A program made the translations under genes and the position numbers. Of a stretch of 64,000 nt of DNA, positions 1-64,000 are shown piece after piece. The notes below the pieces were generated by a model that searched no databases, was not told where the DNA came from, and worked only from the letters and a program-made list of their open reading frames with translations. The stretch is from an uncultured Actinomycetota bacterium (GTDB lineage Bacteria; Actinomycetota; Actinomycetes; Propionibacteriales; Nocardioidaceae). The stretch covers positions 27,256 to 91,255 of the forward strand of contig CAWDAF010000007.1 of the NCBI GenBank assembly GCA_963800225.1, written 5' to 3'. Numbering within the stretch: position 1 is the stretch's first letter; every line of letters starts with the position of its first letter.

Positions 1-875
1 GAGGTGTCCTGGTACTCGTCGAGGAGCACCACCTTGAACTTGGTGCGCTCGGCCTCGCCGACCTCGGGCTGGTCGGCGGCCAGCCGGGCGCCCAGCTCGA
101 TCTGGTCGGAGAAGTCCATCAGCCCCAGCTCTCGCTTGAGGGTGCGGTAGGACTCCACCAGGCCCAGCAGCTCCTCGCGGCGGCCGAAGGTGTTGAGCAC
201 CTTGGCGACGTCGGCGGCCTTGGTCTTGTAGGTCTCGGCCGCCAGTGCCTCCTCCACCGCGGGGCGGTGTCGCTGCTGGAAGGCCCGCACCTCGTCCGGG
301 GTGCGCAGGTGCTCGCTCATCGCGCTGTCGAGGGCCAGCAGGTTGTCGATCACCGTCTTGGGGTGGTCGCTGAGCAGCTCGACGCGGCCCCGGTGACGGG
401 CGATGACCCGGGCCGCGAGCTGGTAGCGCGACGCATCGGCGACCACCCGGGTGTCGGGCTCGTGGCCGATCCGCAGGCCGTGCTCGGTCAGCAGCGAGGC
501 CGCGTAGGCGTTGTACGTCGAGACGGTGGGCTCCTCGGGCTCCCCGTCGTCGGCCGGCGCCCCCGGGTCCACCGGCGTCCGGCCGCCGGGTGACCGCAGG
601 ATGCCGGCGGCCCGCAGCGACTCGCGGATGCGGGTGCCGAGCTCGTGGGTGGCCTTGGTGGTGAAGGTCAGCCCGAGCACCTCCTGGGGGGCGACCAGCC
701 CGGTCGCCACCAGCCAGACCACCCGCGCCGCCATCACCGTGGTCTTGCCCGACCCGGCGCCGGCGATCACCACCTGCGGGGCCAGCGGCGCGGTGACCGC
801 GGCGAACTGCTGGTCGCTGAGCGGGTACGGCGCCCCCATCAGGGCACGCAGGGCCTCGGGGGTCTCGATCCTCAT
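1..875 (-). CDS. UvrD/PcrA-type ATP-dependent DNA helicase, N-terminal part only (AdnB-like partner of the upstream helicase-nuclease); continues beyond the left edge
   Basis: Absent from the ORF track because there is no stop in the window. Hand translation from ATG 875..873 gives MRIETPEALRALMGAPYPLSDQQFAAVTAPLAPQVVIAGAGSGKTTVMAARVVWLVATG...LGLTFTTKATHEL, i.e. Walker A/motif I and motif Ia. ATGA start/stop overlap with the upstream gene (stop 874..872). Confidence 0.8.
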   Translation of the reverse strand, partial: MRIETPEALRALMGAPYPLSDQQFAAVTAPLAPQVVIAGAGSGKTTVMAARVVWLVATGLVAPQEVLGLTFTTKATHELGTRIRESLRAAGILRSPGGRTPVDPGAPADDGEPEEPTVSTYNAYAASLLTEHGLRIGHEPDTRVVADASRYQLAARVIARHRGRVELLSDHPKTVIDNLLALDSAMSEHLRTPDEVRAFQQRHRPAVEEALAAETYKTKAADVAKVLNTFGRREELLGLVESYRTLKRELGLMDFSDQIELGARLAADQPEVGEAERTKFKVVLLDEYQDT

Positions 876-3800
876 GACAGCACCGTCCCGGCGGCCTTGG
901 TGGGGCAGATGGCATGGAACTGGCAGTGGTCGCAGTGCTTGCCCGGCGTCGCGTCGAAGACCTCGCCGCGGACCACCTCGGCGGCGCGCATCAGCTGCAC
1001 CTCGACCACACGGCGACCGTCGGCGTCGGGCTCCTGCGGGTCCTGCCGCTGGATCTTCGCCCCGCCGGCGAGCGCCTTGCGCAGCTGCACGAGCTCGGCA
1101 CCCCCGGGCACGCCGGGCCCCTCGACGAGGTCGGCGACCAGCTCGTCGACCGCCCCGTGCCGGACCGCGTGCTGGTAGATGCCGAGCTGGGGGTTGCTCG
1201 GGAGGTCCTTGTCGGTGGGCGGGTACTTCGAGGTCTTGAGGTCGATGACCCACACCCGCCCCTGCTCGTCGAGCTCGAGCCGGTCGGCGTACCCGTGGAG
1301 CCGGACCTGCTGGCCGTCGGGCAGCGTCACCTCGGCGGTGAGCTGCTGCTCGGTGGCGATCACGGTGCGAGCCCCCGGAGCGGTGTGCCAGTCGAGGAAC
1401 CGGTCGAGGGCCAGCGCGACCTCCTCCCGCTCCCGCGAGCGGGACCACGGCGTGCGGAACGCGATCTGCCCCCAGACGGAGTCGACGTGGCCCATCAGCT
1501 CCTCGAGCAGCTCGGCGCGGGGCCGACCGCCCTGCGCGAGCTCGCCCTTGGCGATCCGGTCCGCGAGCGTGTGCACCACGAGCCCGAAGCCCTGGGACTG
1601 GCTGGAGGGGGTCTCGCCGCCCGCCTTGCGCTCCAGGAACCACTTGGCCGGGCAGGCCAGGATCGCGTCCAGCGAGCTCGCCGACAGCGTGACCGGCCCG
1701 TCGGTGCGCTCGACGGGGGTCGCGCAGACGCTGCGGGCGCGGGTCCCCCACCACTGGCCGGGGTCCGCCGAGGGCACCAGCGGCTGACCACGGTGGTGGG
1801 CCCGGGCGAGCACCGCGAGCCGCTCGGCGGCGGCCTGCCGCAGCGCCGGGGAGGTGTCGGCCTCGGACAGCGTGCGCCGCAGGTCGGCGACCAGGCCGGT
1901 CAGGGACAGCGGTCGCTGCGGGCGGCCCTGCAGGTGGCTGTGCCGGACGTAGCCCGCGGCGCCGTCCTCCTGCGCGGCCGTGGCCAGCTCGTCGACGAAC
2001 CGGGACGGCTGCTCGCCGTCGTCGTCGGGCGACCTGACCGCGGTGACCAGCAGCCGCTCCCGGGCGCGGGTGCAGGCGACGTAGAACAGCCGCCGCTCCT
2101 CGGCGAGCAGGGCCTGCACGGTCAGCGGCGGCAGCAGGCCCTCGGCGCCGATCCGGTCGGCGTGCAGCAGCGTGGAGCGCCGCCGCAGGTCGGGCCAGCC
2201 CTCGTCCTGGACGTGCGCGACGACCACGAAGCGCCACTCCAGACCCTTGGAGCGGTGGGCGGTGAGCAGCCGGACGGCATCGCCGCGCACGCCCTGCTCG
2301 GCCAGGGTGTCGGCGGGGATCTGCTGGGCACGCAGCGACTCCACGAAGTTCACCACGCTGGTGTGGCCACGCTGCTCCTCGGCCCTGGCCGCGGTCTCGA
2401 AGAGGGCGCAGATCGCGTCGAGGTCCCGGTGCGCCAGCCGCGCCGCCTGGCCGCCGAGGTCGACGCCGCGGCGCAGCCGGCGGGGCCAGTCGGTGCCTGA
2501 CCACAGCAGCCAGAGCACCTCCTCCGCGGTCGCGCCGTCGTCGAGCAGGGCGCGCCCGCCCGCGAGCAGCCGGCCCAGCGCCAGCGCCTTCGCCGCCCCC
2601 CGCTCGCGGATCCCCTCCAGCATCGCGGGGTCGAGCAGCGCGTCGCGGAGCAGCTCCGGGGAGGACCGCGGACCCCGCGGGGCGGTGGTCTCCCCGGCAG
2701 GGTCGGTCTCGCCCGGATCGGTGCCGCCCGGATCGGTGCCGCCCGGATCGGTCGCCAGGGGCGGTCTCGGGGGCCGGGGCGGGCGACCGTTCGACCAGCG
2801 CGCGCTTCTCGCGGGCCCGCAGGGCCCGGGCCAGCGCCCGCACCTCGGTCGCGTCCAGACCGGCCACCGGCGAGGCGAGCAGCGACTCGGCCCGGTCGGG
2901 ACCGAAGTGGTCGGCGTCGGCGGGGTCCGCGACCGCGAGGTCCACCACCGCCCGGAGCGCGTCGAGCAACGGCATCACCGCGGGCTCCGCGACCAGCGGG
3001 GTGTCGTCGCTGGCCACCTCGACCGGCACGCCCGCGGCACCGAGGGCCCGCCTCAGCCGCGGGATCGTGCCGCGCCCGGAGCGGACCAGCACCGCCATCT
3101 CCGACCAGGGCAGCCCGTCCTCGAGGTGGGCCCGGCGCAGCAGGTCCGCGACGTGCTCGGTCTCGGCCCGGTCGGTGTCGAAGGTGAGCACGTCCGCGCG
3201 TCCGGACCCGAACGGACCGGCCTGGGCGTCGGGGTGCCGGAACGCGGCGAAGGTCTCCGCGTCGATCGACCCGGTGGTGGCCAGCCCGGACACCACGGCC
3301 CGGGACAGCCGCAGCAGCCGCGGCCCGAACCGCCGGGTGACCCGCAGCGCCACCGTGCCGGCCGGGGTGCCGTCGGTGTGCGGGAACGCCCGCGGGAAGT
3401 CGAGGATGCCGCGGACCTCGGCACCCCGGAAGGCGTAGATGGACTGGTCCGGGTCACCCACCACGGTCAGGTCGCGACCGTCCCCGGCGAGGGCCCGCAG
3501 CAGCCGCACCTGGCTCGGGTCGGTGTCCTGGTACTCGTCGACGAAGACGTGCGAGAACCGGGCCCGCAGGTCGGCCCGGACCGCCGGCTGCTCGGACAGC
3601 AGCACCGCGCGGTAGATCAGCTCGGGGTAGTCGATGAGGCTCTGGTCGTCGAGGATCACCTGGTACTGCTGCATGAACAGGGCGGCCGCGGCGAGCTCCG
3701 GCGCGTCGGCGGCGTCGCCGAGCTCCTTGAGGTCGAGCGGGTCGAGCCCCTTCTCCCGGGCCCGGGACAGCACCTCCTGCACCTCGCGGGCGAACCCGCG

Positions 3801-4265
3801 GGTGGCGACCGCCTGGTCCAGCGAGGACGGCCACAGGGCGGTGTCCCGGTTGCCGGCGAGCAGCTCCTGGAGGATGACGTCCTGCTCCGGAGCCGACAGC
3901 AGCCGCAGCGGCGCGGCGTACAGGTCGGCGGAGGAGTAGCGGCGCACCAGTCCGTAGGCGAAGGAGTGGAACGTCGAGCTGAGGGTGGTCGCCATCGTGC
4001 GGCCGAGCCGGGCGGTGACCCGGTCGCGGAGCTGCTCGGCGGCCTTGCGGCTGAAGGTCAGCGCCAGCACCGACTCCGGGCTCGCGCCCCGTCGCTCGAT
4101 GCGGTCGACGATCGCCTCGACCAGGGTCGTGGTCTTGCCGGTGCCGGGCCCGGCGAGCACCAGCAGCGGGCCGCCCGGGTGGTCGACCACCGACTGCTGG
4201 AACCGGTCGAGCGTCGGGGGTGCGACCGCAGCGGACCGCGTGTGGGAGAGCCGGTACGTCGTCAC
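872..4265 (-). CDS. UvrD-type helicase fused to a C-terminal RecB/PD-(D/E)XK nuclease (AdnA-like); the reading frame switches near 2755-2765 (frameshift or sequencing error)
   Basis: The N-terminal half was hand-translated from GTG 4265: VLAGPGTGKTTTLVEAIV (Walker A), LTFSRKAAEQL (Ia), FVDEYQDTDPSQ (II), VVGDPDQSIYAFRGA (III). Track ORF 872..2623 supplies LLTAHRSKGLEWRFVVV and LFYVACTRARERL (V/VI), plus a nuclease domain with a Cys cluster (ACPAKWF...CDHCQFHAICP). The two halves are in different frames. Both show high GC3. Confidence 0.75.
2711..2755 (-). repeat. 15-bp in-frame tandem repeat (3 copies) inside the AdnA-like gene, encoding a (TDPGG)n linker
   Basis: Plus-strand unit gcccggatcggtgcc at 2711-2725 and 2726-2740, with a diverged copy at 2741-2755. 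It translates on the minus strand as DPGGTDPGGTDPGETDP. Confidence 0.85.
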
Positions 4266-4300
4266 GGCTCCATCACATCACCGGTGACCGACAGAACCGG

Positions 4301-4957
4301 TCAGCGCCGCCAGGGTGCCGGCCTGCCCTGCAGCCACCACTCCAGCCTCCGGGTCAGCTGCGGGAGCACCAGGTAGGTCATGATCGGCGTCATCACCAAG
4401 GTGGTGACCAGCCCCCGCGGCAGCAGGGCGAGGCCCGGGGCGACCGAGGAGAGCAGCGCTCCCATCGCCAGGCTGAGCGGGAAGAACGCAGTCCAGATCA
4501 TCACCGCCTGCTTCCACCGCGGCGGCGCCGTCGCCGGTGCCGACAGGTCCTCCGCGGCGTACTCCTGCGGCGGGTCGAACCAGCCCTCGATGCCGGTGCG
4601 CCGCTCGCGCCGCGACTCCCCCACCAGGCCCTGCGCGGAGTCCAGCCACCAGGTGCGCTGCGAGGACGCCTCCCAGCCGGCGAGGGACTCCGCGCTGTCG
4701 AAGCGGTAGAGCATGTGCCACTCGTCGGAGGCGACGCTCGGCCGCACCCAGCCGGTGCCGAGGAAGCCCGGGAAGCGCTCGGCGAGCGAGGAGCCGGCCC
4801 GGACCCAGGCGACCATCTGGTCCATCCGGTCGGGCTCGACGTGCCGGGTGATGGAGACCGTCACCGGCAGCGTGTCGCCGGCGGGAGCGTCGGCGGTGGT
4901 CGGGGGCGGGGGCGGAGCAGTCACCGGTCCAGGGTAGGGAGACCGGGCCGCGGGCAC
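4301..4957 (-). CDS. ABM (antibiotic-biosynthesis-monooxygenase-like) domain protein with a C-terminal membrane anchor
   Basis: Track ORF of 218 aa. Dabb/ABM-like half: VTVSITRHVEPDRMDQMVAWV...FPGFLGTGWVRP...WHMLYRFDS. It is followed by hydrophobic helices (AVMIWTAFFPLSLAMGALL, LVTTLVMTPIMTYLVLP). The start codon is uncertain. Confidence 0.6.
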   Translation of the reverse strand: MPAARSPYPGPVTAPPPPPTTADAPAGDTLPVTVSITRHVEPDRMDQMVAWVRAGSSLAERFPGFLGTGWVRPSVASDEWHMLYRFDSAESLAGWEASSQRTWWLDSAQGLVGESRRERRTGIEGWFDPPQEYAAEDLSAPATAPPRWKQAVMIWTAFFPLSLAMGALLSSVAPGLALLPRGLVTTLVMTPIMTYLVLPQLTRRLEWWLQGRPAPWRR

Positions 4958-4969
4958 AGGTCGTGGCTC

Positions 4970-5272
4970 TCAGCGGGGTGACGGCCACCACGCGGCCCGG
5001 GTCATGTCCACCCGCCCCGAGGCGCGGAACGGCGTGCCCTCGTCCAGGTAGTGCGCCCGCGCCTCGTCGTCGTGGCTGGGCGGCAGCGACCCGTCGGACC
5101 GGACCACGCGCCACCACGGCACCGAACCGCCGTACGTCGACATCACCCGCGCCACGCTGCGCGGCCCCCGGTCTCCCACGGCGTCGGCGATCCCGCCGTA
5201 CGTCGTCACCCGGCCGGGCGGCACCGTCTCGACCAGGGAGAGCACCGACTCCACGAACTCCTCCGCGTCCAT
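4970..5272 (-). CDS. Alkyltransferase-like (ATL) protein: MGMT-family DNA-binding domain lacking the catalytic Cys
   Basis: Track ORF 4970..5443 was trimmed to the internal ATG at 5272 (MDAEEFVESVLSLVETVPPGRVTTYGGIA...). The MGMT PCHRV motif reads PWWRV here, with Trp in place of Cys as in ATL proteins. The position matches Rv3204 in the M. tuberculosis block. Confidence 0.7.
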   Translation of the reverse strand: MDAEEFVESVLSLVETVPPGRVTTYGGIADAVGDRGPRSVARVMSTYGGSVPWWRVVRSDGSLPPSHDDEARAHYLDEGTPFRASGRVDMTRAAWWPSPR

Positions 5273-5282
5273 GCGGGAGAAC

Positions 5283-5843
5283 CTAGCGGCCGGCATCGTC
5301 CTCCCCGGCGAACAGCCCCTGCCGCACCGCCGCCGTCCAGCCGAGCAGCAGCACCAGCCCGGCCCCCAGGGCGAGCCCGGACGGCCGGTCGAGGGAGGAG
5401 AGCGCCCGGGCGGCCAGCCAGGTGAGCAGCACCGCCGCGGCACAGCCGCCCGCTCGCCGGCCCCAGAGCCGCAGCAGCCGCCGGTCGAGCCTCAGCCCGG
5501 GCGGCCCGTACGACGCCAGCGTGCACGCCAGGTGCAGGGCGCCGAGCAGGACCGCCGCGGCCGGGGTCGCCACGCCGAGGCCGGCCGGCACCGCCACCAG
5601 CCACAGGGCGCCGAGGTAGACCACCAGGCCCAGCGGCAGGTGGGACTCCGGCACCAGGGCCACCAGCACGGCGAGCACCGCCCCGGTGGCGCTGAACCAC
5701 GGATGGAAGGCGCCGCCCGCGGCCGGGACCAGGGCCAGCACCCCCAGCGCCGAGCCGAGCGCCAGCGCGCGCAGCCCGAGCTGCTGACGGCTCGACAGCA
5801 CCAGCCGGTCCAGCAGGTTGCCCGGGTCGCGGAGGCTGTTCAC
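5283..5843 (-). CDS. Hypothetical polytopic membrane protein (last gene of the MoxR cluster)
   Basis: Track ORF 5283..5921 was trimmed to GTG 5843, which forms a GTGA overlap with the DUF58 stop (5842..5840). Several hydrophobic helices are present (LRALALGSALGVLALVP, AVLAVLVALVP, LGALWLVAVPAGL...). Confidence 0.55.
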   Translation of the reverse strand: MNSLRDPGNLLDRLVLSSRQQLGLRALALGSALGVLALVPAAGGAFHPWFSATGAVLAVLVALVPESHLPLGLVVYLGALWLVAVPAGLGVATPAAAVLLGALHLACTLASYGPPGLRLDRRLLRLWGRRAGGCAAAVLLTWLAARALSSLDRPSGLALGAGLVLLLGWTAAVRQGLFAGEDDAGR

Positions 5844-7141
5844 CGGTGGACCCCCGGCGCGGTGGAGCCGCGTCGCCGCAGCTGGCGGAGCACCTCGTCG
5901 AGCGTGCCCGGCCCGCGCCACACGATCACCGGGATGCCGGACCGCGCGACCCGGGCCAGCAGGCCTCTGCGCTCCAGCAGCCGCATCCGCCAGGCCAGCG
6001 CCTGCCGGGCGCCGACGGTCGCGGGGCCAACGTCTGCGGGGAGGCAGTCCACGACCACGACGTCGAGGCCGCGGGCCGCCAGCAGGCCGGTCACCGCCAC
6101 CGCGGGCTGCGAGAGCATCGGCGAGAAGACCAGCACCATGGTGCCCGGGGACACCCTGAACCGCAGGTGCTCGGTGTCCGCGTGGTCGTAGGGGCCGGGC
6201 GTGACCCGGGCCAGCGTCTCGAGGACCCGCCGCAGGTGCGCGCGACCGGCCGTCGTCGCGATGCCGCCCCCGCCGGGCCCGAGCACCCGGACCCCGACCC
6301 GGTCGCCGCGGGTCAGGTGGTGCTCGGCGACGGCGCCGGCTGCCCGGACCGCGACGTCGAGCGAGCTGGCCGACCCGCCCACGCCGCCGCTGGCCCCGAC
6401 CTCGACCCCGCTGTCCACGAGCAGGAGCACGGCGGCGTCCTCCTCGGCGACCGCGGTGGTCACGTGCAGGCTGCCGGTGCGCAGCGACACCCGCCAGTGC
6501 ACCCGGCGCAACCGGTCCCCGGGGTGGAAGGGCCGGATGCTGTCGAACTCGAAGCCGTCACCGGGACGCCGGGCCGGGTGTGCGCCGACCAGGCCGATCG
6601 GGTGCGGGGACGCGGCCCGGCTGTCGAAGAGCCCGGGCAGCGGCAGGGTGGTGACCACGACCGGCGGCAGCCGCACGGGACCCCAGGCGTAGCCGGCCCA
6701 CGCCGAGGTCGCGGCCACCAGCCCGTCCCCCAGCGGCCGGCGTCCCCAGCGGCGGGGCGAGAGGGTCAGCTCCACCGCGGTGGTGGGCTCCCCGGGCGGC
6801 GACCACGACCCCAGCACCCCGCTGGCCGGCACCGCCGCCAGGAACCGGCGCAGCGTCGCGGCGAGCGTCACGTGCTCCACCTGCGGGCAGCCCTCCAACG
6901 TCACCCGGAGGACCGCGCCCTCCCCCTCGCGCAGCGACTCGCCCCCCAGCGCCGAGCGGACGCCGGGCGGGTCCGCCGGTCGCCGGCCGAGGGCCCAGGC
7001 TGCGTGCACGAGCAGCGGGGCCGCGAGCACCAGCAGGTCCGGGCGACCGGCGACCACCGCCAGCACGCCGAGCAGCCCCGACGCCGTCGCGGCCCGGACC
7101 AGGGCCGCGGTCGGGTGCCAGGCATCGTCTGCGCGGGCCAT
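5840..7141 (-). CDS. DUF58 domain protein (MoxR-associated, vWA-like)
   Basis: Track ORF of 433 aa. Two N-terminal TM helices, then the DUF58 signature region FEFDSIRPFHPGDRLRRVHWRVSLRTGSLHV and VLLLVDSG. It starts 1 nt after the MoxR stop. Confidence 0.8.
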   Translation of the reverse strand: MARADDAWHPTAALVRAATASGLLGVLAVVAGRPDLLVLAAPLLVHAAWALGRRPADPPGVRSALGGESLREGEGAVLRVTLEGCPQVEHVTLAATLRRFLAAVPASGVLGSWSPPGEPTTAVELTLSPRRWGRRPLGDGLVAATSAWAGYAWGPVRLPPVVVTTLPLPGLFDSRAASPHPIGLVGAHPARRPGDGFEFDSIRPFHPGDRLRRVHWRVSLRTGSLHVTTAVAEEDAAVLLLVDSGVEVGASGGVGGSASSLDVAVRAAGAVAEHHLTRGDRVGVRVLGPGGGGIATTAGRAHLRRVLETLARVTPGPYDHADTEHLRFRVSPGTMVLVFSPMLSQPAVAVTGLLAARGLDVVVVDCLPADVGPATVGARQALAWRMRLLERRGLLARVARSGIPVIVWRGPGTLDEVLRQLRRRGSTAPGVHR

Positions 7142-7142
7142 C

Positions 7143-8153
7143 TCAGCGCCCGTACGCCGGCGGCGGACGGAACCCGGCCTCCCGGGCGCCGGGCGTCTCG
7201 ACCTGCGCGAGCACCCCCTGCACCACCCCGGCGCCGGTGACGTCGCTCATCCACAGCTCGGGTCGCACGGTCACCCGGTGCGCGAGCACCGAGGGCGCGA
7301 CCGCCTTGACGTCCTCGGGCAGGACGTAGTCCCGGGCCGCGATCACCGCGAACGCGCGGGCGGTGAGCAGCAGCGCCAGCGCGCCGCGGGGTGAGGCGCC
7401 CATCAGCACCTGCGGGTGGGTGCGGGTGGCCGCGGCGAGCGCGACGCAGTAGCGACCGACGCTCTCGTCGACGGTGACCGTCTCGATGGCCGCCTGGGCA
7501 GCGCGCAGGCCCGCGGCGTCCGTGACCGGGTCGAGCCGCTGCGCCTCCTGCCGGCGCTCCATCCGGCGCTGGAGCACGGCCCACTCCTGGTCGCGGCTGG
7601 GGTAGCCGAAGGCGACCCGCATCAGGAAGCGGTCCAGCTGCGCCTCGGGCAGCGGGTAGGTGCCCTCGTACTCCACCGGGTTGGCGGTCGCGATCACGTG
7701 GAAGGGCGCCTCGAGGGCGAAGGTCTGCCCCTCCACCGTCACCTGCCCCTCCTGCATCGCCTCCAGCAGGGCCGCCTGCGTCTTGGGGGGCGTCCGGTTG
7801 ATCTCGTCGGCCAGCAGCAGGCCGGTGAACAGCGGTCCCGGCCGGAACTCGAAGGCGGCCGTCCGCTGGTCGTACACGAACGACCCGGTCAGGTCGGCCG
7901 GGAGCAGGTCCGGGGTGAACTGGGCGCGGGCGAACCCCAGCCCCAGGGTCTGCGCGAACGAGCGGGCCGCGAGGGTCTTGCCCAGTCCGGGCAGATCCTC
8001 GATCAGCACGTGGCCGCCCGCCAGGATGCCGGCGAGCACCAGCACCAGCGCGTCCCGCTTGCCGACCACCGCGCGCTCCACCTCGTCGAGCACCTGGGCC
8101 GCCAGCCGGCTCGCCCGAGCCGGGCCGACCGGGGACCCGCCGTCGTCGTTCAC
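7143..8153 (-). CDS. moxR: MoxR-family AAA+ ATPase (AAA_3)
   Basis: Track ORF of 336 aa. GHVLIEDLPGLGKTLAARSFA (Walker A) and LLLADEINRTPPKTQAALLEAMQE (Walker B and following region). GTG start at 8153. Confidence 0.9.
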   Translation of the reverse strand: MNDDGGSPVGPARASRLAAQVLDEVERAVVGKRDALVLVLAGILAGGHVLIEDLPGLGKTLAARSFAQTLGLGFARAQFTPDLLPADLTGSFVYDQRTAAFEFRPGPLFTGLLLADEINRTPPKTQAALLEAMQEGQVTVEGQTFALEAPFHVIATANPVEYEGTYPLPEAQLDRFLMRVAFGYPSRDQEWAVLQRRMERRQEAQRLDPVTDAAGLRAAQAAIETVTVDESVGRYCVALAAATRTHPQVLMGASPRGALALLLTARAFAVIAARDYVLPEDVKAVAPSVLAHRVTVRPELWMSDVTGAGVVQGVLAQVETPGAREAGFRPPPAYGR

Positions 8154-8194
8154 AGCGCCTCGTCGTTCACAGTGCCTCGATCTTCACAGGGCCT
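8144..8194 (-). repeat. 17-nt tandem triplication of the stop/start junction upstream of moxR
   Basis: Plus-strand units are cgtcgttcacagcgcct (8144-8160), cgtcgttcacagtgcct (8161-8177) and cgatcttcacagggcct (8178-8194). On the minus strand each carries CTGTGAA, i.e. a GTGA overlap. See findings. Confidence 0.85.
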
Positions 8195-8687
8195 CGATCC
8201 GGGTCAGGAGTACGTCGATCTGCTGCTCGGTCATCCGCGGGTAGGGCGGCGACTGACGGGCCAGCCCCAGCAGCTCGGGGCCGAGCAGGGCACCGGCCCG
8301 CTCCGGGTCCACCCGCCAGGTCACCCCGTGCCGGGCCAGCAGCTGCTGGTCGACGAGCGCCATCAGCGTCCGCTGCAGCGTGTCGCCGACCACCCGGGCC
8401 TCCAGGTGCGAGGCGAGCACGCGGTCCAGCCCGACCAGCCGGGTGTCCTCGCCGGGCTGCCGGACCGGCAGGGACTCCCCGCGGTCCCAGTCCGCGGGGC
8501 GGGTCCGGTCCAGCCCGTCCAGCAGCGTCCACAGCACCAGCCCGGCGGCGGCGACGACGAGCGCGAGCAGCCCCGGCCGAGGGCTGCCGCCGAGCACGTG
8601 GGCGCCCAGCGTGAGCACCACCCAGCAGACGAAGGCGGTCCCGACCCGCCCGGTCCACAGCCGCCTCGACGCCGTCCGCGGGCTCAC
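8184..8687 (-). CDS. Hypothetical membrane protein of the MoxR cluster
   Basis: Track ORF 8184..9161 was trimmed to GTG 8687 (GTGA overlap with the DUF4129 stop). Two TM helices (TAFVCWVVLTLGAHVL, LLALVVAAAGLVLWTLL), then a soluble tail ending ...DVLLTRIEAL. Confidence 0.55.
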   Translation of the reverse strand: MSPRTASRRLWTGRVGTAFVCWVVLTLGAHVLGGSPRPGLLALVVAAAGLVLWTLLDGLDRTRPADWDRGESLPVRQPGEDTRLVGLDRVLASHLEARVVGDTLQRTLMALVDQQLLARHGVTWRVDPERAGALLGPELLGLARQSPPYPRMTEQQIDVLLTRIEAL

Positions 8688-9409
8688 GCGACCCGCCCCC
8701 GGCTGCGCAGGTCCTCGTGCAGTGCGCGCAGGGCCGAGCGGGCCTCGGCCCTGCTGTCCTCGCCGAGGCGGTGCTCGGAGAACCGCGCCTCCCGGTAGAG
8801 CGCCGCCAGCCTGCCGATGGCGCGGGGGTCGAGGTCGAGGGCGACCAGCAGCCGGGTGACGAGCTCGGCGGACGTCTCGGACCGACGGGGCGTGAGACCG
8901 GCCGCGGCGACGATCTCCTCCAGCCGGACCCAGCAGGCGACGATCCCGTCCCGAGGGCCGCCGCGGTCCACCGCCTCGAGCTGCGCGTCCGCGTCCTCCT
9001 CGATCGCCGCCGCCAGGGCGTCCCCGGTGACCACGTCCACCTCGACGGACGCCGGCCGCTCCGGTGGGCGCCAGCGGTGCCGCCACATCGCACGCAGGGC
9101 CATCAGGGCGCCGAGGACCACCGCGATCAGCAGCGCGTAGAGCACCAGCTCCCGCACCCACGAGCCGTCCCAGGTCGGCCGGACGTTCTTGGTGAGCTCC
9201 CGGTAGGTCGGCATCCCGAACGACTGGCTGGCCGTGGGGTTCGGGGCGGTCCGGGTCGGGGTGACCGTCACCGACCGCTCGACGGCCGGCCCGAACAGCC
9301 GGACCGGTCCCGTGGTCGCGGCCCAGACCAGCACCAGCAGGCCCAGCACCGCCGCCACCGGAAGCAGGGCCACCGTGGTGGCCCGGGGTGGTCGACCCTT
9401 CCCCGTCAT
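8684..9409 (-). CDS. DUF4129-like domain membrane protein (first gene of the MoxR cluster)
   Basis: Track ORF 8684..9451 was trimmed to ATG 9409. Codons upstream of it have low GC3 and overlap a terminator hairpin. TM helices plus a C-terminal CWVRLEEIVAAAGLTPRRSETSAELV...LAALYREARFSEHRL. Confidence 0.6.
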   Translation of the reverse strand: MTGKGRPPRATTVALLPVAAVLGLLVLVWAATTGPVRLFGPAVERSVTVTPTRTAPNPTASQSFGMPTYRELTKNVRPTWDGSWVRELVLYALLIAVVLGALMALRAMWRHRWRPPERPASVEVDVVTGDALAAAIEEDADAQLEAVDRGGPRDGIVACWVRLEEIVAAAGLTPRRSETSAELVTRLLVALDLDPRAIGRLAALYREARFSEHRLGEDSRAEARSALRALHEDLRSRGRVA

Positions 9410-9435
9410 CCTGCCGACACTAGTGGCGAGCGTCG

Positions 9436-9489
9436 GCGGAAGAGAAGACACAGCAGGGCCCGCGCCCCCCGGAGGAGCAGGCCCTGCTG
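9436..9489 (-). terminator. Intrinsic terminator downstream of the secreted protease gene
   Basis: Perfect 10-bp stem: cagcagggcc (9451-9460) pairs with ggccctgctg (9480-9489), with a 19-nt loop. On the minus strand it is followed by a T-rich run (gtgtcttctcttcc). Confidence 0.55.
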
Positions 9490-9506
9490 CTGGTACGTGC
9501 GCCGGC

Positions 9507-10370
9507 TCAGAGGACCGGCGAGAACGGCTCCGTGCCGTGGACCAGGCTCAGCCCGGCGATCCCGGAGTGGGCCTGCGCGTAGCCGAGCTCCTTGGCGAGG
9601 TCGCCGACGCCGTTGGTGGCCGGGAGCGGGGCGAGCGCCACCGTGGACAGCACGCCCAGGGCCGTGCCGTCGGCGCTGAGGAAGCCGCTGCCCGAGTCGC
9701 CGGGGATGCCCGGTGTCACGGTGTAGACCGGGTGCGACCAGCCGCCGTCGGCGGGGTCGTCGCCGAGGCCGGCGCCGGTGTGCGGGGCCAGCGTCTCGAC
9801 GCCCGCGCGCAGGCTGGAGTTGCCGTAGGTGAGGACCCGGTCGGCCGCGGCGGTGCCGTCGGTGTCCAGGCCGGTCGGTCCGCCCCAGAACGGCACCGAG
9901 GGGTTCACCTTGCCGACGTCGCCGGAGCTGACCTCGACCAGCGCCAGGTCGTTGTAGGCGCAGGTGTCCGGGTCCCTCTCGCCGTTCTGCTGCATGGTCA
10001 GCCAGCTGCTGTAGGCCAGGGTGCCGGTGCCGACCCGGGTGCCCTCGTCGACCAGGCTGCCGCCCTCGTTGAAGGTGACCTCGGTGCCGAGCGGGAGGGA
10101 CCGGGTGCTGCAGCCGTCGGTGTCGGTCGCGGCGCCCTGGCCGGCGCAGTGTGCGGCGTACCCGACGTAGGTGGCGCCGGAGCCGTCGGTGTAGACGAAG
10201 TTCGCGGTGCACTGGGCGCCGTCGGTGTACATCATCGTGCCGGGGTGGATGTCGGCGGTGCCGGCCGGCGCGTACGCGGCGGCGGCCTGGGCGGGGGCGG
10301 CCACCCCGGCCAGGGCGAGCACGGCGCCGGTGCCGAGAGCGGCCAGCAGTCGGGTCCGAGACGTCAGCAT
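9507..10370 (-). CDS. Secreted S1 (chymotrypsin/streptogrisin-like) serine protease
   Basis: Track ORF 9507..10511 was trimmed to ATG 10370, which has a GGAAGG RBS. Signal peptide MLTSRTRLLAALGTGAVLALAGVAAPAQA. Catalytic triad contexts: YAAHCAG, YNDLALVEV, GDSGSGF. Confidence 0.85.
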   Translation of the reverse strand: MLTSRTRLLAALGTGAVLALAGVAAPAQAAAAYAPAGTADIHPGTMMYTDGAQCTANFVYTDGSGATYVGYAAHCAGQGAATDTDGCSTRSLPLGTEVTFNEGGSLVDEGTRVGTGTLAYSSWLTMQQNGERDPDTCAYNDLALVEVSSGDVGKVNPSVPFWGGPTGLDTDGTAAADRVLTYGNSSLRAGVETLAPHTGAGLGDDPADGGWSHPVYTVTPGIPGDSGSGFLSADGTALGVLSTVALAPLPATNGVGDLAKELGYAQAHSGIAGLSLVHGTEPFSPVL

Positions 10371-10529
10371 GGGCGGTCCTTCCCAGAGATGAGCTGTCCC
10401 CCTGTCCAACGAGGCACCGCGGCGAAGGTCACGGCCCGAGATGCGAGGAGCCCCGCAGGCCGTGGCCTGCGGGGCTCCTCGGTGATGCCGGGACGGACCG
10501 GTGCGGGGCACCAGCGCCGTCGGGTAGGG

Positions 10530-11774
10530 CTAGTACGACGGCTGCGACGGGTCGATCTGGTTGACCCAGGCCACCACGCCGCCGCCGACGTGCACCGCGT
10601 CGGCGTACCCGGCGCCCTGGGCGATCGCGAGCGCCTCGGCCGAGCGCACCCCGGACTTGCAGTGCAGCACGACCTGCTTGCTGCCCTGGGTCAGCTCGGA
10701 CAGCTGGCCGAACGCGTTGCCGTTGAGGAAGTCGCCCTTGGGGATCAGCACCGAGCCCGGGATCTTGTTGATCTCGTACTCGTTCTGCTCGCGGACGTCG
10801 ACCAGCACGAAGTCGCGCTCGCCGTTGTCGCGCTCCTTCAGCATCTGCTCGAGCTGGGCGACCGAGATCGTCGACCCGGCCGCGGCGTCGGCGGCCTCGT
10901 CGGAGATCGCGCCGCAGAAGGCGTCGTAGTCGATCAGCTCGGTGACGGTGGCGTTCTCCCCGCACAGCGCGCAGTTGGGGTCCTTGCGGACCCTCAGCTT
11001 GCGGTACTCCATCTCCAGGGCGTCGTAGATCATCAGCTTGCCGACCAGCGGTTCGCCGATGCCGGTGAGCAGCTTGATGGCCTCGTTGACCTGGATCGAG
11101 CCGATCGACGCGCACAGCACGCCCAGCACGCCGCCCTCCGCGCAGGAGGGGACCATGCCCGGCGGCGGCGGCTCGGGGTAGAGGCAGCGGTAGCAGGGGG
11201 CGTCGCTCTGCCCGTCGGGCCCCTCGAGGGTCGGCCAGAACACCGAGGCCTGCCCGTCGAAGCGGTAGATGGAGCCCCACACGTACGGCTTCTTCAGGAA
11301 GTACGCCGCGTCGTTGACCATGTAGCGGGTGGCGAAGTTGTCGGTGCCGTCGACGATCAGGTCGTAGTCGGCGAAGATCCGCAGCACGTTGTCGTTGTCG
11401 AGGCGCTCGTCGTGGACCACCACGTTCACGAGCGGGTTGGTCTCGGCCAGCGACTCCTTCGCGGAGACCGCCTTGGACTTCCCGACGTCGCTCTGCCCGT
11501 GGATGATCTGGCGCTGCAGGTTGGACTCGTCGACCTCGTCGAACTCGGCGATGCCGAGGGTGCCGACGCCGGCCGCGGCCAGGTAGAGCAGGGCGGGGCT
11601 ACCGAGGCCACCGGCCCCGATCACCAGGACCTTGGCGTTCTTCAGCCTCTTCTGCCCCGTCATCCCGACGTCGGGGATGATCAGGTGCCGGCTGTAGCGG
11701 CGTACCTCGTCGATGGTGAGCTCGTCAGCGGGCTCGACCAGTGCTGGCAGTGACACGGACACTCCTAGGCTCAT
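10530..11774 (-). CDS. moeZ: Adenylyltransferase/sulfurtransferase MoeZ (ThiF/MoeB domain plus C-terminal rhodanese)
   Basis: Track ORF trimmed to ATG 11774. RYSRHLIIPDVGMTGQKRLKNAKVLVIGAGGLGSP, CxxC pairs (CYRC, CALC) and the rhodanese active-site loop VLHCKSGVRS. The position matches Rv3206c. Confidence 0.9.
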   Translation of the reverse strand: MSLGVSVSLPALVEPADELTIDEVRRYSRHLIIPDVGMTGQKRLKNAKVLVIGAGGLGSPALLYLAAAGVGTLGIAEFDEVDESNLQRQIIHGQSDVGKSKAVSAKESLAETNPLVNVVVHDERLDNDNVLRIFADYDLIVDGTDNFATRYMVNDAAYFLKKPYVWGSIYRFDGQASVFWPTLEGPDGQSDAPCYRCLYPEPPPPGMVPSCAEGGVLGVLCASIGSIQVNEAIKLLTGIGEPLVGKLMIYDALEMEYRKLRVRKDPNCALCGENATVTELIDYDAFCGAISDEAADAAAGSTISVAQLEQMLKERDNGERDFVLVDVREQNEYEINKIPGSVLIPKGDFLNGNAFGQLSELTQGSKQVVLHCKSGVRSAEALAIAQGAGYADAVHVGGGVVAWVNQIDPSQPSY

Positions 11775-11925
11775 CGCGGTGCCGGGTGCGGCGGCGTACG
11801 GCAGGGGGAACACCTCGATCGGCTCTCATGTTCCCGCACCGCCCCGACCGCTCCCGGGGACGTCCCGTCATGTGGAACCCTCGTCGCTTCCCGGCCTCGG
11901 CATTACCCCGGAGTAGGCTGCGCCC

Positions 11926-12555
11926 GTGACGACCACCCACGACCAGAAGCCCCGGGGCGGGCGGATGCCGCGCAGCGCGCGCCGTGCCCAGCTGCTCGAG
12001 TCCGCGCTGGAGGTCTTCGTCGCCCAGGGGTACCACTCCGCCGCGATGGACGACATCGCCGAGCGGGCGGGCGTCTCCAAGCCCGTGCTCTACCAGCACT
12101 TCCCCGGCAAGCTCGAGCTCTACCTGGCGCTGCTCGACCAGTCCTGCGACACCATCATCGAGGCGTGCAAGGCGGCCCTGGCCTCCACCGACGACAACAA
12201 GCTGCGGGTCACGGCGACCATGCACGTCTTCTACGACTACGTGGCCAGCGCCCAGGGCGCCTTCCGGCTGGTCTTCGAGTCCGACCTGACCAACGAGCCG
12301 CCCGTGCGTGAGCGGGTCGACCGGGTCACGGCGTACTGCGCCGAGGCGATCGCCGAGGTCATCCACGAGGACACCGGCCTGCCCGACGAGCAGTCCCGGC
12401 TGCTCGCGGTCTCCCTGGTCGGCATGGCCCAGGTCAGCGCGCGGTTCTGGCTGGACACGGCCGGTGAGATCTCTCAGGCCGACGCGGCTACGCTCGTGTC
12501 CGGGCTCGCCTGGCGCGGCATCCGCGGCTACCCCCGCAACGACGAGCAGGCCTGA
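11926..12555 (+). CDS. TetR-family transcriptional regulator
   Basis: Track ORF of 209 aa. HTH region: LLESALEVFVAQGYHSAAMDDIAERAGVSKPVLYQHFPGKLELY. Confidence 0.85.
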   Translation: MTTTHDQKPRGGRMPRSARRAQLLESALEVFVAQGYHSAAMDDIAERAGVSKPVLYQHFPGKLELYLALLDQSCDTIIEACKAALASTDDNKLRVTATMHVFYDYVASAQGAFRLVFESDLTNEPPVRERVDRVTAYCAEAIAEVIHEDTGLPDEQSRLLAVSLVGMAQVSARFWLDTAGEISQADAATLVSGLAWRGIRGYPRNDEQA

Positions 12556-12607
12556 GCCCCGGCCCCTGTGGGCCACCCCGCGAACCACATACCTAGGAGG
12601 TCCTCCG

Positions 12608-12832
12608 GTGGAGGTCAAGATCGGCGTGCAGAACGCCAGCCGCGAGCTGGTCCTCGAGTCCAAGGAGTCGGCGGACACCGTCGAGAAGACGGTCTCGGCA
12701 GCCCTCGCCACCGACGACGGCGTGCTCGTCCTGACGGACGCGAAGGGCCGCAGGGTCCTGGTGCCCGTCGCCAAGCTCGCCTACGTCGAGATCGGCACCG
12801 CGACCAGCGGCGCCGTGGGCTTCCGCTCCTAG
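12608..12832 (+). CDS. DUF3107-family small protein (TB9.4-like)
   Basis: GTG 12608 lies 8 nt after AGGAGG (12594-12599). Sequence VEVKIGVQNASRELVLESKESADTVEKTVSAAL...LAYVEIG. Conserved position between TetR and the DEAD-box helicase, as for Rv3208A. Confidence 0.75.
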   Translation: MEVKIGVQNASRELVLESKESADTVEKTVSAALATDDGVLVLTDAKGRRVLVPVAKLAYVEIGTATSGAVGFRS

Positions 12833-12844
12833 GGGCCCGGACCG

Positions 12845-13129
12845 ATGCTCGGGGAGATCCTCTTCATCCTGATCGGCGGCGTGGTCATCGGGCTGCTGGG
12901 CAAGTTCGTCGCGCCCGGCAACCGGGACAACATCCCGCTCTGGCTGACCGTGCTGTGCGGGGTGCTCGGGATCTTCCTGGGCACCTACCTGTACGTCGAC
13001 GTGCTCGGCGGCTCCGCGAACACCCGCGGCGTGGACTGGCTCCGGCACCTCGTGCAGGTCCTGGTCGCCGCCGTGCTGGTGGCCATCGCCTGCACGGTGA
13101 CCGGCCGCAGCACCAGCCGCCGCCGCTGA
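12845..13129 (+). CDS. GlsB/YeaQ/YmgE-family small membrane protein
   Basis: Track ORF of 94 aa with three hydrophobic helices: MLGEILFILIGGVVIGLLGKFVAPG...LWLTVLCGVLGIFLGTYLY. Confidence 0.7.
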   Translation: MLGEILFILIGGVVIGLLGKFVAPGNRDNIPLWLTVLCGVLGIFLGTYLYVDVLGGSANTRGVDWLRHLVQVLVAAVLVAIACTVTGRSTSRRR

Positions 13130-13143
13130 CGCGACACCTGCGG

Positions 13144-13200
13144 ACAGGAGACTCCCCCGCGCTACGCCCACCGAGCGTCGTCGCGGCCCGAGTCTCCTGT
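13144..13200. terminator. Hairpin between convergent genes (possible bidirectional terminator)
   Basis: 11-bp perfect stem: acaggagactc (13144-13154) pairs with gagtctcctgt (13190-13200). The 35-nt GC-rich loop may pair further. No clear U-tract. Confidence 0.35.
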
Positions 13201-13225
13201 TCTGCGGACCCTCCTCGGGACCGGG

Positions 13226-13987
13226 CTACGGCGCGAGACCGAGCGCCTGCATGCGGCTGGAGTGGTTCTCGGTGAGCCGGGTGAACAGCCGGCCGATCGC
13301 GGCGAGGTCCAGCGCCGGCCGGTCCACCCCTCCCGACAGCAGCGCGGAGAGCGCGTCGCGCTCCGCGGCGACCCGCTGCGCCTGCGACAGCGCCTCCCCC
13401 ATCAGCCGCCGGCCCCACAGCGCCAGCCGCCCGCCGAGCCGGGGCTCGGCGGCGATCGCGGCCCGCACCCGGTCCACGACGAAGACCGACTGCCCCGCGT
13501 CGGAGAGGCTCTCCAGGATGATCGCCCGGGTCTCCGCGTCGAGGAACGCGGCGATCTCGCGGTAGAAGTCCGCAGCGAGCCCGTCCCCGACGTACGCCTT
13601 GATCAGGCCCTCGAACCAGTCCGACGGCGCCGTCCGACGGTGAAAGTCCTCGAACGGCGTGGTGAAGGCGGACATCGCCTCGAACGGGTCCGCGCCGATC
13701 TCGCCGAGCCGGGCCCGCAGCGCCTCGAAGTGGGCGAACTCCGTCGAGGCCATCCGGGCCAGCTCGGCCTTGTCGCGCAGCGTCGGCGCCATCTTCGCGT
13801 CCTCGCTGAGCCGCTCGAACGCGGACATCTCGCCGTACGCGATCGCGCCGAGCAGGTCGACCACCGCCGCGAGGTAGGTGGGGTCGGAGAAGGCCAGCGG
13901 GAGCTCCGGGGACCAGCGCGCCGAGCCGGGCCCGGAGACCGCCACGGGACCGGTCGTCGAAGGTCTCTCGGCCGGCGATTCAGTCAT
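13226..13987 (-). CDS. Ferritin-like fold protein (conserved actinobacterial, function unknown)
   Basis: Track ORF of 253 aa, all-helical, with paired acidic motifs (AIAYGEMSAFERL...STEFAHFEAL...). Divergent from the DEAD-box helicase. Confidence 0.55.
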   Translation of the reverse strand: MTESPAERPSTTGPVAVSGPGSARWSPELPLAFSDPTYLAAVVDLLGAIAYGEMSAFERLSEDAKMAPTLRDKAELARMASTEFAHFEALRARLGEIGADPFEAMSAFTTPFEDFHRRTAPSDWFEGLIKAYVGDGLAADFYREIAAFLDAETRAIILESLSDAGQSVFVVDRVRAAIAAEPRLGGRLALWGRRLMGEALSQAQRVAAERDALSALLSGGVDRPALDLAAIGRLFTRLTENHSSRMQALGLAP

Positions 13988-14074
13988 GCGGGCAGCCTAC
14001 CGATAGAATGGCGGCGTACCGCCGACGAGCGCACGACACATGACGACCCCGGGAAGTCCCGTGGGGGTCGTGGA

Positions 14075-15619
14075 GTGGGAGCCTCGCAGCGGCTCGACGC
14101 TTCCACATCCTCACAGAGAACAGGCGAGATCCTGACCACCTTCAGAGAGCTCGGGGTGCTTCCCGAGATAGCCGACGCCCTCGAGCGGGTCGGCATCACG
14201 ACCCCCTTCCCGATCCAGGAGATGACCCTCTCGGTCGCGCTCCTGGGCACCGACCTGATCGGTCAGGCGCGCACCGGTACCGGCAAGACCCTGGCCTTCG
14301 GGATCCCGGTCCTGCAGCGCACGGTCGCGCCGCACGACCCCGACCACGCCGACCTGGTCGCCCCCGACAAGCCGCAGGCGCTGATCGTCGCGCCGACCCG
14401 TGAGCTCGCGCTCCAGGTCTCCAACGACATGTCGGTTGCCAGCGCGGACCGTGGCACCCGGGTGCTCACCGTGTACGGCGGTGTGGGCTACGACCACCAG
14501 CTCGACACGCTCAAGAGCGGCGTCGACGTCGTCGTCGGCACCCCCGGCCGGCTCATCGACCTGATGAACCGTCGCGCCCTCGACCTCTCGCACATCAAGG
14601 TGCTGGTCCTCGACGAGGCCGACGAGATGCTCGACCTGGGCTTCCTGCCCGACGTGGAGCGGCTGATCGCGAAGACCCCCGAGACCCGGCAGACGATGCT
14701 GTTCTCGGCGACCATGCCGGGCGCGATCGTGTCCCTGGCCCGCACCCACATGCGGCACCCGATGAACATCCGGGCCGAGTCCGGTGACGCGCAGCAGACC
14801 GTCCCGGCGACGGCGCAGTTCATCTACCAGGTGCACGACCTGGACAAGCCCGAGCTGGTCGCCCGGATCCTGCAGGCCGAGAACTCCGGCCTCACGATCG
14901 TGTTCACCCGCACCAAGCGGGCGGCGCAGCGGCTCGCCGAGGACCTCGAGGAGCGCGGCTTCGACGCCAGCCCGCTGCACGGCGACATGCAGCAGGTCGC
15001 GCGCGAGAAGGCGCTGGCGAAGTTCCGCAGCGGGAACCTGCGGGTGCTGGTGGCCACCGACGTCGCCGCCCGCGGCATCGACGTCGCCGACGTCACCCAC
15101 GTCATCAACTACAGCTGCCCCGAGGACGAGAAGACCTACGTGCACCGGATCGGCCGCACCGGCCGTGCGGGCGCGACGGGCGTGGCCGTGACGTTCGTCG
15201 ACTGGGCCGACGTGACCCGGTGGAAGGTCATCAACCGGGTCCTCGACCTGCCCTTCGACGAGCCGGCCGAGACGTACTCCACCTCGGAGCACTTCTTCCA
15301 CGACATGGGCATCGCGCCCGGCACCAAGGGCCGCCTCAAGCCGGCCGCCCCCCGGGCCGAGCGCGCGGGCGGCACGTCCTCGGGTGGCCGCTCCGGCGGG
15401 TCGTCCGAGCGTGGCCCCCGTGAGGACCGTCCCCGCCGCGACCGTGGCCGCAGCCGTACCCGCAGCGGTCAGCCCGTCGACGGTGACGCCTCCGCCCCGG
15501 CCGCACCCGCCGCCCCCGTGCAGCGGGACGGCGCCGAGGATGGCGACCAGCCGGCCGGCACCCGCAACCGCCGGCGTCGCCGTCGTGGCGGCAGGCCGGC
15601 CGCGAGCTCGACCGACTGA
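14075..15619 (+). CDS. rhlE: DEAD-box ATP-dependent RNA helicase (RhlE-like) with an Arg/Gly/Ser-rich C-terminal tail
   Basis: Real part of track ORF 13262..15619. FPIQ (Q motif), GQARTGTGKT (I), PTRELA (Ia), DEADEM (II), SAT (III), HRIGRTGRAG (VI). The start is uncertain: GTG 14075 is the first in-frame start after the divergent gene, and conserved sequence begins near 14132. Confidence 0.88.
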   Translation: MGASQRLDASTSSQRTGEILTTFRELGVLPEIADALERVGITTPFPIQEMTLSVALLGTDLIGQARTGTGKTLAFGIPVLQRTVAPHDPDHADLVAPDKPQALIVAPTRELALQVSNDMSVASADRGTRVLTVYGGVGYDHQLDTLKSGVDVVVGTPGRLIDLMNRRALDLSHIKVLVLDEADEMLDLGFLPDVERLIAKTPETRQTMLFSATMPGAIVSLARTHMRHPMNIRAESGDAQQTVPATAQFIYQVHDLDKPELVARILQAENSGLTIVFTRTKRAAQRLAEDLEERGFDASPLHGDMQQVAREKALAKFRSGNLRVLVATDVAARGIDVADVTHVINYSCPEDEKTYVHRIGRTGRAGATGVAVTFVDWADVTRWKVINRVLDLPFDEPAETYSTSEHFFHDMGIAPGTKGRLKPAAPRAERAGGTSSGGRSGGSSERGPREDRPRRDRGRSRTRSGQPVDGDASAPAAPAAPVQRDGAEDGDQPAGTRNRRRRRRGGRPAASSTD

Positions 15620-15630
15620 CCTGCCTCGCC

Positions 15631-15726
15631 TGCCGGTTTACCAGGTGATGCCGAGTTTCTGGCGCTCCCCATGGGTTGTTTCCCATGGGGAGCGACTGTT
15701 TTCCGGCATCACCTGGTAAACCGGCA
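15631..15726. repeat. Long composite inverted repeat between convergent genes (terminator-like or MITE-like)
   Basis: The outer 22-bp arm gccggtttaccaggtgatgccg (15632-15653) pairs perfectly with 15704-15725. The inner 13-bp stem is cgctccccatggg (15663-15675) with cccatggggagcg (15682-15694). A symmetric 9x9 internal loop separates them. GC content is visibly lower than the flanks. Confidence 0.8.
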
Positions 15727-15732
15727 CGGGGA

Positions 15733-16458
15733 TCAGGCGACGACGACGACCCGCGTGCCGACCGGGGCGAAGGCCCACAGGGCGCGGGCGTCGGGCCGCC
15801 ACTGACGGATGCAGCCGTGCGACTGCGGGGCGCCGAGGTCGTCCCGGGTCTGCACCCGCCGCCCGTCGAGCACCGGGATGTCGTGGAATCCGATGGCGGC
15901 GTTCTGCCCGTGGGTGAACCGGACCATGTACTGCATGGTGCCGGAGTCGTCGACGCCGATGGCGTGCAGCGACCGGGAGTAGACGACGTACCGGCCGGGG
16001 GCCAGGTTGTCGGTGACGCTCCCCGAGACCAGGTACGTGCGGCGTACGGCGTCCGCACCCGCGTGCCGGCCCACGAGCCACACCCGCTGGTCGGACATGT
16101 CGAACACCACCCGGCGGCCGGTGCCGCTGCGCGCCGGGACGCCCGGGGCCGGTGACTGGTCCGCGGTGCGCGCCGCCGGCGGCTTGCTGACCGCCGCGGA
16201 CGGGGACACGGTCGCAGGGGCCGACGGGGTGGGCGTCCCGGCGGGCCGGGCCACCACGGCCGCGGGGGCCGCCTCGGCCGCGGACGACGGGGCGACCGCA
16301 CGCGCGTCGGCGCCGCCGCCGGGGAGCACGCCGGCGCCGCCGAGGACGGAGACCAGGGTCACCGCCACCGCACCACCCGCGGCGCCCAGCCTGCCGTAGC
16401 GCGGCCTGAGGACCTCGGCGGTGCGGGGGTGGTCGCCTGCTCCGCCGTGGCCTGCCAT
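15733..16458 (-). CDS. L,D-transpeptidase (YkuD) family protein
   Basis: Track ORF of 241 aa. N-terminal TM/signal segment and an Ala/Pro-rich linker. The YkuD domain ends in FHDIP...APQSHGCIRQ (catalytic His/Cys). Confidence 0.8.
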   Translation of the reverse strand: MAGHGGAGDHPRTAEVLRPRYGRLGAAGGAVAVTLVSVLGGAGVLPGGGADARAVAPSSAAEAAPAAVVARPAGTPTPSAPATVSPSAAVSKPPAARTADQSPAPGVPARSGTGRRVVFDMSDQRVWLVGRHAGADAVRRTYLVSGSVTDNLAPGRYVVYSRSLHAIGVDDSGTMQYMVRFTHGQNAAIGFHDIPVLDGRRVQTRDDLGAPQSHGCIRQWRPDARALWAFAPVGTRVVVVA

Positions 16459-16468
16459 GCCGGCCAGC

Positions 16469-17245
16469 CTAGACCGGTCGGCGTCCCCGGCGGGTGAGGC
16501 TGGCCGCGACCTCGCGGTAGGCGTCGGCGCCCTTGTGGCTGGTGGTGGTGCTCAGGATCGACCGGCCCGCGGCCGGGGCCTCGGCGAACCGGATCGACTT
16601 CGGGATCGGCGGCTCGATGACGTCGAGCTGGTAGGTCTCGGAGATGTTGTCCAGCACCGCGCGGGCGTGGTTGGTGCGGCCGTCGTACAGCGTCGGCAGC
16701 ACCCCCCAGACCTCGAGCTTGCGGTTGGTGAACCGGCGTACGTCGTGCACGGTGTCGAGCAGCTGCCCCACCCCGCGGTGCGACAGCGTCTCGCACTGGA
16801 GCGGGATCAGCACGCCGCGCGCCGCGGTCAGCGCGGCGACGGTCAGCACGCCGAGCGACGGCGGGCAGTCCAGCAGCACCCAGTCGTAGTCGAGGTCCTC
16901 CAGCGCCATCTTCACGACGTGCTCGCGGCCGGTACGGGTGAGCAGGTCGGCCTCGGCCCGGGCGAGCTCGATGGTCGCGGGCAGCAGGTCGACGCCGTCC
17001 TCGGTCGCGATCACCACCTCGGTCGCGTCCAGGCCCTTGGTCAGCACGTGGTGGACCGACAGCTCGAGGTCCTCGGGGTCGATGCCCAGGGAGAAGGTCA
17101 GGCAGGCCTGCGGGTCGAGGTCGACGAGCAGGACGCGGTTGCCGAGCTCGGCGAGCGCGGCGCCGAGCGAGGCGACGGTGGTCGTCTTCGCGACGCCACC
17201 CTTCTGGTTGGCGACCGCGAGGATCTTGGTCTTCGATGCAGTCAC
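16469..17245 (-). CDS. ParA/Soj-family ATPase (orphan, chromosomal)
   Basis: Track ORF 16469..17689 was trimmed to GTG 17245. KILAVANQKGGVAKTTTV (deviant Walker A), LLVDLDPQ and VLLDCPPSLG. The position matches Rv3213c. Confidence 0.85.
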   Translation of the reverse strand: MTASKTKILAVANQKGGVAKTTTVASLGAALAELGNRVLLVDLDPQACLTFSLGIDPEDLELSVHHVLTKGLDATEVVIATEDGVDLLPATIELARAEADLLTRTGREHVVKMALEDLDYDWVLLDCPPSLGVLTVAALTAARGVLIPLQCETLSHRGVGQLLDTVHDVRRFTNRKLEVWGVLPTLYDGRTNHARAVLDNISETYQLDVIEPPIPKSIRFAEAPAAGRSILSTTTSHKGADAYREVAASLTRRGRRPV

Positions 17246-17294
17246 CTGCCCATCATGCCGCAGGGGCGGTTGCGGTCTCGACGTCCGTCCATGA

Positions 17295-18095
17295 ATGCTG
17301 GGCGGCATGTCGCAGTCCTCCCCCTCGCCCGAGCACCGCTCGACCGTCCTCGTCACCGGTGCCACCGCGGGCATCGGCCGGTCCTTCGCCCACCGGCTCG
17401 CCGCCGAGGGCCACGACCTGGTCGTCGTGTCCCGCACCCGCGAGCGCCTGGAGAGGCTGGCTGCCGACCTGACCGCGCAGCACGGCGTGGCGGTCGAGGT
17501 GATCGTGGCCGACCTCGGCGACCGCGAGCAGCTCGCGACCGTGGAGGCCCGGGTCTCCGACCCGGCGCGGCCGATCGGCCTGCTGGTCAACAACGCCGGC
17601 TTCGGCCTCAAGCACCCGTTCCTGGACAACACGATCGAGCAGGAGCAGTACCTCCTCGACGTGCTCGTGACCGCCGTCCTCCGGCTCACCCACGCGGCCC
17701 TGGGGCCGATGGTCGAGCGTGGCAGCGGCGCGGTCGTGAACGTCTCCAGCGTCGCCGGCTACCTGCCCCGCGGCAGCTACAGCGCCGCCAAGGCGTACGT
17801 CACCTCGCTCAGCGAGTGGGCGGACCTCACCTACCGGGACCGCGGGGTACGGGTGATGGCCCTGCTCCCCGGGTTCACCCGGACCGAGTTCCACCAGCGG
17901 ATCGACGTCAGCCAGGACTCGGCGCCGCGCTGGATGTGGCTCGACGTGGACCGGCTGGTCGACGACGCGCTGCGCGACCTGGACCGGGGCCGGTCCGTCT
18001 CGATCCCGAGCCGGCGCTACCAGGTGCTCGCCGCGGTCGCCCGCTACACGCCCCACAGCCTGCAGGCGCGCTTCCAGGGGCTGGGCCGCCGGTAG
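17295..18095 (+). CDS. Short-chain dehydrogenase/reductase (SDR)
   Basis: Track ORF of 266 aa. TVLVTGATAGIGRS (cofactor motif), NNAG, SYSAAKAY (catalytic YxxxK). ATG 17307 is an alternative start. Confidence 0.85.
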   Translation: MLGGMSQSSPSPEHRSTVLVTGATAGIGRSFAHRLAAEGHDLVVVSRTRERLERLAADLTAQHGVAVEVIVADLGDREQLATVEARVSDPARPIGLLVNNAGFGLKHPFLDNTIEQEQYLLDVLVTAVLRLTHAALGPMVERGSGAVVNVSSVAGYLPRGSYSAAKAYVTSLSEWADLTYRDRGVRVMALLPGFTRTEFHQRIDVSQDSAPRWMWLDVDRLVDDALRDLDRGRSVSIPSRRYQVLAAVARYTPHSLQARFQGLGRR

Positions 18096-18096
18096 G

Positions 18097-18945
18097 TCAC
18101 GGGGGCACGCCGGCCCACGGCGGCTGCGTCGGCACCGAGCGGCCGGCCGCGCACGAGGACCGGACGTCGCACCACCCGCACCGGGCGCCGACCCGGGCCG
18201 GGAACGCCTCGTCGGCCTCGGCCGGGGACATCCCGGCGGCATGCCGCTCGTCGAGCGCCGCCAGCTCGGCGGCCAGGTCGTCGGCGCGCCGGAGGTGCTC
18301 GGCCAGGGACTCCTCGGTGTGGTCCCAGACCAGGCGGTCCCCGGTGGGCAGGTGGTGCAGCTCGACCCGGGTGCAGGCACGCCGCAGGGTCCGGGCGGCC
18401 GCCGCGGCGTACACCGCGAGAGCCAGGGAGTCGCGGGCGTCGTCGACGGTGAGCACCGACCGTCCGGTCTTGTAGTCCACCACCACGACCCCCTCGCCGG
18501 GCCGGTCGTCGAGCCGGTCGACCCGGCCCCACAGCGAGGCCCGGGCGGTCCGCGCCACCAGGGTGCGCTCGACGCCGACCGGCTCCTCGTCGGGGTCGAC
18601 GCCGCCGAGGTAGCGCTCGACCTGGGCCCGGGACCGCTCCCGGGCCGCGACCAGCTGGGCCCGGTCCCGGAACCCGTCGGTGAGCCAGCCGCGCACCAGC
18701 AGCGCCCCGCCCGCCTCGGGGGTACGGCGCTCGCGCGGCAGCTCCCACCAGCGGGCCAGCGCGGTGTGCACCGAGGCGCCCACCGAGTTGTGGCCCCAGG
18801 GCGGTCCCCGGCGCGGAGCCGGACGGTCGAGGTAGCCCAGCCGGTAGCGCCGCGGGCAGGACAGGTACGTCGTGAGCCGGGACGGCGCCGCGGCGTAGAG
18901 CCGGTCGGGCATCCCGTCCAGGATCGGCTGCTCCGGCGCGCTCAT
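18097..18945 (-). CDS. PD-(D/E)XK nuclease family protein (RecB/Cas4-like with a 4-Cys cluster)
   Basis: Track ORF 18097..19269 was trimmed to ATG 18945 (ATGA overlap with the PHP gene stop). YLSCPRRY...GRVDRLD...VVVVDYKTG...CGWCDVRSSC. Confidence 0.7.
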   Translation of the reverse strand: MSAPEQPILDGMPDRLYAAAPSRLTTYLSCPRRYRLGYLDRPAPRRGPPWGHNSVGASVHTALARWWELPRERRTPEAGGALLVRGWLTDGFRDRAQLVAARERSRAQVERYLGGVDPDEEPVGVERTLVARTARASLWGRVDRLDDRPGEGVVVVDYKTGRSVLTVDDARDSLALAVYAAAAARTLRRACTRVELHHLPTGDRLVWDHTEESLAEHLRRADDLAAELAALDERHAAGMSPAEADEAFPARVGARCGWCDVRSSCAAGRSVPTQPPWAGVPP

Positions 18946-19841
18946 CCCCGCCCCGCGACCGGCTCCCCCGACACCGGCGGGGTCTCCCGGCCGGACGCGG
19001 CGGAGGCCCGCGCCGCCAGGTCGAGCAGCCGGTCGTACTGGTCGGGTGCCGTGGTGTTGCAGCCCAGGTCGTGGCCGACCTTGCCCAGGCCGTGGTGGTC
19101 GCTGGAGCCGGTGATCACGAGGCCGAGCCGGGTCGCCAGCCCGCGAAGCTCCTCGCGGGTGGCCGGGTCGTGGTCCTGGTGGTCGACCTCGACACCGCTG
19201 AGGCCGGCCTCGCGCAGCCGCCGCAGCCCGGGCTCGTCGAGGGCGGTGTGGTCGTGCCGAGAGGCCCACGGGTGCGCCAGCACGCTGACCCCGCCGGCGT
19301 CCGCGACGATGCCGAGCGTCCGTTCGAGGTCGGCGGCGTAGCGGTGCACGTAGCCCGGCCCCTGCGGCCCCAGGAAGCGATCGAAGGCCTCGTTGCGGTC
19401 GGCGACCACACCCAGGGCGACCAGCGCGTCGGCGACGTGCGGGCGGCCCATCGCCGCGGTCTCGCCGGCCACCTTGCGGACGTCGTGCACGTCGATGTCG
19501 ATGCCGAGGTCGCGCAGCCGCTCGAGGGTGGCCGGAAGCCGCGAGTTGCGCCCGTCCAGGACCCGTTGCAGCTCACGGGCCAGCGGCTCGTAGGTCGGGT
19601 CGGGCAGGTAGGCGAGCAGGTGGACGCCGTACCCGGCGAAGGTGCAGCTCACCTCGATGCCCCGCACCAGCGCCACGCCGAGCCCGGCGGCGGCATCGGT
19701 GGCGTCCGCCCAGCCCTCGGTGGTGTCGTGGTCGGTCAGCCCGAGGACGTCGACCCCCTCGGCGTGCGCGCGGCGGACCAGGTCGCCGGGCGACTCGGTC
19801 CCGTCCGAGCGGTCCGAGTGGGTGTGGAGGTCGATACGCAC
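18942..19841 (-). CDS. PHP-domain metal-dependent phosphoesterase (TrpH/YciV-like)
   Basis: Track ORF of 299 aa. MRIDLHTHSDRSDG, LGLTDHDT, LAHP, GSSDHHG. Confidence 0.85.
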   Translation of the reverse strand: MRIDLHTHSDRSDGTESPGDLVRRAHAEGVDVLGLTDHDTTEGWADATDAAAGLGVALVRGIEVSCTFAGYGVHLLAYLPDPTYEPLARELQRVLDGRNSRLPATLERLRDLGIDIDVHDVRKVAGETAAMGRPHVADALVALGVVADRNEAFDRFLGPQGPGYVHRYAADLERTLGIVADAGGVSVLAHPWASRHDHTALDEPGLRRLREAGLSGVEVDHQDHDPATREELRGLATRLGLVITGSSDHHGLGKVGHDLGCNTTAPDQYDRLLDLAARASAASGRETPPVSGEPVAGRG

Positions 19842-19879
19842 GCGCCGAGCCTAGTGGCCGGCACCCACCAACCGAGCCC

Positions 19880-20515
19880 TCACCAGGCGGGCGGGGTGCC
19901 CCCGAAGGGCAGGTCGATCAGCTCGGGGCCGAGGCCGGCGATGTCCATCAGCACCCACTCGGCCTTCAGCAGCAGGGCCGCCGAGGCCGGCCGGAGCACC
20001 AGCCACAGCCAGCGACCGAGCGCCTCCCCGGCGAAGACGGAGCGGTCGAAGTCGACGTCCGCGTCGCTGGTGAGCACCGACCAGAGCGCGATCGGGTGGC
20101 CGTCGATCCGGACCTTGGCGTGTGCGGGCCCCTCGCCGATCTCCGTGCCCGGGTCGGTGCGGACCAGTCCGGCGCACCGGGTCCCGAGACCCACGCCGGG
20201 CTCCTCCGACACCACGGTCAGCTCGACCACGCCGTCGGGGTCGCTGGGGCCCGCGCAGGTCAGGAAGCTGGCGCGGGCGTCCCCCTCCGGACCCGCGACA
20301 CAGCCGAAGTCGGTGACCGACCAGCCCGGCGGCAACGGCCACGGGGCGAACGTCGGGACGGCGCCCGCGCGGGCCACGTGCTCGGCGAAGCTGGTGTAGT
20401 CGGCGACCGCGGGTCGCCACAGCGGGACGATCGGGCCGTGGTCGCGGCACCGCCAGCCGCTCCCCTGCTCGGTGACGGGCGACGCGCATCGCGGACACCC
20501 CGCTACCAGGCTCAT
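19880..20515 (-). CDS. Conserved actinobacterial hypothetical protein with an N-terminal zinc-ribbon-like motif (possibly the DUF6758 family)
   Basis: Track ORF of 211 aa with high GC3. N-terminus CPRCASPVTEQGSGWRCRDHG. The family name is from memory and unverified. Confidence 0.5.
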   Translation of the reverse strand: MSLVAGCPRCASPVTEQGSGWRCRDHGPIVPLWRPAVADYTSFAEHVARAGAVPTFAPWPLPPGWSVTDFGCVAGPEGDARASFLTCAGPSDPDGVVELTVVSEEPGVGLGTRCAGLVRTDPGTEIGEGPAHAKVRIDGHPIALWSVLTSDADVDFDRSVFAGEALGRWLWLVLRPASAALLLKAEWVLMDIAGLGPELIDLPFGGTPPAW

Positions 20516-20570
20516 GCCCTAACCGTCGTGGCCGCCGTCCCCCCGCGTCAAGACGTCTAGGCTCCTGCCG

Positions 20571-21002
20571 GTGAGGGACCGGATCGACTGCGTCGGGGGC
20601 ATCGTGCTCGACGACCGCCCGGAGGGACGCCGGCTGCTGCTGGTGCTGCGCGGCCAGGAGCCGGCGAAGGGGACCTGGTCGGTGCCCGGCGGACGCGTCG
20701 AGCCGGGCGAGGCGGACCCGGAGGCAGTCGCGCGCGAGGTGCTGGAGGAGACCGGCCTGCGGGTGCTGGTGGGCCGGCTGGTGGGCACCGTCGAGCGGGA
20801 CGCCCCGGCCGGCGGGGTCTACGTGATCCGCGACTACCTGTGCCATCTCGACCCTGCCGGCGGGGACGCGACCGCCGCCGTCCGCGGAGGCGACGACGCC
20901 GACGAGGCCGCCTGGTTCACCGTCCCGGAGATCCACGCGCTCCCCTGCTCCCCCGGTCTGGTGGAGGCGCTGAGCGCCTGGCAGATCCTCCCCGGGACCT
21001 AA
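20571..21002 (+). CDS. NUDIX hydrolase
   Basis: Track ORF of 143 aa. Nudix box: GGRVEPGEADPEAVAREVLEETGL. Confidence 0.85.
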   Translation: MRDRIDCVGGIVLDDRPEGRRLLLVLRGQEPAKGTWSVPGGRVEPGEADPEAVAREVLEETGLRVLVGRLVGTVERDAPAGGVYVIRDYLCHLDPAGGDATAAVRGGDDADEAAWFTVPEIHALPCSPGLVEALSAWQILPGT

Positions 21003-21099
21003 TCCTCTGGTCCGGCGGCCCCCGATCGTTCGACTCTGCAACAAGTGGGGGCAACAAGTGGGGCGCACCACGCTCCCGGACCGATCCGAGGTGGTCGAC

Positions 21100-21303
21100 A
21101 TGGCGGCTGCGACGGTGCTCGGCACCGCGACCGCGTTGCAGGCAGGCCACTACCTGCACCTGGGCGTCTTCAGCATCAGTCTCGCCAACGCTCTGATCAT
21201 CGTGGCGATGCTGCTGATGTTCGTGGCCGCGATCCTGGTGCCGTTCCCGCACTCCGGCTACCCGGCCGACCCGGGCGGCCCGGAGGACGGGGACCGGCCG
21301 TGA
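21100..21303 (+). CDS. Small single-pass membrane protein (first gene of the cytochrome b operon)
   Basis: Track ORF 21058..21303 was trimmed to ATG 21100, 6 nt after GAGGTGG. TM helix LANALIIVAMLLMFVAAILVPF. Its TGA overlaps the GTG of the next gene. Confidence 0.45.
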   Translation: MAAATVLGTATALQAGHYLHLGVFSISLANALIIVAMLLMFVAAILVPFPHSGYPADPGGPEDGDRP

Positions 21304-21950
21304 CCGCCGTGACCCGCGGTGCGGTCAGCTCCGCCGACGAGCCGCCCCGCCACAGCTGGACGGTGGCGGTGCGACGGCGCCTGACCGGTCTGGTCCCGCC
21401 GGGCGAGGCCCTGCCCGACCGGCAGCCGGCGTACGTCGCGTCGTGGATCTACGTCTTCGGGGTGCTGACCCTCGCCGCCTTCGTGGTGGTCCTCGCGTCG
21501 GGAGGCCTACTGGCCCTCGGCGGGTCCGCCTGGTGGCACACCTCCTCACTCGGCCACTTCGTGAACTCGCTGCACCTGTGGAGCGTCGAGCTGTTCTTCG
21601 CCTTCATGGTGGTGCACCTGTGGGGGAAGTTCTGGATGGCGGCCTGGCGCGGGCGGCGCACCCTGACCTGGGTCACCGGGGTGGTCGCGTTCGTCGCCTC
21701 CATCGGGACCGCCTTCACCGGCTACCTCTCCCAGTCCAACTTCGACGCCCAGTGGATCGGTGCCGAGGCGAAGGACGGGATCAACTCGATCGGCGTCGGC
21801 GGCTGGTTCAACGTGCTGAACCCGGGGCAGATGCTGCTGTGGCACGTCGTGCTGCTGCCGTTCGCGGTCGGCGTCATCGCCGCGGTGCACATCGTGCTGG
21901 TCCGCCGGCACGGCGTGGTGCCCCCGATCGACGCACGGGAGGCCAGCTGA
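21300..21950 (+). CDS. Di-heme cytochrome b, N-terminal (b6-like) domain protein
   Basis: Real part of track ORF 21045..21950, starting at GTG 21300. Four TM helices. Two His pairs, each with 13 intervening residues: SLHLWSVELFFAFMVVHLW and WHVVLLPFAVGVIAAVHIV. Confidence 0.75.
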   Translation: MTAVTRGAVSSADEPPRHSWTVAVRRRLTGLVPPGEALPDRQPAYVASWIYVFGVLTLAAFVVVLASGGLLALGGSAWWHTSSLGHFVNSLHLWSVELFFAFMVVHLWGKFWMAAWRGRRTLTWVTGVVAFVASIGTAFTGYLSQSNFDAQWIGAEAKDGINSIGVGGWFNVLNPGQMLLWHVVLLPFAVGVIAAVHIVLVRRHGVVPPIDAREAS

Positions 21951-21951
21951 C

Positions 21952-22905
21952 ATGAGCGCCACGACCAAGCGGCGACCGGCAACCCCGGACTCGCACGACT
22001 TCCCCAAGCGGCCCTACGACCTGGTCAAGGAGTTCGTGATCGCCCTCGGGGTGGTCAGCCTGCTGACGCTGGGCCTGTCCGCGGTGTTCTCCTCGCCCGA
22101 CGAGAAGGCGATCACGATGGCGGCCTGGGCCAAGGCGGTCCCGTCCGACGTGGCCGCCACCGCCGCCGGCGAGCTGGCCGGCACCACCGCGAGCGCGACC
22201 TACGGGCCGCCCTACAACCACCAGAGCCCGGGCCAGACGGTGCTCGGCATCCCGCTGCAGCGATGGGGTGGGGTGCGGCTGCCGACGAGCTCGGCCGACC
22301 TGGTCCTGCAGCCGCTGGAGGACCAGCAGGGCGGTAGCCCGCTCACGAGGGCAGCGGTGAGGGTATGGCGCGCCGCCTCCCCGGCCCAGCGGGACCGCTG
22401 GGCGACCGGCTACGCGGACGCGCTCGCCAAGGCACCCGGCCAGGACCCCGCCAAGGTGACCCCGGGACCCTACGGGCCGGTCCCGGCCATCGTCCGTGGC
22501 TTCGGGACCCTGGCGGCCTCCGGCGGCCTGGAGGGGTCCCTGACCTCCTCGGGCAACTTCTACGGCGGTGACCAGACCCGGTCCATGCTGCTGCTCTCCG
22601 ACGGCGCCTACCTCGAGAACCTCGCCGTCGCCCAGCACCTCGGCGGCGACCAGTGGGGGATGATGAACGAGACCGGGAACTACCCGGGGCAGCCCTGGAT
22701 GTGGCTCTACACGTTCTGGTACCAGGTGCCGCCGTTCTCCACCTCCGACAACGCCGACGCGGAGGTCTGGGCGCTGATGATGGTGCTCACGCTCGGGCTG
22801 ATGTTCCTGCCGCTGATCCCGGGACTGCGTGACATCCCGCGCTGGATCCCCGTGCACCGGCTGATCTGGCGCGACTACTACCGCGCACGACCGCGGAAGG
22901 CCTAG
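21952..22905 (+). CDS. Hypothetical membrane protein coupled to cytochrome b (N-terminal TM, about 200-aa extracytoplasmic domain, aromatic-rich C-terminal TM region)
   Basis: Track ORF of 317 aa. Its ATG lies 1 nt after the cytochrome b stop. TM segments FVIALGVVSLLTLGLSAVF and VWALMMVLTLGLMFLPLIPGL. No recognisable catalytic motif. Confidence 0.55.
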   Translation: MSATTKRRPATPDSHDFPKRPYDLVKEFVIALGVVSLLTLGLSAVFSSPDEKAITMAAWAKAVPSDVAATAAGELAGTTASATYGPPYNHQSPGQTVLGIPLQRWGGVRLPTSSADLVLQPLEDQQGGSPLTRAAVRVWRAASPAQRDRWATGYADALAKAPGQDPAKVTPGPYGPVPAIVRGFGTLAASGGLEGSLTSSGNFYGGDQTRSMLLLSDGAYLENLAVAQHLGGDQWGMMNETGNYPGQPWMWLYTFWYQVPPFSTSDNADAEVWALMMVLTLGLMFLPLIPGLRDIPRWIPVHRLIWRDYYRARPRKA

Positions 22906-23477
22906 GAGTTCCAGCGCAGCACGACCGGGAAGTCCCGCTCGTACCCCAGCGTGGACACCGTGGCGGTGTCCAGCTTGAAGAACCGGCCCTCGGACACCGG
23001 CTGCTCGATCCAGCGCGCGGTCAGCGCACGCAGCGAGTGCCCGTGTCCGAAGACCAGCACCCGGCCGCCGTGCTCGCGGACCCGGGCCACCACCCGGTCG
23101 AGCCGCTCGGTGACCTGCTCGGCGGTCTCGCCGCCGGGGGTGGGGTGCGTCCAGACGGTCCAGCCCGGGACGGTCTCGCGGATCGCGGAGGTGGTGACCC
23201 CCTCGTAGTCGCCGTAGTCCCACTCGACGAGGTCGGCGTCGATGTGCACGTCGTCCACGCCGGCCAGGACCGCGGTCCGGAGGGCACGGTGACGGGGACT
23301 GGACAGCACCAGGTCGAACGACACCCCGTCGAGGCGCTCACACAGCGCGCGAGCGACCTCGACGCCGTTCTCGGTGAGGTCGAGGTCGGTGGTCGAGGTG
23401 TGCCGCCCGTCGCGGCTCCACTCGGTCTCGCCGTGCCGGACGAGCCACAGCTCGGGGTCCTGGGAGTCCGTGCTCAT
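22902..23477 (-). CDS. Histidine phosphatase family protein (Gpm2-like)
   Basis: Track ORF 22902..23690 was trimmed to ATG 23477. LWLVRHGETEWS (RHG motif) and VFGHGHSLRAL. The position matches Rv3214. Confidence 0.85.
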   Translation of the reverse strand: MSTDSQDPELWLVRHGETEWSRDGRHTSTTDLDLTENGVEVARALCERLDGVSFDLVLSSPRHRALRTAVLAGVDDVHIDADLVEWDYGDYEGVTTSAIRETVPGWTVWTHPTPGGETAEQVTERLDRVVARVREHGGRVLVFGHGHSLRALTARWIEQPVSEGRFFKLDTATVSTLGYERDFPVVLRWNS

Positions 23478-23503
23478 GGCGACACCGTAGAGCACCCGGC
23501 CGG

Positions 23504-24022
23504 TCAGGCCCTCGGTTCGGGCTCGCGCAGCTCGGGTCGCGCCGGCTGCTCGCCGCCGCGCGCGTCGAGGTAGGACTGCTTCGGCACCATCACCTTGCGC
23601 CGGAAGACGCACACCAGGGTGCCGTCCTGGTTGTAGCCCTTGGTCTCGACGTACACCACGCCGCGGTCGTCCTTGGACTTCGACTCCCACTTGTCGAGGA
23701 CCTCGGTCTGGCCGTAGATCGTGTCGCCGTGGAAGGTCGGCGCGACGTGGCGCAGGGACTCGACCTCGAGGTTCGCGATCGCCTTGCCGGACACGTCGGG
23801 GACGCTCATCCCGAGCAGCAGCGAGTAGATGTAGTTGCCGACGACCACGTTCTTCTGGAACTGGGTGCTGGTCTCGGCGTAGTGCGCGTCCAGGTGCAGC
23901 GGGTGGTGGTTCATCGTGAGCAGGCAGAACAGGTGGTCGTCGTACTCGGTGACCGTCTTGCCGGGCCAGTGCTTGTACGTCGCACCGACCTCGAACTCCT
24001 CGTAGCTGCGACCGAACTGCAT
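23504..24022 (-). CDS. MaoC-family (R)-specific enoyl-CoA hydratase/dehydratase
   Basis: Track ORF of 172 aa. Hot-dog fold: DDHLFCLLTMNHHPLHLDAHYA...VVVGNY. Rv2499c-like. Confidence 0.85.
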   Translation of the reverse strand: MQFGRSYEEFEVGATYKHWPGKTVTEYDDHLFCLLTMNHHPLHLDAHYAETSTQFQKNVVVGNYIYSLLLGMSVPDVSGKAIANLEVESLRHVAPTFHGDTIYGQTEVLDKWESKSKDDRGVVYVETKGYNQDGTLVCVFRRKVMVPKQSYLDARGGEQPARPELREPEPRA

Positions 24023-24162
24023 GCGGCTCTCCTCACTGTGGCCTGGGCCGGCCCCTCACCGAGTCCTTACCGGGCCCATGGTGGCGGACCGGCGGGTGCG
24101 ACGGGAGGGCCGGACGGCGTTCCGCGGCGTGGGAAACCTCACGCCCCGGACCGCCCCGAGGC

Positions 24163-24354
24163 TCAGGAGCCGCCGCCGCCGGCCTTGCGACGGTGCATCT
24201 TCGGGCCACCGGCGGCGACCTCGGAGCCGTGTGCCTTCTCCTTGGAGCCGGCCGGCTTGGCGACCCCGCGGTCGTTGCCCTTCTTGCGGTCCAGGGCCTC
24301 CCGCATCTTGGCCTTCAGGTCCTCGTTCACGGGGCTCTCGTCGTGGGCGGCCAT
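24163..24354 (-). CDS. Small Lys/Gly-rich conserved protein (possibly the DUF5302 family)
   Basis: Track ORF of 63 aa. GGAGGA RBS upstream of ATG 24354. KAKMREALDRKKG...GGPKMHRRKAGGG. The family name is from memory. Confidence 0.6.
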   Translation of the reverse strand: MAAHDESPVNEDLKAKMREALDRKKGNDRGVAKPAGSKEKAHGSEVAAGGPKMHRRKAGGGGS

Positions 24355-24485
24355 CGGTTCCTCCAGTGCACGGATGCGGACGGGCTGACGGGCTCCACCT
24401 TGTCACGCGCCTCCGCAGCGGGTCGACGCCATTGCCGCCCGGAGCCCGATATAGGCTCCTCGGGGCTCATGGAGACGGAGGACGC

Positions 24486-26051
24486 GTGACCGACAGGATC
24501 GACGTCAGCAGCGCGGGCCTCGTGGTTCCCCCCTCGTGGTCCGGGGCGGTGGACGTGCTTCTCGACGGTCAGCGGGTGTGGTCGTTCAACCCCGCCCGCG
24601 ACGGCAACCGGGCTTCGGGCCAAGGGGTGCAGGTGTCCTGGCCCAGGACGCTGGTGCACCACCTCGACGGTGTCGCCGACGTCGAGCTGGTCGACCACGT
24701 CGGCCGCGACGTGCTGCACGCCCAGACCGTGCGCTTCGGCACCGGCGACCAGCGGGTCAGCGTCGTCGACGCCGACGGCAACCCGCTCGCCGTCGACAAG
24801 GGCGGCCGGCTCCAGCGCGACTTCAGCAACACCGAGGACTCCGCGCGCGAGGACATCATGGACGCGCTCGAGCAGGTGCTGCGCGACCTCACCGACGCCT
24901 GTGGCCTGGACGCCTACCTGATGTACGGCTGCCTGCTCGGCGCCGTCCGCGACGGTCACATGATCGGGCACGACTCGGACGCCGACGTGGCCTACCTCAG
25001 CAAGTACCACCACCCCTTCGACATCATCCGCGAGTGCACGGCCGCCACCCGGACGATGCGGGCGCTGGGCTGGAAGGTGATGCGGATGTCCGGCGCGAAC
25101 TTCAAGGTGTGGGTGCCGCTGCCCGACGGCCGGCGCTGCGGCATCGACGTCTTCGGCTCCTTCCACATCGGCGAGCGGTTCTTCGTGACCGGGTCGCTGA
25201 CCGGGACCCTCGACCGGTCGGCGCTGCTGCCGTTCGGCACGGTCACGCTGGAGGGCCGCGAGATCGTCGCGCCCGCCCGCCCGGAGGAGGTGCTCGCCTT
25301 CACCTACGGCCCGAAGTGGCGGGTGCCCGACCCGGCCTTCCACTTCGACCACGACCCGGTCGACGTACGCCGCATGGACGGGTGGTTCCGCTCGACCCGG
25401 CGCCGGCTGCGCTTCTGGGGCGACTTCTACAAGAGCCCGGACTCGGCCCAGGTGCCGGCCGGGCCGTCACTGTTCGCCGGCTGGGTCCAGCAGCGGCTCG
25501 AGGAGCGGCAGGCCGGCCAGGCCCCGGTGCTCGACGTCGGCGCCGGCACCGGTCGGGACTCGACCTTCCTCGCCGAGCAGGGCCACCCGGTGACCGCGCT
25601 GGACTTCACCTCGCTGGGCATGCGCCGCGCCCGCGCGAGGATCCGGAAGCGCGGCCTCGACGTCACCATCAAGTTGTTCAACCTCGAGGACACCCGCACG
25701 GTGCTGCTGACCGGGGCCCGGCTGGCCCACCAGCCCGGCACCCGCGAGATCTATGCCCGTGGCCTGCTCGACACCCTCGGCGACAGCGGACGCGACAACC
25801 TGTGGCGGTTCGCCTCGATGGTGCAGCGCCGCGGCGGCGAGACCTTCCTGGAGTTCCGCACCCCGCAGTCCCGCCACGAGAGCAAGCACTTCGGCACGCA
25901 CCAGCGCAGCTACCTGCGGCCCGACACCGTCGAGCGCGAGATCGAGGCGGCCGGCGGCCACGTCGTGCACCGCGAGACCGGCCGCGACCTCGCCCCGCTC
26001 GGGGACGAGAACCCCGAGATCTGTCGACTCGTCGTGAGGTGGACGTCATGA
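24486..26051 (+). CDS. LicD-family (phospho-alcohol/nucleotidyl) transferase fused to a class I SAM-dependent methyltransferase, copy 1
   Basis: Real part of track ORF 24021..26051. GTG 24486 lies 5 nt after GGAGG. LicD-type motif AYLMYGCLLGAVRDGHMIGHDSDADVAY. SAM motif I APVLDVGAGTGRDSTFLAEQGHPVTALDF. An N-terminal domain of about 110 aa is unassigned. Confidence 0.75.
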   Translation: MTDRIDVSSAGLVVPPSWSGAVDVLLDGQRVWSFNPARDGNRASGQGVQVSWPRTLVHHLDGVADVELVDHVGRDVLHAQTVRFGTGDQRVSVVDADGNPLAVDKGGRLQRDFSNTEDSAREDIMDALEQVLRDLTDACGLDAYLMYGCLLGAVRDGHMIGHDSDADVAYLSKYHHPFDIIRECTAATRTMRALGWKVMRMSGANFKVWVPLPDGRRCGIDVFGSFHIGERFFVTGSLTGTLDRSALLPFGTVTLEGREIVAPARPEEVLAFTYGPKWRVPDPAFHFDHDPVDVRRMDGWFRSTRRRLRFWGDFYKSPDSAQVPAGPSLFAGWVQQRLEERQAGQAPVLDVGAGTGRDSTFLAEQGHPVTALDFTSLGMRRARARIRKRGLDVTIKLFNLEDTRTVLLTGARLAHQPGTREIYARGLLDTLGDSGRDNLWRFASMVQRRGGETFLEFRTPQSRHESKHFGTHQRSYLRPDTVEREIEAAGGHVVHRETGRDLAPLGDENPEICRLVVRWTS

Positions 26052-26305
26052 GCAACCCGACCAACCGCAGCAAGGTGGTCTCCCGCCTGAAGGCGCTGCG
26101 CCGCTCGCCCGAGCGGCCGCACGGCCACCTGGCCGCCCGGGTCGCGGCCCTGGAGGCCGCCGTGGAGGAGAACCGCCGGCTCAACCAGCGGCTCGCCGAC
26201 GTCGTCGACGTCGTCACCGAGGTGCTGGTGCCGGCGGCCGACCGCGACGACGAGCGGATGCGCAAGGCGCTCGCGGACCTGAACAAGACCCTCGGCAACG
26301 CCTGA
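26048..26305 (+). CDS. Small coiled-coil protein coupled to LicD-MT copy 1
   Basis: ATG 26048 forms an ATGA overlap with the upstream stop. Sequence MSNPTNRSKVVSRLKALRR...VAALEAAVEENRRLNQRLADVVDVVTEVLVPAADRDDERMRKALADL. Paralogous to 28771..29037. Confidence 0.65.
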   Translation: MSNPTNRSKVVSRLKALRRSPERPHGHLAARVAALEAAVEENRRLNQRLADVVDVVTEVLVPAADRDDERMRKALADLNKTLGNA

Positions 26306-26318
26306 GCGGTTCGCCCGG

Positions 26319-26345
26319 GGCCGGGCCTCCGAGGGCGGCCCGGCC
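26319..26345. terminator. GC-rich hairpin between convergent genes
   Basis: ggccgggcc (26319-26327) pairs with ggcccggcc (26337-26345), with a 9-nt loop. It lies between the stops at 26305 (+) and 26358 (-). Confidence 0.4.
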
Positions 26346-26357
26346 GAACGACCCGGC

Positions 26358-27557
26358 TCAGCGCAGCTTGTAGTCCTCGAGCAGCCGGCGGCCGATGATC
26401 ATCCGCTGGATGTCGGCCGTGCCCTCGCCGATCAGCAGCATCGGCGCCTCGCGGTAGAGCCGCTCGATCTCGTACTCCTTGGAGAAGCCGTAGCCGCCGT
26501 GGATCCGGAAGGAGTCCTCGACGACCTGCGAGCAGTACTCGCTGGCGAGGTACTTCGCCATGCCGGCCTCGAGGTCGTTGCGCTCACCGGCGTCCTTCTT
26601 GCGGGCGGCCCTGACCATCATCTGGTGAGCGGCCTCGACCTTGGTGGCCATCTCCGCCAGCCGGAACAGCACCGCCTGGTGCTCGGCGATCTTCTTGCCG
26701 AAGGTCTCCCGCTGCTGGGCGTAGGAGACGCCCAGCTCGAAGGCCCGGTTGGCGACCCCGCAGCCGCGGGCCGCCACGTTGACCCGGCCGACCTCGACGC
26801 CGTCCATCATCTGGTAGAAGCCCTTGCCGGGTGCGCCGCCGAGGACCTGGTCGGCACCGACCTCGAGGTTCTCCATGATCAGCTCGGTGGTGTCGACGCC
26901 CTTGTAGCCCATCTTCTCGATCTTGCCGGGGATGGTCAGGCCGTCCTTGACCTGCCCGAAGCCGGCGGGCTTCTCCACCAGGAAGGTGGTCATGTTCTTG
27001 TAGACGCTGCTCGCGCCCAGGTCGGTCTTGACCAGCACCGCCACCAGCGTGCTGGAGCCGCCGTTGGTCAGCCACATCTTCTGACCGTTGAGGGTCCAGG
27101 TCTTCTCGTCCTCCGCGAGCACCGCCTTGCTCTTGATCGCCGAGACGTCGGAGCCGCAGCCGGGCTCGGACATCGAGAAGGCGCCGCGGATCTCGCCGGC
27201 GGCCATCTTCGGCAGGTAGCGCTGCTTCTGCTCCTCGGTGCCGTGCTGCATCAGCATGTAGGCGACGATGAAGTGCGTGTTGACGATGCCCGACACGCTC
27301 ATCCAACCGCGGGCGATCTCCTCCACGACGAGCGCGTAGGTCAGCAGGGACTCGCCCAGGCCGCCGTACTCCTCGGGGATGGTCAGCCCGAAGAGGCCGA
27401 GCTCCTTCATCCCCTCGACGATGTCGGTGGGGTACTCGTCACGGTGCTCGAGCTCGGTGGCGACGGGGAGGATCTTCTCGTCCACGAACGTGCGGACGGT
27501 CTTGAGGATCTCGACCTGGATGTCGGTGAGGTCCTCGGTCTCGCAGAGGCGGCCCAT
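26358..27557 (-). CDS. Acyl-CoA dehydrogenase (FadE19-like)
   Basis: Track ORF of 399 aa with full ACAD architecture: GAFSMSEPGCGSD, WLTNGG, YREAPMLLIGEGTADIQR. Confidence 0.9.
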   Translation of the reverse strand: MGRLCETEDLTDIQVEILKTVRTFVDEKILPVATELEHRDEYPTDIVEGMKELGLFGLTIPEEYGGLGESLLTYALVVEEIARGWMSVSGIVNTHFIVAYMLMQHGTEEQKQRYLPKMAAGEIRGAFSMSEPGCGSDVSAIKSKAVLAEDEKTWTLNGQKMWLTNGGSSTLVAVLVKTDLGASSVYKNMTTFLVEKPAGFGQVKDGLTIPGKIEKMGYKGVDTTELIMENLEVGADQVLGGAPGKGFYQMMDGVEVGRVNVAARGCGVANRAFELGVSYAQQRETFGKKIAEHQAVLFRLAEMATKVEAAHQMMVRAARKKDAGERNDLEAGMAKYLASEYCSQVVEDSFRIHGGYGFSKEYEIERLYREAPMLLIGEGTADIQRMIIGRRLLEDYKLR

Positions 27558-27640
27558 GCGGGATGTCCTTCCCAGTCAGGTGAGTGCGGCACGCACGAAG
27601 GTGCGGCTCGCCTGAGTATCACCGATCGGGGCGGTGGCCG

Positions 27641-28762
27641 CTATGAACGAGACCACACTCCGCGCACCCGCTTCAGCGAGGACCTGACCGGCTCCGGCAG
27701 CCGCGACCGCCAGCCGGCGGTCCGCGGCGCGGACAGCGCGTTGTTCTGCCGGGTCAGCCGGCGGACGTCGGTCATCATCGCGGCGATCACGCCGGTGGCG
27801 GCCTCGAGCAGCTCGGCCTCGGTGACGCTGTCGGGGTGCCGGCGCCGGGGTACGTCGACCGGCGGCCGGAGGTCCGCGACGTCACCGATCACGTCGTACC
27901 CGGCTTCCGCGACCTCCTCGGCGATCCGGGTGCCGCGCGCGCACAGCTCGGCGACCCGCTCGTCGGAGGGCCAGAACTTCTCGCCGCCGCGGGGCACGAG
28001 CTTGCCCTGCGCGAGGTAGCCACGGATCCAGTTGCCCCGGTCCTGCGCCGAGCCGAAGCCCTCCAGGTCGGCGTTCACCCGGCGCAGCAGCTCGACCTCG
28101 ACGACGCCGAGGGACTCGTTCTGGCCGCCGCCCGAGGCCGCCACCGAGGCCGGGTCGACGCCGAGCAGGGTCGCGAAGCGCAGCCACAGCGTCTCGCGGG
28201 GCTCGTCCGGCCTGGGCAGCGTCAGCACGTGCACGCGCTCGCGGGGGGCGGCCGATCCCCACCGCCGCAGCACGTCGGCCAGGTCGAGGGTGCCCCAGTC
28301 CCACTCGTCGTGCGGGCGGGCCTCCTCGCGCGTCGGGTAGCCGTCGATCGGCACCGTGGAGCCGTTCTTGACGAACTCCTGCCAGCGGGCCGTGACCAGC
28401 GAGAGGGTGTCCCGGGCGGTCACCACGACATGCACCTCGGCACCCCGCAGGGCGGCCCCGGCCCGGGCCGCCTGCTCGGCGCTGGCAGCGGCGAAGAACT
28501 CGTGGCTGACCACGGCGGTGCCGGGCCAGGCGTTGATCTCGGCCACCAGGGCGTCCCAGGCGAGCGCGGCCTCGGGGCCCCGACGGTCGAGGTGCGGGTC
28601 CTCGGTGACCACGCCGCTGGCCCACAGGTGCTGGCGCACCGAGTGCCCGGGCAGCAACACCCCCTGGCGCGCGAGCTCCTCGCGGTTGTCCCACATGAGC
28701 GTCTGCAGGTACGTCGTACCGGTCTTGGGCAGACCGACGTGGAAGAAGACCGTGCGTGCCAC
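27641..28762 (-). CDS. Sulfotransferase-family protein (P-loop PAPS-binding type)
   Basis: Track ORF of 373 aa. N-terminal VFFHVGLPKTGTTYLQ (5'-PSB-like loop) and VVVTARD (3'-PB-like strand). GTG 28762 lies 8 nt after the coiled-coil ORF stop. Confidence 0.65.
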   Translation of the reverse strand: MARTVFFHVGLPKTGTTYLQTLMWDNREELARQGVLLPGHSVRQHLWASGVVTEDPHLDRRGPEAALAWDALVAEINAWPGTAVVSHEFFAAASAEQAARAGAALRGAEVHVVVTARDTLSLVTARWQEFVKNGSTVPIDGYPTREEARPHDEWDWGTLDLADVLRRWGSAAPRERVHVLTLPRPDEPRETLWLRFATLLGVDPASVAASGGGQNESLGVVEVELLRRVNADLEGFGSAQDRGNWIRGYLAQGKLVPRGGEKFWPSDERVAELCARGTRIAEEVAEAGYDVIGDVADLRPPVDVPRRRHPDSVTEAELLEAATGVIAAMMTDVRRLTRQNNALSAPRTAGWRSRLPEPVRSSLKRVRGVWSRS

Positions 28763-28770
28763 CTAGCGGC

Positions 28771-29037
28771 TCACAGGCCCTGGGAGTACTTCTCGAGCAC
28801 CGCCGCGACCCGCTGCTCGTCGCGCTGAGCGACCGGGAGCAGCAGCTCCTGCACCACGTCGGTCAGCTCGGCGAGCCGCAGGTTGAGCTGGCGGCACTCC
28901 TGGACCTCGTCCTCGAGCGAGCTGACCCGCTGCTGCAACGCCTCGACGGCGTCTGCCTGGAGCCCCGCGCGGACCATCCCGAGGGTGCGCGCGGCCTGCT
29001 TGCCGCGGCTGCGGAACCTGGACCTCACCGTTGCCAT
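28771..29037 (-). CDS. Small coiled-coil protein coupled to LicD-MT copy 2
   Basis: Track ORF 28771..29298 was trimmed to ATG 29037, which overlaps the LicD-MT2 3' end by 13 nt. VEALQQRVSSLEDEVQECRQLNLRLAELTDVVQELLLPVAQRDEQRVAAVLEKY. Paralogous to 26048..26305. Confidence 0.6.
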   Translation of the reverse strand: MATVRSRFRSRGKQAARTLGMVRAGLQADAVEALQQRVSSLEDEVQECRQLNLRLAELTDVVQELLLPVAQRDEQRVAAVLEKYSQGL

Positions 29038-30626
29038 TCGACCACCAACCGTCCGATCCGGTGCCCCGGCGAAGCGTCGGGGCTCTCTTGCTTGGGCTTC
29101 TGCAGGTGCCGGCGCGGGCGCAGGCGGTGCCGGTGCACCACGACCGCTCCCCGCGCCTCCAGCTCGTCCACGACGCGTCCCATCGCCAGGACGTGCAGGT
29201 GCTCGTCGCGGGCGAACGGGTCGTCCGCGCCCCGGCCGAGCAGGATCTCGAGGTAGAGCCGGCCACCGCCGCGCAGCATCATCTCGCAGGCCCGCCACAG
29301 GTAGCCGCGGCCGACCTTGTCGGTGGCGTCCGCGACGTGCCGGGCGGTGACCACGGTGCGGCCCGGCAGCTGCGCGATCCGCGCGCTCTCGGTCAGCACC
29401 GAGCGCAGCTCGCAGAGGTTCATCGACCGGAAGTCCAGGTCGACCTCCTCATCGGCGGCCAGGCCGGCGATCGCGGCACTGCCACGCAGCGCGTAGTCCA
29501 GGCCGATCACCGAGGCGCCCTGACGGGCCAGCCAGAGGTCGTCGACGCCCCTGCCGCAGCCGATGTCCACGACCCGCGAGGGCACGCCGCCCTCCTGGTC
29601 GCGCACCCACAGGGCGAAGTCGGACGGCTCCACCACCGGTGGCGTCGAGGGCAGCCGGGAGTAGGTGCGGTCCCAGTTCTCCCGCTTCACCCGGGTCCCC
29701 CGGAACCAGCCGTTGAGGCGCCGGTGCGTGGAGGCCGGCGTCTCGAACTTGTACGCCGGGTCGGGCACCCGCCACTGCGGGCCGTAGGTCGCGGTGAGGA
29801 ACTCGTCGGTGTTCGCGGGCGCGGGCAGCTCGCGTCCCTCGAGCGTGGTGGTGCCCAGCGGGAAGATCCACTCGTGCCGGAACGGGGTGCGGATCTCGCC
29901 CATCAGGTGCAGGTACCCGTCGGCGAGGAAGCCGCCGAACACGTCGAGGCCGCGGACCGACCCGTCCGCCTCGAGCACGTCGACCTTGAACGCGGCGCCG
30001 CTGTAGCGGGAGATCTGGTAGCCCATGTCGGCCAGCGCGCGCTGCAGCCGGAACGACTCGCGCACCACGTCGACCGGGTGGGTGTGCTCGCTGACGTAGC
30101 CGAGGTCGGCGTCGCTGTCGTGGCCGATCAGCCGACCCTCACGCACCGCGCCGAGCAGCGTGCCGTAGGCCGGGAAGGCGTCGATGCCGGCCTTCCTCAG
30201 GGCGGCGAGCACCTCCTCGATCGAGTCCAGGAGCGGCGCGACGTGCTCGGCGCTGCGGGTGTCGAAGGTCTGGGCGAGCCGCAGCGACTTGTCGATCCCC
30301 AGCGGCAGCCCGCGTTCGTTGACCACGGCGATCCGGCCGTCCCCGACGCCGAGGCGGACCTCCTCGTCGTACGCGACCGCGCCGGAGACGTGCTCGACGA
30401 GCTGGAGCCGCGTGGTGCCGTGCAGGAACCGCCGCAGCGCGGACGGCCAGGTCACGACGTACGACGACCCGGACGGGCGGCCGTCACGCTGCAGCCAGAA
30501 CGACCAGATCCGGCGGCCGTCGAAGACCACGTCGAGAACGACCTCGTCGACGCTACGGGCGGTGATCCCGTCGTCGTCGACCCGCACCCCGGAGACGTCG
30601 GTGGTCGGGTCGTCGGGGGTCAGCAC
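29025..30626 (-). CDS. LicD-family transferase fused to a class I SAM-dependent methyltransferase, copy 2
   Basis: Track ORF of 533 aa. FPAYGTLLGAVREGRLIGHDSDADLGY (LicD motif) and SRVVDIGCGRGVDDLWLARQGASVIGLDY (SAM motif I). Collinear similarity to copy 1 along the whole length. It starts 19 nt after the citE-like stop. Confidence 0.75.
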   Translation of the reverse strand: MLTPDDPTTDVSGVRVDDDGITARSVDEVVLDVVFDGRRIWSFWLQRDGRPSGSSYVVTWPSALRRFLHGTTRLQLVEHVSGAVAYDEEVRLGVGDGRIAVVNERGLPLGIDKSLRLAQTFDTRSAEHVAPLLDSIEEVLAALRKAGIDAFPAYGTLLGAVREGRLIGHDSDADLGYVSEHTHPVDVVRESFRLQRALADMGYQISRYSGAAFKVDVLEADGSVRGLDVFGGFLADGYLHLMGEIRTPFRHEWIFPLGTTTLEGRELPAPANTDEFLTATYGPQWRVPDPAYKFETPASTHRRLNGWFRGTRVKRENWDRTYSRLPSTPPVVEPSDFALWVRDQEGGVPSRVVDIGCGRGVDDLWLARQGASVIGLDYALRGSAAIAGLAADEEVDLDFRSMNLCELRSVLTESARIAQLPGRTVVTARHVADATDKVGRGYLWRACEMMLRGGGRLYLEILLGRGADDPFARDEHLHVLAMGRVVDELEARGAVVVHRHRLRPRRHLQKPKQESPDASPGHRIGRLVVEWQR

Positions 30627-30645
30627 GTGAGGATCGTACGGGAGG

Positions 30646-31626
30646 TCACGCCTGCGGCGGCGACCACACGTCGCCGCGCTTCATCCCGGCTGCCCGGCCC
30701 TTGCCCGAGATCACCAGCGCCATCTTGCGGGAGGCCTCGTCGATCATCTCGTCGCCGAGCATCACCGCGCCGGTGGCACCGCCCTTCTCCGAGGTGAAGT
30801 ACTCATAGGCGTCCAGGATGTTCTCGCTGTGGTCGTAGTCCTCCTGGAGCGGGGAGAAGACCTCGTTGGCGACGTCGATCTGGCTCGGGTGCAGGGTCCA
30901 CTTGCCGTCGAAGCCCAGAGCGGCGGAGCGTCCGGCGACCCGCCTGAAGCCCTCGAGGTCCTTGATCTGCAGGTACGGCCCGTCGATCACCTGGAGGTCG
31001 TGGGCGCGGGCCGCCATCAGTAGCCGCATCAGGATGTAGTGGTAGGCGTCCCCGACGTCGTACCCGGGCGGCTGCTCGCCGACCACGAGGGACTTCATGT
31101 TGATCGAGGCCATGAAGTCGGCGGGCCCGAAGATGATCGTCTCGATCCGCGGCGACGCCGTGGCGATGTCGTCGACGTTGATCAGGCCGAGCGCGTTCTC
31201 GATCTGCGCCTCGATGCCGATCCGGCCGACCTCGTAGCCCATCGTGGTCTCGATCTGGGTGAGCAGGGTGTCGAGCGCCTTGACCTGGTCGGCGGTCTGC
31301 ACCTTCGGCAGCATGATGCAGTCGAGGTTGGCGCCGGCGCCCTCGACGACCTCGATGACGTCCTTGTAGGTCCACTGGGTCGTCCAGTCGTTGACCCGCA
31401 CGGTGCGGACCCGGTTGCCCCAGTCGCCGGTGTTCAGCACCTCGACGATGTTCTTGCGGGCGTCCGGCTTCGCGATCGGCGCCACGGAGTCCTCGATGTC
31501 GAGGAACACCTGGTCGGAGTCGAGGCCCTGCGCCTTCTCCAGGAAGCGCGGGTTGGAGCCGGGGACGGCGTGGCAGGAACGGCGGGCGCGCAGCTCGCGA
31601 GCGGCCGGGACGGACTGAGCGGACAC
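30646..31626 (-). CDS. citE: CitE/HpcH-family acyl-CoA lyase (citramalyl-/malyl-CoA lyase-like)
   Basis: Track ORF of 326 aa. GTG 31626 has a GAGGTG RBS. RSCHAVPGSNPRFLEKA...VFLDIEDSVAP...DGKWTLHPSQI. Rv2498c-like. Confidence 0.85.
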   Translation of the reverse strand: MSAQSVPAARELRARRSCHAVPGSNPRFLEKAQGLDSDQVFLDIEDSVAPIAKPDARKNIVEVLNTGDWGNRVRTVRVNDWTTQWTYKDVIEVVEGAGANLDCIMLPKVQTADQVKALDTLLTQIETTMGYEVGRIGIEAQIENALGLINVDDIATASPRIETIIFGPADFMASINMKSLVVGEQPPGYDVGDAYHYILMRLLMAARAHDLQVIDGPYLQIKDLEGFRRVAGRSAALGFDGKWTLHPSQIDVANEVFSPLQEDYDHSENILDAYEYFTSEKGGATGAVMLGDEMIDEASRKMALVISGKGRAAGMKRGDVWSPPQA

Positions 31627-31750
31627 GGGGACACCTCGTCTGGACGATCGTGATGGGGGCTTCGAAGTCCTCGGGAGCGTAGCGCCGCGGGTGCCGCACC
31701 GGCAGCCCCGCCGTCCGTGGCATTTGTCTCAGGCCCGGTGGCACCCCCGC

Positions 31751-31899
31751 CGAGTCGGCGCGAACGCACGCGTGGAGGTGGTCGAGTCGGCGCGAACGCA
31801 CGCTCGGAGGTGGTCGAGTCGGCGCGAACGCACGCGTGGAGGTGGTCGAGTCGGCGCGAACGCACGCTCGGAGGTGGTCGAGTCGGCGCGAACGCACGC
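31751..31899. repeat. Tandem array (4.7 copies, 32-bp register) of the CGAGTCGGCGCGAACGCAC repeat family, locus 1
   Basis: Copies start at 31751, 31783, 31815, 31847 and 31879. Each unit is cgagtcggcgcgaacgcacgc plus an alternating tail, gtggaggtggt or tcggaggtggt. The array is intergenic, between the DMT transporter stop and the citE start. Confidence 0.9.
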
Positions 31900-31919
31900 T
31901 TCGATGCGCCGGGCACTGC

Positions 31920-32798
31920 TCAGTCGACGGCGGCCGGCTCGATACCGGGCGCCCGGTTGTTCACGATCACCAGCGCCATACCGGCCAGGATCACCACCAG
32001 GCCGACCACCGCCCCGAACGGCGGCACCTGGCCCAGCAGGCCCGCGGCCAACAGCGAGGCGCCGGGCACCTCGAGCAGCAGAGCCAGTGAGACGAACACC
32101 GGCGAGGTGGTGGCCAGCAGGTGGTTGAACACCGAGTGCCCCATCAGCTGCGCGGTCGCGGTGACCAGCAGCAGCAGCCCCCACTGCGACGGCGCATACC
32201 CCCAGAGCGCCTGTCCCGAGACCACGCACGCCGCCACCAGCACGGCGGCACAGGTGCCGTAGCAGACGAACGTGTACGTCGTCGTGGACAGCGCCTGGCG
32301 GGCCCGCGAGCCGATGATCATGTACGCCGCGGCGGCGGCCCCACCCACGAGCGCGAGCAGGTCACCGACCAGCGCCCGGGCCGAGAGGGTCAGGTCGACC
32401 CCGGAGACCACCAGCACCCCCGCGAAGGCCAGCACCAGCCCGGTCAGCACCCCGGTGTTGAACCGCTCGCCGCGCAGCAGCTGCCAGGCGACCACCCACG
32501 CGATCTGGAGGCAGACGATCGCCGTCGCGGACGCCACCGACGTCAGCGTCAGCGAGGTCACCCAGGTCCCGAAGTGCAGCGCGAGCATCACCCCGGACAG
32601 CGCTACCAGCCCCAGCGGCCGGCCTCGCAGACCGGCGAGCTCGTCACGGCGGCGGTGCACCCCCGGGGTCAGCGCCATGGTCGCGAAACCGTTGCGCCAG
32701 AAGGCGATCGCCAGCGGCGGCACCACCATCGCCGCCATCAGCGGGCCGGAGAGCGAGACGGCCAGGACGCCGACGGCCATCAGGAGCAGGGTGCGCAC
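31920..32798 (-). CDS. DMT-superfamily (EamA-like) transporter
   Basis: Track ORF of 292 aa with about 10 hydrophobic helices in two EamA-like halves. Confidence 0.85.
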   Translation of the reverse strand: MRTLLLMAVGVLAVSLSGPLMAAMVVPPLAIAFWRNGFATMALTPGVHRRRDELAGLRGRPLGLVALSGVMLALHFGTWVTSLTLTSVASATAIVCLQIAWVVAWQLLRGERFNTGVLTGLVLAFAGVLVVSGVDLTLSARALVGDLLALVGGAAAAAYMIIGSRARQALSTTTYTFVCYGTCAAVLVAACVVSGQALWGYAPSQWGLLLLVTATAQLMGHSVFNHLLATTSPVFVSLALLLEVPGASLLAAGLLGQVPPFGAVVGLVVILAGMALVIVNNRAPGIEPAAVD

Positions 32799-32830
32799 CG
32801 GGCCATTGTGGGCCTGAGGCGGCTGCCCGC

Positions 32831-33235
32831 GTGTGGCAGGCTCGGCGCGTGACCTCCCCCGACGCGACAGACGCCCTCGTGGCCGAGCTCGCCCGCCGCA
32901 CAGGTGTGTGCTGGGTGCGCTACGCCGGGCACACCCAGCCGGTGTGGCACGTGTGGTCCGACGACGCGCTCTGCGTGGTCTCAGGTGGCTCCGAGCAGCC
33001 GTTCCCCGACGTCCCGGACGGCGACCGGGTCGAGGTCGTGATGCGCAGCAAGGACACCGGCGGCCGGCTGCTGACGTGGACCGGTCGGGCGGACGTCGTA
33101 CACCCGCGGGACGAGGGGTGGGCGGCGACCACGGCCGCGCTCGTCGCGGGACGGCTGAACGTCCCCGACCTGGCCACCGCCGCCGACGGCTGGGTCGCGA
33201 CCAGCACGGTCCGCCGGATCACCCCGCTCCCCTGA
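32831..33235 (+). CDS. Hypothetical protein
   Basis: Track ORF of 134 aa with very high GC3. GTG 32849 is an alternative start. No motif I can name. Confidence 0.5.
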   Translation: MWQARRVTSPDATDALVAELARRTGVCWVRYAGHTQPVWHVWSDDALCVVSGGSEQPFPDVPDGDRVEVVMRSKDTGGRLLTWTGRADVVHPRDEGWAATTAALVAGRLNVPDLATAADGWVATSTVRRITPLP

Positions 33236-33248
33236 ACCGCCACCCTGC

Positions 33249-33458
33249 CGAGTCGGCGCGAATGCCGGCTTCACCCCCGTCGAGTCGGCGCGAATGCCGG
33301 CTTCACCCCCGTCGAGTCGGCGCGAACGCACTGTTGAGATCTGCGTTCGCGCCGACTCGGCGGCCGGATAACGTGCGTTCGCGCCGGCTCGGCGGCCGGA
33401 TAACGTGCGTTCGCGCCGGCTCGGCGGCCGGATAACGTGCGTTCGCGCCGACTCGGCG
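33249..33458. repeat. Head-to-head array of the same repeat family, locus 2 (3 forward and 4 inverted copies, 32-bp register)
   Basis: Forward cores start at 33249, 33281 and 33313. The first two are the variant cgagtcggcgcgaatgccgg. Inverted cores (tgcgttcgcgccgRctcgg) start at 33342, 33374, 33406 and 33438. The array lies between convergent genes. Confidence 0.9.
33314..33358. terminator. Perfect 17-bp hairpin formed by the central forward/inverted repeat pair
   Basis: gagtcggcgcgaacgca (33314-33330), loop ctgttgagatc, tgcgttcgcgccgactc (33342-33358). It lies between the stops at 33235 (+) and 33486 (-). Confidence 0.55.
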
Positions 33459-33485
33459 AAAGGGGGGGCGCCGGGGGGGAGGGGG

Positions 33486-34385
33486 TCAGCCCGGGACGGT
33501 GATCTGGCCGGTCGCGACCGGCTGCACCCGGCCGGCCACGTGGCACCGGGTGGCCACCCCGGCGGCCGCGTCGACGCGGCAGGACAGCGCGGACGGCCGG
33601 CCCATCTCCACGCCCTGGGTGATCTCGTAGCGGCCCCCCTCCGGCAGCAGCCCCGACGCGACCAGCGCCATCCCGAGCCCGGCGGCCGCCGACCCGGTCG
33701 CGGGGTCCTCGGGCACCCCGACGCCCGGGACGAACACCCGGGAGTGCACCGCCAGCACCGGGGCGTCGCCGGCGACGGCGTACACGTTGAGCGCGTCGAG
33801 CAGGTCCTCGACCGGGGCGACCGCGGCGATCCGCTCGGCGAGCGCGCCGAACCCCCGCCCGGCGGGTACGGCGCGCACCACCGCCTCCTCGCGGACCGGC
33901 AGGTGCACGAAGGTCAGGCCGCAGCCGGCGACCCAGGCCTGGCCGGCCAGGTCGGAGGGGGCCAGCCCGACCAGCCGCAGCAGGTCACGGGTGAGGGCCG
34001 GGTCCAGGGGGCCGGCCAGGTCGCGCGGGGTGGCGCTCAGCTCGACCACCGCACCGTCGAAGCGCACCCCGACCCGCCCCGCGCCGCACACCTGCACGCA
34101 GGCGTCCCCGCTCAGCAGCCCCCGGGACCGCAGCACCGACGCGGTGCCGAGGGTGGGGTGCCCGGCGAACGGGATCTCCTGCTCGGGGGTGAAGATCCGG
34201 GTGGCGTACTCCCGGCCGCCGGCGACCTCCGCGGACGGGAACGTCGTCTCGGAGAATCCGAACTCCGCGGCGATCGCCTGGCACTGCTCCGCGGAGAGGC
34301 CCTCGGCGCCGAGCACGACGGCCAGCGGGTTGCCGGCGAACGGCCGGTCGGTGAACACGTCGACGATCTCGTAGTCCAGTCGCAT
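33486..34385 (-). CDS. PhzF-family isomerase
   Basis: Track ORF 33486..34394 with start taken at ATG 34385. MRLDYEIVDVFTDRPFAGNPLAVVL...FGFSETTFP...IFTPEQEIPFAGHPTLG. Confidence 0.85.
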   Translation of the reverse strand: MRLDYEIVDVFTDRPFAGNPLAVVLGAEGLSAEQCQAIAAEFGFSETTFPSAEVAGGREYATRIFTPEQEIPFAGHPTLGTASVLRSRGLLSGDACVQVCGAGRVGVRFDGAVVELSATPRDLAGPLDPALTRDLLRLVGLAPSDLAGQAWVAGCGLTFVHLPVREEAVVRAVPAGRGFGALAERIAAVAPVEDLLDALNVYAVAGDAPVLAVHSRVFVPGVGVPEDPATGSAAAGLGMALVASGLLPEGGRYEITQGVEMGRPSALSCRVDAAAGVATRCHVAGRVQPVATGQITVPG

Positions 34386-34420
34386 GGGGCCCATCCTCCC
34401 AGCGGCTAATCTGGTCGGCT

Positions 34421-35713
34421 GTGAGCACCTCCCCCACCCGCGTCTTCGCCGCCCGCCTGTCCGGGCTGCCGGTCTTCGACCCCGCGGGCGACCAGGTCGG
34501 CAAGATCCGCGACCTCGTCGTGGTGCTCCGTCCGGGCGGCCTGCAGCCCCGGGTGCTCGGCCTGGTCGTCGAGGTCTTCGGGCGCCGGTCCATCTTCGTG
34601 CCGATGACCCGGGTCACCCACGTGGACAGCGGCCAGGTGATCACCACCGGCGTGGTGAACATGCGCCGCTTCGAGCAGCGCCCCACCGAGACGCTGGTGT
34701 TCGGGCAGATGCTCGACCGCCAGGTGACGGTCCGCGACACCGGCGTCGTCGGAGCGGTGTACGACGTGGGGATGGAGCTCACCCGCACCCGGGACTGGCT
34801 GATCAACAAGGTGGCGCTCCAGGAGGGCTCGAAGCGCTTCGGTCGCCAGGGCCAGACGCACGTCGTCGACTGGCGCGACATCGACGGGTTCACCGCGCTC
34901 GAGGAGGGCCAGGGGGCCACCCACCTGCTCGCGGCGTTCGAGGAGATGCGGCCCGCCGACCTGGCCAGCGTGATCCACGACCTGCCGGCCAAGCGCCGCG
35001 GCGAGATCGCCTCCGCCCTCGACGACGAGCGGCTCGCCGACGTCCTCGAGGAGCTGCCCGAGGAGGACCAGGTGGAGATCCTCGGCATCCTCGACAACGA
35101 GCGCGCCGCCGACGTCCTGGAGGAGATGTCCCCCGACGACGCCGCCGACCTGATCGCCGAGCTTCCCCCGGAGACCGCCGAGCGGCTGCTCCAGCTGATG
35201 GACCCCGGCGAGGCCGAGGACGTCCGGCGGCTGATGTCCTACGAGGAGCACACCGCCGGCGGCATGATGACCACCGAGCCGGTGATCCTCTCCCCCGACG
35301 CCACCGTCGCCGACGCCCTGGCGCACGTGCGCAACGCCGAGCTCAGTCCCTCCCTCGCGGCCCTCGTGTACGTCGCCCGGCCGCCGCTCGAGCCGCCCAC
35401 GGGCCGGCTGCTCGGTGTCGCGCACATCCAGCGGCTGCTCCGGGAGCCCCCCTCGACGATGGTCGGGCACGTCCTGGACTCCGACATCGAGCCGCTGCGT
35501 CCGACCTCGAGCCTCGAGGACTGCGCGCGTCACCTGGCGACGTACAACCTGGTCGCCTCCCCCGTCGTCGACGAGGACGGCCGCCTCGTCGGCGCGGTCA
35601 CCGTCGACGACCTCCTCGACCACCTGCTGCCGGAGAACTGGCGCGACACCCCGAGCCGAGCCGCCGCCCCGGTGCGCATCGGGGGCGGGAAGGGAGGGAC
35701 GCCTCGTGGCTAG
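34421..35713 (+). CDS. Soluble MgtE-N/CBS-pair domain protein (no transporter TM domain)
   Basis: Track ORF of 430 aa. A PRC-barrel-like N-terminus, acidic MgtE_N repeats (DDERLADVLEELPEEDQVEIL...ERAADVLEEMSPDDAADLI) and two CBS motifs. Confidence 0.8.
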   Translation: MSTSPTRVFAARLSGLPVFDPAGDQVGKIRDLVVVLRPGGLQPRVLGLVVEVFGRRSIFVPMTRVTHVDSGQVITTGVVNMRRFEQRPTETLVFGQMLDRQVTVRDTGVVGAVYDVGMELTRTRDWLINKVALQEGSKRFGRQGQTHVVDWRDIDGFTALEEGQGATHLLAAFEEMRPADLASVIHDLPAKRRGEIASALDDERLADVLEELPEEDQVEILGILDNERAADVLEEMSPDDAADLIAELPPETAERLLQLMDPGEAEDVRRLMSYEEHTAGGMMTTEPVILSPDATVADALAHVRNAELSPSLAALVYVARPPLEPPTGRLLGVAHIQRLLREPPSTMVGHVLDSDIEPLRPTSSLEDCARHLATYNLVASPVVDEDGRLVGAVTVDDLLDHLLPENWRDTPSRAAAPVRIGGGKGGTPRG

Positions 35714-36266
35714 CAAGGACAGGAAGGACCAGCTCAACGCGCGTGACGTCCGACGCGAGCCCCGCGGCCCCCGGCTGGACGTGCCCACCGACACCCGGCG
35801 GCAGATCGTCCGCCGTCCGCAGGTCGACTCCGACACCTTCGGTCGCTTCGCCGAGACGTTCGCGCGGTTCATGGGCACCGCCCGGTTCCTGATCTACATG
35901 ACGCTGTTCGTGCTCGTCTGGGTGCTCTTCAACGTGCTCGCCCCGGGACCGACGCGGTTCGACGCCTTCCCGTTCATCTTCCTGACCCTGATGCTCAGCC
36001 TCCAGGCGTCGTACGCCGCGCCGCTGATCCTGCTCGCGCAGAACCGGCAGGAGGACCGGGACCGGGTGATCGGCGAGCAGGACCGCCAGGCGAACTCCCG
36101 CGCGCACGCCGACATGGAGTTCCTGGCTCGCGAGATGGCCTCGATCCGGATGGCCCTCGGCGAGGTGGCCACCCGCGACTACGTCCGCTCCGAGCTGCGC
36201 TCGCTGATGCAGGAGCTCGAGGAGCAGCGCCGAGCCGAGGACGACGACGTCGTCGATCCGGCGTGA
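35706..36266 (+). CDS. DUF1003-family membrane protein
   Basis: Real part of track ORF 35415..36266, starting at GTG 35706 (8-nt overlap with the upstream gene). FAETFARFMGTARFLIYMTLFVLVWVLFN...FPFIFLTLMLSLQASYAAPLILLAQNRQ. Confidence 0.75.
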   Translation: MASKDRKDQLNARDVRREPRGPRLDVPTDTRRQIVRRPQVDSDTFGRFAETFARFMGTARFLIYMTLFVLVWVLFNVLAPGPTRFDAFPFIFLTLMLSLQASYAAPLILLAQNRQEDRDRVIGEQDRQANSRAHADMEFLAREMASIRMALGEVATRDYVRSELRSLMQELEEQRRAEDDDVVDPA

Positions 36267-36312
36267 CCGGGTCCCGTCTCGGCTCCCTGGCCCGGCACGT
36301 AGTCTGGAAACC

Positions 36313-37476
36313 ATGACATCCCCCGCTCTCGAGCAGATCAACGCTGCGCTCGCGACCGTGAACGACCCGGAGATCCGCCGGCCGATCACCGACCTCGGCA
36401 TGGTCGAGTCGGTCGACGTCGACGACAAGGGAGGGGTCAGCGTCACGGTGCTGCTGACGGTGGCCGGCTGCCCGCTCAAGGACACCATCACCCGCGACGT
36501 GACCGCCGCCGTCGAGAAGGTGCCCGGCGTGACCGGGGTGTCCCTGACGCTCGGCGTGATGAGTCCCGACCAGCGCTCCGGCCTCCAGGAGAAGCTCCGC
36601 GGCGGCCAGGCGCAGAAGGAGATCCCCTTCGCGCGGCCCGGCTCGCTGACCAAGGTCTACGCGATCGCCTCCGGCAAGGGCGGCGTCGGCAAGTCCTCGG
36701 TGACGGTGAACCTCGCCGCCGCGATGGCCAAGCAGGGCATGCGGGTCGGCATCCTGGACGCCGACATCTACGGCCACTCGGTGCCCGCGATGCTCGGTGT
36801 CGGCGACGTGCGCCCCACCCAGGTCGAGGACATGATCATGCCGGTCCCGGCGCTCGCCAGTGCCGGTGAGATCTCGGTGATCAGCATCGGGATGCTCAAG
36901 CCGCGCCGCGACCAGGTCGTCGCCTGGCGCGGCCCGATGCTCGACAGGGCGCTGGTGCAGATGCTCAGCGACGTGTTCTGGGGCGACCTCGACGCGCTCT
37001 TCCTCGACCTGCCGCCGGGCACCGGCGACATCGCGATCTCGCTGGGCCAGCACCTCCCCAACGCCGAGGTGGTCGTGGTGACCACCCCGCAGGAGGCCGC
37101 CGCCGAGGTCGCCGAGCGCGCCGGCACGATGGCCTCGATGATGCACCAGCGGGTGGTCGGGGTCGTGGAGAACATGTCCTTCCTGCCCTGCCCGCACTGC
37201 GGCCCCGAGCACCGCCTCGAGGTGTTCGGCGCCGGCGGCGGCAAGCGGGTCGCGGCGACGCTGTCCGGCCGGTTCGGGTACGACGTGCCGGTGCTCGGCG
37301 AGGTGCCCCTGGACCTGTCCCTGCGCGAGGGCGGCGACACCGGCGTCCCGATCGTGGACAGCAACCCGGACTCCCCGGCGGCGGCCGCCCTGACCGCGGT
37401 GGCCACCGGGCTCACCGGCCGCGGCCGCGGCCTCGCCGGCATGCAGCTCGGCCTCTCCCCCGCCGGCCGGTTGTAA
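36313..37476 (+). CDS. mrp: Mrp/ApbC-family Fe-S cluster carrier ATPase with an N-terminal DUF59 domain
   Basis: Track ORF of 387 aa. DPEIRRPITDLGMV (DUF59), IASGKGGVGKSS (P-loop), CPHCG. Confidence 0.9.
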   Translation: MTSPALEQINAALATVNDPEIRRPITDLGMVESVDVDDKGGVSVTVLLTVAGCPLKDTITRDVTAAVEKVPGVTGVSLTLGVMSPDQRSGLQEKLRGGQAQKEIPFARPGSLTKVYAIASGKGGVGKSSVTVNLAAAMAKQGMRVGILDADIYGHSVPAMLGVGDVRPTQVEDMIMPVPALASAGEISVISIGMLKPRRDQVVAWRGPMLDRALVQMLSDVFWGDLDALFLDLPPGTGDIAISLGQHLPNAEVVVVTTPQEAAAEVAERAGTMASMMHQRVVGVVENMSFLPCPHCGPEHRLEVFGAGGGKRVAATLSGRFGYDVPVLGEVPLDLSLREGGDTGVPIVDSNPDSPAAAALTAVATGLTGRGRGLAGMQLGLSPAGRL

Positions 37477-37479
37477 ACC

Positions 37480-37812
37480 GTGTTCGGGATCGGCCTGCCG
37501 GAGCTGATGGTGATCCTCGTGGTCGCCGTCGTCGTCTTCGGTCCCGACAGGCTCCCCGACTTCGCCCGGCAGGCCGGGCGCTTCGTGCGCCAGGTGCGCC
37601 AGTTCACCCAGTCCGCGCGCGACGACATCCGCTCCGAGCTGGGTCCGGAGTTCGCGGACTTCGAGCTGACCGACCTCGACCCGCGCCGGGCGGTCCGCAA
37701 GTACATCCAGGACGCCTGGGACGAGTCCGAGGACGACGCCGGTCCCCAGCGCGCCGGCGACCGCCCGCTGGAGGCCGGCGAGCTGCCGCCGTACGACAGT
37801 GACGCGACGTGA
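37480..37812 (+). CDS. tatB: Twin-arginine translocase subunit TatB
   Basis: Track ORF of 110 aa. MFGIGLPELMVILVVAVVVFGPDRLP, then an amphipathic helix. Located between mrp and htrA, as in M. tuberculosis. Confidence 0.8.
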   Translation: MFGIGLPELMVILVVAVVVFGPDRLPDFARQAGRFVRQVRQFTQSARDDIRSELGPEFADFELTDLDPRRAVRKYIQDAWDESEDDAGPQRAGDRPLEAGELPPYDSDAT

Positions 37813-37818
37813 CCCCGC

Positions 37819-39207
37819 TCAGCCGACCTTGGAGTCCAGCCGGACCTTGACGTCGGCCAGGTGGCCGGCGCGCCGGACCACGAGGTCGATGGTCTCGCCG
37901 GGCTGGTGGCTGCGGATCGCGACGATCAGGCCGATCCCGTCGGTGACCGGCTTGCCGTCCACGCGGGTGACCACGTCGCCCTTGCGCAGCCCGGCGTCCG
38001 CCGCGGGGGTGCCGGCCGGCACGGCGACCACCTCGGCGCCGCTGCTCTGCCGCCCGGTGTCCACATTGGCCCCGATCACCGGGTAGCGGGCCTCGCCGGT
38101 GGCCAGGATCTGCGCGGCGGTGATCCGCACCTGCTCCATCGGGATCGCGAAGCCCACCCCGATGTTGCCGGACTCGCCGCCGATCGAGCCGCCGGTGGTG
38201 GCGATCGCGGAGTTCACGCCCACCACCTGGCCGCGCAGGTTGACCAGCGGTCCGCCCGAGTTGCCGGGGTTGATCGCGGCGTCGGTCTGCAGGGCGTTGA
38301 TGTAGGACGACTGGTTGCTGTTGCCGGTGGTCACCGGGCGGTCGGTCGCGCTGACGATGCCCGAGGTGACCGTGCTGCTGAGGCCGAGCGGGGACCCGAT
38401 CGCCACCACCGTGTCGCCGACGCGCAGCTGGCGCGAGGACCCGATCGCGGCGGGGCGCAGGCCCTTGCCGCCGGTGACGGCCAGCACCGCGAGGTCGTAG
38501 ACGGGGCTGCGGCCGACGATCCTCGCCGCGTGCCGGGTGCCGTTCTGGTCGACCACCTTGAGCTCGCCCGCGCCGGTCGCGTCGGCCACCACGTGGTTGT
38601 TGGTGATCACGTGCACCTTGTCGTCCAGCACGAAGCCGGACCCGGTCGCGCCGCCGGAGATGCTGCCGTCCGCGCCGCCCTTGGCCTGCACCTGCACGGT
38701 GCTGGGGAGCAGCTTGGCCGCGACCGCCGGGATGCTGCCGTTGTCGGCCCGCAGCGGGGCGGGAGCGCCGGAGTCGATGCCGATGGACGGGATGCTCACG
38801 CCGCCGTCGGACATGGTGGAGGAGACCGCCACCGAGGCGAGCACGCCGCCGAGGGCGCCGACCAGCAGCGCCAGCACGGTCATCACCGGCCAGGCCCAGC
38901 CGGGGAACCGCGACGTGGGCCGGCCCGGCGGAGCGGGCTGCGGCGGGCCGTAGGACAGCGGGTACGCCGCGGTGGGCTGCCGCGCGTAGCCGGGTGCGGG
39001 CTGCGACGGCTGCGGGGCGCCGTACGGCGGCGAGCCTGGAGGTGGGGAGCCGGCCTGCGGGGAGCCGGCCTGCGGCCAGTAGCCACCGGTCGGGTGCAGC
39101 GGCTGGGTGTCACCGAAGTCCGGGGCGTCCTGGCCGGCCGACGCGTCGGGCTCGTGCTCGGACGCGGAGTCGGGGCGTTCGTCGTCGGACTGGCTCACGT
39201 CACCCAT
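37819..39207 (-). CDS. htrA: HtrA/DegP-family S1C serine protease with a PDZ domain and a Pro/Gln-rich cytoplasmic N-terminus
   Basis: Track ORF 37819..39702 was trimmed to ATG 39207. TM helix, HVITNNHV (His), YDLAVL (Asp), GNSGGPLV (Ser), and a C-terminal PDZ (GLRKGDVVTRVDGKPV). Confidence 0.9.
   Translation of the reverse strand: MGDVSQSDDERPDSASEHEPDASAGQDAPDFGDTQPLHPTGGYWPQAGSPQAGSPPPGSPPYGAPQPSQPAPGYARQPTAAYPLSYGPPQPAPPGRPTSRFPGWAWPVMTVLALLVGALGGVLASVAVSSTMSDGGVSIPSIGIDSGAPAPLRADNGSIPAVAAKLLPSTVQVQAKGGADGSISGGATGSGFVLDDKVHVITNNHVVADATGAGELKVVDQNGTRHAARIVGRSPVYDLAVLAVTGGKGLRPAAIGSSRQLRVGDTVVAIGSPLGLSSTVTSGIVSATDRPVTTGNSNQSSYINALQTDAAINPGNSGGPLVNLRGQVVGVNSAIATTGGSIGGESGNIGVGFAIPMEQVRITAAQILATGEARYPVIGANVDTGRQSSGAEVVAVPAGTPAADAGLRKGDVVTRVDGKPVTDGIGLIVAIRSHQPGETIDLVVRRAGHLADVKVRLDSKVG
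39046..39075 (-). repeat. Perfect 15-bp tandem duplication inside the htrA N-terminal low-complexity region
   Basis: ggagccggcctgcgg at 39046-39060 and again at 39061-39075. It encodes PQAGSPQAGSP. Confidence 0.85.
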
Positions 39208-39257
39208 TCTCACCCACGACCCAACCGCGCGTCCGGTTGACCGGCGGGCGGACCCGG

Positions 39258-39857
39258 TCAGCGGTGGTCGTCGACCGCGGTGGCGTGGACCACGCCGTCC
39301 GGGCCGGGCCCGAGGGTGTAGCCCGGGAGCCGGCCGTGCACCGCCACGGCGGCGGGCGCGACGGTGGCGCGGGTGGGGCTGGAGGAGGCGGTCGCGCCCC
39401 CGATGCGCGAGACGGGCGTGCTGCCGGGGCCGCCCCCGAAGCCGATCGGCGCCCCGCTCAGCGTGGTGAGGCCGAGCACCGCCGCGGACACCGAGCCGGC
39501 GCCGACCAGGGCGATGCCCGCACGACGCCGGGTGCGGCCGGACCGCTCGATCTCCCGGGTCTCGGCCCAGGCGACCGCGGCGGGGTCCAGGTCGAGCAAC
39601 GACCCGACGAACCGGTCGGAGGGCTCGTCGGCGCGGGGACCGCCGGAGATCTGGGCGACCTGGCGCTTGACCCAGCCCTCGTGCTCGACCAGCCGACGGC
39701 ACGGCGGGCAGTGCAGCACGTGCTGCCAGGCCCGCTCGGTGGTCTCGTCGTCGAGCTGGCCGTCGACGAGGGCGCTCACCGAGGACCCGAGGTGCCCGCT
39801 CAGCAGGCCCGCGGGTCCGAGGAGGGGTCGCCGCACCGGGCGCCGCATCGCCGCCAT
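39258..39857 (-). CDS. rseA: Anti-sigma-E factor (RseA-like, zf-HC2)
   Basis: Track ORF of 199 aa. HVLHCPPCRRLV (HxxxCxxC). Its start overlaps the sigE stop by 1 nt (TGATG). Confidence 0.7.
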   Translation of the reverse strand: MAAMRRPVRRPLLGPAGLLSGHLGSSVSALVDGQLDDETTERAWQHVLHCPPCRRLVEHEGWVKRQVAQISGGPRADEPSDRFVGSLLDLDPAAVAWAETREIERSGRTRRRAGIALVGAGSVSAAVLGLTTLSGAPIGFGGGPGSTPVSRIGGATASSSPTRATVAPAAVAVHGRLPGYTLGPGPDGVVHATAVDDHR

Positions 39858-40498
39858 CAGGTCACCTGGGGCGTGAGCCGGCGACGGCGTGGCTCGGCGG
39901 GGCCGGAGTAGCGGGACCGGCCCTGCGACGGCGCCCGGTGGGCGAGTGCCTTGCGCAGCATGGTGCGGCCCCGGTGGATGCGGGAGCGGACGGTGCCCAG
40001 CTTGAGGCCGAGCACGTCGGCGATCTCCTCATAGCTCAGGCCCTCGATGTCGCAGAGCACGACCGCGGCCCGGAAGTCCGGCGGCAGGGCGGCCAGCGCG
40101 GACTCGACGTCCTCGTCGAAGAGCCCGTCCAGCACCTGGGTGTCGGGGGCCAGCATCCGGCTCGGGATCCGCGAGTCGGCGTCGTCGGCGAGGGCGTCGA
40201 AGCGGATCTTGGCCTTGCGCCGGGCCTGGTCGAGGAACAGGTTGGTGGTGATCCGGTGCAGCCAGCCCTCGAAGGTCCCCGGGGTGTACGACGACAGCGA
40301 CCGGAACACCCGGACGAAGACCTCCTGGGTCAGGTCCTCGGCGTCGTGGGGGTTGCCGGTGAGCCGGTAGGAGAGCCGGTAGACCCGGGCGGAGTGGGTG
40401 GCGACGATGTCCTCCCAGGACGGCGGCTGCCACTCCTCGGCGCCGGGGACGCCCGCGCCGGACCGACTCGGCTGACTCGTGGGGGTCGGCTTGGTCAT
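39857..40498 (-). CDS. sigE: ECF RNA polymerase sigma factor SigE
   Basis: Track ORF 39857..40570 was trimmed to ATG 40498, which has a GAGGAG RBS. Region 2: [27 protein letters not shown]. Region 4: [31 protein letters not shown]. Confidence 0.85.
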
Positions 40499-40626
40499 CG
40501 GCTGCTCCTCGGCCGTCGCGCTGCGCAGGGGCTCCCGGAGAAGTTTCCGGGGGCGGATGGTGCTCGCCATCGTGCTGGCGTCTGCCTCTCACCGTAGGAG
40601 CCGCTCCTGAGAGGGGCCTGAGGGAA

Positions 40627-41442
40627 GTGCTGCGATTCCGCTGTCGGTCTGTACCGCTGTCAACGGACCGGCGGGGGACGTTGTTCCCGGGCGCCGCCTC
40701 GGCACCGGTAGAGTCGGGCCGACGTCTGTTCGGGCGTCCACCCGACGTCACCGACACCGGCATCACACCGGCATCACCTCAGGAGGGCATCATCGTCACG
40801 GGACTGAAGCCGGCCAGCTGGACCTACGCCGAGGAGTTCGTCGGGGAGGACGAGGTGCTGCAGGCAGCCCGCGCCCGCGCCGAGGAGGTCGGCGTCTCGC
40901 CGATCGGCGTCGGCGGCGGCGCCGCCCTGCGCTTCCTCACCTCCGTGACCGAGGCCCGCGCTGTCGTCGAGATCGGCACCGGGACCGGCGTGTCCGGCCT
41001 GTGGATGCTGCGCGGGATGCGTCCCGACGGCGTGCTCACCACCGTCGACACCGAGGCCGAGCACCAGCGGCTCGCCAAGAAGGCGTTCGGGGAGGCGGGC
41101 ATCCCCACGCAGCGGGTCCGGCTGATCCCGGGCGCCGCGCTCGACGTGCTCCCCCGGCTCACCGACGGCCACTACGACCTCGTCTTCGCCGACGGCGACA
41201 AGACCGAGTACGCCGAGTACCTGGCCGAGGCGATGCGGCTGCTCAAGCCCGGCGGGATCGTGGCCTTCGACAACGCCCTGTGGCACGACCGGGTCGCCGA
41301 CCCCGCGCAGCGCGACGCCGAGACGGTCTCGATCCGCGAGCTCGGGATCGCGGTCCGCGACCACGAGTCGCTGCTGCCGATGCTGCTGCCGGTCGGCGAC
41401 GGCCTGCTGGTCGCCAAGAAGATCTGGTCCCCGCGGGGCTGA
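40627..41442 (+). CDS. Class I SAM-dependent O-methyltransferase (caffeoyl-CoA OMT-like, Rv1220c-like)
   Basis: Track ORF of 271 aa. VVEIGTGTGVSGLWML...DLVFADGDK...GGIVAFDNALW. The start is uncertain: TTG 40681 is in frame, and AGGAGG at 40781-40786 suggests a shorter product with a non-canonical start. Confidence 0.75.
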   Translation: MLRFRCRSVPLSTDRRGTLFPGAASAPVESGRRLFGRPPDVTDTGITPASPQEGIIVTGLKPASWTYAEEFVGEDEVLQAARARAEEVGVSPIGVGGGAALRFLTSVTEARAVVEIGTGTGVSGLWMLRGMRPDGVLTTVDTEAEHQRLAKKAFGEAGIPTQRVRLIPGAALDVLPRLTDGHYDLVFADGDKTEYAEYLAEAMRLLKPGGIVAFDNALWHDRVADPAQRDAETVSIRELGIAVRDHESLLPMLLPVGDGLLVAKKIWSPRG

Positions 41443-41492
41443 CCCCGGCGGCTCCCCTGGCGCCCGGCCGCCCCGTGCGGTGGTCGGGCCGC

Positions 41493-42050
41493 TCAGCTCG
41501 TCGGCACCCAGAACCGCATCTTGACGCCCCGGACGTCCTCGAGCACTCCCCCGTTGGCCTCGATCACCTTGCGGGAGCCGACGTTGTCCTCGTCGCAGGT
41601 GACCAGCGCGGGGTCGATGCCGTGCCGGGCGGCCACCTCGAGCATCAGGCCGAGGGCGGTGGTGGCCACCCCGCGACGCCGCGCGGAGGGACGCACGGCG
41701 TACCCGATGTGGCCGCCCACCTCGAGCAGCCACGGGGTGAGCTCGTGGCGCAGCGAGATCCGGCCGAGCACCTCCGCGCCGTCCTCGACGATCCACAGGT
41801 AGCAGCCCGGCACCCAGCCGGCGGGCCGCGGCGTGCCCGGCAGCTCCAGGGCGCGGGTGTAGCGGCAGAACTCGGCGAAGACCTCCGGCGCGGCCAGCGA
41901 CCGCGCGGTGAAGGCGACCCCGGCGAAGCCCGGCCCCGGCGGCACCACCAGGTCGAGGTAGTGCGCGTTGCCCTCGGCGGCGAGCTCGTCGAGCGCCGCC
42001 AGGTAGGACCGGTGCAGCCGGGGGTCCGCCTCGACCAACGTCAGGGTCAC
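41493..42050 (-). CDS. GNAT-family N-acetyltransferase
   Basis: Track ORF of 185 aa. IGYAVRPSARRRGVATTALGLML (acetyl-CoA-binding motif A). Confidence 0.75.
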   Translation of the reverse strand: MTLTLVEADPRLHRSYLAALDELAAEGNAHYLDLVVPPGPGFAGVAFTARSLAAPEVFAEFCRYTRALELPGTPRPAGWVPGCYLWIVEDGAEVLGRISLRHELTPWLLEVGGHIGYAVRPSARRRGVATTALGLMLEVAARHGIDPALVTCDEDNVGSRKVIEANGGVLEDVRGVKMRFWVPTS

Positions 42051-42063
42051 CGTCGGGGCCGGC

Positions 42064-43602
42064 CTAGGTCGAGACGCCAGCCAGCGGCTCGCGCAGCTCC
42101 AGCCAGTGCAGCAGCGCGCGGGCCCCGAATCCGGTGGCGCCCTTGGTCCACTCGAGCTCGTCGGTCGGCGAGTCGCCGACCGAGGCGATGTCGAGGTGCG
42201 CCCAGGGCAGGCCGCCGGCGAAGTGCTGGAGGAACAGCGCGGCGGTGATCGCCCCGGGGGCGCCGCCCGCGTTGTCCGCGTCGGCCACCTTGGAGGAGAT
42301 CCGGTCCTCGTAGTCGGCGACCAGCGGCATCCGCCACAGCGGCTCCCCGGCCGCCAGCGAGGCGGTGCGGATCGTGGTGGCGAGCACGTCGTCGTTGGCG
42401 AAGAAGCCGCCGGTGCGCTGGCCGAGGGCGATCTTCATGGCCCCGGTGAGGGTGGCGACGTCGACCAGGGCGTCCGGGGTGAGCTCGGCGACGGCGTAGG
42501 CCATCGCGTCCGCGAGCACCAGCCGCCCCTCGGCGTCGGTGTTGGTGACCTCCGTGGTCCGGCCGCCGTAGTGCCGCAGCACGTCACCGGGGCGGATCGA
42601 GCGGGCGCCGACGGAGTTCTCGGCCAGCGGCAGCAGCCCGGTGACCCGCACCGGGCAGTCGAGGTCGGCCAGTGCCCCCATCACGGCGAGCACCACCCCG
42701 GCGCCGGTCATGTCGCGCTTCATCAGCATCATGTTGTCGCGCGGCTTGATGGACAGCCCGCCGGTGTCGAAGGTGATGCCCTTGCCGACCAGGACGATGT
42801 GCGGGGCCTTGCGGGCGCCGCGCTTCGGCGCGTAGTCCAGCTGGACCAGCCGCGGCGGGTTGGCCGAGGCCTGGCCGACCCCCACGATGCCGCCGAAGCC
42901 CTGCTTCGCCAGCTGCTCGTCGTCCCACACCTTGATCCCCAGCCCGGCGCGCTGTGCGACGTCCGCGGCCTGCTCGGCCATCCAGGCCGGGTTCTTGACG
43001 TTGGCGGGCACCAGGGCGAGGGTGCGGGCCAACCAGCCGGCGCCGGCCACCGCCAGCGCCTTGGCGACCGCCTCGGCGCGGGTGTCCGCGGCGGCCAGGC
43101 CCGCGAGCACGACCCGCTCCACGGGCTGCTGGAGCGGGCCCGTCGAGCGCCAGTGGAACTCGAAGGAGCCGAGCACCAGGCCCTCGACGAGGGCCCGCAG
43201 ACCGGCGTCGTCGCCCAGGGCGCCCAGCGAGGTGGCGACCGACAGCCGGCCGCGGACGTGGCGGGCCAGGGCGGCGCCCGCGCGGCGCAGGTCGTCGGTG
43301 CTGCCGGACCCGACGCCGACGAGCAGCACCAGGCGGAGGTCGGGGTTGGTCAGCCCGGCGGTGTCCAGCACCACCCGCTCGACGACCTCACCGACGGCGC
43401 CGGTCGCGGACGCGGCGTCGAGAAGTGCGAACAGGTCCTCGCCGAGCTCGTCGACCAGCTCGGCGGCACCCGGGCCCAGGGTCGGCCCGTGGTCGGGGTC
43501 GGCGAGCACCGGGACCGCGACCGCGTCCACCCCGACGACGGAGGACGGAGCGACGTCGCTCAGTGCGATCTGCGGCGGTGAGACCTGGGTGGGCAGACCC
43601 AC
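42064..43602 (-). CDS. pepA: Leucyl aminopeptidase (M17)
   Basis: Track ORF of 512 aa. VGKGITFDTGGLSIKP and NTDAEGRLVLADA. Confidence 0.9.
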   Translation of the reverse strand: MGLPTQVSPPQIALSDVAPSSVVGVDAVAVPVLADPDHGPTLGPGAAELVDELGEDLFALLDAASATGAVGEVVERVVLDTAGLTNPDLRLVLLVGVGSGSTDDLRRAGAALARHVRGRLSVATSLGALGDDAGLRALVEGLVLGSFEFHWRSTGPLQQPVERVVLAGLAAADTRAEAVAKALAVAGAGWLARTLALVPANVKNPAWMAEQAADVAQRAGLGIKVWDDEQLAKQGFGGIVGVGQASANPPRLVQLDYAPKRGARKAPHIVLVGKGITFDTGGLSIKPRDNMMLMKRDMTGAGVVLAVMGALADLDCPVRVTGLLPLAENSVGARSIRPGDVLRHYGGRTTEVTNTDAEGRLVLADAMAYAVAELTPDALVDVATLTGAMKIALGQRTGGFFANDDVLATTIRTASLAAGEPLWRMPLVADYEDRISSKVADADNAGGAPGAITAALFLQHFAGGLPWAHLDIASVGDSPTDELEWTKGATGFGARALLHWLELREPLAGVST

Positions 43603-43663
43603 GGGCGCTCCTTCGAGGCTGGGCGGTCGACGTACGCCCGGAACCCTACCCCCGCCCGCCGAC

Positions 43664-43705
43664 GCCAGGACCCCGCCCGCTCCGGAGAGCGGACGGGGTC
43701 CTGGC
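43664..43705 (-). terminator. Strong GC-rich hairpin downstream of the DUF3117 gene
   Basis: gccaggaccccg (43664-43675) pairs with cggggtcctggc (43694-43705). The inner stem is ccgctc with gagcgg, and the loop is cgga. No U-tract. Confidence 0.4.
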
Positions 43706-43794
43706 GATGCTGCAGGGTTGCGCGTGGGTCCGTGCAGGTCGTTCGCTCCGGGAGCACCGGTGCCGGCGGCCGCAGGACCGGGTCCGGAGACCGG

Positions 43795-43962
43795 TCAGCC
43801 CACGACCTGGTGGAGCGCCTCGCCCAGGGCGCCGGCTTCCTCGGCGTTCAGCTCGACCACCAGCCGGCCACCCCCCTCGAGAGGCACGCGCATCACGATG
43901 CCGCGCCCCTCCTTCGTGACCTCGAGCGGGCCGTCGCCCGTCCGCGGCTTCATCGCCGCCAT
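43795..43962 (-). CDS. DUF3117-family small conserved protein
   Basis: Track ORF 43795..44025 was trimmed to ATG 43962. MAAMKPRTGDGPLEVTKEGRGIVMRVPLEGGGRLVVELNAEEAGALGEALHQVVG. Confidence 0.75.
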   Translation of the reverse strand: MAAMKPRTGDGPLEVTKEGRGIVMRVPLEGGGRLVVELNAEEAGALGEALHQVVG

Positions 43963-44007
43963 GCGCACACCTCTTCCTGTTTCTGTGCGCCTACGTGTCG
44001 CGGCGCG

Positions 44008-44910
44008 ATGGAGTTGCCCGTCCATTATTCCCTATATTTCGAGCGGGCGACGCTCAACCTCGCCAAGGCGGTGAGGCAGACTCCTCCTGTGCACGCCCGG
44101 TCCGCCCTCTTCGACCTGTACGGCGACCACCTGCGCGCCCACGGGGACCAGGCTCCCGTCGCGGCCGTCGTCCGGATGCTGGCCCCGCTGGGGATCGCCG
44201 CACCCGCCGCCCGGACCGCGATCTCCCGGATGGTGCGCCAGGGCTGGCTGCGCCCCGAGCGGCTACCGGCGGGCCGCGGCTACGCCCTCACCGAGCGGGC
44301 CCGGCACCGGCTCGACGACGCCGCCGCCCGGATCTATCGGACCCGCGCAGCGTCCTGGGAGGGCAGCTGGGACCTGCTGGTGCTCGAGCCGCTGTCCCAG
44401 CGGTCGGCCCGGGAGCGGGTCCGCACGGGGCTGTCCTTCCTCGGCTACGCGCCGCTCTCGGACAGCACCTGGATCAGCCCGTTCGCCTCCGCGGAGGTCG
44501 ACGACCTGCTCGCGGCGGAGCGGGCCGGCTGCGCCCGGCTGCGGGCCGCCGACGACCACCCGGTCGAGCGGGCCCGCCGTGCGTGGGACCTGGAGACGCT
44601 GGCCGCCGCGTACGTCGCGTGGCGCGGGTTCGCGGACCGGCTGCTCGACGACCCGGACTCGCAGCTCGCCGGGATCGCCCACGCCGGGGAGGACGAGCGC
44701 GCGTTCGCCGTACGCTCGGTGCTCGTCCACGAGTGGCGCAAGTTCCTGTTCACCGACCCGGGACTGCCCGCCGACCTGCTCCCTCCCGACTGGGAGGGGC
44801 ACGAGGCGGCCCGGTTCTTCGCGCGGGAGGCCGCCCGGCTGATGCCGGCCGCATCCCGGTTCGTCGACGCCTGCCTCACCGACCCCGACAAGACTGGAGC
44901 CCCATCGTGA
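44008..44910 (+). CDS. PaaX-family transcriptional regulator
   Basis: Real part of track ORF 43732..44910. ALFDLYGDHL...TAISRMVRQGWL...WDLLVL...LSFLGYAPLSDSTWISP. The start is uncertain: ATG 44008, with GTG 44071 or 44089 also in frame. Confidence 0.7.
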   Translation: MELPVHYSLYFERATLNLAKAVRQTPPVHARSALFDLYGDHLRAHGDQAPVAAVVRMLAPLGIAAPAARTAISRMVRQGWLRPERLPAGRGYALTERARHRLDDAAARIYRTRAASWEGSWDLLVLEPLSQRSARERVRTGLSFLGYAPLSDSTWISPFASAEVDDLLAAERAGCARLRAADDHPVERARRAWDLETLAAAYVAWRGFADRLLDDPDSQLAGIAHAGEDERAFAVRSVLVHEWRKFLFTDPGLPADLLPPDWEGHEAARFFAREAARLMPAASRFVDACLTDPDKTGAPS

Positions 44911-45722
44911 CCGACGCCGTGACCGAGACCGCCGAACAGCCCGTCCTCTACGTCGTCGAGGAGGGCGTCGCCACGATCACCCTGAACCGGCCCTCGGCGA
45001 TGAACAGCCTCGACGTCGCCACCAAGGTGGCGCTGCGGGACGCGGTCACCGAGGCGGCCGGCGACCCGGCGGTGCGCTGCGTGCTGCTGACCGGCACCGG
45101 CCGTGCGTTCTGCGTCGGGCAGGACCTCAAGGAGCACGTCCGGATCCTCCATGACGGCTCCTCCGACGAGCTGTTCCACACCGTCGAGGACCACTACAAC
45201 CCGATCGTCACCGCGCTGGCGACGATGCCCAAGCCGGTGGTCGCGGCGGTCAACGGGGTCGCCGCCGGGGCGGGGGCGAGCCTGGCGTTCGCCTGCGACT
45301 TCCGGGTGCTGGGCCAGAGCGCGGGGTTCAACCTGGCGTTCGCCGGGATCGCGCTGTCCTGCGACACCGGGGCATCGTGGACGCTGCAGCGGATGGTCGG
45401 CCGGGCGAAGGCGCTCGAGCTGCTCTACTTCCCGCGGACGATCCCCGCCGAGGAGGCCCTCGAGCTGGGGCTGGCCACCACGGTGGTGCCGGGCGACCAG
45501 CTCGCCGACGAGGCCGGCCGGCTGGCTCGCACCCTGGCCGCGGGCCCGACGGTCGCGTTCGGGGCGATCCGCCGCGCGGTGGAGCACAGCGCCGGACACG
45601 ACTTCGTGAGCTCGTTGACCTTCGAGGCGGAGATGATGACGCTGACCGGGTCGACCGAGGACCACCGGCAGGCCGTCGACGCCTTCGTGGCCAAGCAGAA
45701 GCCCGCCTTCGAGGGCCGGTAG
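44907..45722 (+). CDS. Enoyl-CoA hydratase/isomerase (crotonase) family protein
   Basis: Real part of track ORF 43995..45722. GTG 44907 forms a GTGA overlap with the paaX-like stop. ITLNRPSAMNSL...LLTGTGRAFCVGQDL...AAVNGVAAGAGASLAFACD. Confidence 0.85.
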   Translation: MTDAVTETAEQPVLYVVEEGVATITLNRPSAMNSLDVATKVALRDAVTEAAGDPAVRCVLLTGTGRAFCVGQDLKEHVRILHDGSSDELFHTVEDHYNPIVTALATMPKPVVAAVNGVAAGAGASLAFACDFRVLGQSAGFNLAFAGIALSCDTGASWTLQRMVGRAKALELLYFPRTIPAEEALELGLATTVVPGDQLADEAGRLARTLAAGPTVAFGAIRRAVEHSAGHDFVSSLTFEAEMMTLTGSTEDHRQAVDAFVAKQKPAFEGR

Positions 45723-45727
45723 CCGGG

Positions 45728-46189
45728 TCAGCCCCGAGGGGCGGCCTCGACCAGGTCGCGCATGACGCCCAGGCCCCGGTCGATCATCCGCTCCACGACC
45801 GGGCGTACGACGCGCCAGCCGAGCGCCCCCACGGCCCCGAAGGGCAGCACCACCATCTCGGCCCAGACGAAGCGGCAGGCGTCCTCGCCGCGGGCGACGA
45901 CCGCGAACTCGCCCTCGCCCCGGACGACCGTGCCGCGGTGCAGCACCTCGCAGCGGCCGCCGCCGTCGGGAGTGCGCGCCCAGGCGGTGATGGTCATCGG
46001 GTCCCAGAAGCCGAGCGGCCCCACGCCCGTCCAGGCCCGGAACCGACCGCCGAGGCCGGCGGCGTGGTCGAGGTTCTCCACCCGGGTCAGCGGGATCCAG
46101 TCCTCCTGGCGCGGCCAGTCGGTGACGTAGTCCCAGACCTGGTCCGCGGGGGCGGCGACGTCGACCTCGCGCTCCAGCCGGACGCGCAC
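45728..46189 (-). CDS. SRPBCC (polyketide cyclase/START-like) family protein
   Basis: Track ORF of 153 aa. REVDVAAPADQVWDYVTDWPRQEDWIP. Confidence 0.65.
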   Translation of the reverse strand: MRVRLEREVDVAAPADQVWDYVTDWPRQEDWIPLTRVENLDHAAGLGGRFRAWTGVGPLGFWDPMTITAWARTPDGGGRCEVLHRGTVVRGEGEFAVVARGEDACRFVWAEMVVLPFGAVGALGWRVVRPVVERMIDRGLGVMRDLVEAAPRG

Positions 46190-46190
46190 C

Positions 46191-46493
46191 TCAGGCCTCC
46201 TCGTCCGGTGCCCGGTCGAGGCCGGGGGGCGGCGCCGACCGGACCTCGCGGGGCGGCTCGAGCTCGGCGGCGAGCCGGTCCAGCAGCGCGTCCACCTCCG
46301 ACATCCGGTAGCCGCGCAGGGCGGTCCCGAACCGGACCCGGCGCAGGTCCTGCGGTCCGAGCGGCCGGTCGGCCGGCACCCGGGCGTCCGGGCGGTCGTC
46401 GAACACCTCGGCCATCGAGCCGCCCTTGCCGGCGGCCACCACGGCCACCCCGCCCATCACGGCCACCACGAGGACGGCGAAGAACCAGGTCAT
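46191..46493 (-). CDS. DivIVA-domain small membrane-anchored protein
   Basis: Track ORF of 100 aa. N-terminal TM helix, then VRFGTALRGYRMSEVDALLDRLAAEL. Confidence 0.6.
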   Translation of the reverse strand: MTWFFAVLVVAVMGGVAVVAAGKGGSMAEVFDDRPDARVPADRPLGPQDLRRVRFGTALRGYRMSEVDALLDRLAAELEPPREVRSAPPPGLDRAPDEEA

Positions 46494-46518
46494 GGCTCGA
46501 TCGTACGGAGCGGCTCCA

Positions 46519-47343
46519 TCAGTCCGGCTGCTCCCACTCCACCGGGGACTCCCCGCCGCCGGGCGCCAGGCTGCGCCGGTGCTGCTGGGCGGCCACCATC
46601 ACCGCCACCGCCTCGTCGACGTCGTCGGTGACCTGGAACATGTCCAGGTCGCTCTCGGAGATCTTGCCGTCGGCCAGCACGGTGCCGCGGATCCAGTCGA
46701 CCAGCCCGGACCAGTAGTCCGTGCCGACGAGCACGATCGGGAACGACGTCACCTTCTCGGTCTGCACGAGGGTGAGCGCCTCGAAGAGCTCGTCGAAGGT
46801 GCCGAAGCCGCCGGGCAGCACGACGAACCCCTGGGCGTACTTGACGAACATCGTCTTGCGGGCGAAGAAGTAGCGGAAGTTGAGCCCCCGGTCGACGTAC
46901 TCGTTGAGGCCGGACTCGAAGGGCAGCTCGATGCCGAGCCCGACCGAGATGCCGCCGGCCTCGCCCGCGCCCTTGTTCGCGGCCTCCATGACGCCCGGGC
47001 CGCCGCCGGTGATCACCGCGAACCCCTCCTCGACCAGCCGGGCACCGAGCCGCTCCGCGACGGCGTACGACGGGTCCCCCGGCGCCGTGCGGGCGGATCC
47101 GAACACCGAGATCGCCGGGCCGAGCTCGGCGAGCGCGCCGAAGCCCTCGACGAACTCGCTCTGGATGCGGAGCACCCGCCACGGGTCGGTGTGCAGCCAG
47201 TCGGTCGAGTCGCGGGAGTCGAGCAGCCGCTGGTCGGTGGTGCCGTGGTCGACCTGGCCACGCCGCATCACCGTCCGCCCGCGGAACTTCTCCGGCACGC
47301 CCCCGTCCGCGCCGTCTGCCCCGTCCGCGGGCAGGTCGGTCAC
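46519..47343 (-). CDS. LOG-family (TIGR00730) nucleotide phosphoribohydrolase
   Basis: Track ORF of 274 aa. ISVFGSAR, ITGGGPGVMEAAN, LPGGFGTFDELFE. GTGA overlap with the dapE stop. Confidence 0.85.
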   Translation of the reverse strand: MTDLPADGADGADGGVPEKFRGRTVMRRGQVDHGTTDQRLLDSRDSTDWLHTDPWRVLRIQSEFVEGFGALAELGPAISVFGSARTAPGDPSYAVAERLGARLVEEGFAVITGGGPGVMEAANKGAGEAGGISVGLGIELPFESGLNEYVDRGLNFRYFFARKTMFVKYAQGFVVLPGGFGTFDELFEALTLVQTEKVTSFPIVLVGTDYWSGLVDWIRGTVLADGKISESDLDMFQVTDDVDEAVAVMVAAQQHRRSLAPGGGESPVEWEQPD

Positions 47344-48416
47344 GACCCCTCCCCCAGCCAGGTCCGCAGCTGACGCTCGACGGTGACGATCTGCTCCAGC
47401 GGCACGAACTCGTCCTGCTTGTGCGCCAGGTGCGGGTCACCCGGGCCGAAGTTCACCGCCGGGATCCCCAGCCCGCTGAACCGGGCCACGTCGGTCCAGC
47501 CGAACTTGGGGTTGGCCCGGCCACCCACGGCCTCGATGAAGGCGGCCGCGGCCGGCACGGACAGCCCGGGCATGGCGGCCGGGGCGGCGTCGCTGAGCTC
47601 GATCTCGAACCCGGAGAAGACCTCCTGGACGTGGGCGTAGGCCTCCTCCACCGAGCGGTCCGGGGCGAAGCGGAAGTTGACCGAGACGGTGCACTCGTCG
47701 GGCAGGACGTTGCCGGCTACCCCGCCGGAGACGAAGACCGCGTTGAGGCCCTCGTGGTACTCCAGCCCGTCGATCACCGGCCGGCGCGGCTCGTAGGCGT
47801 TCAGCCGGGCGAGCACCTCGGCGGCGCCGTGGATGGCGTTGACCCCGGTCCAGGACCGCGCGGAGTGGGCGCGGACGCCGCGGGTGGTCACGTCCACCCG
47901 CAGCGTGCCCTGGCAGCCGGCCTCGACGACCCCGTCGGACGGCTCCATCAGGATCGCGAAGTCCGCCTGGAGCAGGTCGGGGTTGCTCTGCGAGAGCAGC
48001 TGCAGGCCGTTGCGCTCGGCCTCGACCTCCTCGCACTCGTAGAACAGGAAGGTGAGGTCCCGGTTGGTCACCGGCATGGTGGCGGCGATCCGCAGCGCCA
48101 CGGCGACGCCGCCCTTCATGTCGCAGGTGCCCAGGCCGTGCAGCGCGACGTCGTCCCGGCGCGCCGGGAGGTTGTCGTTGAGCGGCACCGTGTCGATGTG
48201 GCCGGCGATGACCACGCGCTCGTCGTGGCCGTGGTGGGTGCGGGCCACCACGGTGTGCCCGAAGCGCTGCACCTCCAGGTGGTCCAGGCCGCGCAGGGCG
48301 GACTCCACCGCGTCCGCGATCCGCTGCTCGTCGCCGCTCACCGACTCGATGTTGACGAGGTCCTCGGTGAGAGAGACGACGTCCCGGGTCAGGTCGAGGT
48401 TCAGGTCGTGTGACAT
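47340..48416 (-). CDS. dapE: Succinyl-diaminopimelate desuccinylase (M20 family)
   Basis: Track ORF 47340..48539 was trimmed to ATG 48416. NIESVSGDE, VIAGHIDTVP, CDMKGG. Divergent from dapD. Confidence 0.85.
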   Translation of the reverse strand: MSHDLNLDLTRDVVSLTEDLVNIESVSGDEQRIADAVESALRGLDHLEVQRFGHTVVARTHHGHDERVVIAGHIDTVPLNDNLPARRDDVALHGLGTCDMKGGVAVALRIAATMPVTNRDLTFLFYECEEVEAERNGLQLLSQSNPDLLQADFAILMEPSDGVVEAGCQGTLRVDVTTRGVRAHSARSWTGVNAIHGAAEVLARLNAYEPRRPVIDGLEYHEGLNAVFVSGGVAGNVLPDECTVSVNFRFAPDRSVEEAYAHVQEVFSGFEIELSDAAPAAMPGLSVPAAAAFIEAVGGRANPKFGWTDVARFSGLGIPAVNFGPGDPHLAHKQDEFVPLEQIVTVERQLRTWLGEGS

Positions 48417-48492
48417 GCGGACCATCCAACCAGCCGGGCCACGGGCCGGTGGCGTGGCCGGAGATCCACCCCGGCTTAGGTAGCGTTGTCCC

Positions 48493-49479
48493 GTGACCTC
48501 CCCCGCCGCGGACGCCGCCGACCTGTCCCCCGCCCCCACGTCCGCGTGGGGCTACGGCCTGGCGACGTACGCCGGCACCGACGGCGAGGGCGGGGTGCTC
48601 GACACCTGGTTCCCCTCCCCCCGGCTCGGCGGTCCCGACGAGGATCTGGGGGCCCCCGAGGAGCTCACCCGGCTGGAGGGCGTCGACCACGTGCGCGGCG
48701 TGCGCCGGCTCGTGGTGCGCGTCGTCGTCGACGACCTGCAGGCGGCCCCGGCCGACACCCCCGACGTGTGGCTGCGGCTGCACCTGCTCAGCCACCGGCT
48801 GGTGGCCCCGCACACGGTGAGCCTCGAGGGCATCTTCGGCAAGCTCGCCAACGTGGTGTGGACCGACGCCGGCCCGTGCGCCGTCGAGGGCTTCGAGCTG
48901 ACCCGGATGCGGCTCTCGGAGGCACACGGGCACGTCACCGTGCTCGGGGTCGACAAGTTCCCCCGGATGACCGACTACGTGCTCCCGGCCGGCGTCCGGA
49001 TCGCCGACGCGGGCCGGGTGCGGCTCGGCGCCCACCTCGCCGAGGGCACGACCGTCATGCACGAGGGCTTCGTGAACTTCAACGCCGGGACCCTCGGCGT
49101 CTCGATGGTCGAGGGCCGGATCAGCGCCGGCGTGGTCGTCGGCGACGGCTCCGACATCGGCGGCGGTTCCTCGATCATGGGCACCCTGTCCGGCGGCGGC
49201 AAGGCCGTCATCTCGGTCGGCCGGCGGTGCCTGGTCGGCGCCAACGCCGGCATCGGCATCTCGCTCGGCGACGACTGTGTCGTCGAGGCCGGCTGCTACG
49301 TCACCGCGGGCACCAAGGTCACCGTGCTCGGGGACGGCGAGCCGGTGGTCCGCAAGGCCGCCGACCTCTCCGGCGCCAGCAACGTGCTGTTCCGGCGCAA
49401 CTCCACGACCGGAGCGGTCGAGGCCGTGCCGTGGGGCGGGCACGGCATCGCGCTGAACGCCGACCTCCATGCCAACTGA
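48493..49479 (+). CDS. dapD: Tetrahydrodipicolinate N-succinyltransferase (actinobacterial type)
   Basis: Track ORF of 328 aa. C-terminal left-handed beta-helix hexapeptide repeats ([36 protein letters not shown]...[20 protein letters not shown]). Confidence 0.85.
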
Positions 49480-50449
49480 CCGACGGCGAGGCCGCGGGGG
49501 AACCCTGCTCGTCCTGCTCGCCTGCCTGGCCCTGGTCGGCGGCGGGTTCCTGCTCTACGACCGCGGGGTGGGGCCGCTGCCCGGACCCGACGGCTGCACC
49601 GCCGCGGTCGGTGGCACGGTCGTCGACCTGAGCACCGAGCAGGCCGAGAACGCCGCGACCATCAGCGCGGTCGCCGTACGGCGGGGGCTGCCCGCCCGGG
49701 CCGCCTCCATCGCGCTGGCCACCGCCTTCCAGGAGAGCAAGCTGCTCAACCTGGACCACGGCGACCGGGACTCCCTCGGGCTGTTCCAGCAGCGACCGTC
49801 GCAGGGCTGGGGCACCGCGGAGCAGATCCAGGACCCGGTCTACGCGGCCAACAAGTTCTACGACACGCTCCAGAAGGTCGACGGCTACCAGCAGATGCGG
49901 ATCACCGAGGCCGCGCAGAAGGTGCAGCGCTCGGGCTTCCCGGAGGCCTACGAGGACCACGCCGCGGACGCCCGGGCGCTGGCGTCGGCGCTGACCGGCT
50001 ACAGCCGGGCCCGGTTCAGCTGCGTGGTGGACCCGTCCTCGGACCTGGCCTCCCAGCGGCCCGGTTCCGGCGGGCTGACCCCCCGGGCCGCCGAGGTCCG
50101 TCGCCAGCTCCGGGCCGCGTTCGGCGACCTCTCGCTCGGCGGGTACGCCGCCGGCGGGGTCTCCACGGGCCACATGAAGGACTCCGCGCACTACAGCGGG
50201 CGGGCCGTGGACGTCTTCGTGCGCCCGGTGAACCCCTCGAACCGGCGGGCCGGCTGGGCGATCGCGTCGTACCTGGTCGCGCACGCCGCCCGGCTCGACG
50301 TCGACCACGTCATCTTCGACAAGCGGATCTGGTCGAGCAGCCGCTCCGAGGAGGGCTGGCGCGGCTACCGGCCGCCGCGCAGCGCGGGCAGCCGGGTGGT
50401 GCTCGAGCACCGCGACCACGTGCACGTCGACGTGCTCGCCGGCGGCTGA
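49469..50449 (+). CDS. Membrane-anchored putative peptidoglycan hydrolase (SLT-like N-domain plus LAS/M15-like C-domain)
   Basis: Track ORF of 326 aa with an 11-nt overlap with dapD. TM helix. [26 protein letters not shown] is lytic-transglycosylase-like. [11 protein letters not shown]...[10 protein letters not shown] is VanY/LAS zinc-peptidase-like. These are motif-level calls only. Confidence 0.5.
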
Positions 50450-50662
50450 CCGCCGGCAAGCCAGTCATTCCGGACCAAAGTCGCGAACAGGACTAGTACC
50501 GACGGATCACTCGTCGGCCGTTCGGCCGGGAGGCTGCGGACGCGAGGCCGATGCGCCGCGCCCCCGGCCCGGCGAGCATGGAGACCGGTCTGGGCGGTGG
50601 GTGTGCCCCCAGCGGGATCAGGGACGGACGGGCGCGGACCCGGCCGCCCGGGGAGCAGCGAC

Positions 50663-50932
50663 ATGTACAGCGACTCAGTGCTCTACACGATCGGGACGGC
50701 GCTCAACCGGGCGCACGACAACGACGTGCCGGTCTCCATCCTCGTCGAGGGCCAGTGGCTCAGCGGCAGGGTGGCCGCCGTCGACGGTCACGGCGTGGTG
50801 CTGCACGCCGACGACTCCGAGCACTCGGTGATCCGCATGGGCAGCGTCTCCGCGGTGCGGATGTTCTCCTCGCCCCCGCAGCGCTCCCCGATCGCCGCCC
50901 CCGCCGGCCACGCCTACACCACCGGCGCCTAG
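50663..50932 (+). CDS. Hypothetical small protein
   Basis: Track ORF 50597..50932 was trimmed to ATG 50663. MYSDSVLYTIGTALNRAHDNDVPVSILVEGQWLSGRVAAVDGHGVVLH. High GC3. Confidence 0.4.
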   Translation: MYSDSVLYTIGTALNRAHDNDVPVSILVEGQWLSGRVAAVDGHGVVLHADDSEHSVIRMGSVSAVRMFSSPPQRSPIAAPAGHAYTTGA

Positions 50933-52095
50933 GCCACCGGCTCTGCCAGCCGTCGTACGGCGGCCTCGACCCGCTCGTCGGTGGCGGTGAAGGCCACCCG
51001 CACGTGCCGGGCGCCCGCCGCGCCGTAGAACTCCCCGGGCGCGGCCAGGATGCCGCGGTCCGCGAGCCAGCCGACCGTGTCCCAGCAGGGCTCGTCCCGC
51101 GTGACCCACAGGTACAGCGACGCCTCGGAGTGGTCCACCCGGAAGCCGGCCCCCTCGAACGCCGCCTTGAGCGCGGTCCGCCGCCGCGCGTAGCGGGCGT
51201 GCTGCTCCTCGACGTGCGCGTCGTCGTCCAGGGCGACCCGCATCGCGTGCTGCTGCGGGCCCGGCATCTGGAGGCCGAGGTTCTTGCGGACCGCGAGCAG
51301 CTCGGCCACCACGTCCCGGTCCCCGGCGACGAACGCGCACCGGTAGCCGGCCAGGTTGGACCGCTTGGACAGCGAGTGCACGCTGAGGATCCCGGTGTGG
51401 TCACCGTCGCAGACGTCGGGGTGCAGCACCGAGACCGGGACCCGACCCTCGCCGGTCTCCCACGCGCACTCCAGGTAGCACTCGTCGGAGACCAGCAGTG
51501 CGCCCCGCTCGCGGCACCACGCCACCACCTTGCGCAGGTGCTCGACCGGGAGCACCCGGCCGGTCGGGTTCGACGGCGAGTTGACCCACACCAGCGACAC
51601 CCGTTCGGGTCCGACCGAGGTCAGCGCGTCGGTGGCGACGCTGCGCGCCCCGGCGAGAGTGGCCCCCACCTCGTACGTCGGGTAGGCGAGCTCGGGCTGC
51701 ACGACCAGGTCGCCGGCGCCGAGCCCGAGATGGGTCGGCAGCGAGGCGATCAGCTCCTTGGAGCCGATCACCGGCAGCACCGAGCCGACATCGAGGCCGG
51801 TGACCCCGAAGCGCCGGGACAGCCAGTCGACGCAGGCCCGCCGGGTGTCCACCCGGCCCACCGTCAACGGGTAGCCCGGCGAGTCCGCGGCCGCGGCGAG
51901 CGCCTCGCGCACCAGCGGGGGCGTCGGGTCGACGGGGGTGCCGACCGAGAGGTCGACGATCCCGTCCGGGTGCGCCCGGGCGCGGGCGCCGTACGCGGTG
52001 AGGTGGTCCCAGGGGAAGTCGGGCAGGGCGGAGGAAACAGAACGCGCCGACCACCTCGGGGAGGCGGTCGGCGCGGCGACGATGTCGGGCGTCAT
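50929..52095 (-). CDS. dapC: Succinyldiaminopimelate aminotransferase (class I PLP aminotransferase)
   Basis: Track ORF 50929..52458 was trimmed to ATG 52095 (ATGA overlap with the fdx stop). NSPSNPTG and HSLSKRSNLAGYR (PLP Lys). Conserved fdx-dapC pairing. Confidence 0.8.
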   Translation of the reverse strand: MTPDIVAAPTASPRWSARSVSSALPDFPWDHLTAYGARARAHPDGIVDLSVGTPVDPTPPLVREALAAAADSPGYPLTVGRVDTRRACVDWLSRRFGVTGLDVGSVLPVIGSKELIASLPTHLGLGAGDLVVQPELAYPTYEVGATLAGARSVATDALTSVGPERVSLVWVNSPSNPTGRVLPVEHLRKVVAWCRERGALLVSDECYLECAWETGEGRVPVSVLHPDVCDGDHTGILSVHSLSKRSNLAGYRCAFVAGDRDVVAELLAVRKNLGLQMPGPQQHAMRVALDDDAHVEEQHARYARRRTALKAAFEGAGFRVDHSEASLYLWVTRDEPCWDTVGWLADRGILAAPGEFYGAAGARHVRVAFTATDERVEAAVRRLAEPVA

Positions 52096-52418
52096 TCCTG
52101 GTTCTGCGGGAACGGGAGCTCCGCCACCAGCGGGTGGTCCTTGTCGATCACGCCCATCTTCGCGGCACCACCGGGCGAGCCGAGGTCGTTGAAGAAGTCG
52201 ACGTTCGCGTTGTAGTAGTCCTTCCACTGCTCCGGCGTGTCGTCCTCGTAGAAGATCGCCTCGACCGGGCAGACGGGCTCGCAGGCACCGCAGTCGACGC
52301 ACTCGTCCGGGTGGATGTAGAGCATGCGCTTGCCCTCGTAGATGCAGTCGACGGGGCACTCGTCGACGCAGGCCCGGTCCTTCAGGTCCACGCAGGGCTG
52401 CGCGATGACGTAGGTCAC
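52092..52418 (-). CDS. fdxA: 7Fe ferredoxin (FdxA/FdxC type)
   Basis: C-terminal part of track ORF 52092..52877. GTG 52418 lies 6 nt after GGGAGG. MTYVIAQPCVDLKDRACVDECPVDCIY...CVDCGACEPVCP. Confidence 0.9.
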   Translation of the reverse strand: MTYVIAQPCVDLKDRACVDECPVDCIYEGKRMLYIHPDECVDCGACEPVCPVEAIFYEDDTPEQWKDYYNANVDFFNDLGSPGGAAKMGVIDKDHPLVAELPFPQNQE

Positions 52419-52521
52419 CTTGATCCTCCCGATGATGCTGTCTGTGGTGGTCCTCCACAGCCTAGTATCACGACCTGCCCGCACCGAACCGAACCCCGAC
52501 CGCAAGACGAAAGTCCCCGCC

Positions 52522-53526
52522 ATGACGCTGCCCCCCGGCCTCGGACCGCACTGCGTCGGCACCCGGGTGGTGGTCCGCCGCCGGCTCCCCGGCCTGACCG
52601 GTCCCTCGGGCGGCCCGGCGATGACCGACCTGCTCGGGACGATGGAGTCCTGGACCGCGACCGCGACGGTGGTGCGCGCCGAGGACGGCACCGCCACCGA
52701 GATCGCGCTGGCCGACATCGTGTCCGGCAAGCCGGTCCCGCCACGACCGTCGCCGCGGATGCGGGTGAGCGCCGAGGAGGCTTGCACGCTGGCCAACGCG
52801 TCGTGGCCGGCGGTGCACACCGAGCGGCTCGGGGACTGGCTCCTCCGGGCCTCCGGCGGTTTCAGCGCCCGCGCCAACTCGGTGATGGCGGTCGGTGACC
52901 CCGGGGTGCCGTTCGCCGACGCGCTGGCCCGGGCGGAGGCGTTCTACGCCGCCCACGACCTGCCCGCCTGGGCCCAGGTCGTGGTCGGCTCCGGCACCGG
53001 CGAGCGGTTCGAGGCCGCCGGCTGGGTCACCGCCCGTCCCGGCGAGGCCGACTCCGAGTTCCAGCTGGCCCCGGTTGCGCAGGCCTCCCGCGCCGTACGC
53101 CGCCTGGTGACGGCCTCCGCGCCCGAGGTGACGACGTCGACCACGGCCACCGCCGCCTGGCTCGCCCCCGACCAGCGCGCGCTGGCGCACCCCGACGACG
53201 CTCGCGCGGTGCTGGAGGGGCCGGCGGAGGTCGGGTTCGTGACCGTCGGCTCCCCCGTGGTCGCCCGCGGGCGCGTGGCCGCTGAGGGCGACTGGGCCGG
53301 CATCACCGACGTCTGGGTCTCCCCCGAGCACCGCCGCCAGGGTCTCGGCCTGGTGGTGCTGGACGCGCTGCTGGAGTGGGCCGCGGAGCGGGGGGCGCGC
53401 ACGGCGTACCTGCAGGTTCGCGCAGACAACGCTCCGGGGCTCGCTCTCTACGCCACACTGGGCTTCCGCACCCACCACACCTACCGCTACCTCGCGGCCC
53501 CGACGTCGCAGCAGCCCGGAGACTGA
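52522..53526 (+). CDS. GNAT-family N-acetyltransferase (two-domain)
   Basis: Track ORF 52420..53526 was trimmed to ATG 52522. The C-terminal motif A is VWVSPEHRRQGLGLVVLDALLEWA. Confidence 0.7.
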   Translation: MTLPPGLGPHCVGTRVVVRRRLPGLTGPSGGPAMTDLLGTMESWTATATVVRAEDGTATEIALADIVSGKPVPPRPSPRMRVSAEEACTLANASWPAVHTERLGDWLLRASGGFSARANSVMAVGDPGVPFADALARAEAFYAAHDLPAWAQVVVGSGTGERFEAAGWVTARPGEADSEFQLAPVAQASRAVRRLVTASAPEVTTSTTATAAWLAPDQRALAHPDDARAVLEGPAEVGFVTVGSPVVARGRVAAEGDWAGITDVWVSPEHRRQGLGLVVLDALLEWAAERGARTAYLQVRADNAPGLALYATLGFRTHHTYRYLAAPTSQQPGD

Positions 53527-53527
53527 C

Positions 53528-54121
53528 ATGCGCGCACGCCTGGCCCTCGCCCTCCTCGCGCTGGCGTGCGGCCTGGTCGTCACCAGCCCGGGCGCCACCG
53601 CGGCGGGCGGCTACCGGTACGCGGTGATCACCTTCCACAAGAACTACGCGAACACCTTCCGCTCCACCCTGACCTGGCAGGTCTTCCGGGTCAGCGACGG
53701 GCACCGGAGCACCGTGGAGCGGCGGCAGTGGCGGGCCGGCTCCGGCTTCACCCGCCGGTCGACGGACTCCTGCCGCCGCAACGACGGCTGGCTGCCCGAC
53801 GGGCGCTACCGGCCGCGCCTGGTCACCGACTACGGCGGCAGCCTGATCAAGGGCCGGGCCATCTACCTCGGCGACAAGCGCTGCCGCAACGGCACCCTGC
53901 GCACCGCGCTGTTCATCCACACCGAGCAGGGCGCCGGCAGCCGGCAGTGCCCGGACCGGCCTGGCGACCAGGCGTGCCGGTGGGAGTACCCGGCGATCAA
54001 CGACTACCGCTCCTACGGCTGCGTCAAGCTCGCCCCCGGCGACCTGCACGAGCTGTACGACGCGTGGCGGCGCTACTTCCGGGTCGGCTACACCGACCGG
54101 GTCCGCGTCGAGGTGCGCTGA
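53528..54121 (+). CDS. Secreted L,D-transpeptidase-like (YkuD-like) protein
   Basis: Track ORF of 197 aa with a signal peptide. LFIHTE...RSYGCVKLAPGDLHEL resembles the His/Cys catalytic region of YkuD. Several Cys pairs. Confidence 0.5.
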   Translation: MRARLALALLALACGLVVTSPGATAAGGYRYAVITFHKNYANTFRSTLTWQVFRVSDGHRSTVERRQWRAGSGFTRRSTDSCRRNDGWLPDGRYRPRLVTDYGGSLIKGRAIYLGDKRCRNGTLRTALFIHTEQGAGSRQCPDRPGDQACRWEYPAINDYRSYGCVKLAPGDLHELYDAWRRYFRVGYTDRVRVEVR

Positions 54122-54131
54122 GGGCTCCGGG

Positions 54132-54950
54132 TCAGCCCAGGCAGCCGATCCGCGCCCGCGCGTCGGCCGGCCCGGCGTGGTGGAACGCCTCGAGCGTCCA
54201 GGCGATGGCCTGCGGGTCCGAGGGGATCGACAGGTGCTCGGAGGTGTCCGCGGGGCAGCGGTCCTGCAGCGTGATGTCGGTGCTCCGTGCGCCGGGCTCG
54301 AGGAACGCCGAGGTGTAGGGCACCACGACCTCGTCGTACCGCGTCTCGACCTGGGTGTAGTCGACGTCGCCGGGGGTCTCGTCCGGGCTGTTCAGGGCCG
54401 TGAGGAACGGCGAGCCGTGGCGCTGCTGGTCGCAGGCCGTGCAGAGCGGTGACGAGCCGAAGGCCTGGTTGACGGTCGTGCCGTGGTTGGACGGCGCGAG
54501 GCCGACCAGGTCGTCGACGTAGGCGTCCCCGCCCAGGTGCTTCACGTAGTAGCGCGGCATCATCCCGCCCTGGGAGTGGCCGACCATCTCGACCTTGGCC
54601 GCCCCGGTGGACGCGAGCACCCGGGCCACGAAGTCCCTCAGCTCAGCGGCGGAGTCCTCGATCGGGCCGGTCGCCCGGTTGCCGTAGTCGAGCGCGTAGA
54701 CGCAGAACCCGTCCCGCTCGAGCGCCGCGGACAGGCTGTCGAGACCGGACTTCTGGTCCCCGAAGGTGCCGTGCACGATCACCGCCGGCTCCGGCCGTGC
54801 GGCGGTGGGACGGCAGGACCAGTCGTTGGCCCCGGCCGGTGGCCAGCCCGTCGAGAGGTCCGCCGCCCGTGCCGGCGTGGTCGCGCCCGCCGTCAGCACG
54901 GCGGCGACCAGGGCGAGGGCGGTCAGGGACGTCCGGAGCACACGAGTCAT
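54132..54950 (-). CDS. Secreted alpha/beta-hydrolase lipase/esterase (class 2 lipase-like)
   Basis: Track ORF of 272 aa with a signal peptide. VIVHGTFGD and MVGHSQGG (nucleophile elbow). Confidence 0.75.
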   Translation of the reverse strand: MTRVLRTSLTALALVAAVLTAGATTPARAADLSTGWPPAGANDWSCRPTAARPEPAVIVHGTFGDQKSGLDSLSAALERDGFCVYALDYGNRATGPIEDSAAELRDFVARVLASTGAAKVEMVGHSQGGMMPRYYVKHLGGDAYVDDLVGLAPSNHGTTVNQAFGSSPLCTACDQQRHGSPFLTALNSPDETPGDVDYTQVETRYDEVVVPYTSAFLEPGARSTDITLQDRCPADTSEHLSIPSDPQAIAWTLEAFHHAGPADARARIGCLG

Positions 54951-55006
54951 GCAGGGAGCAACGAGCCCGTCCCGTGGGGGTTACGACGCTGGGTGGCGCC
55001 ACGGCC

Positions 55007-56731
55007 CTAGGAGCAGATCACCGTGTCGGAGGGCGTGTAGCCGGTGTGCATCCGCTCGCGGTGGTCGAGGGCGTCGCTGCCGTGCCGGTAGAACAGCCGG
55101 AACACGTCGATGTCGAAGCCGTCGTAGCCGCGGTTCGGGACGCACCCGGCGCCGCTGAGGTGCCGGACCCTGGGTGCGGTGGCGGCGTAGCGGGCGGACT
55201 TCTCGGCCCTGATGTCCCAGTACCTCGTGGAGTACATCGTCACCCGCATGGTGCCCCGGTGCGTGCGGGTCGCCCGGTCGACCGAGGCCTTCACCAGCAC
55301 GCCGTACGGCGTGGTGTCGCGGAAGCGCAGGTCGACGTCGGGCCACACCACCGTCGCCTCCCGGCCGACCGGGTAGCGGCTGATGTAGAACGAGTGCGCC
55401 TTGTGCTCGACGTCCTCGAGGCCGGCGAAGAACGCCGCGTTGAACGTGGTGGTGGCGACCTGGCTGACCCCGCCGCCGAGGTCCTGGGTGAAGACGCCGT
55501 CGGCGATGATGTAGCCCCTGGTGAAGCCGTTCGCGGCGGTGCGCTCCCCGACGACCCTGTTCAGGCTGAACGTCTCCCCCGGCTTCAGCACCGTGCCGTC
55601 GACCAGCTGCGCGGCGCGGCCCAGGTTGATGTTGCGGTAGGCCGCGTAGGGGAAGTGCGTCGTGAAGCCGGAGACCCGCTCGGTGATCCCGAGCCGGCGG
55701 ACGTCGGCGGTGCTCACGTCGGGCTTCGCGGGCACGCTGCGCACCGACAGCGTGCGGGCGGCTCCGTCGGCCGTCAGCACCTGGAGGAACCCGTCGGTGA
55801 CCTCCTGGGGGTCGACCGAGACGCCGTCGCGCGCGGGCACGATCCGCGGCCGGCCGCGGACCACCTCGATCCGGGCGTCCCGCGGGGCGTCGGTGATCGC
55901 CTTGAGCCTGGGCCGCAGCACCGCCATCAGCCGGGCGCCGTCGAGCCGCGGCTCCAGCGTGCCGTCCACGGCCGTCATCGACAGCGCGCCGGCGAAGTCG
56001 TCGGGCTGCAGCTGCACGCCCTCGCCGTCGAGGCGGACGACGACCGGACCGGACAGCGCCGGGTTGGCGAACCCGTCCATCGCCCGGCTCACGGCGTCCT
56101 TGGTGACGGCCGGGTCGTCCGCCCGGGTCGGCAGCACCACCACGCCGTCCTGGGTGCGGTCGGGGTGCAGGAAGGCTCGGCGTACGACGTCCGCGGCCGC
56201 CGCGCGGTCCACGACGAGACCCTTCCGGGGATAGCGCGGCTCGGCCGAGCCGTTGACGAACCGGACCTGGCCGTCCACCGCCGGCTCGTCCACCCGGTCC
56301 GCGATGCCGGCCACCGCCGCCCCGAGCGTCGCCTCGTCGACCCGCACGACCGGCTCGAGGTCGTGCCGCCCGGCGAACCAGTCCCAGACCCGGCGCGGGT
56401 CCCAGCTCGCCTCGTGGCGGGTCTGGGCCAGGCTCGCGGAGACGTCGACCCGGAGCCCGGCCGCCGCGGGCCGGACCGTGGTCCGCTCGCCGGCCGCGCT
56501 CACCGTCAGCGGCTCGGCCGCCCGGCCGTCGAGGCCCTCGGCGAGCAGCCGGCGGGCGGCCTCGGGGCGGAGGCCGCCGATGTCGATGCCGCCGACCCGG
56601 GTGCCCTGCGCGACCCGGTCCGCGGTCCAGGCGGCGGTGGCGGCGTACATGCCACCGAAGATGACCAGCAGGCCGACCAGCAGCCACGGGATCACGCGCC
56701 GGTCGCTGGTGCGGTAGCGCTGATCGCTCAC
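55007..56731 (-). CDS. VanW-family protein
   Basis: Track ORF of 574 aa. N-terminal TM helix, PG-binding-like repeats, and a VanW core: FSLNRVVGERTAANGFTRGYII...GGGVSQVATTTFNAAFFAGL. Confidence 0.8.
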   Translation of the reverse strand: MSDQRYRTSDRRVIPWLLVGLLVIFGGMYAATAAWTADRVAQGTRVGGIDIGGLRPEAARRLLAEGLDGRAAEPLTVSAAGERTTVRPAAAGLRVDVSASLAQTRHEASWDPRRVWDWFAGRHDLEPVVRVDEATLGAAVAGIADRVDEPAVDGQVRFVNGSAEPRYPRKGLVVDRAAAADVVRRAFLHPDRTQDGVVVLPTRADDPAVTKDAVSRAMDGFANPALSGPVVVRLDGEGVQLQPDDFAGALSMTAVDGTLEPRLDGARLMAVLRPRLKAITDAPRDARIEVVRGRPRIVPARDGVSVDPQEVTDGFLQVLTADGAARTLSVRSVPAKPDVSTADVRRLGITERVSGFTTHFPYAAYRNINLGRAAQLVDGTVLKPGETFSLNRVVGERTAANGFTRGYIIADGVFTQDLGGGVSQVATTTFNAAFFAGLEDVEHKAHSFYISRYPVGREATVVWPDVDLRFRDTTPYGVLVKASVDRATRTHRGTMRVTMYSTRYWDIRAEKSARYAATAPRVRHLSGAGCVPNRGYDGFDIDVFRLFYRHGSDALDHRERMHTGYTPSDTVICS

Positions 56732-56741
56732 GGCAGGAACT

Positions 56742-57080
56742 CTAGGTGCTCGGGTGCCGCCCGCCCGCCAGCGAAACGATCCCCACGGCGACCAACGTGA
56801 AGCCGGTGCCGAGCAGCACGTAGCCCTCGAGGTCGGCGGCCACCACGTAGTCCCCCTCCGGGCGGCCGGCGACCGCGAGCAGCAGCACGGCGAGCCACCC
56901 AGCGACGTACGACGCGGCGGTCCGGGGCCACCGCGAGCGCAGCAGCCACCACGGGACGGCGAGGCTCGTGGCGACCGCCAGCAGCAGCCCGGCCGGTGCC
57001 GCGGACCGGTGCACGGCGAGGGCCGCCAGGCCGACGACGAGCCCGAGCAGCAGGCAGCCGAGGTGCCGCAGCAGGGCCAC
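56742..57080 (-). CDS. Small polytopic membrane protein downstream of mshB (possibly DUF6113)
   Basis: Track ORF 56742..57704 was trimmed to GTG 57080. Four hydrophobic helices. The family name is from memory. Confidence 0.5.
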   Translation of the reverse strand: MALLRHLGCLLLGLVVGLAALAVHRSAAPAGLLLAVATSLAVPWWLLRSRWPRTAASYVAGWLAVLLLAVAGRPEGDYVVAADLEGYVLLGTGFTLVAVGIVSLAGGRHPST

Positions 57081-57088
57081 CCCGCGAC

Positions 57089-57994
57089 TCAGACCAGGCC
57101 GGCGAACAGGTCGGTCTCGAGCCCGTCCTCGTTGGTCGGACCCGGCACGCCCTTGGCCAGCCGGTAGAACTCGGTGCCCCACACCTGGTTGCCGATGTTG
57201 TTCGACAGCGCGAAGAACGGCCCGTCGACGGCGATCTGGGTGGCGTGCGCCTTCATCGCGCGGATCTTCGCGTCCGCGAAGTCGTTCGCGTCCACCACCG
57301 CGGAGAGCAGCTCGTCGGGGACCATGAACGGCGGCAGCGGGCCCTCGGGGTCCATCCCCTCGAAGGAGGTGGTGTCGCCGGCCGCCCGCAGGGCACGCAG
57401 CCCCTCGCGCATCCGGTTGACCGACATGGCGCCCCAGTAGACCTTGGCGATGTCCCACGCCGGGCCGAGCTCGGGCCGGTAGGACGGGACGGCGGCGAGG
57501 GCGGTGGCGTACGTCGCGACCCGGTGCGCCTGGATGTGGTCCGGGTGGCCGTAGCCCCCGAACTGGTCGTAGGTCACCAGCACCTGCGGGCGCACCTCGC
57601 GGATGATCTCGACGAGCAGGTCCGCGGCCTCGAGCAGGTCGGCCCTCCAGAAGGTGCCGTCCTTGACCTCCTCGCCCGCCGCGGCGTGGCCGTGCTCGTT
57701 CCACACCATGCCGGAGTCGCGGTAGTGGCCCGCGCCGCCGAGGAACCGGTGGTCGGTGACCCCGAGCTCCTTCATCGCGTTGGCGAGCTCGGTGATCCGG
57801 TGCTCGCCGAGGCGGTCCTCCTTGTCGGCGGCGACGTGCGCCAGCTCGGGGACCAGCACCTCACCCTCCTCGCCGAGGGTGCAGGTCACCAGGGTGACCT
57901 GGGTCCCGCGTGCGGCGTAGCTGGCCATCGTGGCGCCCTGACCGATCGTCTCGTCGTCGGGGTGAGCGTGCACGAGCATCAGCCGTTGGTCCAT
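57089..57994 (-). CDS. mshB: GlcNAc-Ins deacetylase MshB (LmbE family)
   Basis: Track ORF of 301 aa. LMLVHAHPDDETIG, YGHPDHIQAH, and full-length collinearity with the MshB pattern. Confidence 0.85.
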   Translation of the reverse strand: MDQRLMLVHAHPDDETIGQGATMASYAARGTQVTLVTCTLGEEGEVLVPELAHVAADKEDRLGEHRITELANAMKELGVTDHRFLGGAGHYRDSGMVWNEHGHAAAGEEVKDGTFWRADLLEAADLLVEIIREVRPQVLVTYDQFGGYGHPDHIQAHRVATYATALAAVPSYRPELGPAWDIAKVYWGAMSVNRMREGLRALRAAGDTTSFEGMDPEGPLPPFMVPDELLSAVVDANDFADAKIRAMKAHATQIAVDGPFFALSNNIGNQVWGTEFYRLAKGVPGPTNEDGLETDLFAGLV

Positions 57995-58003
57995 GCCGCC
58001 ATG

Positions 58004-58300
58004 CTATTCGGCGGCCGGTGGCCGCTTCACACGGCGTGGGGCGGCGGGCAGGTCCAGCGGCGGCCGCGACACCGGCGGCTGTGGCGCACCGGTGTCGTCC
58101 AGCCAGCCGTCGTACTCCTCGACCAGCACCTCCAGCATCGCCGGCGGGGCGTCGGTGACCACTGCCCAGGGGTGGTCCTCGTCGTCGTCCTCGCCGGCGA
58201 ACCGCTCCCGGCTGAGCTCGGCGTCGAAGCCGTTGCGGCGCAGCCGGTCCGCGGCGGCCCGGGCGTCGGCGTCCTCCCAGAACAGCCCGCGCACGCTCAC
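58004..58300 (-). CDS. Hypothetical acidic protein
   Basis: Track ORF 58004..58954 was trimmed to GTG 58300 (GTGA overlap with the upstream stop). VSVRGLFWEDADARAAADRLRRNGFDAEL... Confidence 0.4.
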   Translation of the reverse strand: MSVRGLFWEDADARAAADRLRRNGFDAELSRERFAGEDDDEDHPWAVVTDAPPAMLEVLVEEYDGWLDDTGAPQPPVSRPPLDLPAAPRRVKRPPAAE

Positions 58301-59430
58301 AGGAGCTCCGCCTCGATCTCCGGCGCCCGGGTCAGCAGGGCGGCCAGGGCGGCCTCGGTGCGCTCCGGCTCCCCGAGTGCGGTGAGGGTGCGCATCTGCT
58401 CGTCGCCGGCCGCCACCGCGGCCCGGATGGCGTCGGCGGCGAGCCGCACCCGGGCCGGGACGGCGGCCAGCAGCTCGCGGCCGGTGAGGCCGCCGTACGC
58501 CGCGGCGATCAGCTCCAGGCGGCGGGCGGCGTCGGCGGGCGGGACCGGCCGGAACAGCGGGACCGCGGTCCAGGCGAGGTGCGCGAGCTCGTTCAGCGGG
58601 GTCGAGGGGCCGGCGAGGTCCCAGTCGAAGACGCCGGAGAGCCGGTCGCCCTCGAAGCAGAGGTTGTACGGCGCGAGGTCGTTGTGCCCGACGACGCTGG
58701 GATCGTCGACGGCGAGGAACCGCCGGGGGCCGGTGGGCTCGAGGTCGGCGACCGCCTCGTGCAGCTCGCGCGCCCAGCGGCTCACGTCGGCGAGCTGCTC
58801 GTCGCTGAGCTGCTCCGCGTCGACGTCGACCACGGTCCCGGGCAGGTAGGTGAGCATCTCGCGACCGCGGGCGTCGACGCCGTACACCCGCGGGACGGCC
58901 CTCAGGCCGCGCTCGCCGAGGTGGCCCAGCAGCCGGTGCAGCGCCGGGGTCCACGGCCCCGTCGCCCGGCGGACGGTCCCGCCGATCCGCACGGCCCCGC
59001 CGACGTTGCCGCCCTCGAGCCGGTGCCCGTCCAGCAGCAGCCCGCGCAACTCGTCGAGGAACGGCAGGTCCGGACCGAGCCAGCGGACCTCGCCGAGCTC
59101 CTCCGGCCCGAGCCAGCGGACCGCGTCGTGCTCGTGCGGCACCGGCTCCCCGTCGACCAGCTCGGCCACCACGACCCGGAGCGTGTAGCGATCCTTGATC
59201 GGCTGCTCGCCGCTGAGCCAGCCGGTCACCCGGGCCTCACAGCCGAGCTCCTCGTGGATCTCCCGGACGATCGCGGCGGCCGGGTCCTCCCCCGGCTCGA
59301 CCTTGCCGCCGGGGAACTCCCACAGCCCTGCGGCCTCGGGCGGATGCGTGCGCCGGGTGGCGAGCACCCGGCCGTGCCGGACGAGCGCCGCGCCGACGAC
59401 GAGGACGGGGGGCAGGGACACGCTGCGCAT
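58297..59430 (-). CDS. NUDIX hydrolase (MutT-like) fused to an aminoglycoside/choline-kinase-like phosphotransferase domain
   Basis: Track ORF 58297..60630 was trimmed to ATG 59430, because the upstream part is antisense to a high-GC3 plus-strand gene. Nudix box GGKVEPGEDPAAAIVREIHEELG. Kinase Brenner-type motif VVGHNDLAPYNLCF and VFDWDLAG. Confidence 0.75.
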   Translation of the reverse strand: MRSVSLPPVLVVGAALVRHGRVLATRRTHPPEAAGLWEFPGGKVEPGEDPAAAIVREIHEELGCEARVTGWLSGEQPIKDRYTLRVVVAELVDGEPVPHEHDAVRWLGPEELGEVRWLGPDLPFLDELRGLLLDGHRLEGGNVGGAVRIGGTVRRATGPWTPALHRLLGHLGERGLRAVPRVYGVDARGREMLTYLPGTVVDVDAEQLSDEQLADVSRWARELHEAVADLEPTGPRRFLAVDDPSVVGHNDLAPYNLCFEGDRLSGVFDWDLAGPSTPLNELAHLAWTAVPLFRPVPPADAARRLELIAAAYGGLTGRELLAAVPARVRLAADAIRAAVAAGDEQMRTLTALGEPERTEAALAALLTRAPEIEAELL

Positions 59431-59460
59431 GATGCCAGGCCGCGCGGTCACACTGGAGCG

Positions 59461-60576
59461 ATGGAGCCCCTTCCGTCGACCGCGTCGCCCCGCCCGGGCG
59501 TGCACCTGCTGCGCAGCGACGACCGGGTCGCCGAGGTCGAGGCGCTCGTCGCCCGGCTCGGCGGCCGGGTCGGGCTGGCCGGGGTGCTCGGCGACCTCGA
59601 CCGGACGGCGCGCGCGGTCCGGGTGCCCGCACCCGCCGCGACGTGGGGCTTCCGCTGGGACCGGGAGGACGGCAGCTCGCGGCGCTGGTGGCCGCAGGGC
59701 ATCACCACCTCCTCGGACGCGGCCACCGGTGACTCCGGCGGGCTCGTCGACGGACGGTCGGTGCTGGTGACCAGCGCCTACTCCCAGCGCGTCGACGGGG
59801 TGTCGATGGGGGCGCGGCTGACGTTCGTGGACCTCAGCGACCCCGCGGCGATCCGCTACCGGCACGTGCTCCTGGTCGAGCCGTTCCTGCGCGACGACGG
59901 CTCGGTCGACGTACGCCCGGTGTCGGTGCACGCCGGCGGGATCGTGTGGCACGGCCGGCACGTGCACGTGGCCGGGACGACGCGCGGGTTCAGCTCCTTC
60001 GACCTCGACGACGTCGTCCGGGTGCCGGCCGGGGACACGACCCGGCTGCGGGTCCGCGACACCGCACCGGCGACCGTCGACGCCTACGGCTTCCGCTACC
60101 TGCTGCCGGTGCGGTTCACCTACGACGCGCGTGCGGCCTCCGGGACCGAGAAGCTCCGCTACTCCTTCGTCTCGCTGGACCGGAGCACGTCCCCCGCCGA
60201 GCTCGTGGCCGGAGAGTACGGCAGGGCCGACATGACCACCCGGCTGGCGCGGTACGAGATCGACCCGGTGACCTCGCAGCTGCGCGCCGACCACGACGGC
60301 GCCTGCCGCCCCAGCGTGCTCGAGGAGGGCGGCGTGCCTGGCATGCAGGGCGCGACCAGCGTGGACGGCACCTGGTACGTCACCACCAGCCGCGGCCGCT
60401 ACCGGCTCGGCAGCGTCTGGGTCGGCCGGCCCGGCGCGCTCGTCGAGCACCGGCGCCAGCTGCCCGTGGGCCCGGAGGACATCGCCTACTGGCCCGAGCG
60501 CGACCAGCTCTGGTCGCTGAGCGAGTACCCGGGTGCCCGGTTCGTGTACGCGATGCCCCGCTCCCGCTTCCACTGA
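59461..60576 (+). CDS. Hypothetical protein (371 aa, predicted beta-rich, no motif recognised)
   Basis: Real part of track ORF 58579..60576, starting at ATG 59461. Very high GC3 throughout. RWWPQGITTS...HAGGIVWHGRHVHVAGT...GMQGATSVDGTWYVTTSRG. Confidence 0.6.
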   Translation: MEPLPSTASPRPGVHLLRSDDRVAEVEALVARLGGRVGLAGVLGDLDRTARAVRVPAPAATWGFRWDREDGSSRRWWPQGITTSSDAATGDSGGLVDGRSVLVTSAYSQRVDGVSMGARLTFVDLSDPAAIRYRHVLLVEPFLRDDGSVDVRPVSVHAGGIVWHGRHVHVAGTTRGFSSFDLDDVVRVPAGDTTRLRVRDTAPATVDAYGFRYLLPVRFTYDARAASGTEKLRYSFVSLDRSTSPAELVAGEYGRADMTTRLARYEIDPVTSQLRADHDGACRPSVLEEGGVPGMQGATSVDGTWYVTTSRGRYRLGSVWVGRPGALVEHRRQLPVGPEDIAYWPERDQLWSLSEYPGARFVYAMPRSRFH

Positions 60577-60579
60577 CGC

Positions 60580-60685
60580 CGAGTCGGCGCGAACGCACGT
60601 TATCGGGCTGTCGAGTCGGCGCGAACGCACGTTATCGGGCTGTCGAGTCGGCGCGAACGCACCTCATGAACTGGCCGAGTCGGCG
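60580..60685. repeat. Repeat family locus 3: forward array (3 copies plus 1 degenerate, 32-bp register)
   Basis: Cores start at 60580, 60612 and 60644 (cgagtcggcgcgaacgcac, with tail gttatcgggctgt), plus a degenerate copy at 60676 (cgagtcggcgtgggtgcg). The array starts 4 nt after the stop of the upstream gene. Confidence 0.9.
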
Positions 60686-60802
60686 TGGGTGCGCGCGAGA
60701 GTGGTCGATGCCGACGGCTCGACGGCGGGTGGACGGGTCGGGACCGGCCACACTCGGACCCGGCTGTCACGAACGGCCACAATCGAGCGCACATAGGCAC
60801 GC

Positions 60803-60829
60803 ATAACGTGCGTTCGCGCCGACTCGGCG
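60803..60829. repeat. Repeat family locus 3: single inverted copy
   Basis: ataacgtgcgttcgcgccgactcggcg is the reverse complement of the core plus part of the tail. It lies 117 bp from the forward array. Confidence 0.85.
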
Positions 60830-60944
60830 GACCGATGACGAGCGCTCGCCCCGACCCGGTGTGACGCCGGCCACCCCGGGGTAAGGGAGGATCAGACCGT
60901 AGGGCTCGTCCACCACCACCTGACCGCTCAGCCCGGAGGCGCTC

Positions 60945-62447
60945 GTGACCAACCTCGCCCACATCCTGACCGCCACGGCCCAGCAGCACGGCGACCGTCC
61001 GGCCGTCCGTCTCGACGACCTGGTGATCAGCTACGACCAGCTGCTCGACGGGGCCCGCCGGGTCACCGCGATGCTGCAGTCGCACGGAGTCGGTCCCGGC
61101 GACCGGGTGGGCCTGGTGCTGCCGAACGTGCCACCGTTCCCCGTGCTGTTCTTCGGCGCGCTGGGCGCCGGCGCGGTCGTGGTCCCGATGAACCCGCTGC
61201 TCAAGGCCCGCGAGGTGAAGTACTACCTCGAGGACTCCGGCGCCTCGATCGTGTTCGCCTGGCACGCGATGGCCGACGAGGCCGCCAAGGCCGCCGAGAC
61301 CGTGGGCATCGACTGTGTCTCGGTCGACCCCGACGACTTCCTCGACCTGCTGGCGCAGCACGAGCCGGTCGAGGAGATCGCCGAGCGCGACGACGAGGAC
61401 ACGGTCGTGCTGCTCTACACCTCGGGCACCACCGGCCAGCCCAAGGGCGCCGAGCTCACCCACGCGAACATGACGACCAACGCCGAGGTCAGCTCCGAGA
61501 CGCTGATCGAGATCACGTCCGACGACGTGGTGATGGGCTGCCTGCCGCTGTTCCACTGCTTCGGCCTGACCTGCGGCCTCAACGCCGCGGTGGCCACCGG
61601 CGCCTGCCTGACCCTGATCCCCCGGTTCGACGCCACCAAGGCGCTCGAGGTGATCGGCCGCGACCAGGTCACCGTCTTCGAGGGCGTCCCCACCATGTAC
61701 GCCGGCATGCTGCACGTCGAGGACGCCACGTCGTACGACGTCTCCAGCCTGCGCACCTGCATCTCGGGCGGCTCGGCGATGCCGGTCGAGGTGATGAAGA
61801 ACTTCGAGGACACCTTCGGCTGCATGGTCCTCGAGGGCTACGGCCTGTCCGAGACGTCGCCGGTGGCGTCGTTCAACCGCCCCGACATCGCGCGCAAGCC
61901 TGGCTCGATCGGGGTCCCGGTGCGCGGGGTGGAGATGAAGCTGGTGGACGACGACGGCAAGGACGTCGCCCAGGGGGACGTCGGCGAGATCGCCATCCGC
62001 GGGGAGAACGTCATGAAGGGCTACTGGAGGCGTGAGGACGCGACCCGGGAGGCCATCCCGGACGGCTGGTTCCGCAGCGGCGACATGGCCAAGCAGGACG
62101 AGGAGGGCTACTTCTTCATCGTCGACCGCAAGAAGGACCTGATCATCCGCGGCGGCTACAACGTCTACCCCCGCGAGGTGGAAGAGGCGCTCTACGAGCA
62201 CCCGGACGTGGCCGAGGTGGCCGTGGTCGGCATCCCGCACGACGACCTGGGCGAGGAGGTCGGCGCCGCGGTCGCGCTCAAGCCGGGCAAGAAGGTCAGC
62301 GAGGACGAGCTGCGCGACTTCGCCAAGGAGCGGCTGGCCGCCTACAAGTACCCGCGGCACCTCTGGGTCGTCGAGGAGCTGCCCAAGGGACCGACCGGCA
62401 AGATCCTGCGCCGCGAGGTCAGCGCCCCGGAGAAGGAGACGTCATGA
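60945..62447 (+). CDS. fadD: Long-chain fatty-acid--CoA ligase (AMP-binding family)
   Basis: Track ORF of 500 aa. GTG 60945 follows a [46 protein letters not shown]. Confidence 0.9.
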
Positions 62448-64000
62448 GCACCACCGAGACCGCGGCCCAGCAGGCCGACCAGCGGATGCGTGAGGTCGAC
62501 GAGGGCCCGGACGCCTCCGACGCGGCCACCCCGCTCGACCTGTTGCTGAGCGACGCGACGCGCAGCCCGTTGCGCCGGTTCCTGCCCGGCATGTCCGGGG
62601 TGCGGTTCACCGCGGGCCTGGCCAGGCATCCGGGCCGGGTCGCCGGTCGCACCGGAGCCCTGGTCGCCGAGCTGGCCAAGGTCGGCGTCGGCCGCTCCGA
62701 GCTCGCCCCGCACGAGAAGGACCGCCGCTTCACCGAGGAGGGCTGGTCGCGCAACCCGCTGCTCAAGCGCACCCTCCAGTACTACCTGGCGGTCGGCGGG
62801 GCGGCCCGGGGCCTGGTCGAGGACGCCGAGCTCGACTGGGGCGACGACCAGCGGATGGGCTTCATCGTCGACAACCTCGTCGAGGCGTCGGCCCCCAGCA
62901 ACAACCCGTTCCTGAACCCGAAGGTGCTCAAGCGGGTGATCGACACCGGCGGGGGCAACCTCGTGGAGGGCAGTCGCCGCTTCGTGCGCGACTTCGCCAC
63001 CGCCCCGCGGGTGCCGTCGATGGTCGAGCCCGACGCTTTCGAGGTGGGCACCGACATCGCGGTCACGCCCGGCGCCGTGGTGCTGCGCACCGAGATGTTC
63101 GAGCTGATCCAGTACACCCCGCAGACCGCGAAGGTCCGGACCACCCCCCTGCTGATCGTGCCGCCCACGATCAACAAGTACTACGTCATCGACCTCGCCG
63201 AGCAGCGCAGCCTGGTCGAGCACCTGGTGGCCAACGGCCAGCAGGTCTTCTGCATCTCCTGGCGCAACCCCGACAGCCGGCACGCCGACTGGGGGGTGGA
63301 CAGCTACGGCCAGGCGATCATCGAGGCGATGGACGCCAGCCAGAAGATCTCCCGGTCCGACCAGGTGGCGATCTTCGGGATCTGCTCGGGCGGCATGCTC
63401 AGCTCGATGGTGCTGGCGCACCTCGCCGAGGTCGGCGACCTCGACCGGGTCGCGGCGTTCAGCCTGGCGGTGACCGTCCTGGACCAGGAGCAGGCCGGGC
63501 TGCCCAGCGCGCTGCTGTCGCGCAAGGCGGCCGCCGCCTCGGTGAAGGCGTCCCAGGAGAAGGGCTACCTCGACGGACGGGTGCTCGCGGAGGTGTTCGC
63601 CTGGCTGCGTCCCAACGACCTGATCTGGAACTACTGGGTCAACAACTACCTGCTCGGCCACGCCCCCAAGGCCTTCGACATCCTGTACTGGAACGCCGAC
63701 CCGGTCCGGATGACCGCGGCCATGCACCGCGACTTCATGGACCTGGCGATCTCCAACGGGCTCACCAGGCCCGGCGCCGCCCGGATGCTCGGCAGCGACC
63801 TGGACCTCGGCAAGGTGGACACCGACGCGTACGTCGTGGCCGGCATCGCGGACCACCTGTGCAAGTGGGAGTCGTGCTACCGCACCACCCAGCTCCTCGG
63901 CGGGGACACCAAGTTCGTGCTGTCGACGAGCGGCCACATCGCCTCGATGGTCAACCCGCCCGGCAACCCCAAGGCGACCTTCCAGACCGCGGCCGAGAAC
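62444..64000 (+). CDS. phaC: Class I poly(R)-hydroxyalkanoate synthase PhaC, N-terminal roughly 520 aa; continues beyond the right edge
   Basis: Absent from the track because there is no stop in the window. Hand translation from ATG 62444 (ATGA overlap with the fadD stop): ...[25 protein letters not shown]..., [11 protein letters not shown], and lipase box [10 protein letters not shown]. Confidence 0.8.

Follow-up and report, generated by a model that had tools for sequence, protein, structure and literature searches.

A 64-kb stretch of Nocardioidaceae DNA (the window) carries two inverted genes for LicD-methyltransferase fusions, each with a small overlapping ORF and one also with a sulfotransferase-like gene, set among citE, fadE and maoC, which raises the question of whether these five genes belong together and what they might act on. 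The fusion adjoining citE, LicD-MT2 (29025..30626, minus strand), is 533 aa long and comprises an N-terminal beta-rich domain (~aa 1-125; 30252-30626), a LicD/FKRP-type phosphotransferase domain with D170-x-D172-x-D174 and D228 (~aa 126-295; 29742-30251) and a class I SAM methyltransferase domain with the motif VVDIGCGRGVD and D377 (~aa 318-533; 29028-29675). LicD-MT1 (521 aa; 24486..26051, plus strand) has the same three domains (N-domain ~24486-24836; LicD ~24837-25352; methyltransferase ~25416-26048) and is 38% identical to LicD-MT2 over 515 aa (E=3e-103), a divergence that marks the duplication as old; the second LicD-MT/DUF6752 pair of the genome is an older paralog.

The initial annotation of both fusions as paralogs of one architecture is borne out by HMM, alignment, profile and structure evidence, with one shortfall against HMM thresholds. 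Pfam LicD scores above its gathering cutoff of 22.6 bits in both proteins (23.5 and 37.1 bits), each match being confined to the model's N- and C-terminal motifs, and a fusion-family profile matches the catalytic domain of FKRP (E=1.2e-11). The methyltransferase region passes the Pfam cutoffs in LicD-MT1 (Methyltransf_25, 32.3 versus 27; Methyltransf_11, 23.2 versus 21.2) but falls slightly below them in LicD-MT2 (24.3 and 20.0), where it is backed by a profile match to 8gdu (E=8e-16) and by Foldseek (3e-11); methyltransferases are among the Foldseek matches of the LicD-MT2 AF2 model (pLDDT 78.8). In an alignment of 42 diverse fusion-family members D170, D172, D174 and D228 are invariant, methyltransferase motif I (GxGxG) and D377 are nearly so, and the W60-P61 motif of the N-domain is conserved. 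A partial NCBIfam match to the fusion is also given by the LicD relative Mf1. Enzymes with a LicD domain use CDP conjugates as donors of phospho-alcohols and are paired with ISPD/TarI (PMC4873967).

The overlapping ORFs of about 85 aa reported after each fusion are both present, and both encode predicted helical partner proteins of family DUF6752 (Pfam cutoff 27 bits). DUF6752b (88 aa; 28771..29037, minus strand; 93.1 bits), found by independent gene calling, shares 13 nt with the end of LicD-MT2 and is separated by 8 nt from the start of the sulfotransferase-like protein ST (373 aa; 27641..28762, minus strand). DUF6752a (85 aa; 26048..26305, plus strand; 70.3 bits) is joined to LicD-MT1 through an ATGA stop/start overlap, is 45% identical to DUF6752b, and has orthologs that accompany those of LicD-MT1. 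The earlier label of coiled coil is plausible for these proteins, judging by a modest heptad signal and the family match.

Of 76 Nocardioidaceae species loci, 75-76 (~100%) preserve the order LicD-MT, DUF6752, ST: DUF6752 comes immediately after the LicD-MT2 ortholog in 75, and ST is present in all 76. LicD-MT1 orthologs stand inverted, downstream of fadE, in 20 of 60 loci. Natural fusions occur in three permutations: ST::LicD-MT (P0305/L089), LicD-MT::DUF6752 (P0252 and P0306) and ST::DUF6752 (L090). This conserved gene order and the natural fusions support the proposed functional linkage of the five genes; adjacency by chance is contradicted, and the pattern suggests that the three proteins act jointly, perhaps as a complex. 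A literature search found no characterised member with this fusion and gene set.

More distant relatives place the LicD-MT/DUF6752 pair within cell-wall glycopolymer clusters, in Micrococcales and in one metagenomic relative, together with GlfT2, Glf, ABC-2 transporter, TagF-like and pyruvyl-transferase genes. The neighbours are GlfT2, an ABC-2 transporter, GT2, NTP_transf_3 and rhamnose-synthesis genes in Cellulosimicrobium; Glf, GT2-Glyphos_transf, IspD-SDR, GlfT2 and ABC-2 in Paramicrobacterium; Glf, GlfT2, Wzy_C, IspD-SDR, Glyphos_transf and pyruvyl transferases in Leifsonia; and four ST paralogs, two pyruvyl transferases, two PLD proteins, ABC-2, GlfT2 and Glf in the metagenomic locus (L087). 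The IspD-SDR gene, which is CDP-ribitol synthase-like, adjoins the pair in two Microbacteriaceae, and in 17 Nocardioidaceae loci the gene immediately preceding the LicD-MT2 ortholog encodes an NTP_transf_3 protein. Loci of this family further contain GT2, DUF6077 and DUF2304 genes, two sulfatase-family proteins (one LtaS-like with a hydrophobic N-terminal region, the other with a signal-peptide-like N-terminus), and EEP-family and PLD-like proteins, the representatives of which begin with hydrophobic stretches resembling signal peptides.

With a probability of roughly 55%, we favour a soluble cytoplasmic module, made up of LicD-MT, DUF6752 and the ST-like protein, that tailors a cell-envelope glycopolymer of teichoic-acid-like or galactofuranan type. 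The wall-glycan role inside the cell, one of those proposed initially, is consistent both with these clusters and with the cassette proteins, for which no transmembrane segments are predicted, which fits the use of cytoplasmic donors. Several observations count against it. The window encodes no cytidylyltransferase, glycosyltransferase, polymerase or exporter, as the initial annotation had noted in listing LicC-like cytidylyltransferases, glycosyltransferases and flippases as missing. No glycan genes lie near LicD-MT in some relatives, namely Sciscionella (L083), which has DUF6752 beside LicD-MT, and L086, which does not. The partial coverage of the LicD model and the closest relatives of the methyltransferase, which are generic small-molecule enzymes (TehB/TPMT/UbiG-like), weigh on the same side, and experimental accounts of polyol-phosphate wall polymers bearing sulfate or methyl groups in Nocardioidaceae were absent from the literature searched.

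For the substrate and chemistry of the module, beyond the observed domains, conserved catalytic motifs, gene linkage, fusions and cluster context, we infer the following donor, acceptor and order of steps, sulfation and the part played by DUF6752 included. A CDP-activated alcohol would be made elsewhere, in relatives possibly by the adjacent NTP_transf_3 or IspD-SDR enzyme as a CDP-polyol such as CDP-ribitol. The LicD/FKRP-type domain would use its DxDxD metal site to place the phospho-alcohol on a sugar hydroxyl of a lipid-linked polymer, and the fused SAM methyltransferase would methylate the installed group or a nearby position. The ST-like protein might then add sulfate from PAPS, with DUF6752 holding the enzymes together or tethering them, before the finished polymer is exported, in relatives presumably by the ABC-2 transporter.

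The sulfation step depends on the nature of the 373-aa protein, initially called a P-loop sulfotransferase. It matches no Pfam or NCBIfam model, sulfotransferase HMMs included at any threshold, and an orthologue-profile search of the PDB gave no sequence match. The predicted fold and the conserved K13/E88/R117 motifs nevertheless point to a sulfotransferase. Foldseek searches with its AF2 model (pLDDT 87.8) return the bacterial sulfotransferase 3rnl as best match, followed by heparan sulfate 3-OSTs, at moderate TM-scores of 0.39-0.57; these scores and the missing HMM matches count against the wall-glycan reading. 3rnl is also found by profile (E=0.029), with both PAPS-binding regions aligned. 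Paralogs that share 25-69% identity with the window protein all keep E88 and R117, and at least 90% of them have K13 of the PKTGTT loop. We take the loop G-x-P-K-T-G-T-T, with its lysine ahead of the glycine, to be the 5'-PSB pattern of sulfotransferases and not a Walker A motif (GxxxxGK[ST]), Arg117, which follows a strand, to be the equivalent of the 3'-PB motif, and the invariant Glu88 to occupy the position of the catalytic base of heparan sulfate sulfotransferases. A different nucleotide-binding enzyme sharing this fold class (such as a kinase-like protein), or a non-catalytic scaffold, would account for the lack of HMM and PDB sequence matches and for zeta-toxin and other P-loop kinases appearing in the Foldseek list at similar E-values; given these motifs, the twofold recovery of 3rnl and a sulfatase-family protein with a signal-peptide-like N-terminus in three related loci, we consider it unlikely. 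A narrower role for the module is as a Gram-positive chain-terminator and length-control device, in which an ABC-transporter-dependent polymer would receive its non-reducing-end cap, a methylated phospho-group, from LicD-MT and DUF6752 would be a coiled-coil spacer or recruiter; it is a special case of the tailoring explanation and not its opposite. In WbdD and in the Klebsiella O7 terminator, a kinase and a methyltransferase are combined and carried by a coiled-coil ruler (PMC3482155; PMC11231755). A phosphate-installing module and a methyltransferase in one polypeptide with a coupled helical partner, the GlfT2-type polymerases and ABC-2 transporters adjoining the relatives, and a single fusion protein per cluster, which fits a terminal, once-per-chain event, all favour such a device. 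WbdD is also among the PDB matches of the methyltransferase domain, but this is generic methyltransferase-fold similarity. DUF6752 is a separate protein with a helix of only ~55 residues and no identified amphipathic membrane anchor, the ABC nucleotide-binding proteins of L084 and L087, being 250 and 244 aa long, do not include the C-terminal carbohydrate-binding module that typifies terminator-gated export, and the presence of as many as four ST paralogs at one locus speaks for decoration of repeat units. A terminator seems unlikely.

The flanking genes invite two further explanations. HMM searches confirm citE as a CitE-like HpcH/HpaI acyl-CoA lyase (30646..31626, minus strand), ending 19 nt upstream of LicD-MT2, fadE as an acyl-CoA dehydrogenase between the two cassettes (26358..27557, minus strand) and maoC as a MaoC-type hydratase (MaoC/MC_hydratase; 23504-24022, minus strand). 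The five genes lie between these neighbours essentially as first mapped, but a sixth, for a small DUF5302 protein between maoC and LicD-MT1 (24163-24354, minus strand), had been missed; all four neighbours are outside the module. Counterparts of citE, fadE and maoC are contiguous in M. tuberculosis (Rv2498c-Rv2500c), so that the cassette splits them here, and the MgtE-maoC interval is a hotspot in which envelope genes vary throughout the family. Both points would suit a recent genomic island, or chance adjacency of genes without shared function. The initial claim of insertion into a conserved operon is not supported. Among Nocardioidaceae relatives citE lies within 2.5 kb upstream in 17 of 18 loci at ≥65% identity and in none of 53 below, so its adjacency is limited to the closest clade, and the fadE link is wider: directly after ST on the same strand in 32 of 60 loci, across the whole identity range, and within 10 kb in 52 of 60. 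Cassette GC (0.72-0.75) is like that elsewhere in the window, whose 64 kb contain no tRNA genes, the maoC-citE interval has no annotated integrase or transposase domain, and the only inverted repeats there are remnant LicD-MT paralog similarity. Together with the shared gene order, the fusion proteins and the old duplication, this makes an island or chance assembly hardly credible; the cassette did not insert recently into a fatty-acid operon. That the module instead modifies a lipid, or a small metabolite derived from acyl groups and connected with citE, fadE and maoC, is also very unlikely. Such a role would explain the fadE link, the 19-nt spacing to citE and the small-molecule relatives of the methyltransferase, and Mf1 acts on a glycolipid (PMC11982090). 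Yet citE, fadE and maoC are absent from all six contexts examined outside the Nocardioidaceae genome set (L083-L088), four of which (L084, L085, L087, L088) are glycan clusters, and their proteins are 75-97% identical across loci, housekeeping-like, whereas the cassette diverges to ~50%. The 19-nt gap would permit co-transcription of citE and LicD-MT2, at a junction that is not conserved among relatives.

The position beside citE, fadE and maoC reflects synteny inherited within Nocardioidaceae, at a hotspot of variable envelope genes, and not a functional link. Tailoring of an envelope glycopolymer remains our preferred reading, and the five genes are a real, uncharacterised enzyme set held together across many actinobacteria.

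The gene order at the locus, on which an ORF listing and an independent gene call (source contig ENA ERZ25039495 contig_75062, 117 kb) agree, comprises maoC (23504-24022, minus strand), a DUF5302 gene (24163-24354, minus), LicD-MT1 (24486-26051, plus), DUF6752a (26048-26305, plus), fadE (26358-27557, minus), the gene for a 373-aa sulfotransferase-like protein, hereafter ST (27641-28762, minus), DUF6752b (28771-29037, minus), LicD-MT2 (29025-30626, minus) and citE (30646-31626, minus). The five genes listed in the initial annotation, namely the two LicD-methyltransferase fusions, their small DUF6752 partners and ST, were all recovered, whereas the DUF5302 gene had been overlooked; the spacings also hold, with stop-start overlaps between each fusion and its small ORF, 8 nt between DUF6752b and ST, and 19 nt between citE and LicD-MT2. 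None of the five products has a membrane-spanning hydrophobic stretch (maximum Kyte-Doolittle 19-residue mean ≤1.27), which predicts that all of them are soluble and cytoplasmic. A promoter and terminator scan returned sites no more commonly than in shuffled sequence and says nothing on co-transcription. The DUF5302 protein is 63 aa long and rich in lysine and glycine; its gene adjoins maoC in most related loci, with LicD-MT1 present or absent, and is probably unrelated to the cassette formed by LicD-MT2, DUF6752b and ST. Three short tandem arrays with a period of 32 nt (31751-31900, 33249-33326 and 33342-33458; 2.4-4.7 copies, 94-100% matches) sit in the intergenic gaps between citE and an EamA-type transporter gene and between a 134-aa ORF and a PhzF-like gene. 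They have the core CGAGTCGGCGCGAA[C/T]GC in common, the third array in reverse complement, and may represent a dispersed intergenic repeat family, the period being too short for a CRISPR.

LicD-MT1 and LicD-MT2 align over their full length with 38% identity (E = 3e-103). Both exceed the Pfam LicD (PF04991) gathering score of 22.6 bits (23.5 bits for copy 1 and 37.1 bits for copy 2), in agreement with the domain originally assigned, with the matches confined to the N- and C-terminal motif regions of the model. The closest relative of solved structure is FKRP, whose catalytic domain (residues 284-436) is matched at E = 1.2e-11 by a family profile of 42 diverse members (mean column identity 41%). 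Invariant positions in the 42-sequence alignment include the acidic metal-type residues D170, D172, D174 and D228, as well as W60-P61 of the N-terminal domain and G282/W285/P288/P290 of the C-terminal LicD motif. The methyltransferase assignment stood for copy 1, which passes Methyltransf_25, _11 and _31, and fell just short by HMM for copy 2 (24.3 versus 27). The family profile further matches a Methanosarcina methyltransferase (8gdu, E = 8e-16), and the AlphaFold2 (AF2) model of the fusion matches class I methyltransferases in Foldseek (E ~1e-10 to 1e-11, reaching 3e-11 at TM ~0.7 on target). Residues G356, G358, G360 and D362 of the GxGxG motif I and D377 at the end of beta-2 are near-invariant, so that HMM, Rossmann fold, motif I and beta-2 acidic residue all place the domain among class I SAM methyltransferases. 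As its closest relatives are generic TehB/TPMT/UbiG-like enzymes, homology gives no methyl acceptor.

The N-terminal domain of the fusion (~120 residues) is beta-rich and modelled by AF2 with high confidence; it has no Pfam family match even at E ≤ 10, and methyltransferase matches swamp all others in Foldseek searches with the fusion model. Domain-to-domain geometry should not be read from this model because its pTM is 0.50 and inter-domain confidence is low. Both small proteins belong to DUF6752 (PF20537; 70.3 and 93.1 bits, cutoff 27), which comprises ~55 residues of helix with no strongly hydrophobic segment. Database labels for the fusion are "SAM-dependent methyltransferase" or "hypothetical", and precomputed Pfam annotation frequently overlooks the LicD part.

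The ST protein matches nothing in Pfam (even at E ≤ 10) or NCBIfam, all its orthologues are annotated as hypothetical, and an orthologue profile found nothing among PDB sequences. For its AF2 model, based on 33 orthologues (pLDDT 87.8, pTM 0.83), Foldseek ranks the bacterial sulfotransferase 3rnl first (E = 1e-4) and heparan sulfate 3-O-sulfotransferases next (probability 1.0, TM 0.39-0.57 for these top matches), with P-loop kinases and zeta toxins interspersed among the matches. Across 25 aligned paralogs (25-69% identity to the window protein) no substitution occurs at E88 or R117, and K13, in the G-x-P-K-T-G-T-T loop, is near-invariant; the paralog profile aligns marginally with 3rnl (E = 0.029) across both the loop and the R117 region. 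The 5'-phosphosulfate-binding pattern of sulfotransferases has the loop lysine before the glycine and differs from Walker A. We call the protein sulfotransferase-like because of its fold, conserved residues, 3rnl profile match and loop pattern; the fold, with a putative 5'-PSB loop (PKxGT[ST]), 3'-PB arginine and catalytic base, fits a sulfotransferase structurally, and from sequence and model we infer that the protein would carry out sulfation. The P-loop sulfotransferase of the initial annotation is thus retained as to fold and motifs but not as to membership of a curated HMM family. The protein has the PK(T/S)GT(T/S) loop, post-strand arginine and glutamate in common with its best structural matches, the heparan sulfate 3-O-sulfotransferases and Alicyclobacillus 3RNL; it differs from curated sulfotransferases in its lack of HMM-level membership, an extra C-terminal helical region of ~120 aa, and the modest TM scores.

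When one genome per GTDB species was scanned for family patterns, at least 336 relatives emerged, the best 80 of which (51-80% identity to LicD-MT2) were examined. The scan patterns came from a closer alignment, the 42-sequence set being too diverse, and as a result the best 80 loci are all from Nocardioidaceae; taxa beyond this family were reached via representative proteins. Gene calls in these loci, made with a GC3-based script, contain some errors, and locus counts were instead derived from tblastn. Since the cassette itself served to retrieve the loci, the counts describe cassette carriers: where sufficient downstream sequence was available, DUF6752 lies downstream of the LicD-MT2 ortholog in 75/76 and ST in 76/76 loci, a retention of trio order (75-76/76) that bears out, for the trio, the co-occurrence check posed with the initial annotation for cassette-retrieved Nocardioidaceae species. 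Cultured carriers of the trio include Nocardioides iriomotensis NBRC 105384 (L018), N. halotolerans DSM 19273 (L067) and Marmoricola endophyticus CGMCC 1.16067 (L040). Of the 60 loci for which 9 kb of downstream sequence is available, 20 carry the inverted LicD-MT1/DUF6752a pair, and they span the identity range; the duplication is therefore old. A recent inverted duplication was rejected in favour of old paralogy, since inverted DNA similarity is just 71-76% over motif regions of ~120 nt and the proteins are 38% identical. The wider family comprises 2933 representatives at E ≤ 1e-3 and 336 (50%-identity clusters) at E ≤ 1e-30, mostly full-length (~500-540 aa), with named members outside Nocardioidaceae in Sciscionella, Leifsonia, Paramicrobacterium and Cellulosimicrobium.

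Components of the cassette also occur fused to one another. An ST::LicD-MT fusion of 860 aa (P0305), found on two contigs (L089, 1090-3672), has an NTP_transf_3 gene upstream and DUF6752 followed by a second ST downstream; two LicD-MT::DUF6752 fusions have 609 and 640 aa (P0252 and P0306), and the cultured Marmoricola sp. Leaf446 encodes an ST::DUF6752 fusion of 433 aa (L090, 11632-12933). Some of these could be frameshift artefacts. As there are three independent fusion permutations, LicD-MT, DUF6752 and ST are likely, judging from sequence, to be physically associated. A further family member, P0274, carries a coiled-coil extension at its N-terminus. In Leaf446, tblastn recovers fadE (L090, 15396-16549) in two segments (aa 1-334 and 349-399) with no gene call; next to an intact cassette, fadE may there have become a frameshifted pseudogene.

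The five genes had been read as an insertion into a conserved citE-fadE-maoC operon, which the related loci contradict. Among loci whose LicD-MT2 ortholog is ≥65% identical, 17 of 18 have citE ≤2.5 kb upstream, against none of 53 below this value, the place of citE in many of the more distant loci being taken by NTP_transf_3, EEP-family, PLD-like or extra ST genes. Directly after ST, fadE is found in 32/60 loci, and within 10 kb in 52/60, across all identity bins. The GC content of the cassette (0.72-0.75) equals that of the window, and the outlier is instead citE, fadE and maoC (~0.67). Annotation of the maoC-citE interval shows no integrase or transposase domain. RNA elements or a tRNA-bordered island were rejected, with no Rfam elements between window positions 20 and 35 kb and no tRNA genes anywhere in the window. 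Composition, mobility genes and borders fail to indicate a genomic island, and the cassette, in loci retrieved through it, is kept in 75-76/76; the reading as an island inside a citE-fadE-maoC operon is not supported. The flanking genes are of the same families as M. tuberculosis Rv2498c-Rv2500c (CitE lyase, MaoC hydratase, FadE19), with RipC-type and RipB-type models among their better, sub-threshold NCBIfam matches. Unlike in M. tuberculosis, the gene order in the window differs and the genes are not contiguous, and citE is far from fadE/maoC in most Nocardioidaceae examined.

Across Nocardioidaceae loci the variable stretch lies between an MgtE/Mrp/TatA block and maoC, and we regard it as a hotspot, shared by the family, where the set of envelope-related genes varies. 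Depending on the species it holds further ST paralogs, NTP_transf_3 (17 loci), GT2 glycosyltransferases, DUF2304, a DUF6077 membrane protein, an LtaS-like sulfatase-fold protein, a sulfatase-family protein with a signal-peptide-like N-terminus, and PLD-like and endonuclease/exonuclease/phosphatase (EEP)-family proteins, representatives of which have signal-peptide-like hydrophobic N-termini. The PLD-like (PLDc_2) and EEP-family genes recur by the cassette (L031, L041, L049-L054, L062, L067-L071, L080-L081 and others), and a few of these loci encode the sulfatase-family protein or the LtaS-like membrane protein. These recurring neighbours suggest extracellular trimming of phosphodiester- or sulfate-linked groups.

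Outside the Nocardioidaceae set, the pair of LicD-MT and DUF6752 adjoins glycan genes in four of the six contexts examined. In Cellulosimicrobium cellulans it lies between a GlfT2-type galactofuranosyltransferase with an ABC-2 transporter and, on the other flank, GT2, dTDP-rhamnose and phosphomannomutase genes together with an NTP_transf_3 gene whose product is 63% identical to its Nocardioidaceae counterpart. In Paramicrobacterium humi a UDP-galactopyranose mutase gene precedes the pair, with GT2-Glyphos_transf (TagF-like), IspD-SDR fusion, GlfT2 and ABC-2 genes nearby. Genes for Wzy_C proteins, IspD-SDR, pyruvyl transferases and a GT2-Glyphos_transf protein of 1248 aa flank the pair of Leifsonia sp. 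Leaf264, whose context was taken via protein P0440 (a cluster mate of P0377), and Glf and GlfT2 are encoded near it. A metagenomic locus (L087) encodes four ST paralogs, LicD-MT, DUF6752, two pyruvyl transferases, two PLD proteins, ABC-2, GlfT2 and Glf. No glycan genes occur near LicD-MT in Sciscionella (L083, pair present) or in L086 (no DUF6752 call). Candidate donor-synthesis genes are NTP_transf_3, directly upstream in 17 related loci and in L089 and weakly matching CTP:inositol-1-phosphate cytidylyltransferase (E = 0.008; NCBIfam matches sub-threshold), and IspD-SDR, adjacent in the Paramicrobacterium and Leifsonia loci (L085, L088); we take these fusions to resemble CDP-ribitol synthases of the TarI/TarJ or Bcs1 type. 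As originally stated, the window itself holds no cytidylyltransferase. It also contains no donor-synthesis, polymerase or export genes, the outer ORFs appearing housekeeping-like as judged by eye, and the remaining pathway must therefore be elsewhere in the genome. One outer ORF (57089-57994, minus strand, start MDQRLMLVHAHPDDETIGQG) resembles by eye a PIG-L/MshB-type deacetylase.

The most economical reading of domains and neighbourhoods is that the LicD domain would decorate a lipid-linked wall glycopolymer with a polyol-phosphate or similar group before export, and that the fused methyltransferase and ST proteins would add further groups, with donor, acceptor and chemistry all inferred. Enzymes with a LicD domain take a CDP conjugate as donor and pass on its phospho-alcohol, the textbook case being the ISPD-FKRP/fukutin pair (PMC4873967; PMC6965139). 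LicD-MT has in common with FKRP/fukutin and with TarI/TarJ-LicD a LicD-type catalytic domain with an acidic metal motif, and with FKRP a non-catalytic N-terminal domain before it; the ISPD-FKRP partnership (PMC4873967, PMC6965139) would be mirrored by the IspD-SDR fusion beside LicD-MT in two Microbacteriaceae, read as CDP-ribitol-synthase-like by TarI/TarJ analogy. Unlike FKRP/fukutin, LicD-MT is a predicted soluble cytoplasmic bacterial protein with a C-terminal SAM methyltransferase domain, an obligatory DUF6752 partner, a sulfotransferase-like partner in Nocardioidaceae and no IspD in the window. The phosphocholine transferases LicD1/LicD2 of S. pneumoniae and Mf1 of Mycoplasma fermentans are likewise Pfam LicD members, and the NCBIfam Mf1 model is partly matched over the YG.LLGA.R...HDxDxD motif; however, at 37 bits LicD-MT is far below the Mf1 equivalog cutoff of 225 bits, it carries extra N-terminal and methyltransferase domains compared with all three, and no gene for a choline kinase, a choline transporter or LicC was recognised near it.

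Other roles were weighed against this wall-decoration reading. It is unlikely that the cassette acts on a lipid or small molecule in connection with fadE, citE and maoC, since linkage to these acyl-CoA genes vanishes outside Nocardioidaceae. A defence system was rejected, PADLOC returning just a generic methyltransferase-domain match to mad2 and a weak coiled-coil match. A more specific form of the wall-decoration reading would make LicD-MT and its helical partner a counterpart of the WbdD-type terminators of ABC-transporter-dependent O-antigens, which cap the chain with a methyl-phosphate and measure its length by a coiled coil (PMC3482155; PMC11231755). WbdD of E. coli O9a/K. pneumoniae O3 and the K. 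pneumoniae O7 terminator combine a phosphate-installing activity and a SAM methyltransferase in one protein with a helical or coiled-coil element, and act in ABC-transporter-dependent glycan clusters like those around the relatives' LicD-MT (PMC3482155, PMC11231755); the fusion similarly joins a phosphate-installing module to a methyltransferase and has a helical protein attached. Nevertheless, a LicD phospho-alcohol transferase stands in the kinase's place, and DUF6752 is short and a separate protein rather than a long anchored coiled-coil ruler. The ABC ATPases of the Cellulosimicrobium and metagenomic relatives (L084 and L087; 250 and 244 aa) are too small for a cap-binding module, the relatives' transporters being without a carbohydrate-binding module, and there is no sign of terminal-only modification, the several ST paralogs instead suggesting decoration of repeat units. 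We therefore regard the terminator role as doubtful.

No characterised protein with the same architecture or gene set was found in the literature searched, as the initial annotation had supposed, and nothing relevant emerged there on DUF6752, LicD in Nocardioides, or LicD with methyltransferase and sulfotransferase. The catalytic domains of the cassette come from known superfamilies (LicD/FKRP, class I methyltransferase and sulfotransferase fold), while the ST-like family and the N-terminal domain of the fusion lie outside every curated model and define two unannotated families. We assign a probability of roughly 0.2 to the proposal that LicD-MT, DUF6752 and ST form one machine that gives an actinobacterial wall glycopolymer a methylated, sulfated polyol-phosphate epitope, with ST as a new sulfotransferase family and LicD-MT plus its helical partner as a possible WbdD-type terminator counterpart. 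If true, the ST proteins would found a sulfotransferase family invisible to current HMM libraries, and LicD-MT with its helical partner would be the Gram-positive equivalent of the WbdD-type cap-and-ruler terminators.

The cassette appears to be a coherent, widespread and uncharacterised wall-tailoring set, its three components having a clear biochemical logic of phospho-alcohol transfer, methylation and probable sulfation, and its likely target being the cell-wall glycopolymers of soil and plant-associated actinobacteria. A sulfated teichoic-acid-like wall polymer would, to our knowledge, be the first in Gram-positive bacteria. If sulfation is real, it would constitute a new kind of charge modification in Gram-positive cell walls, and phage adsorption, ion binding, and plant or host recognition could be affected.
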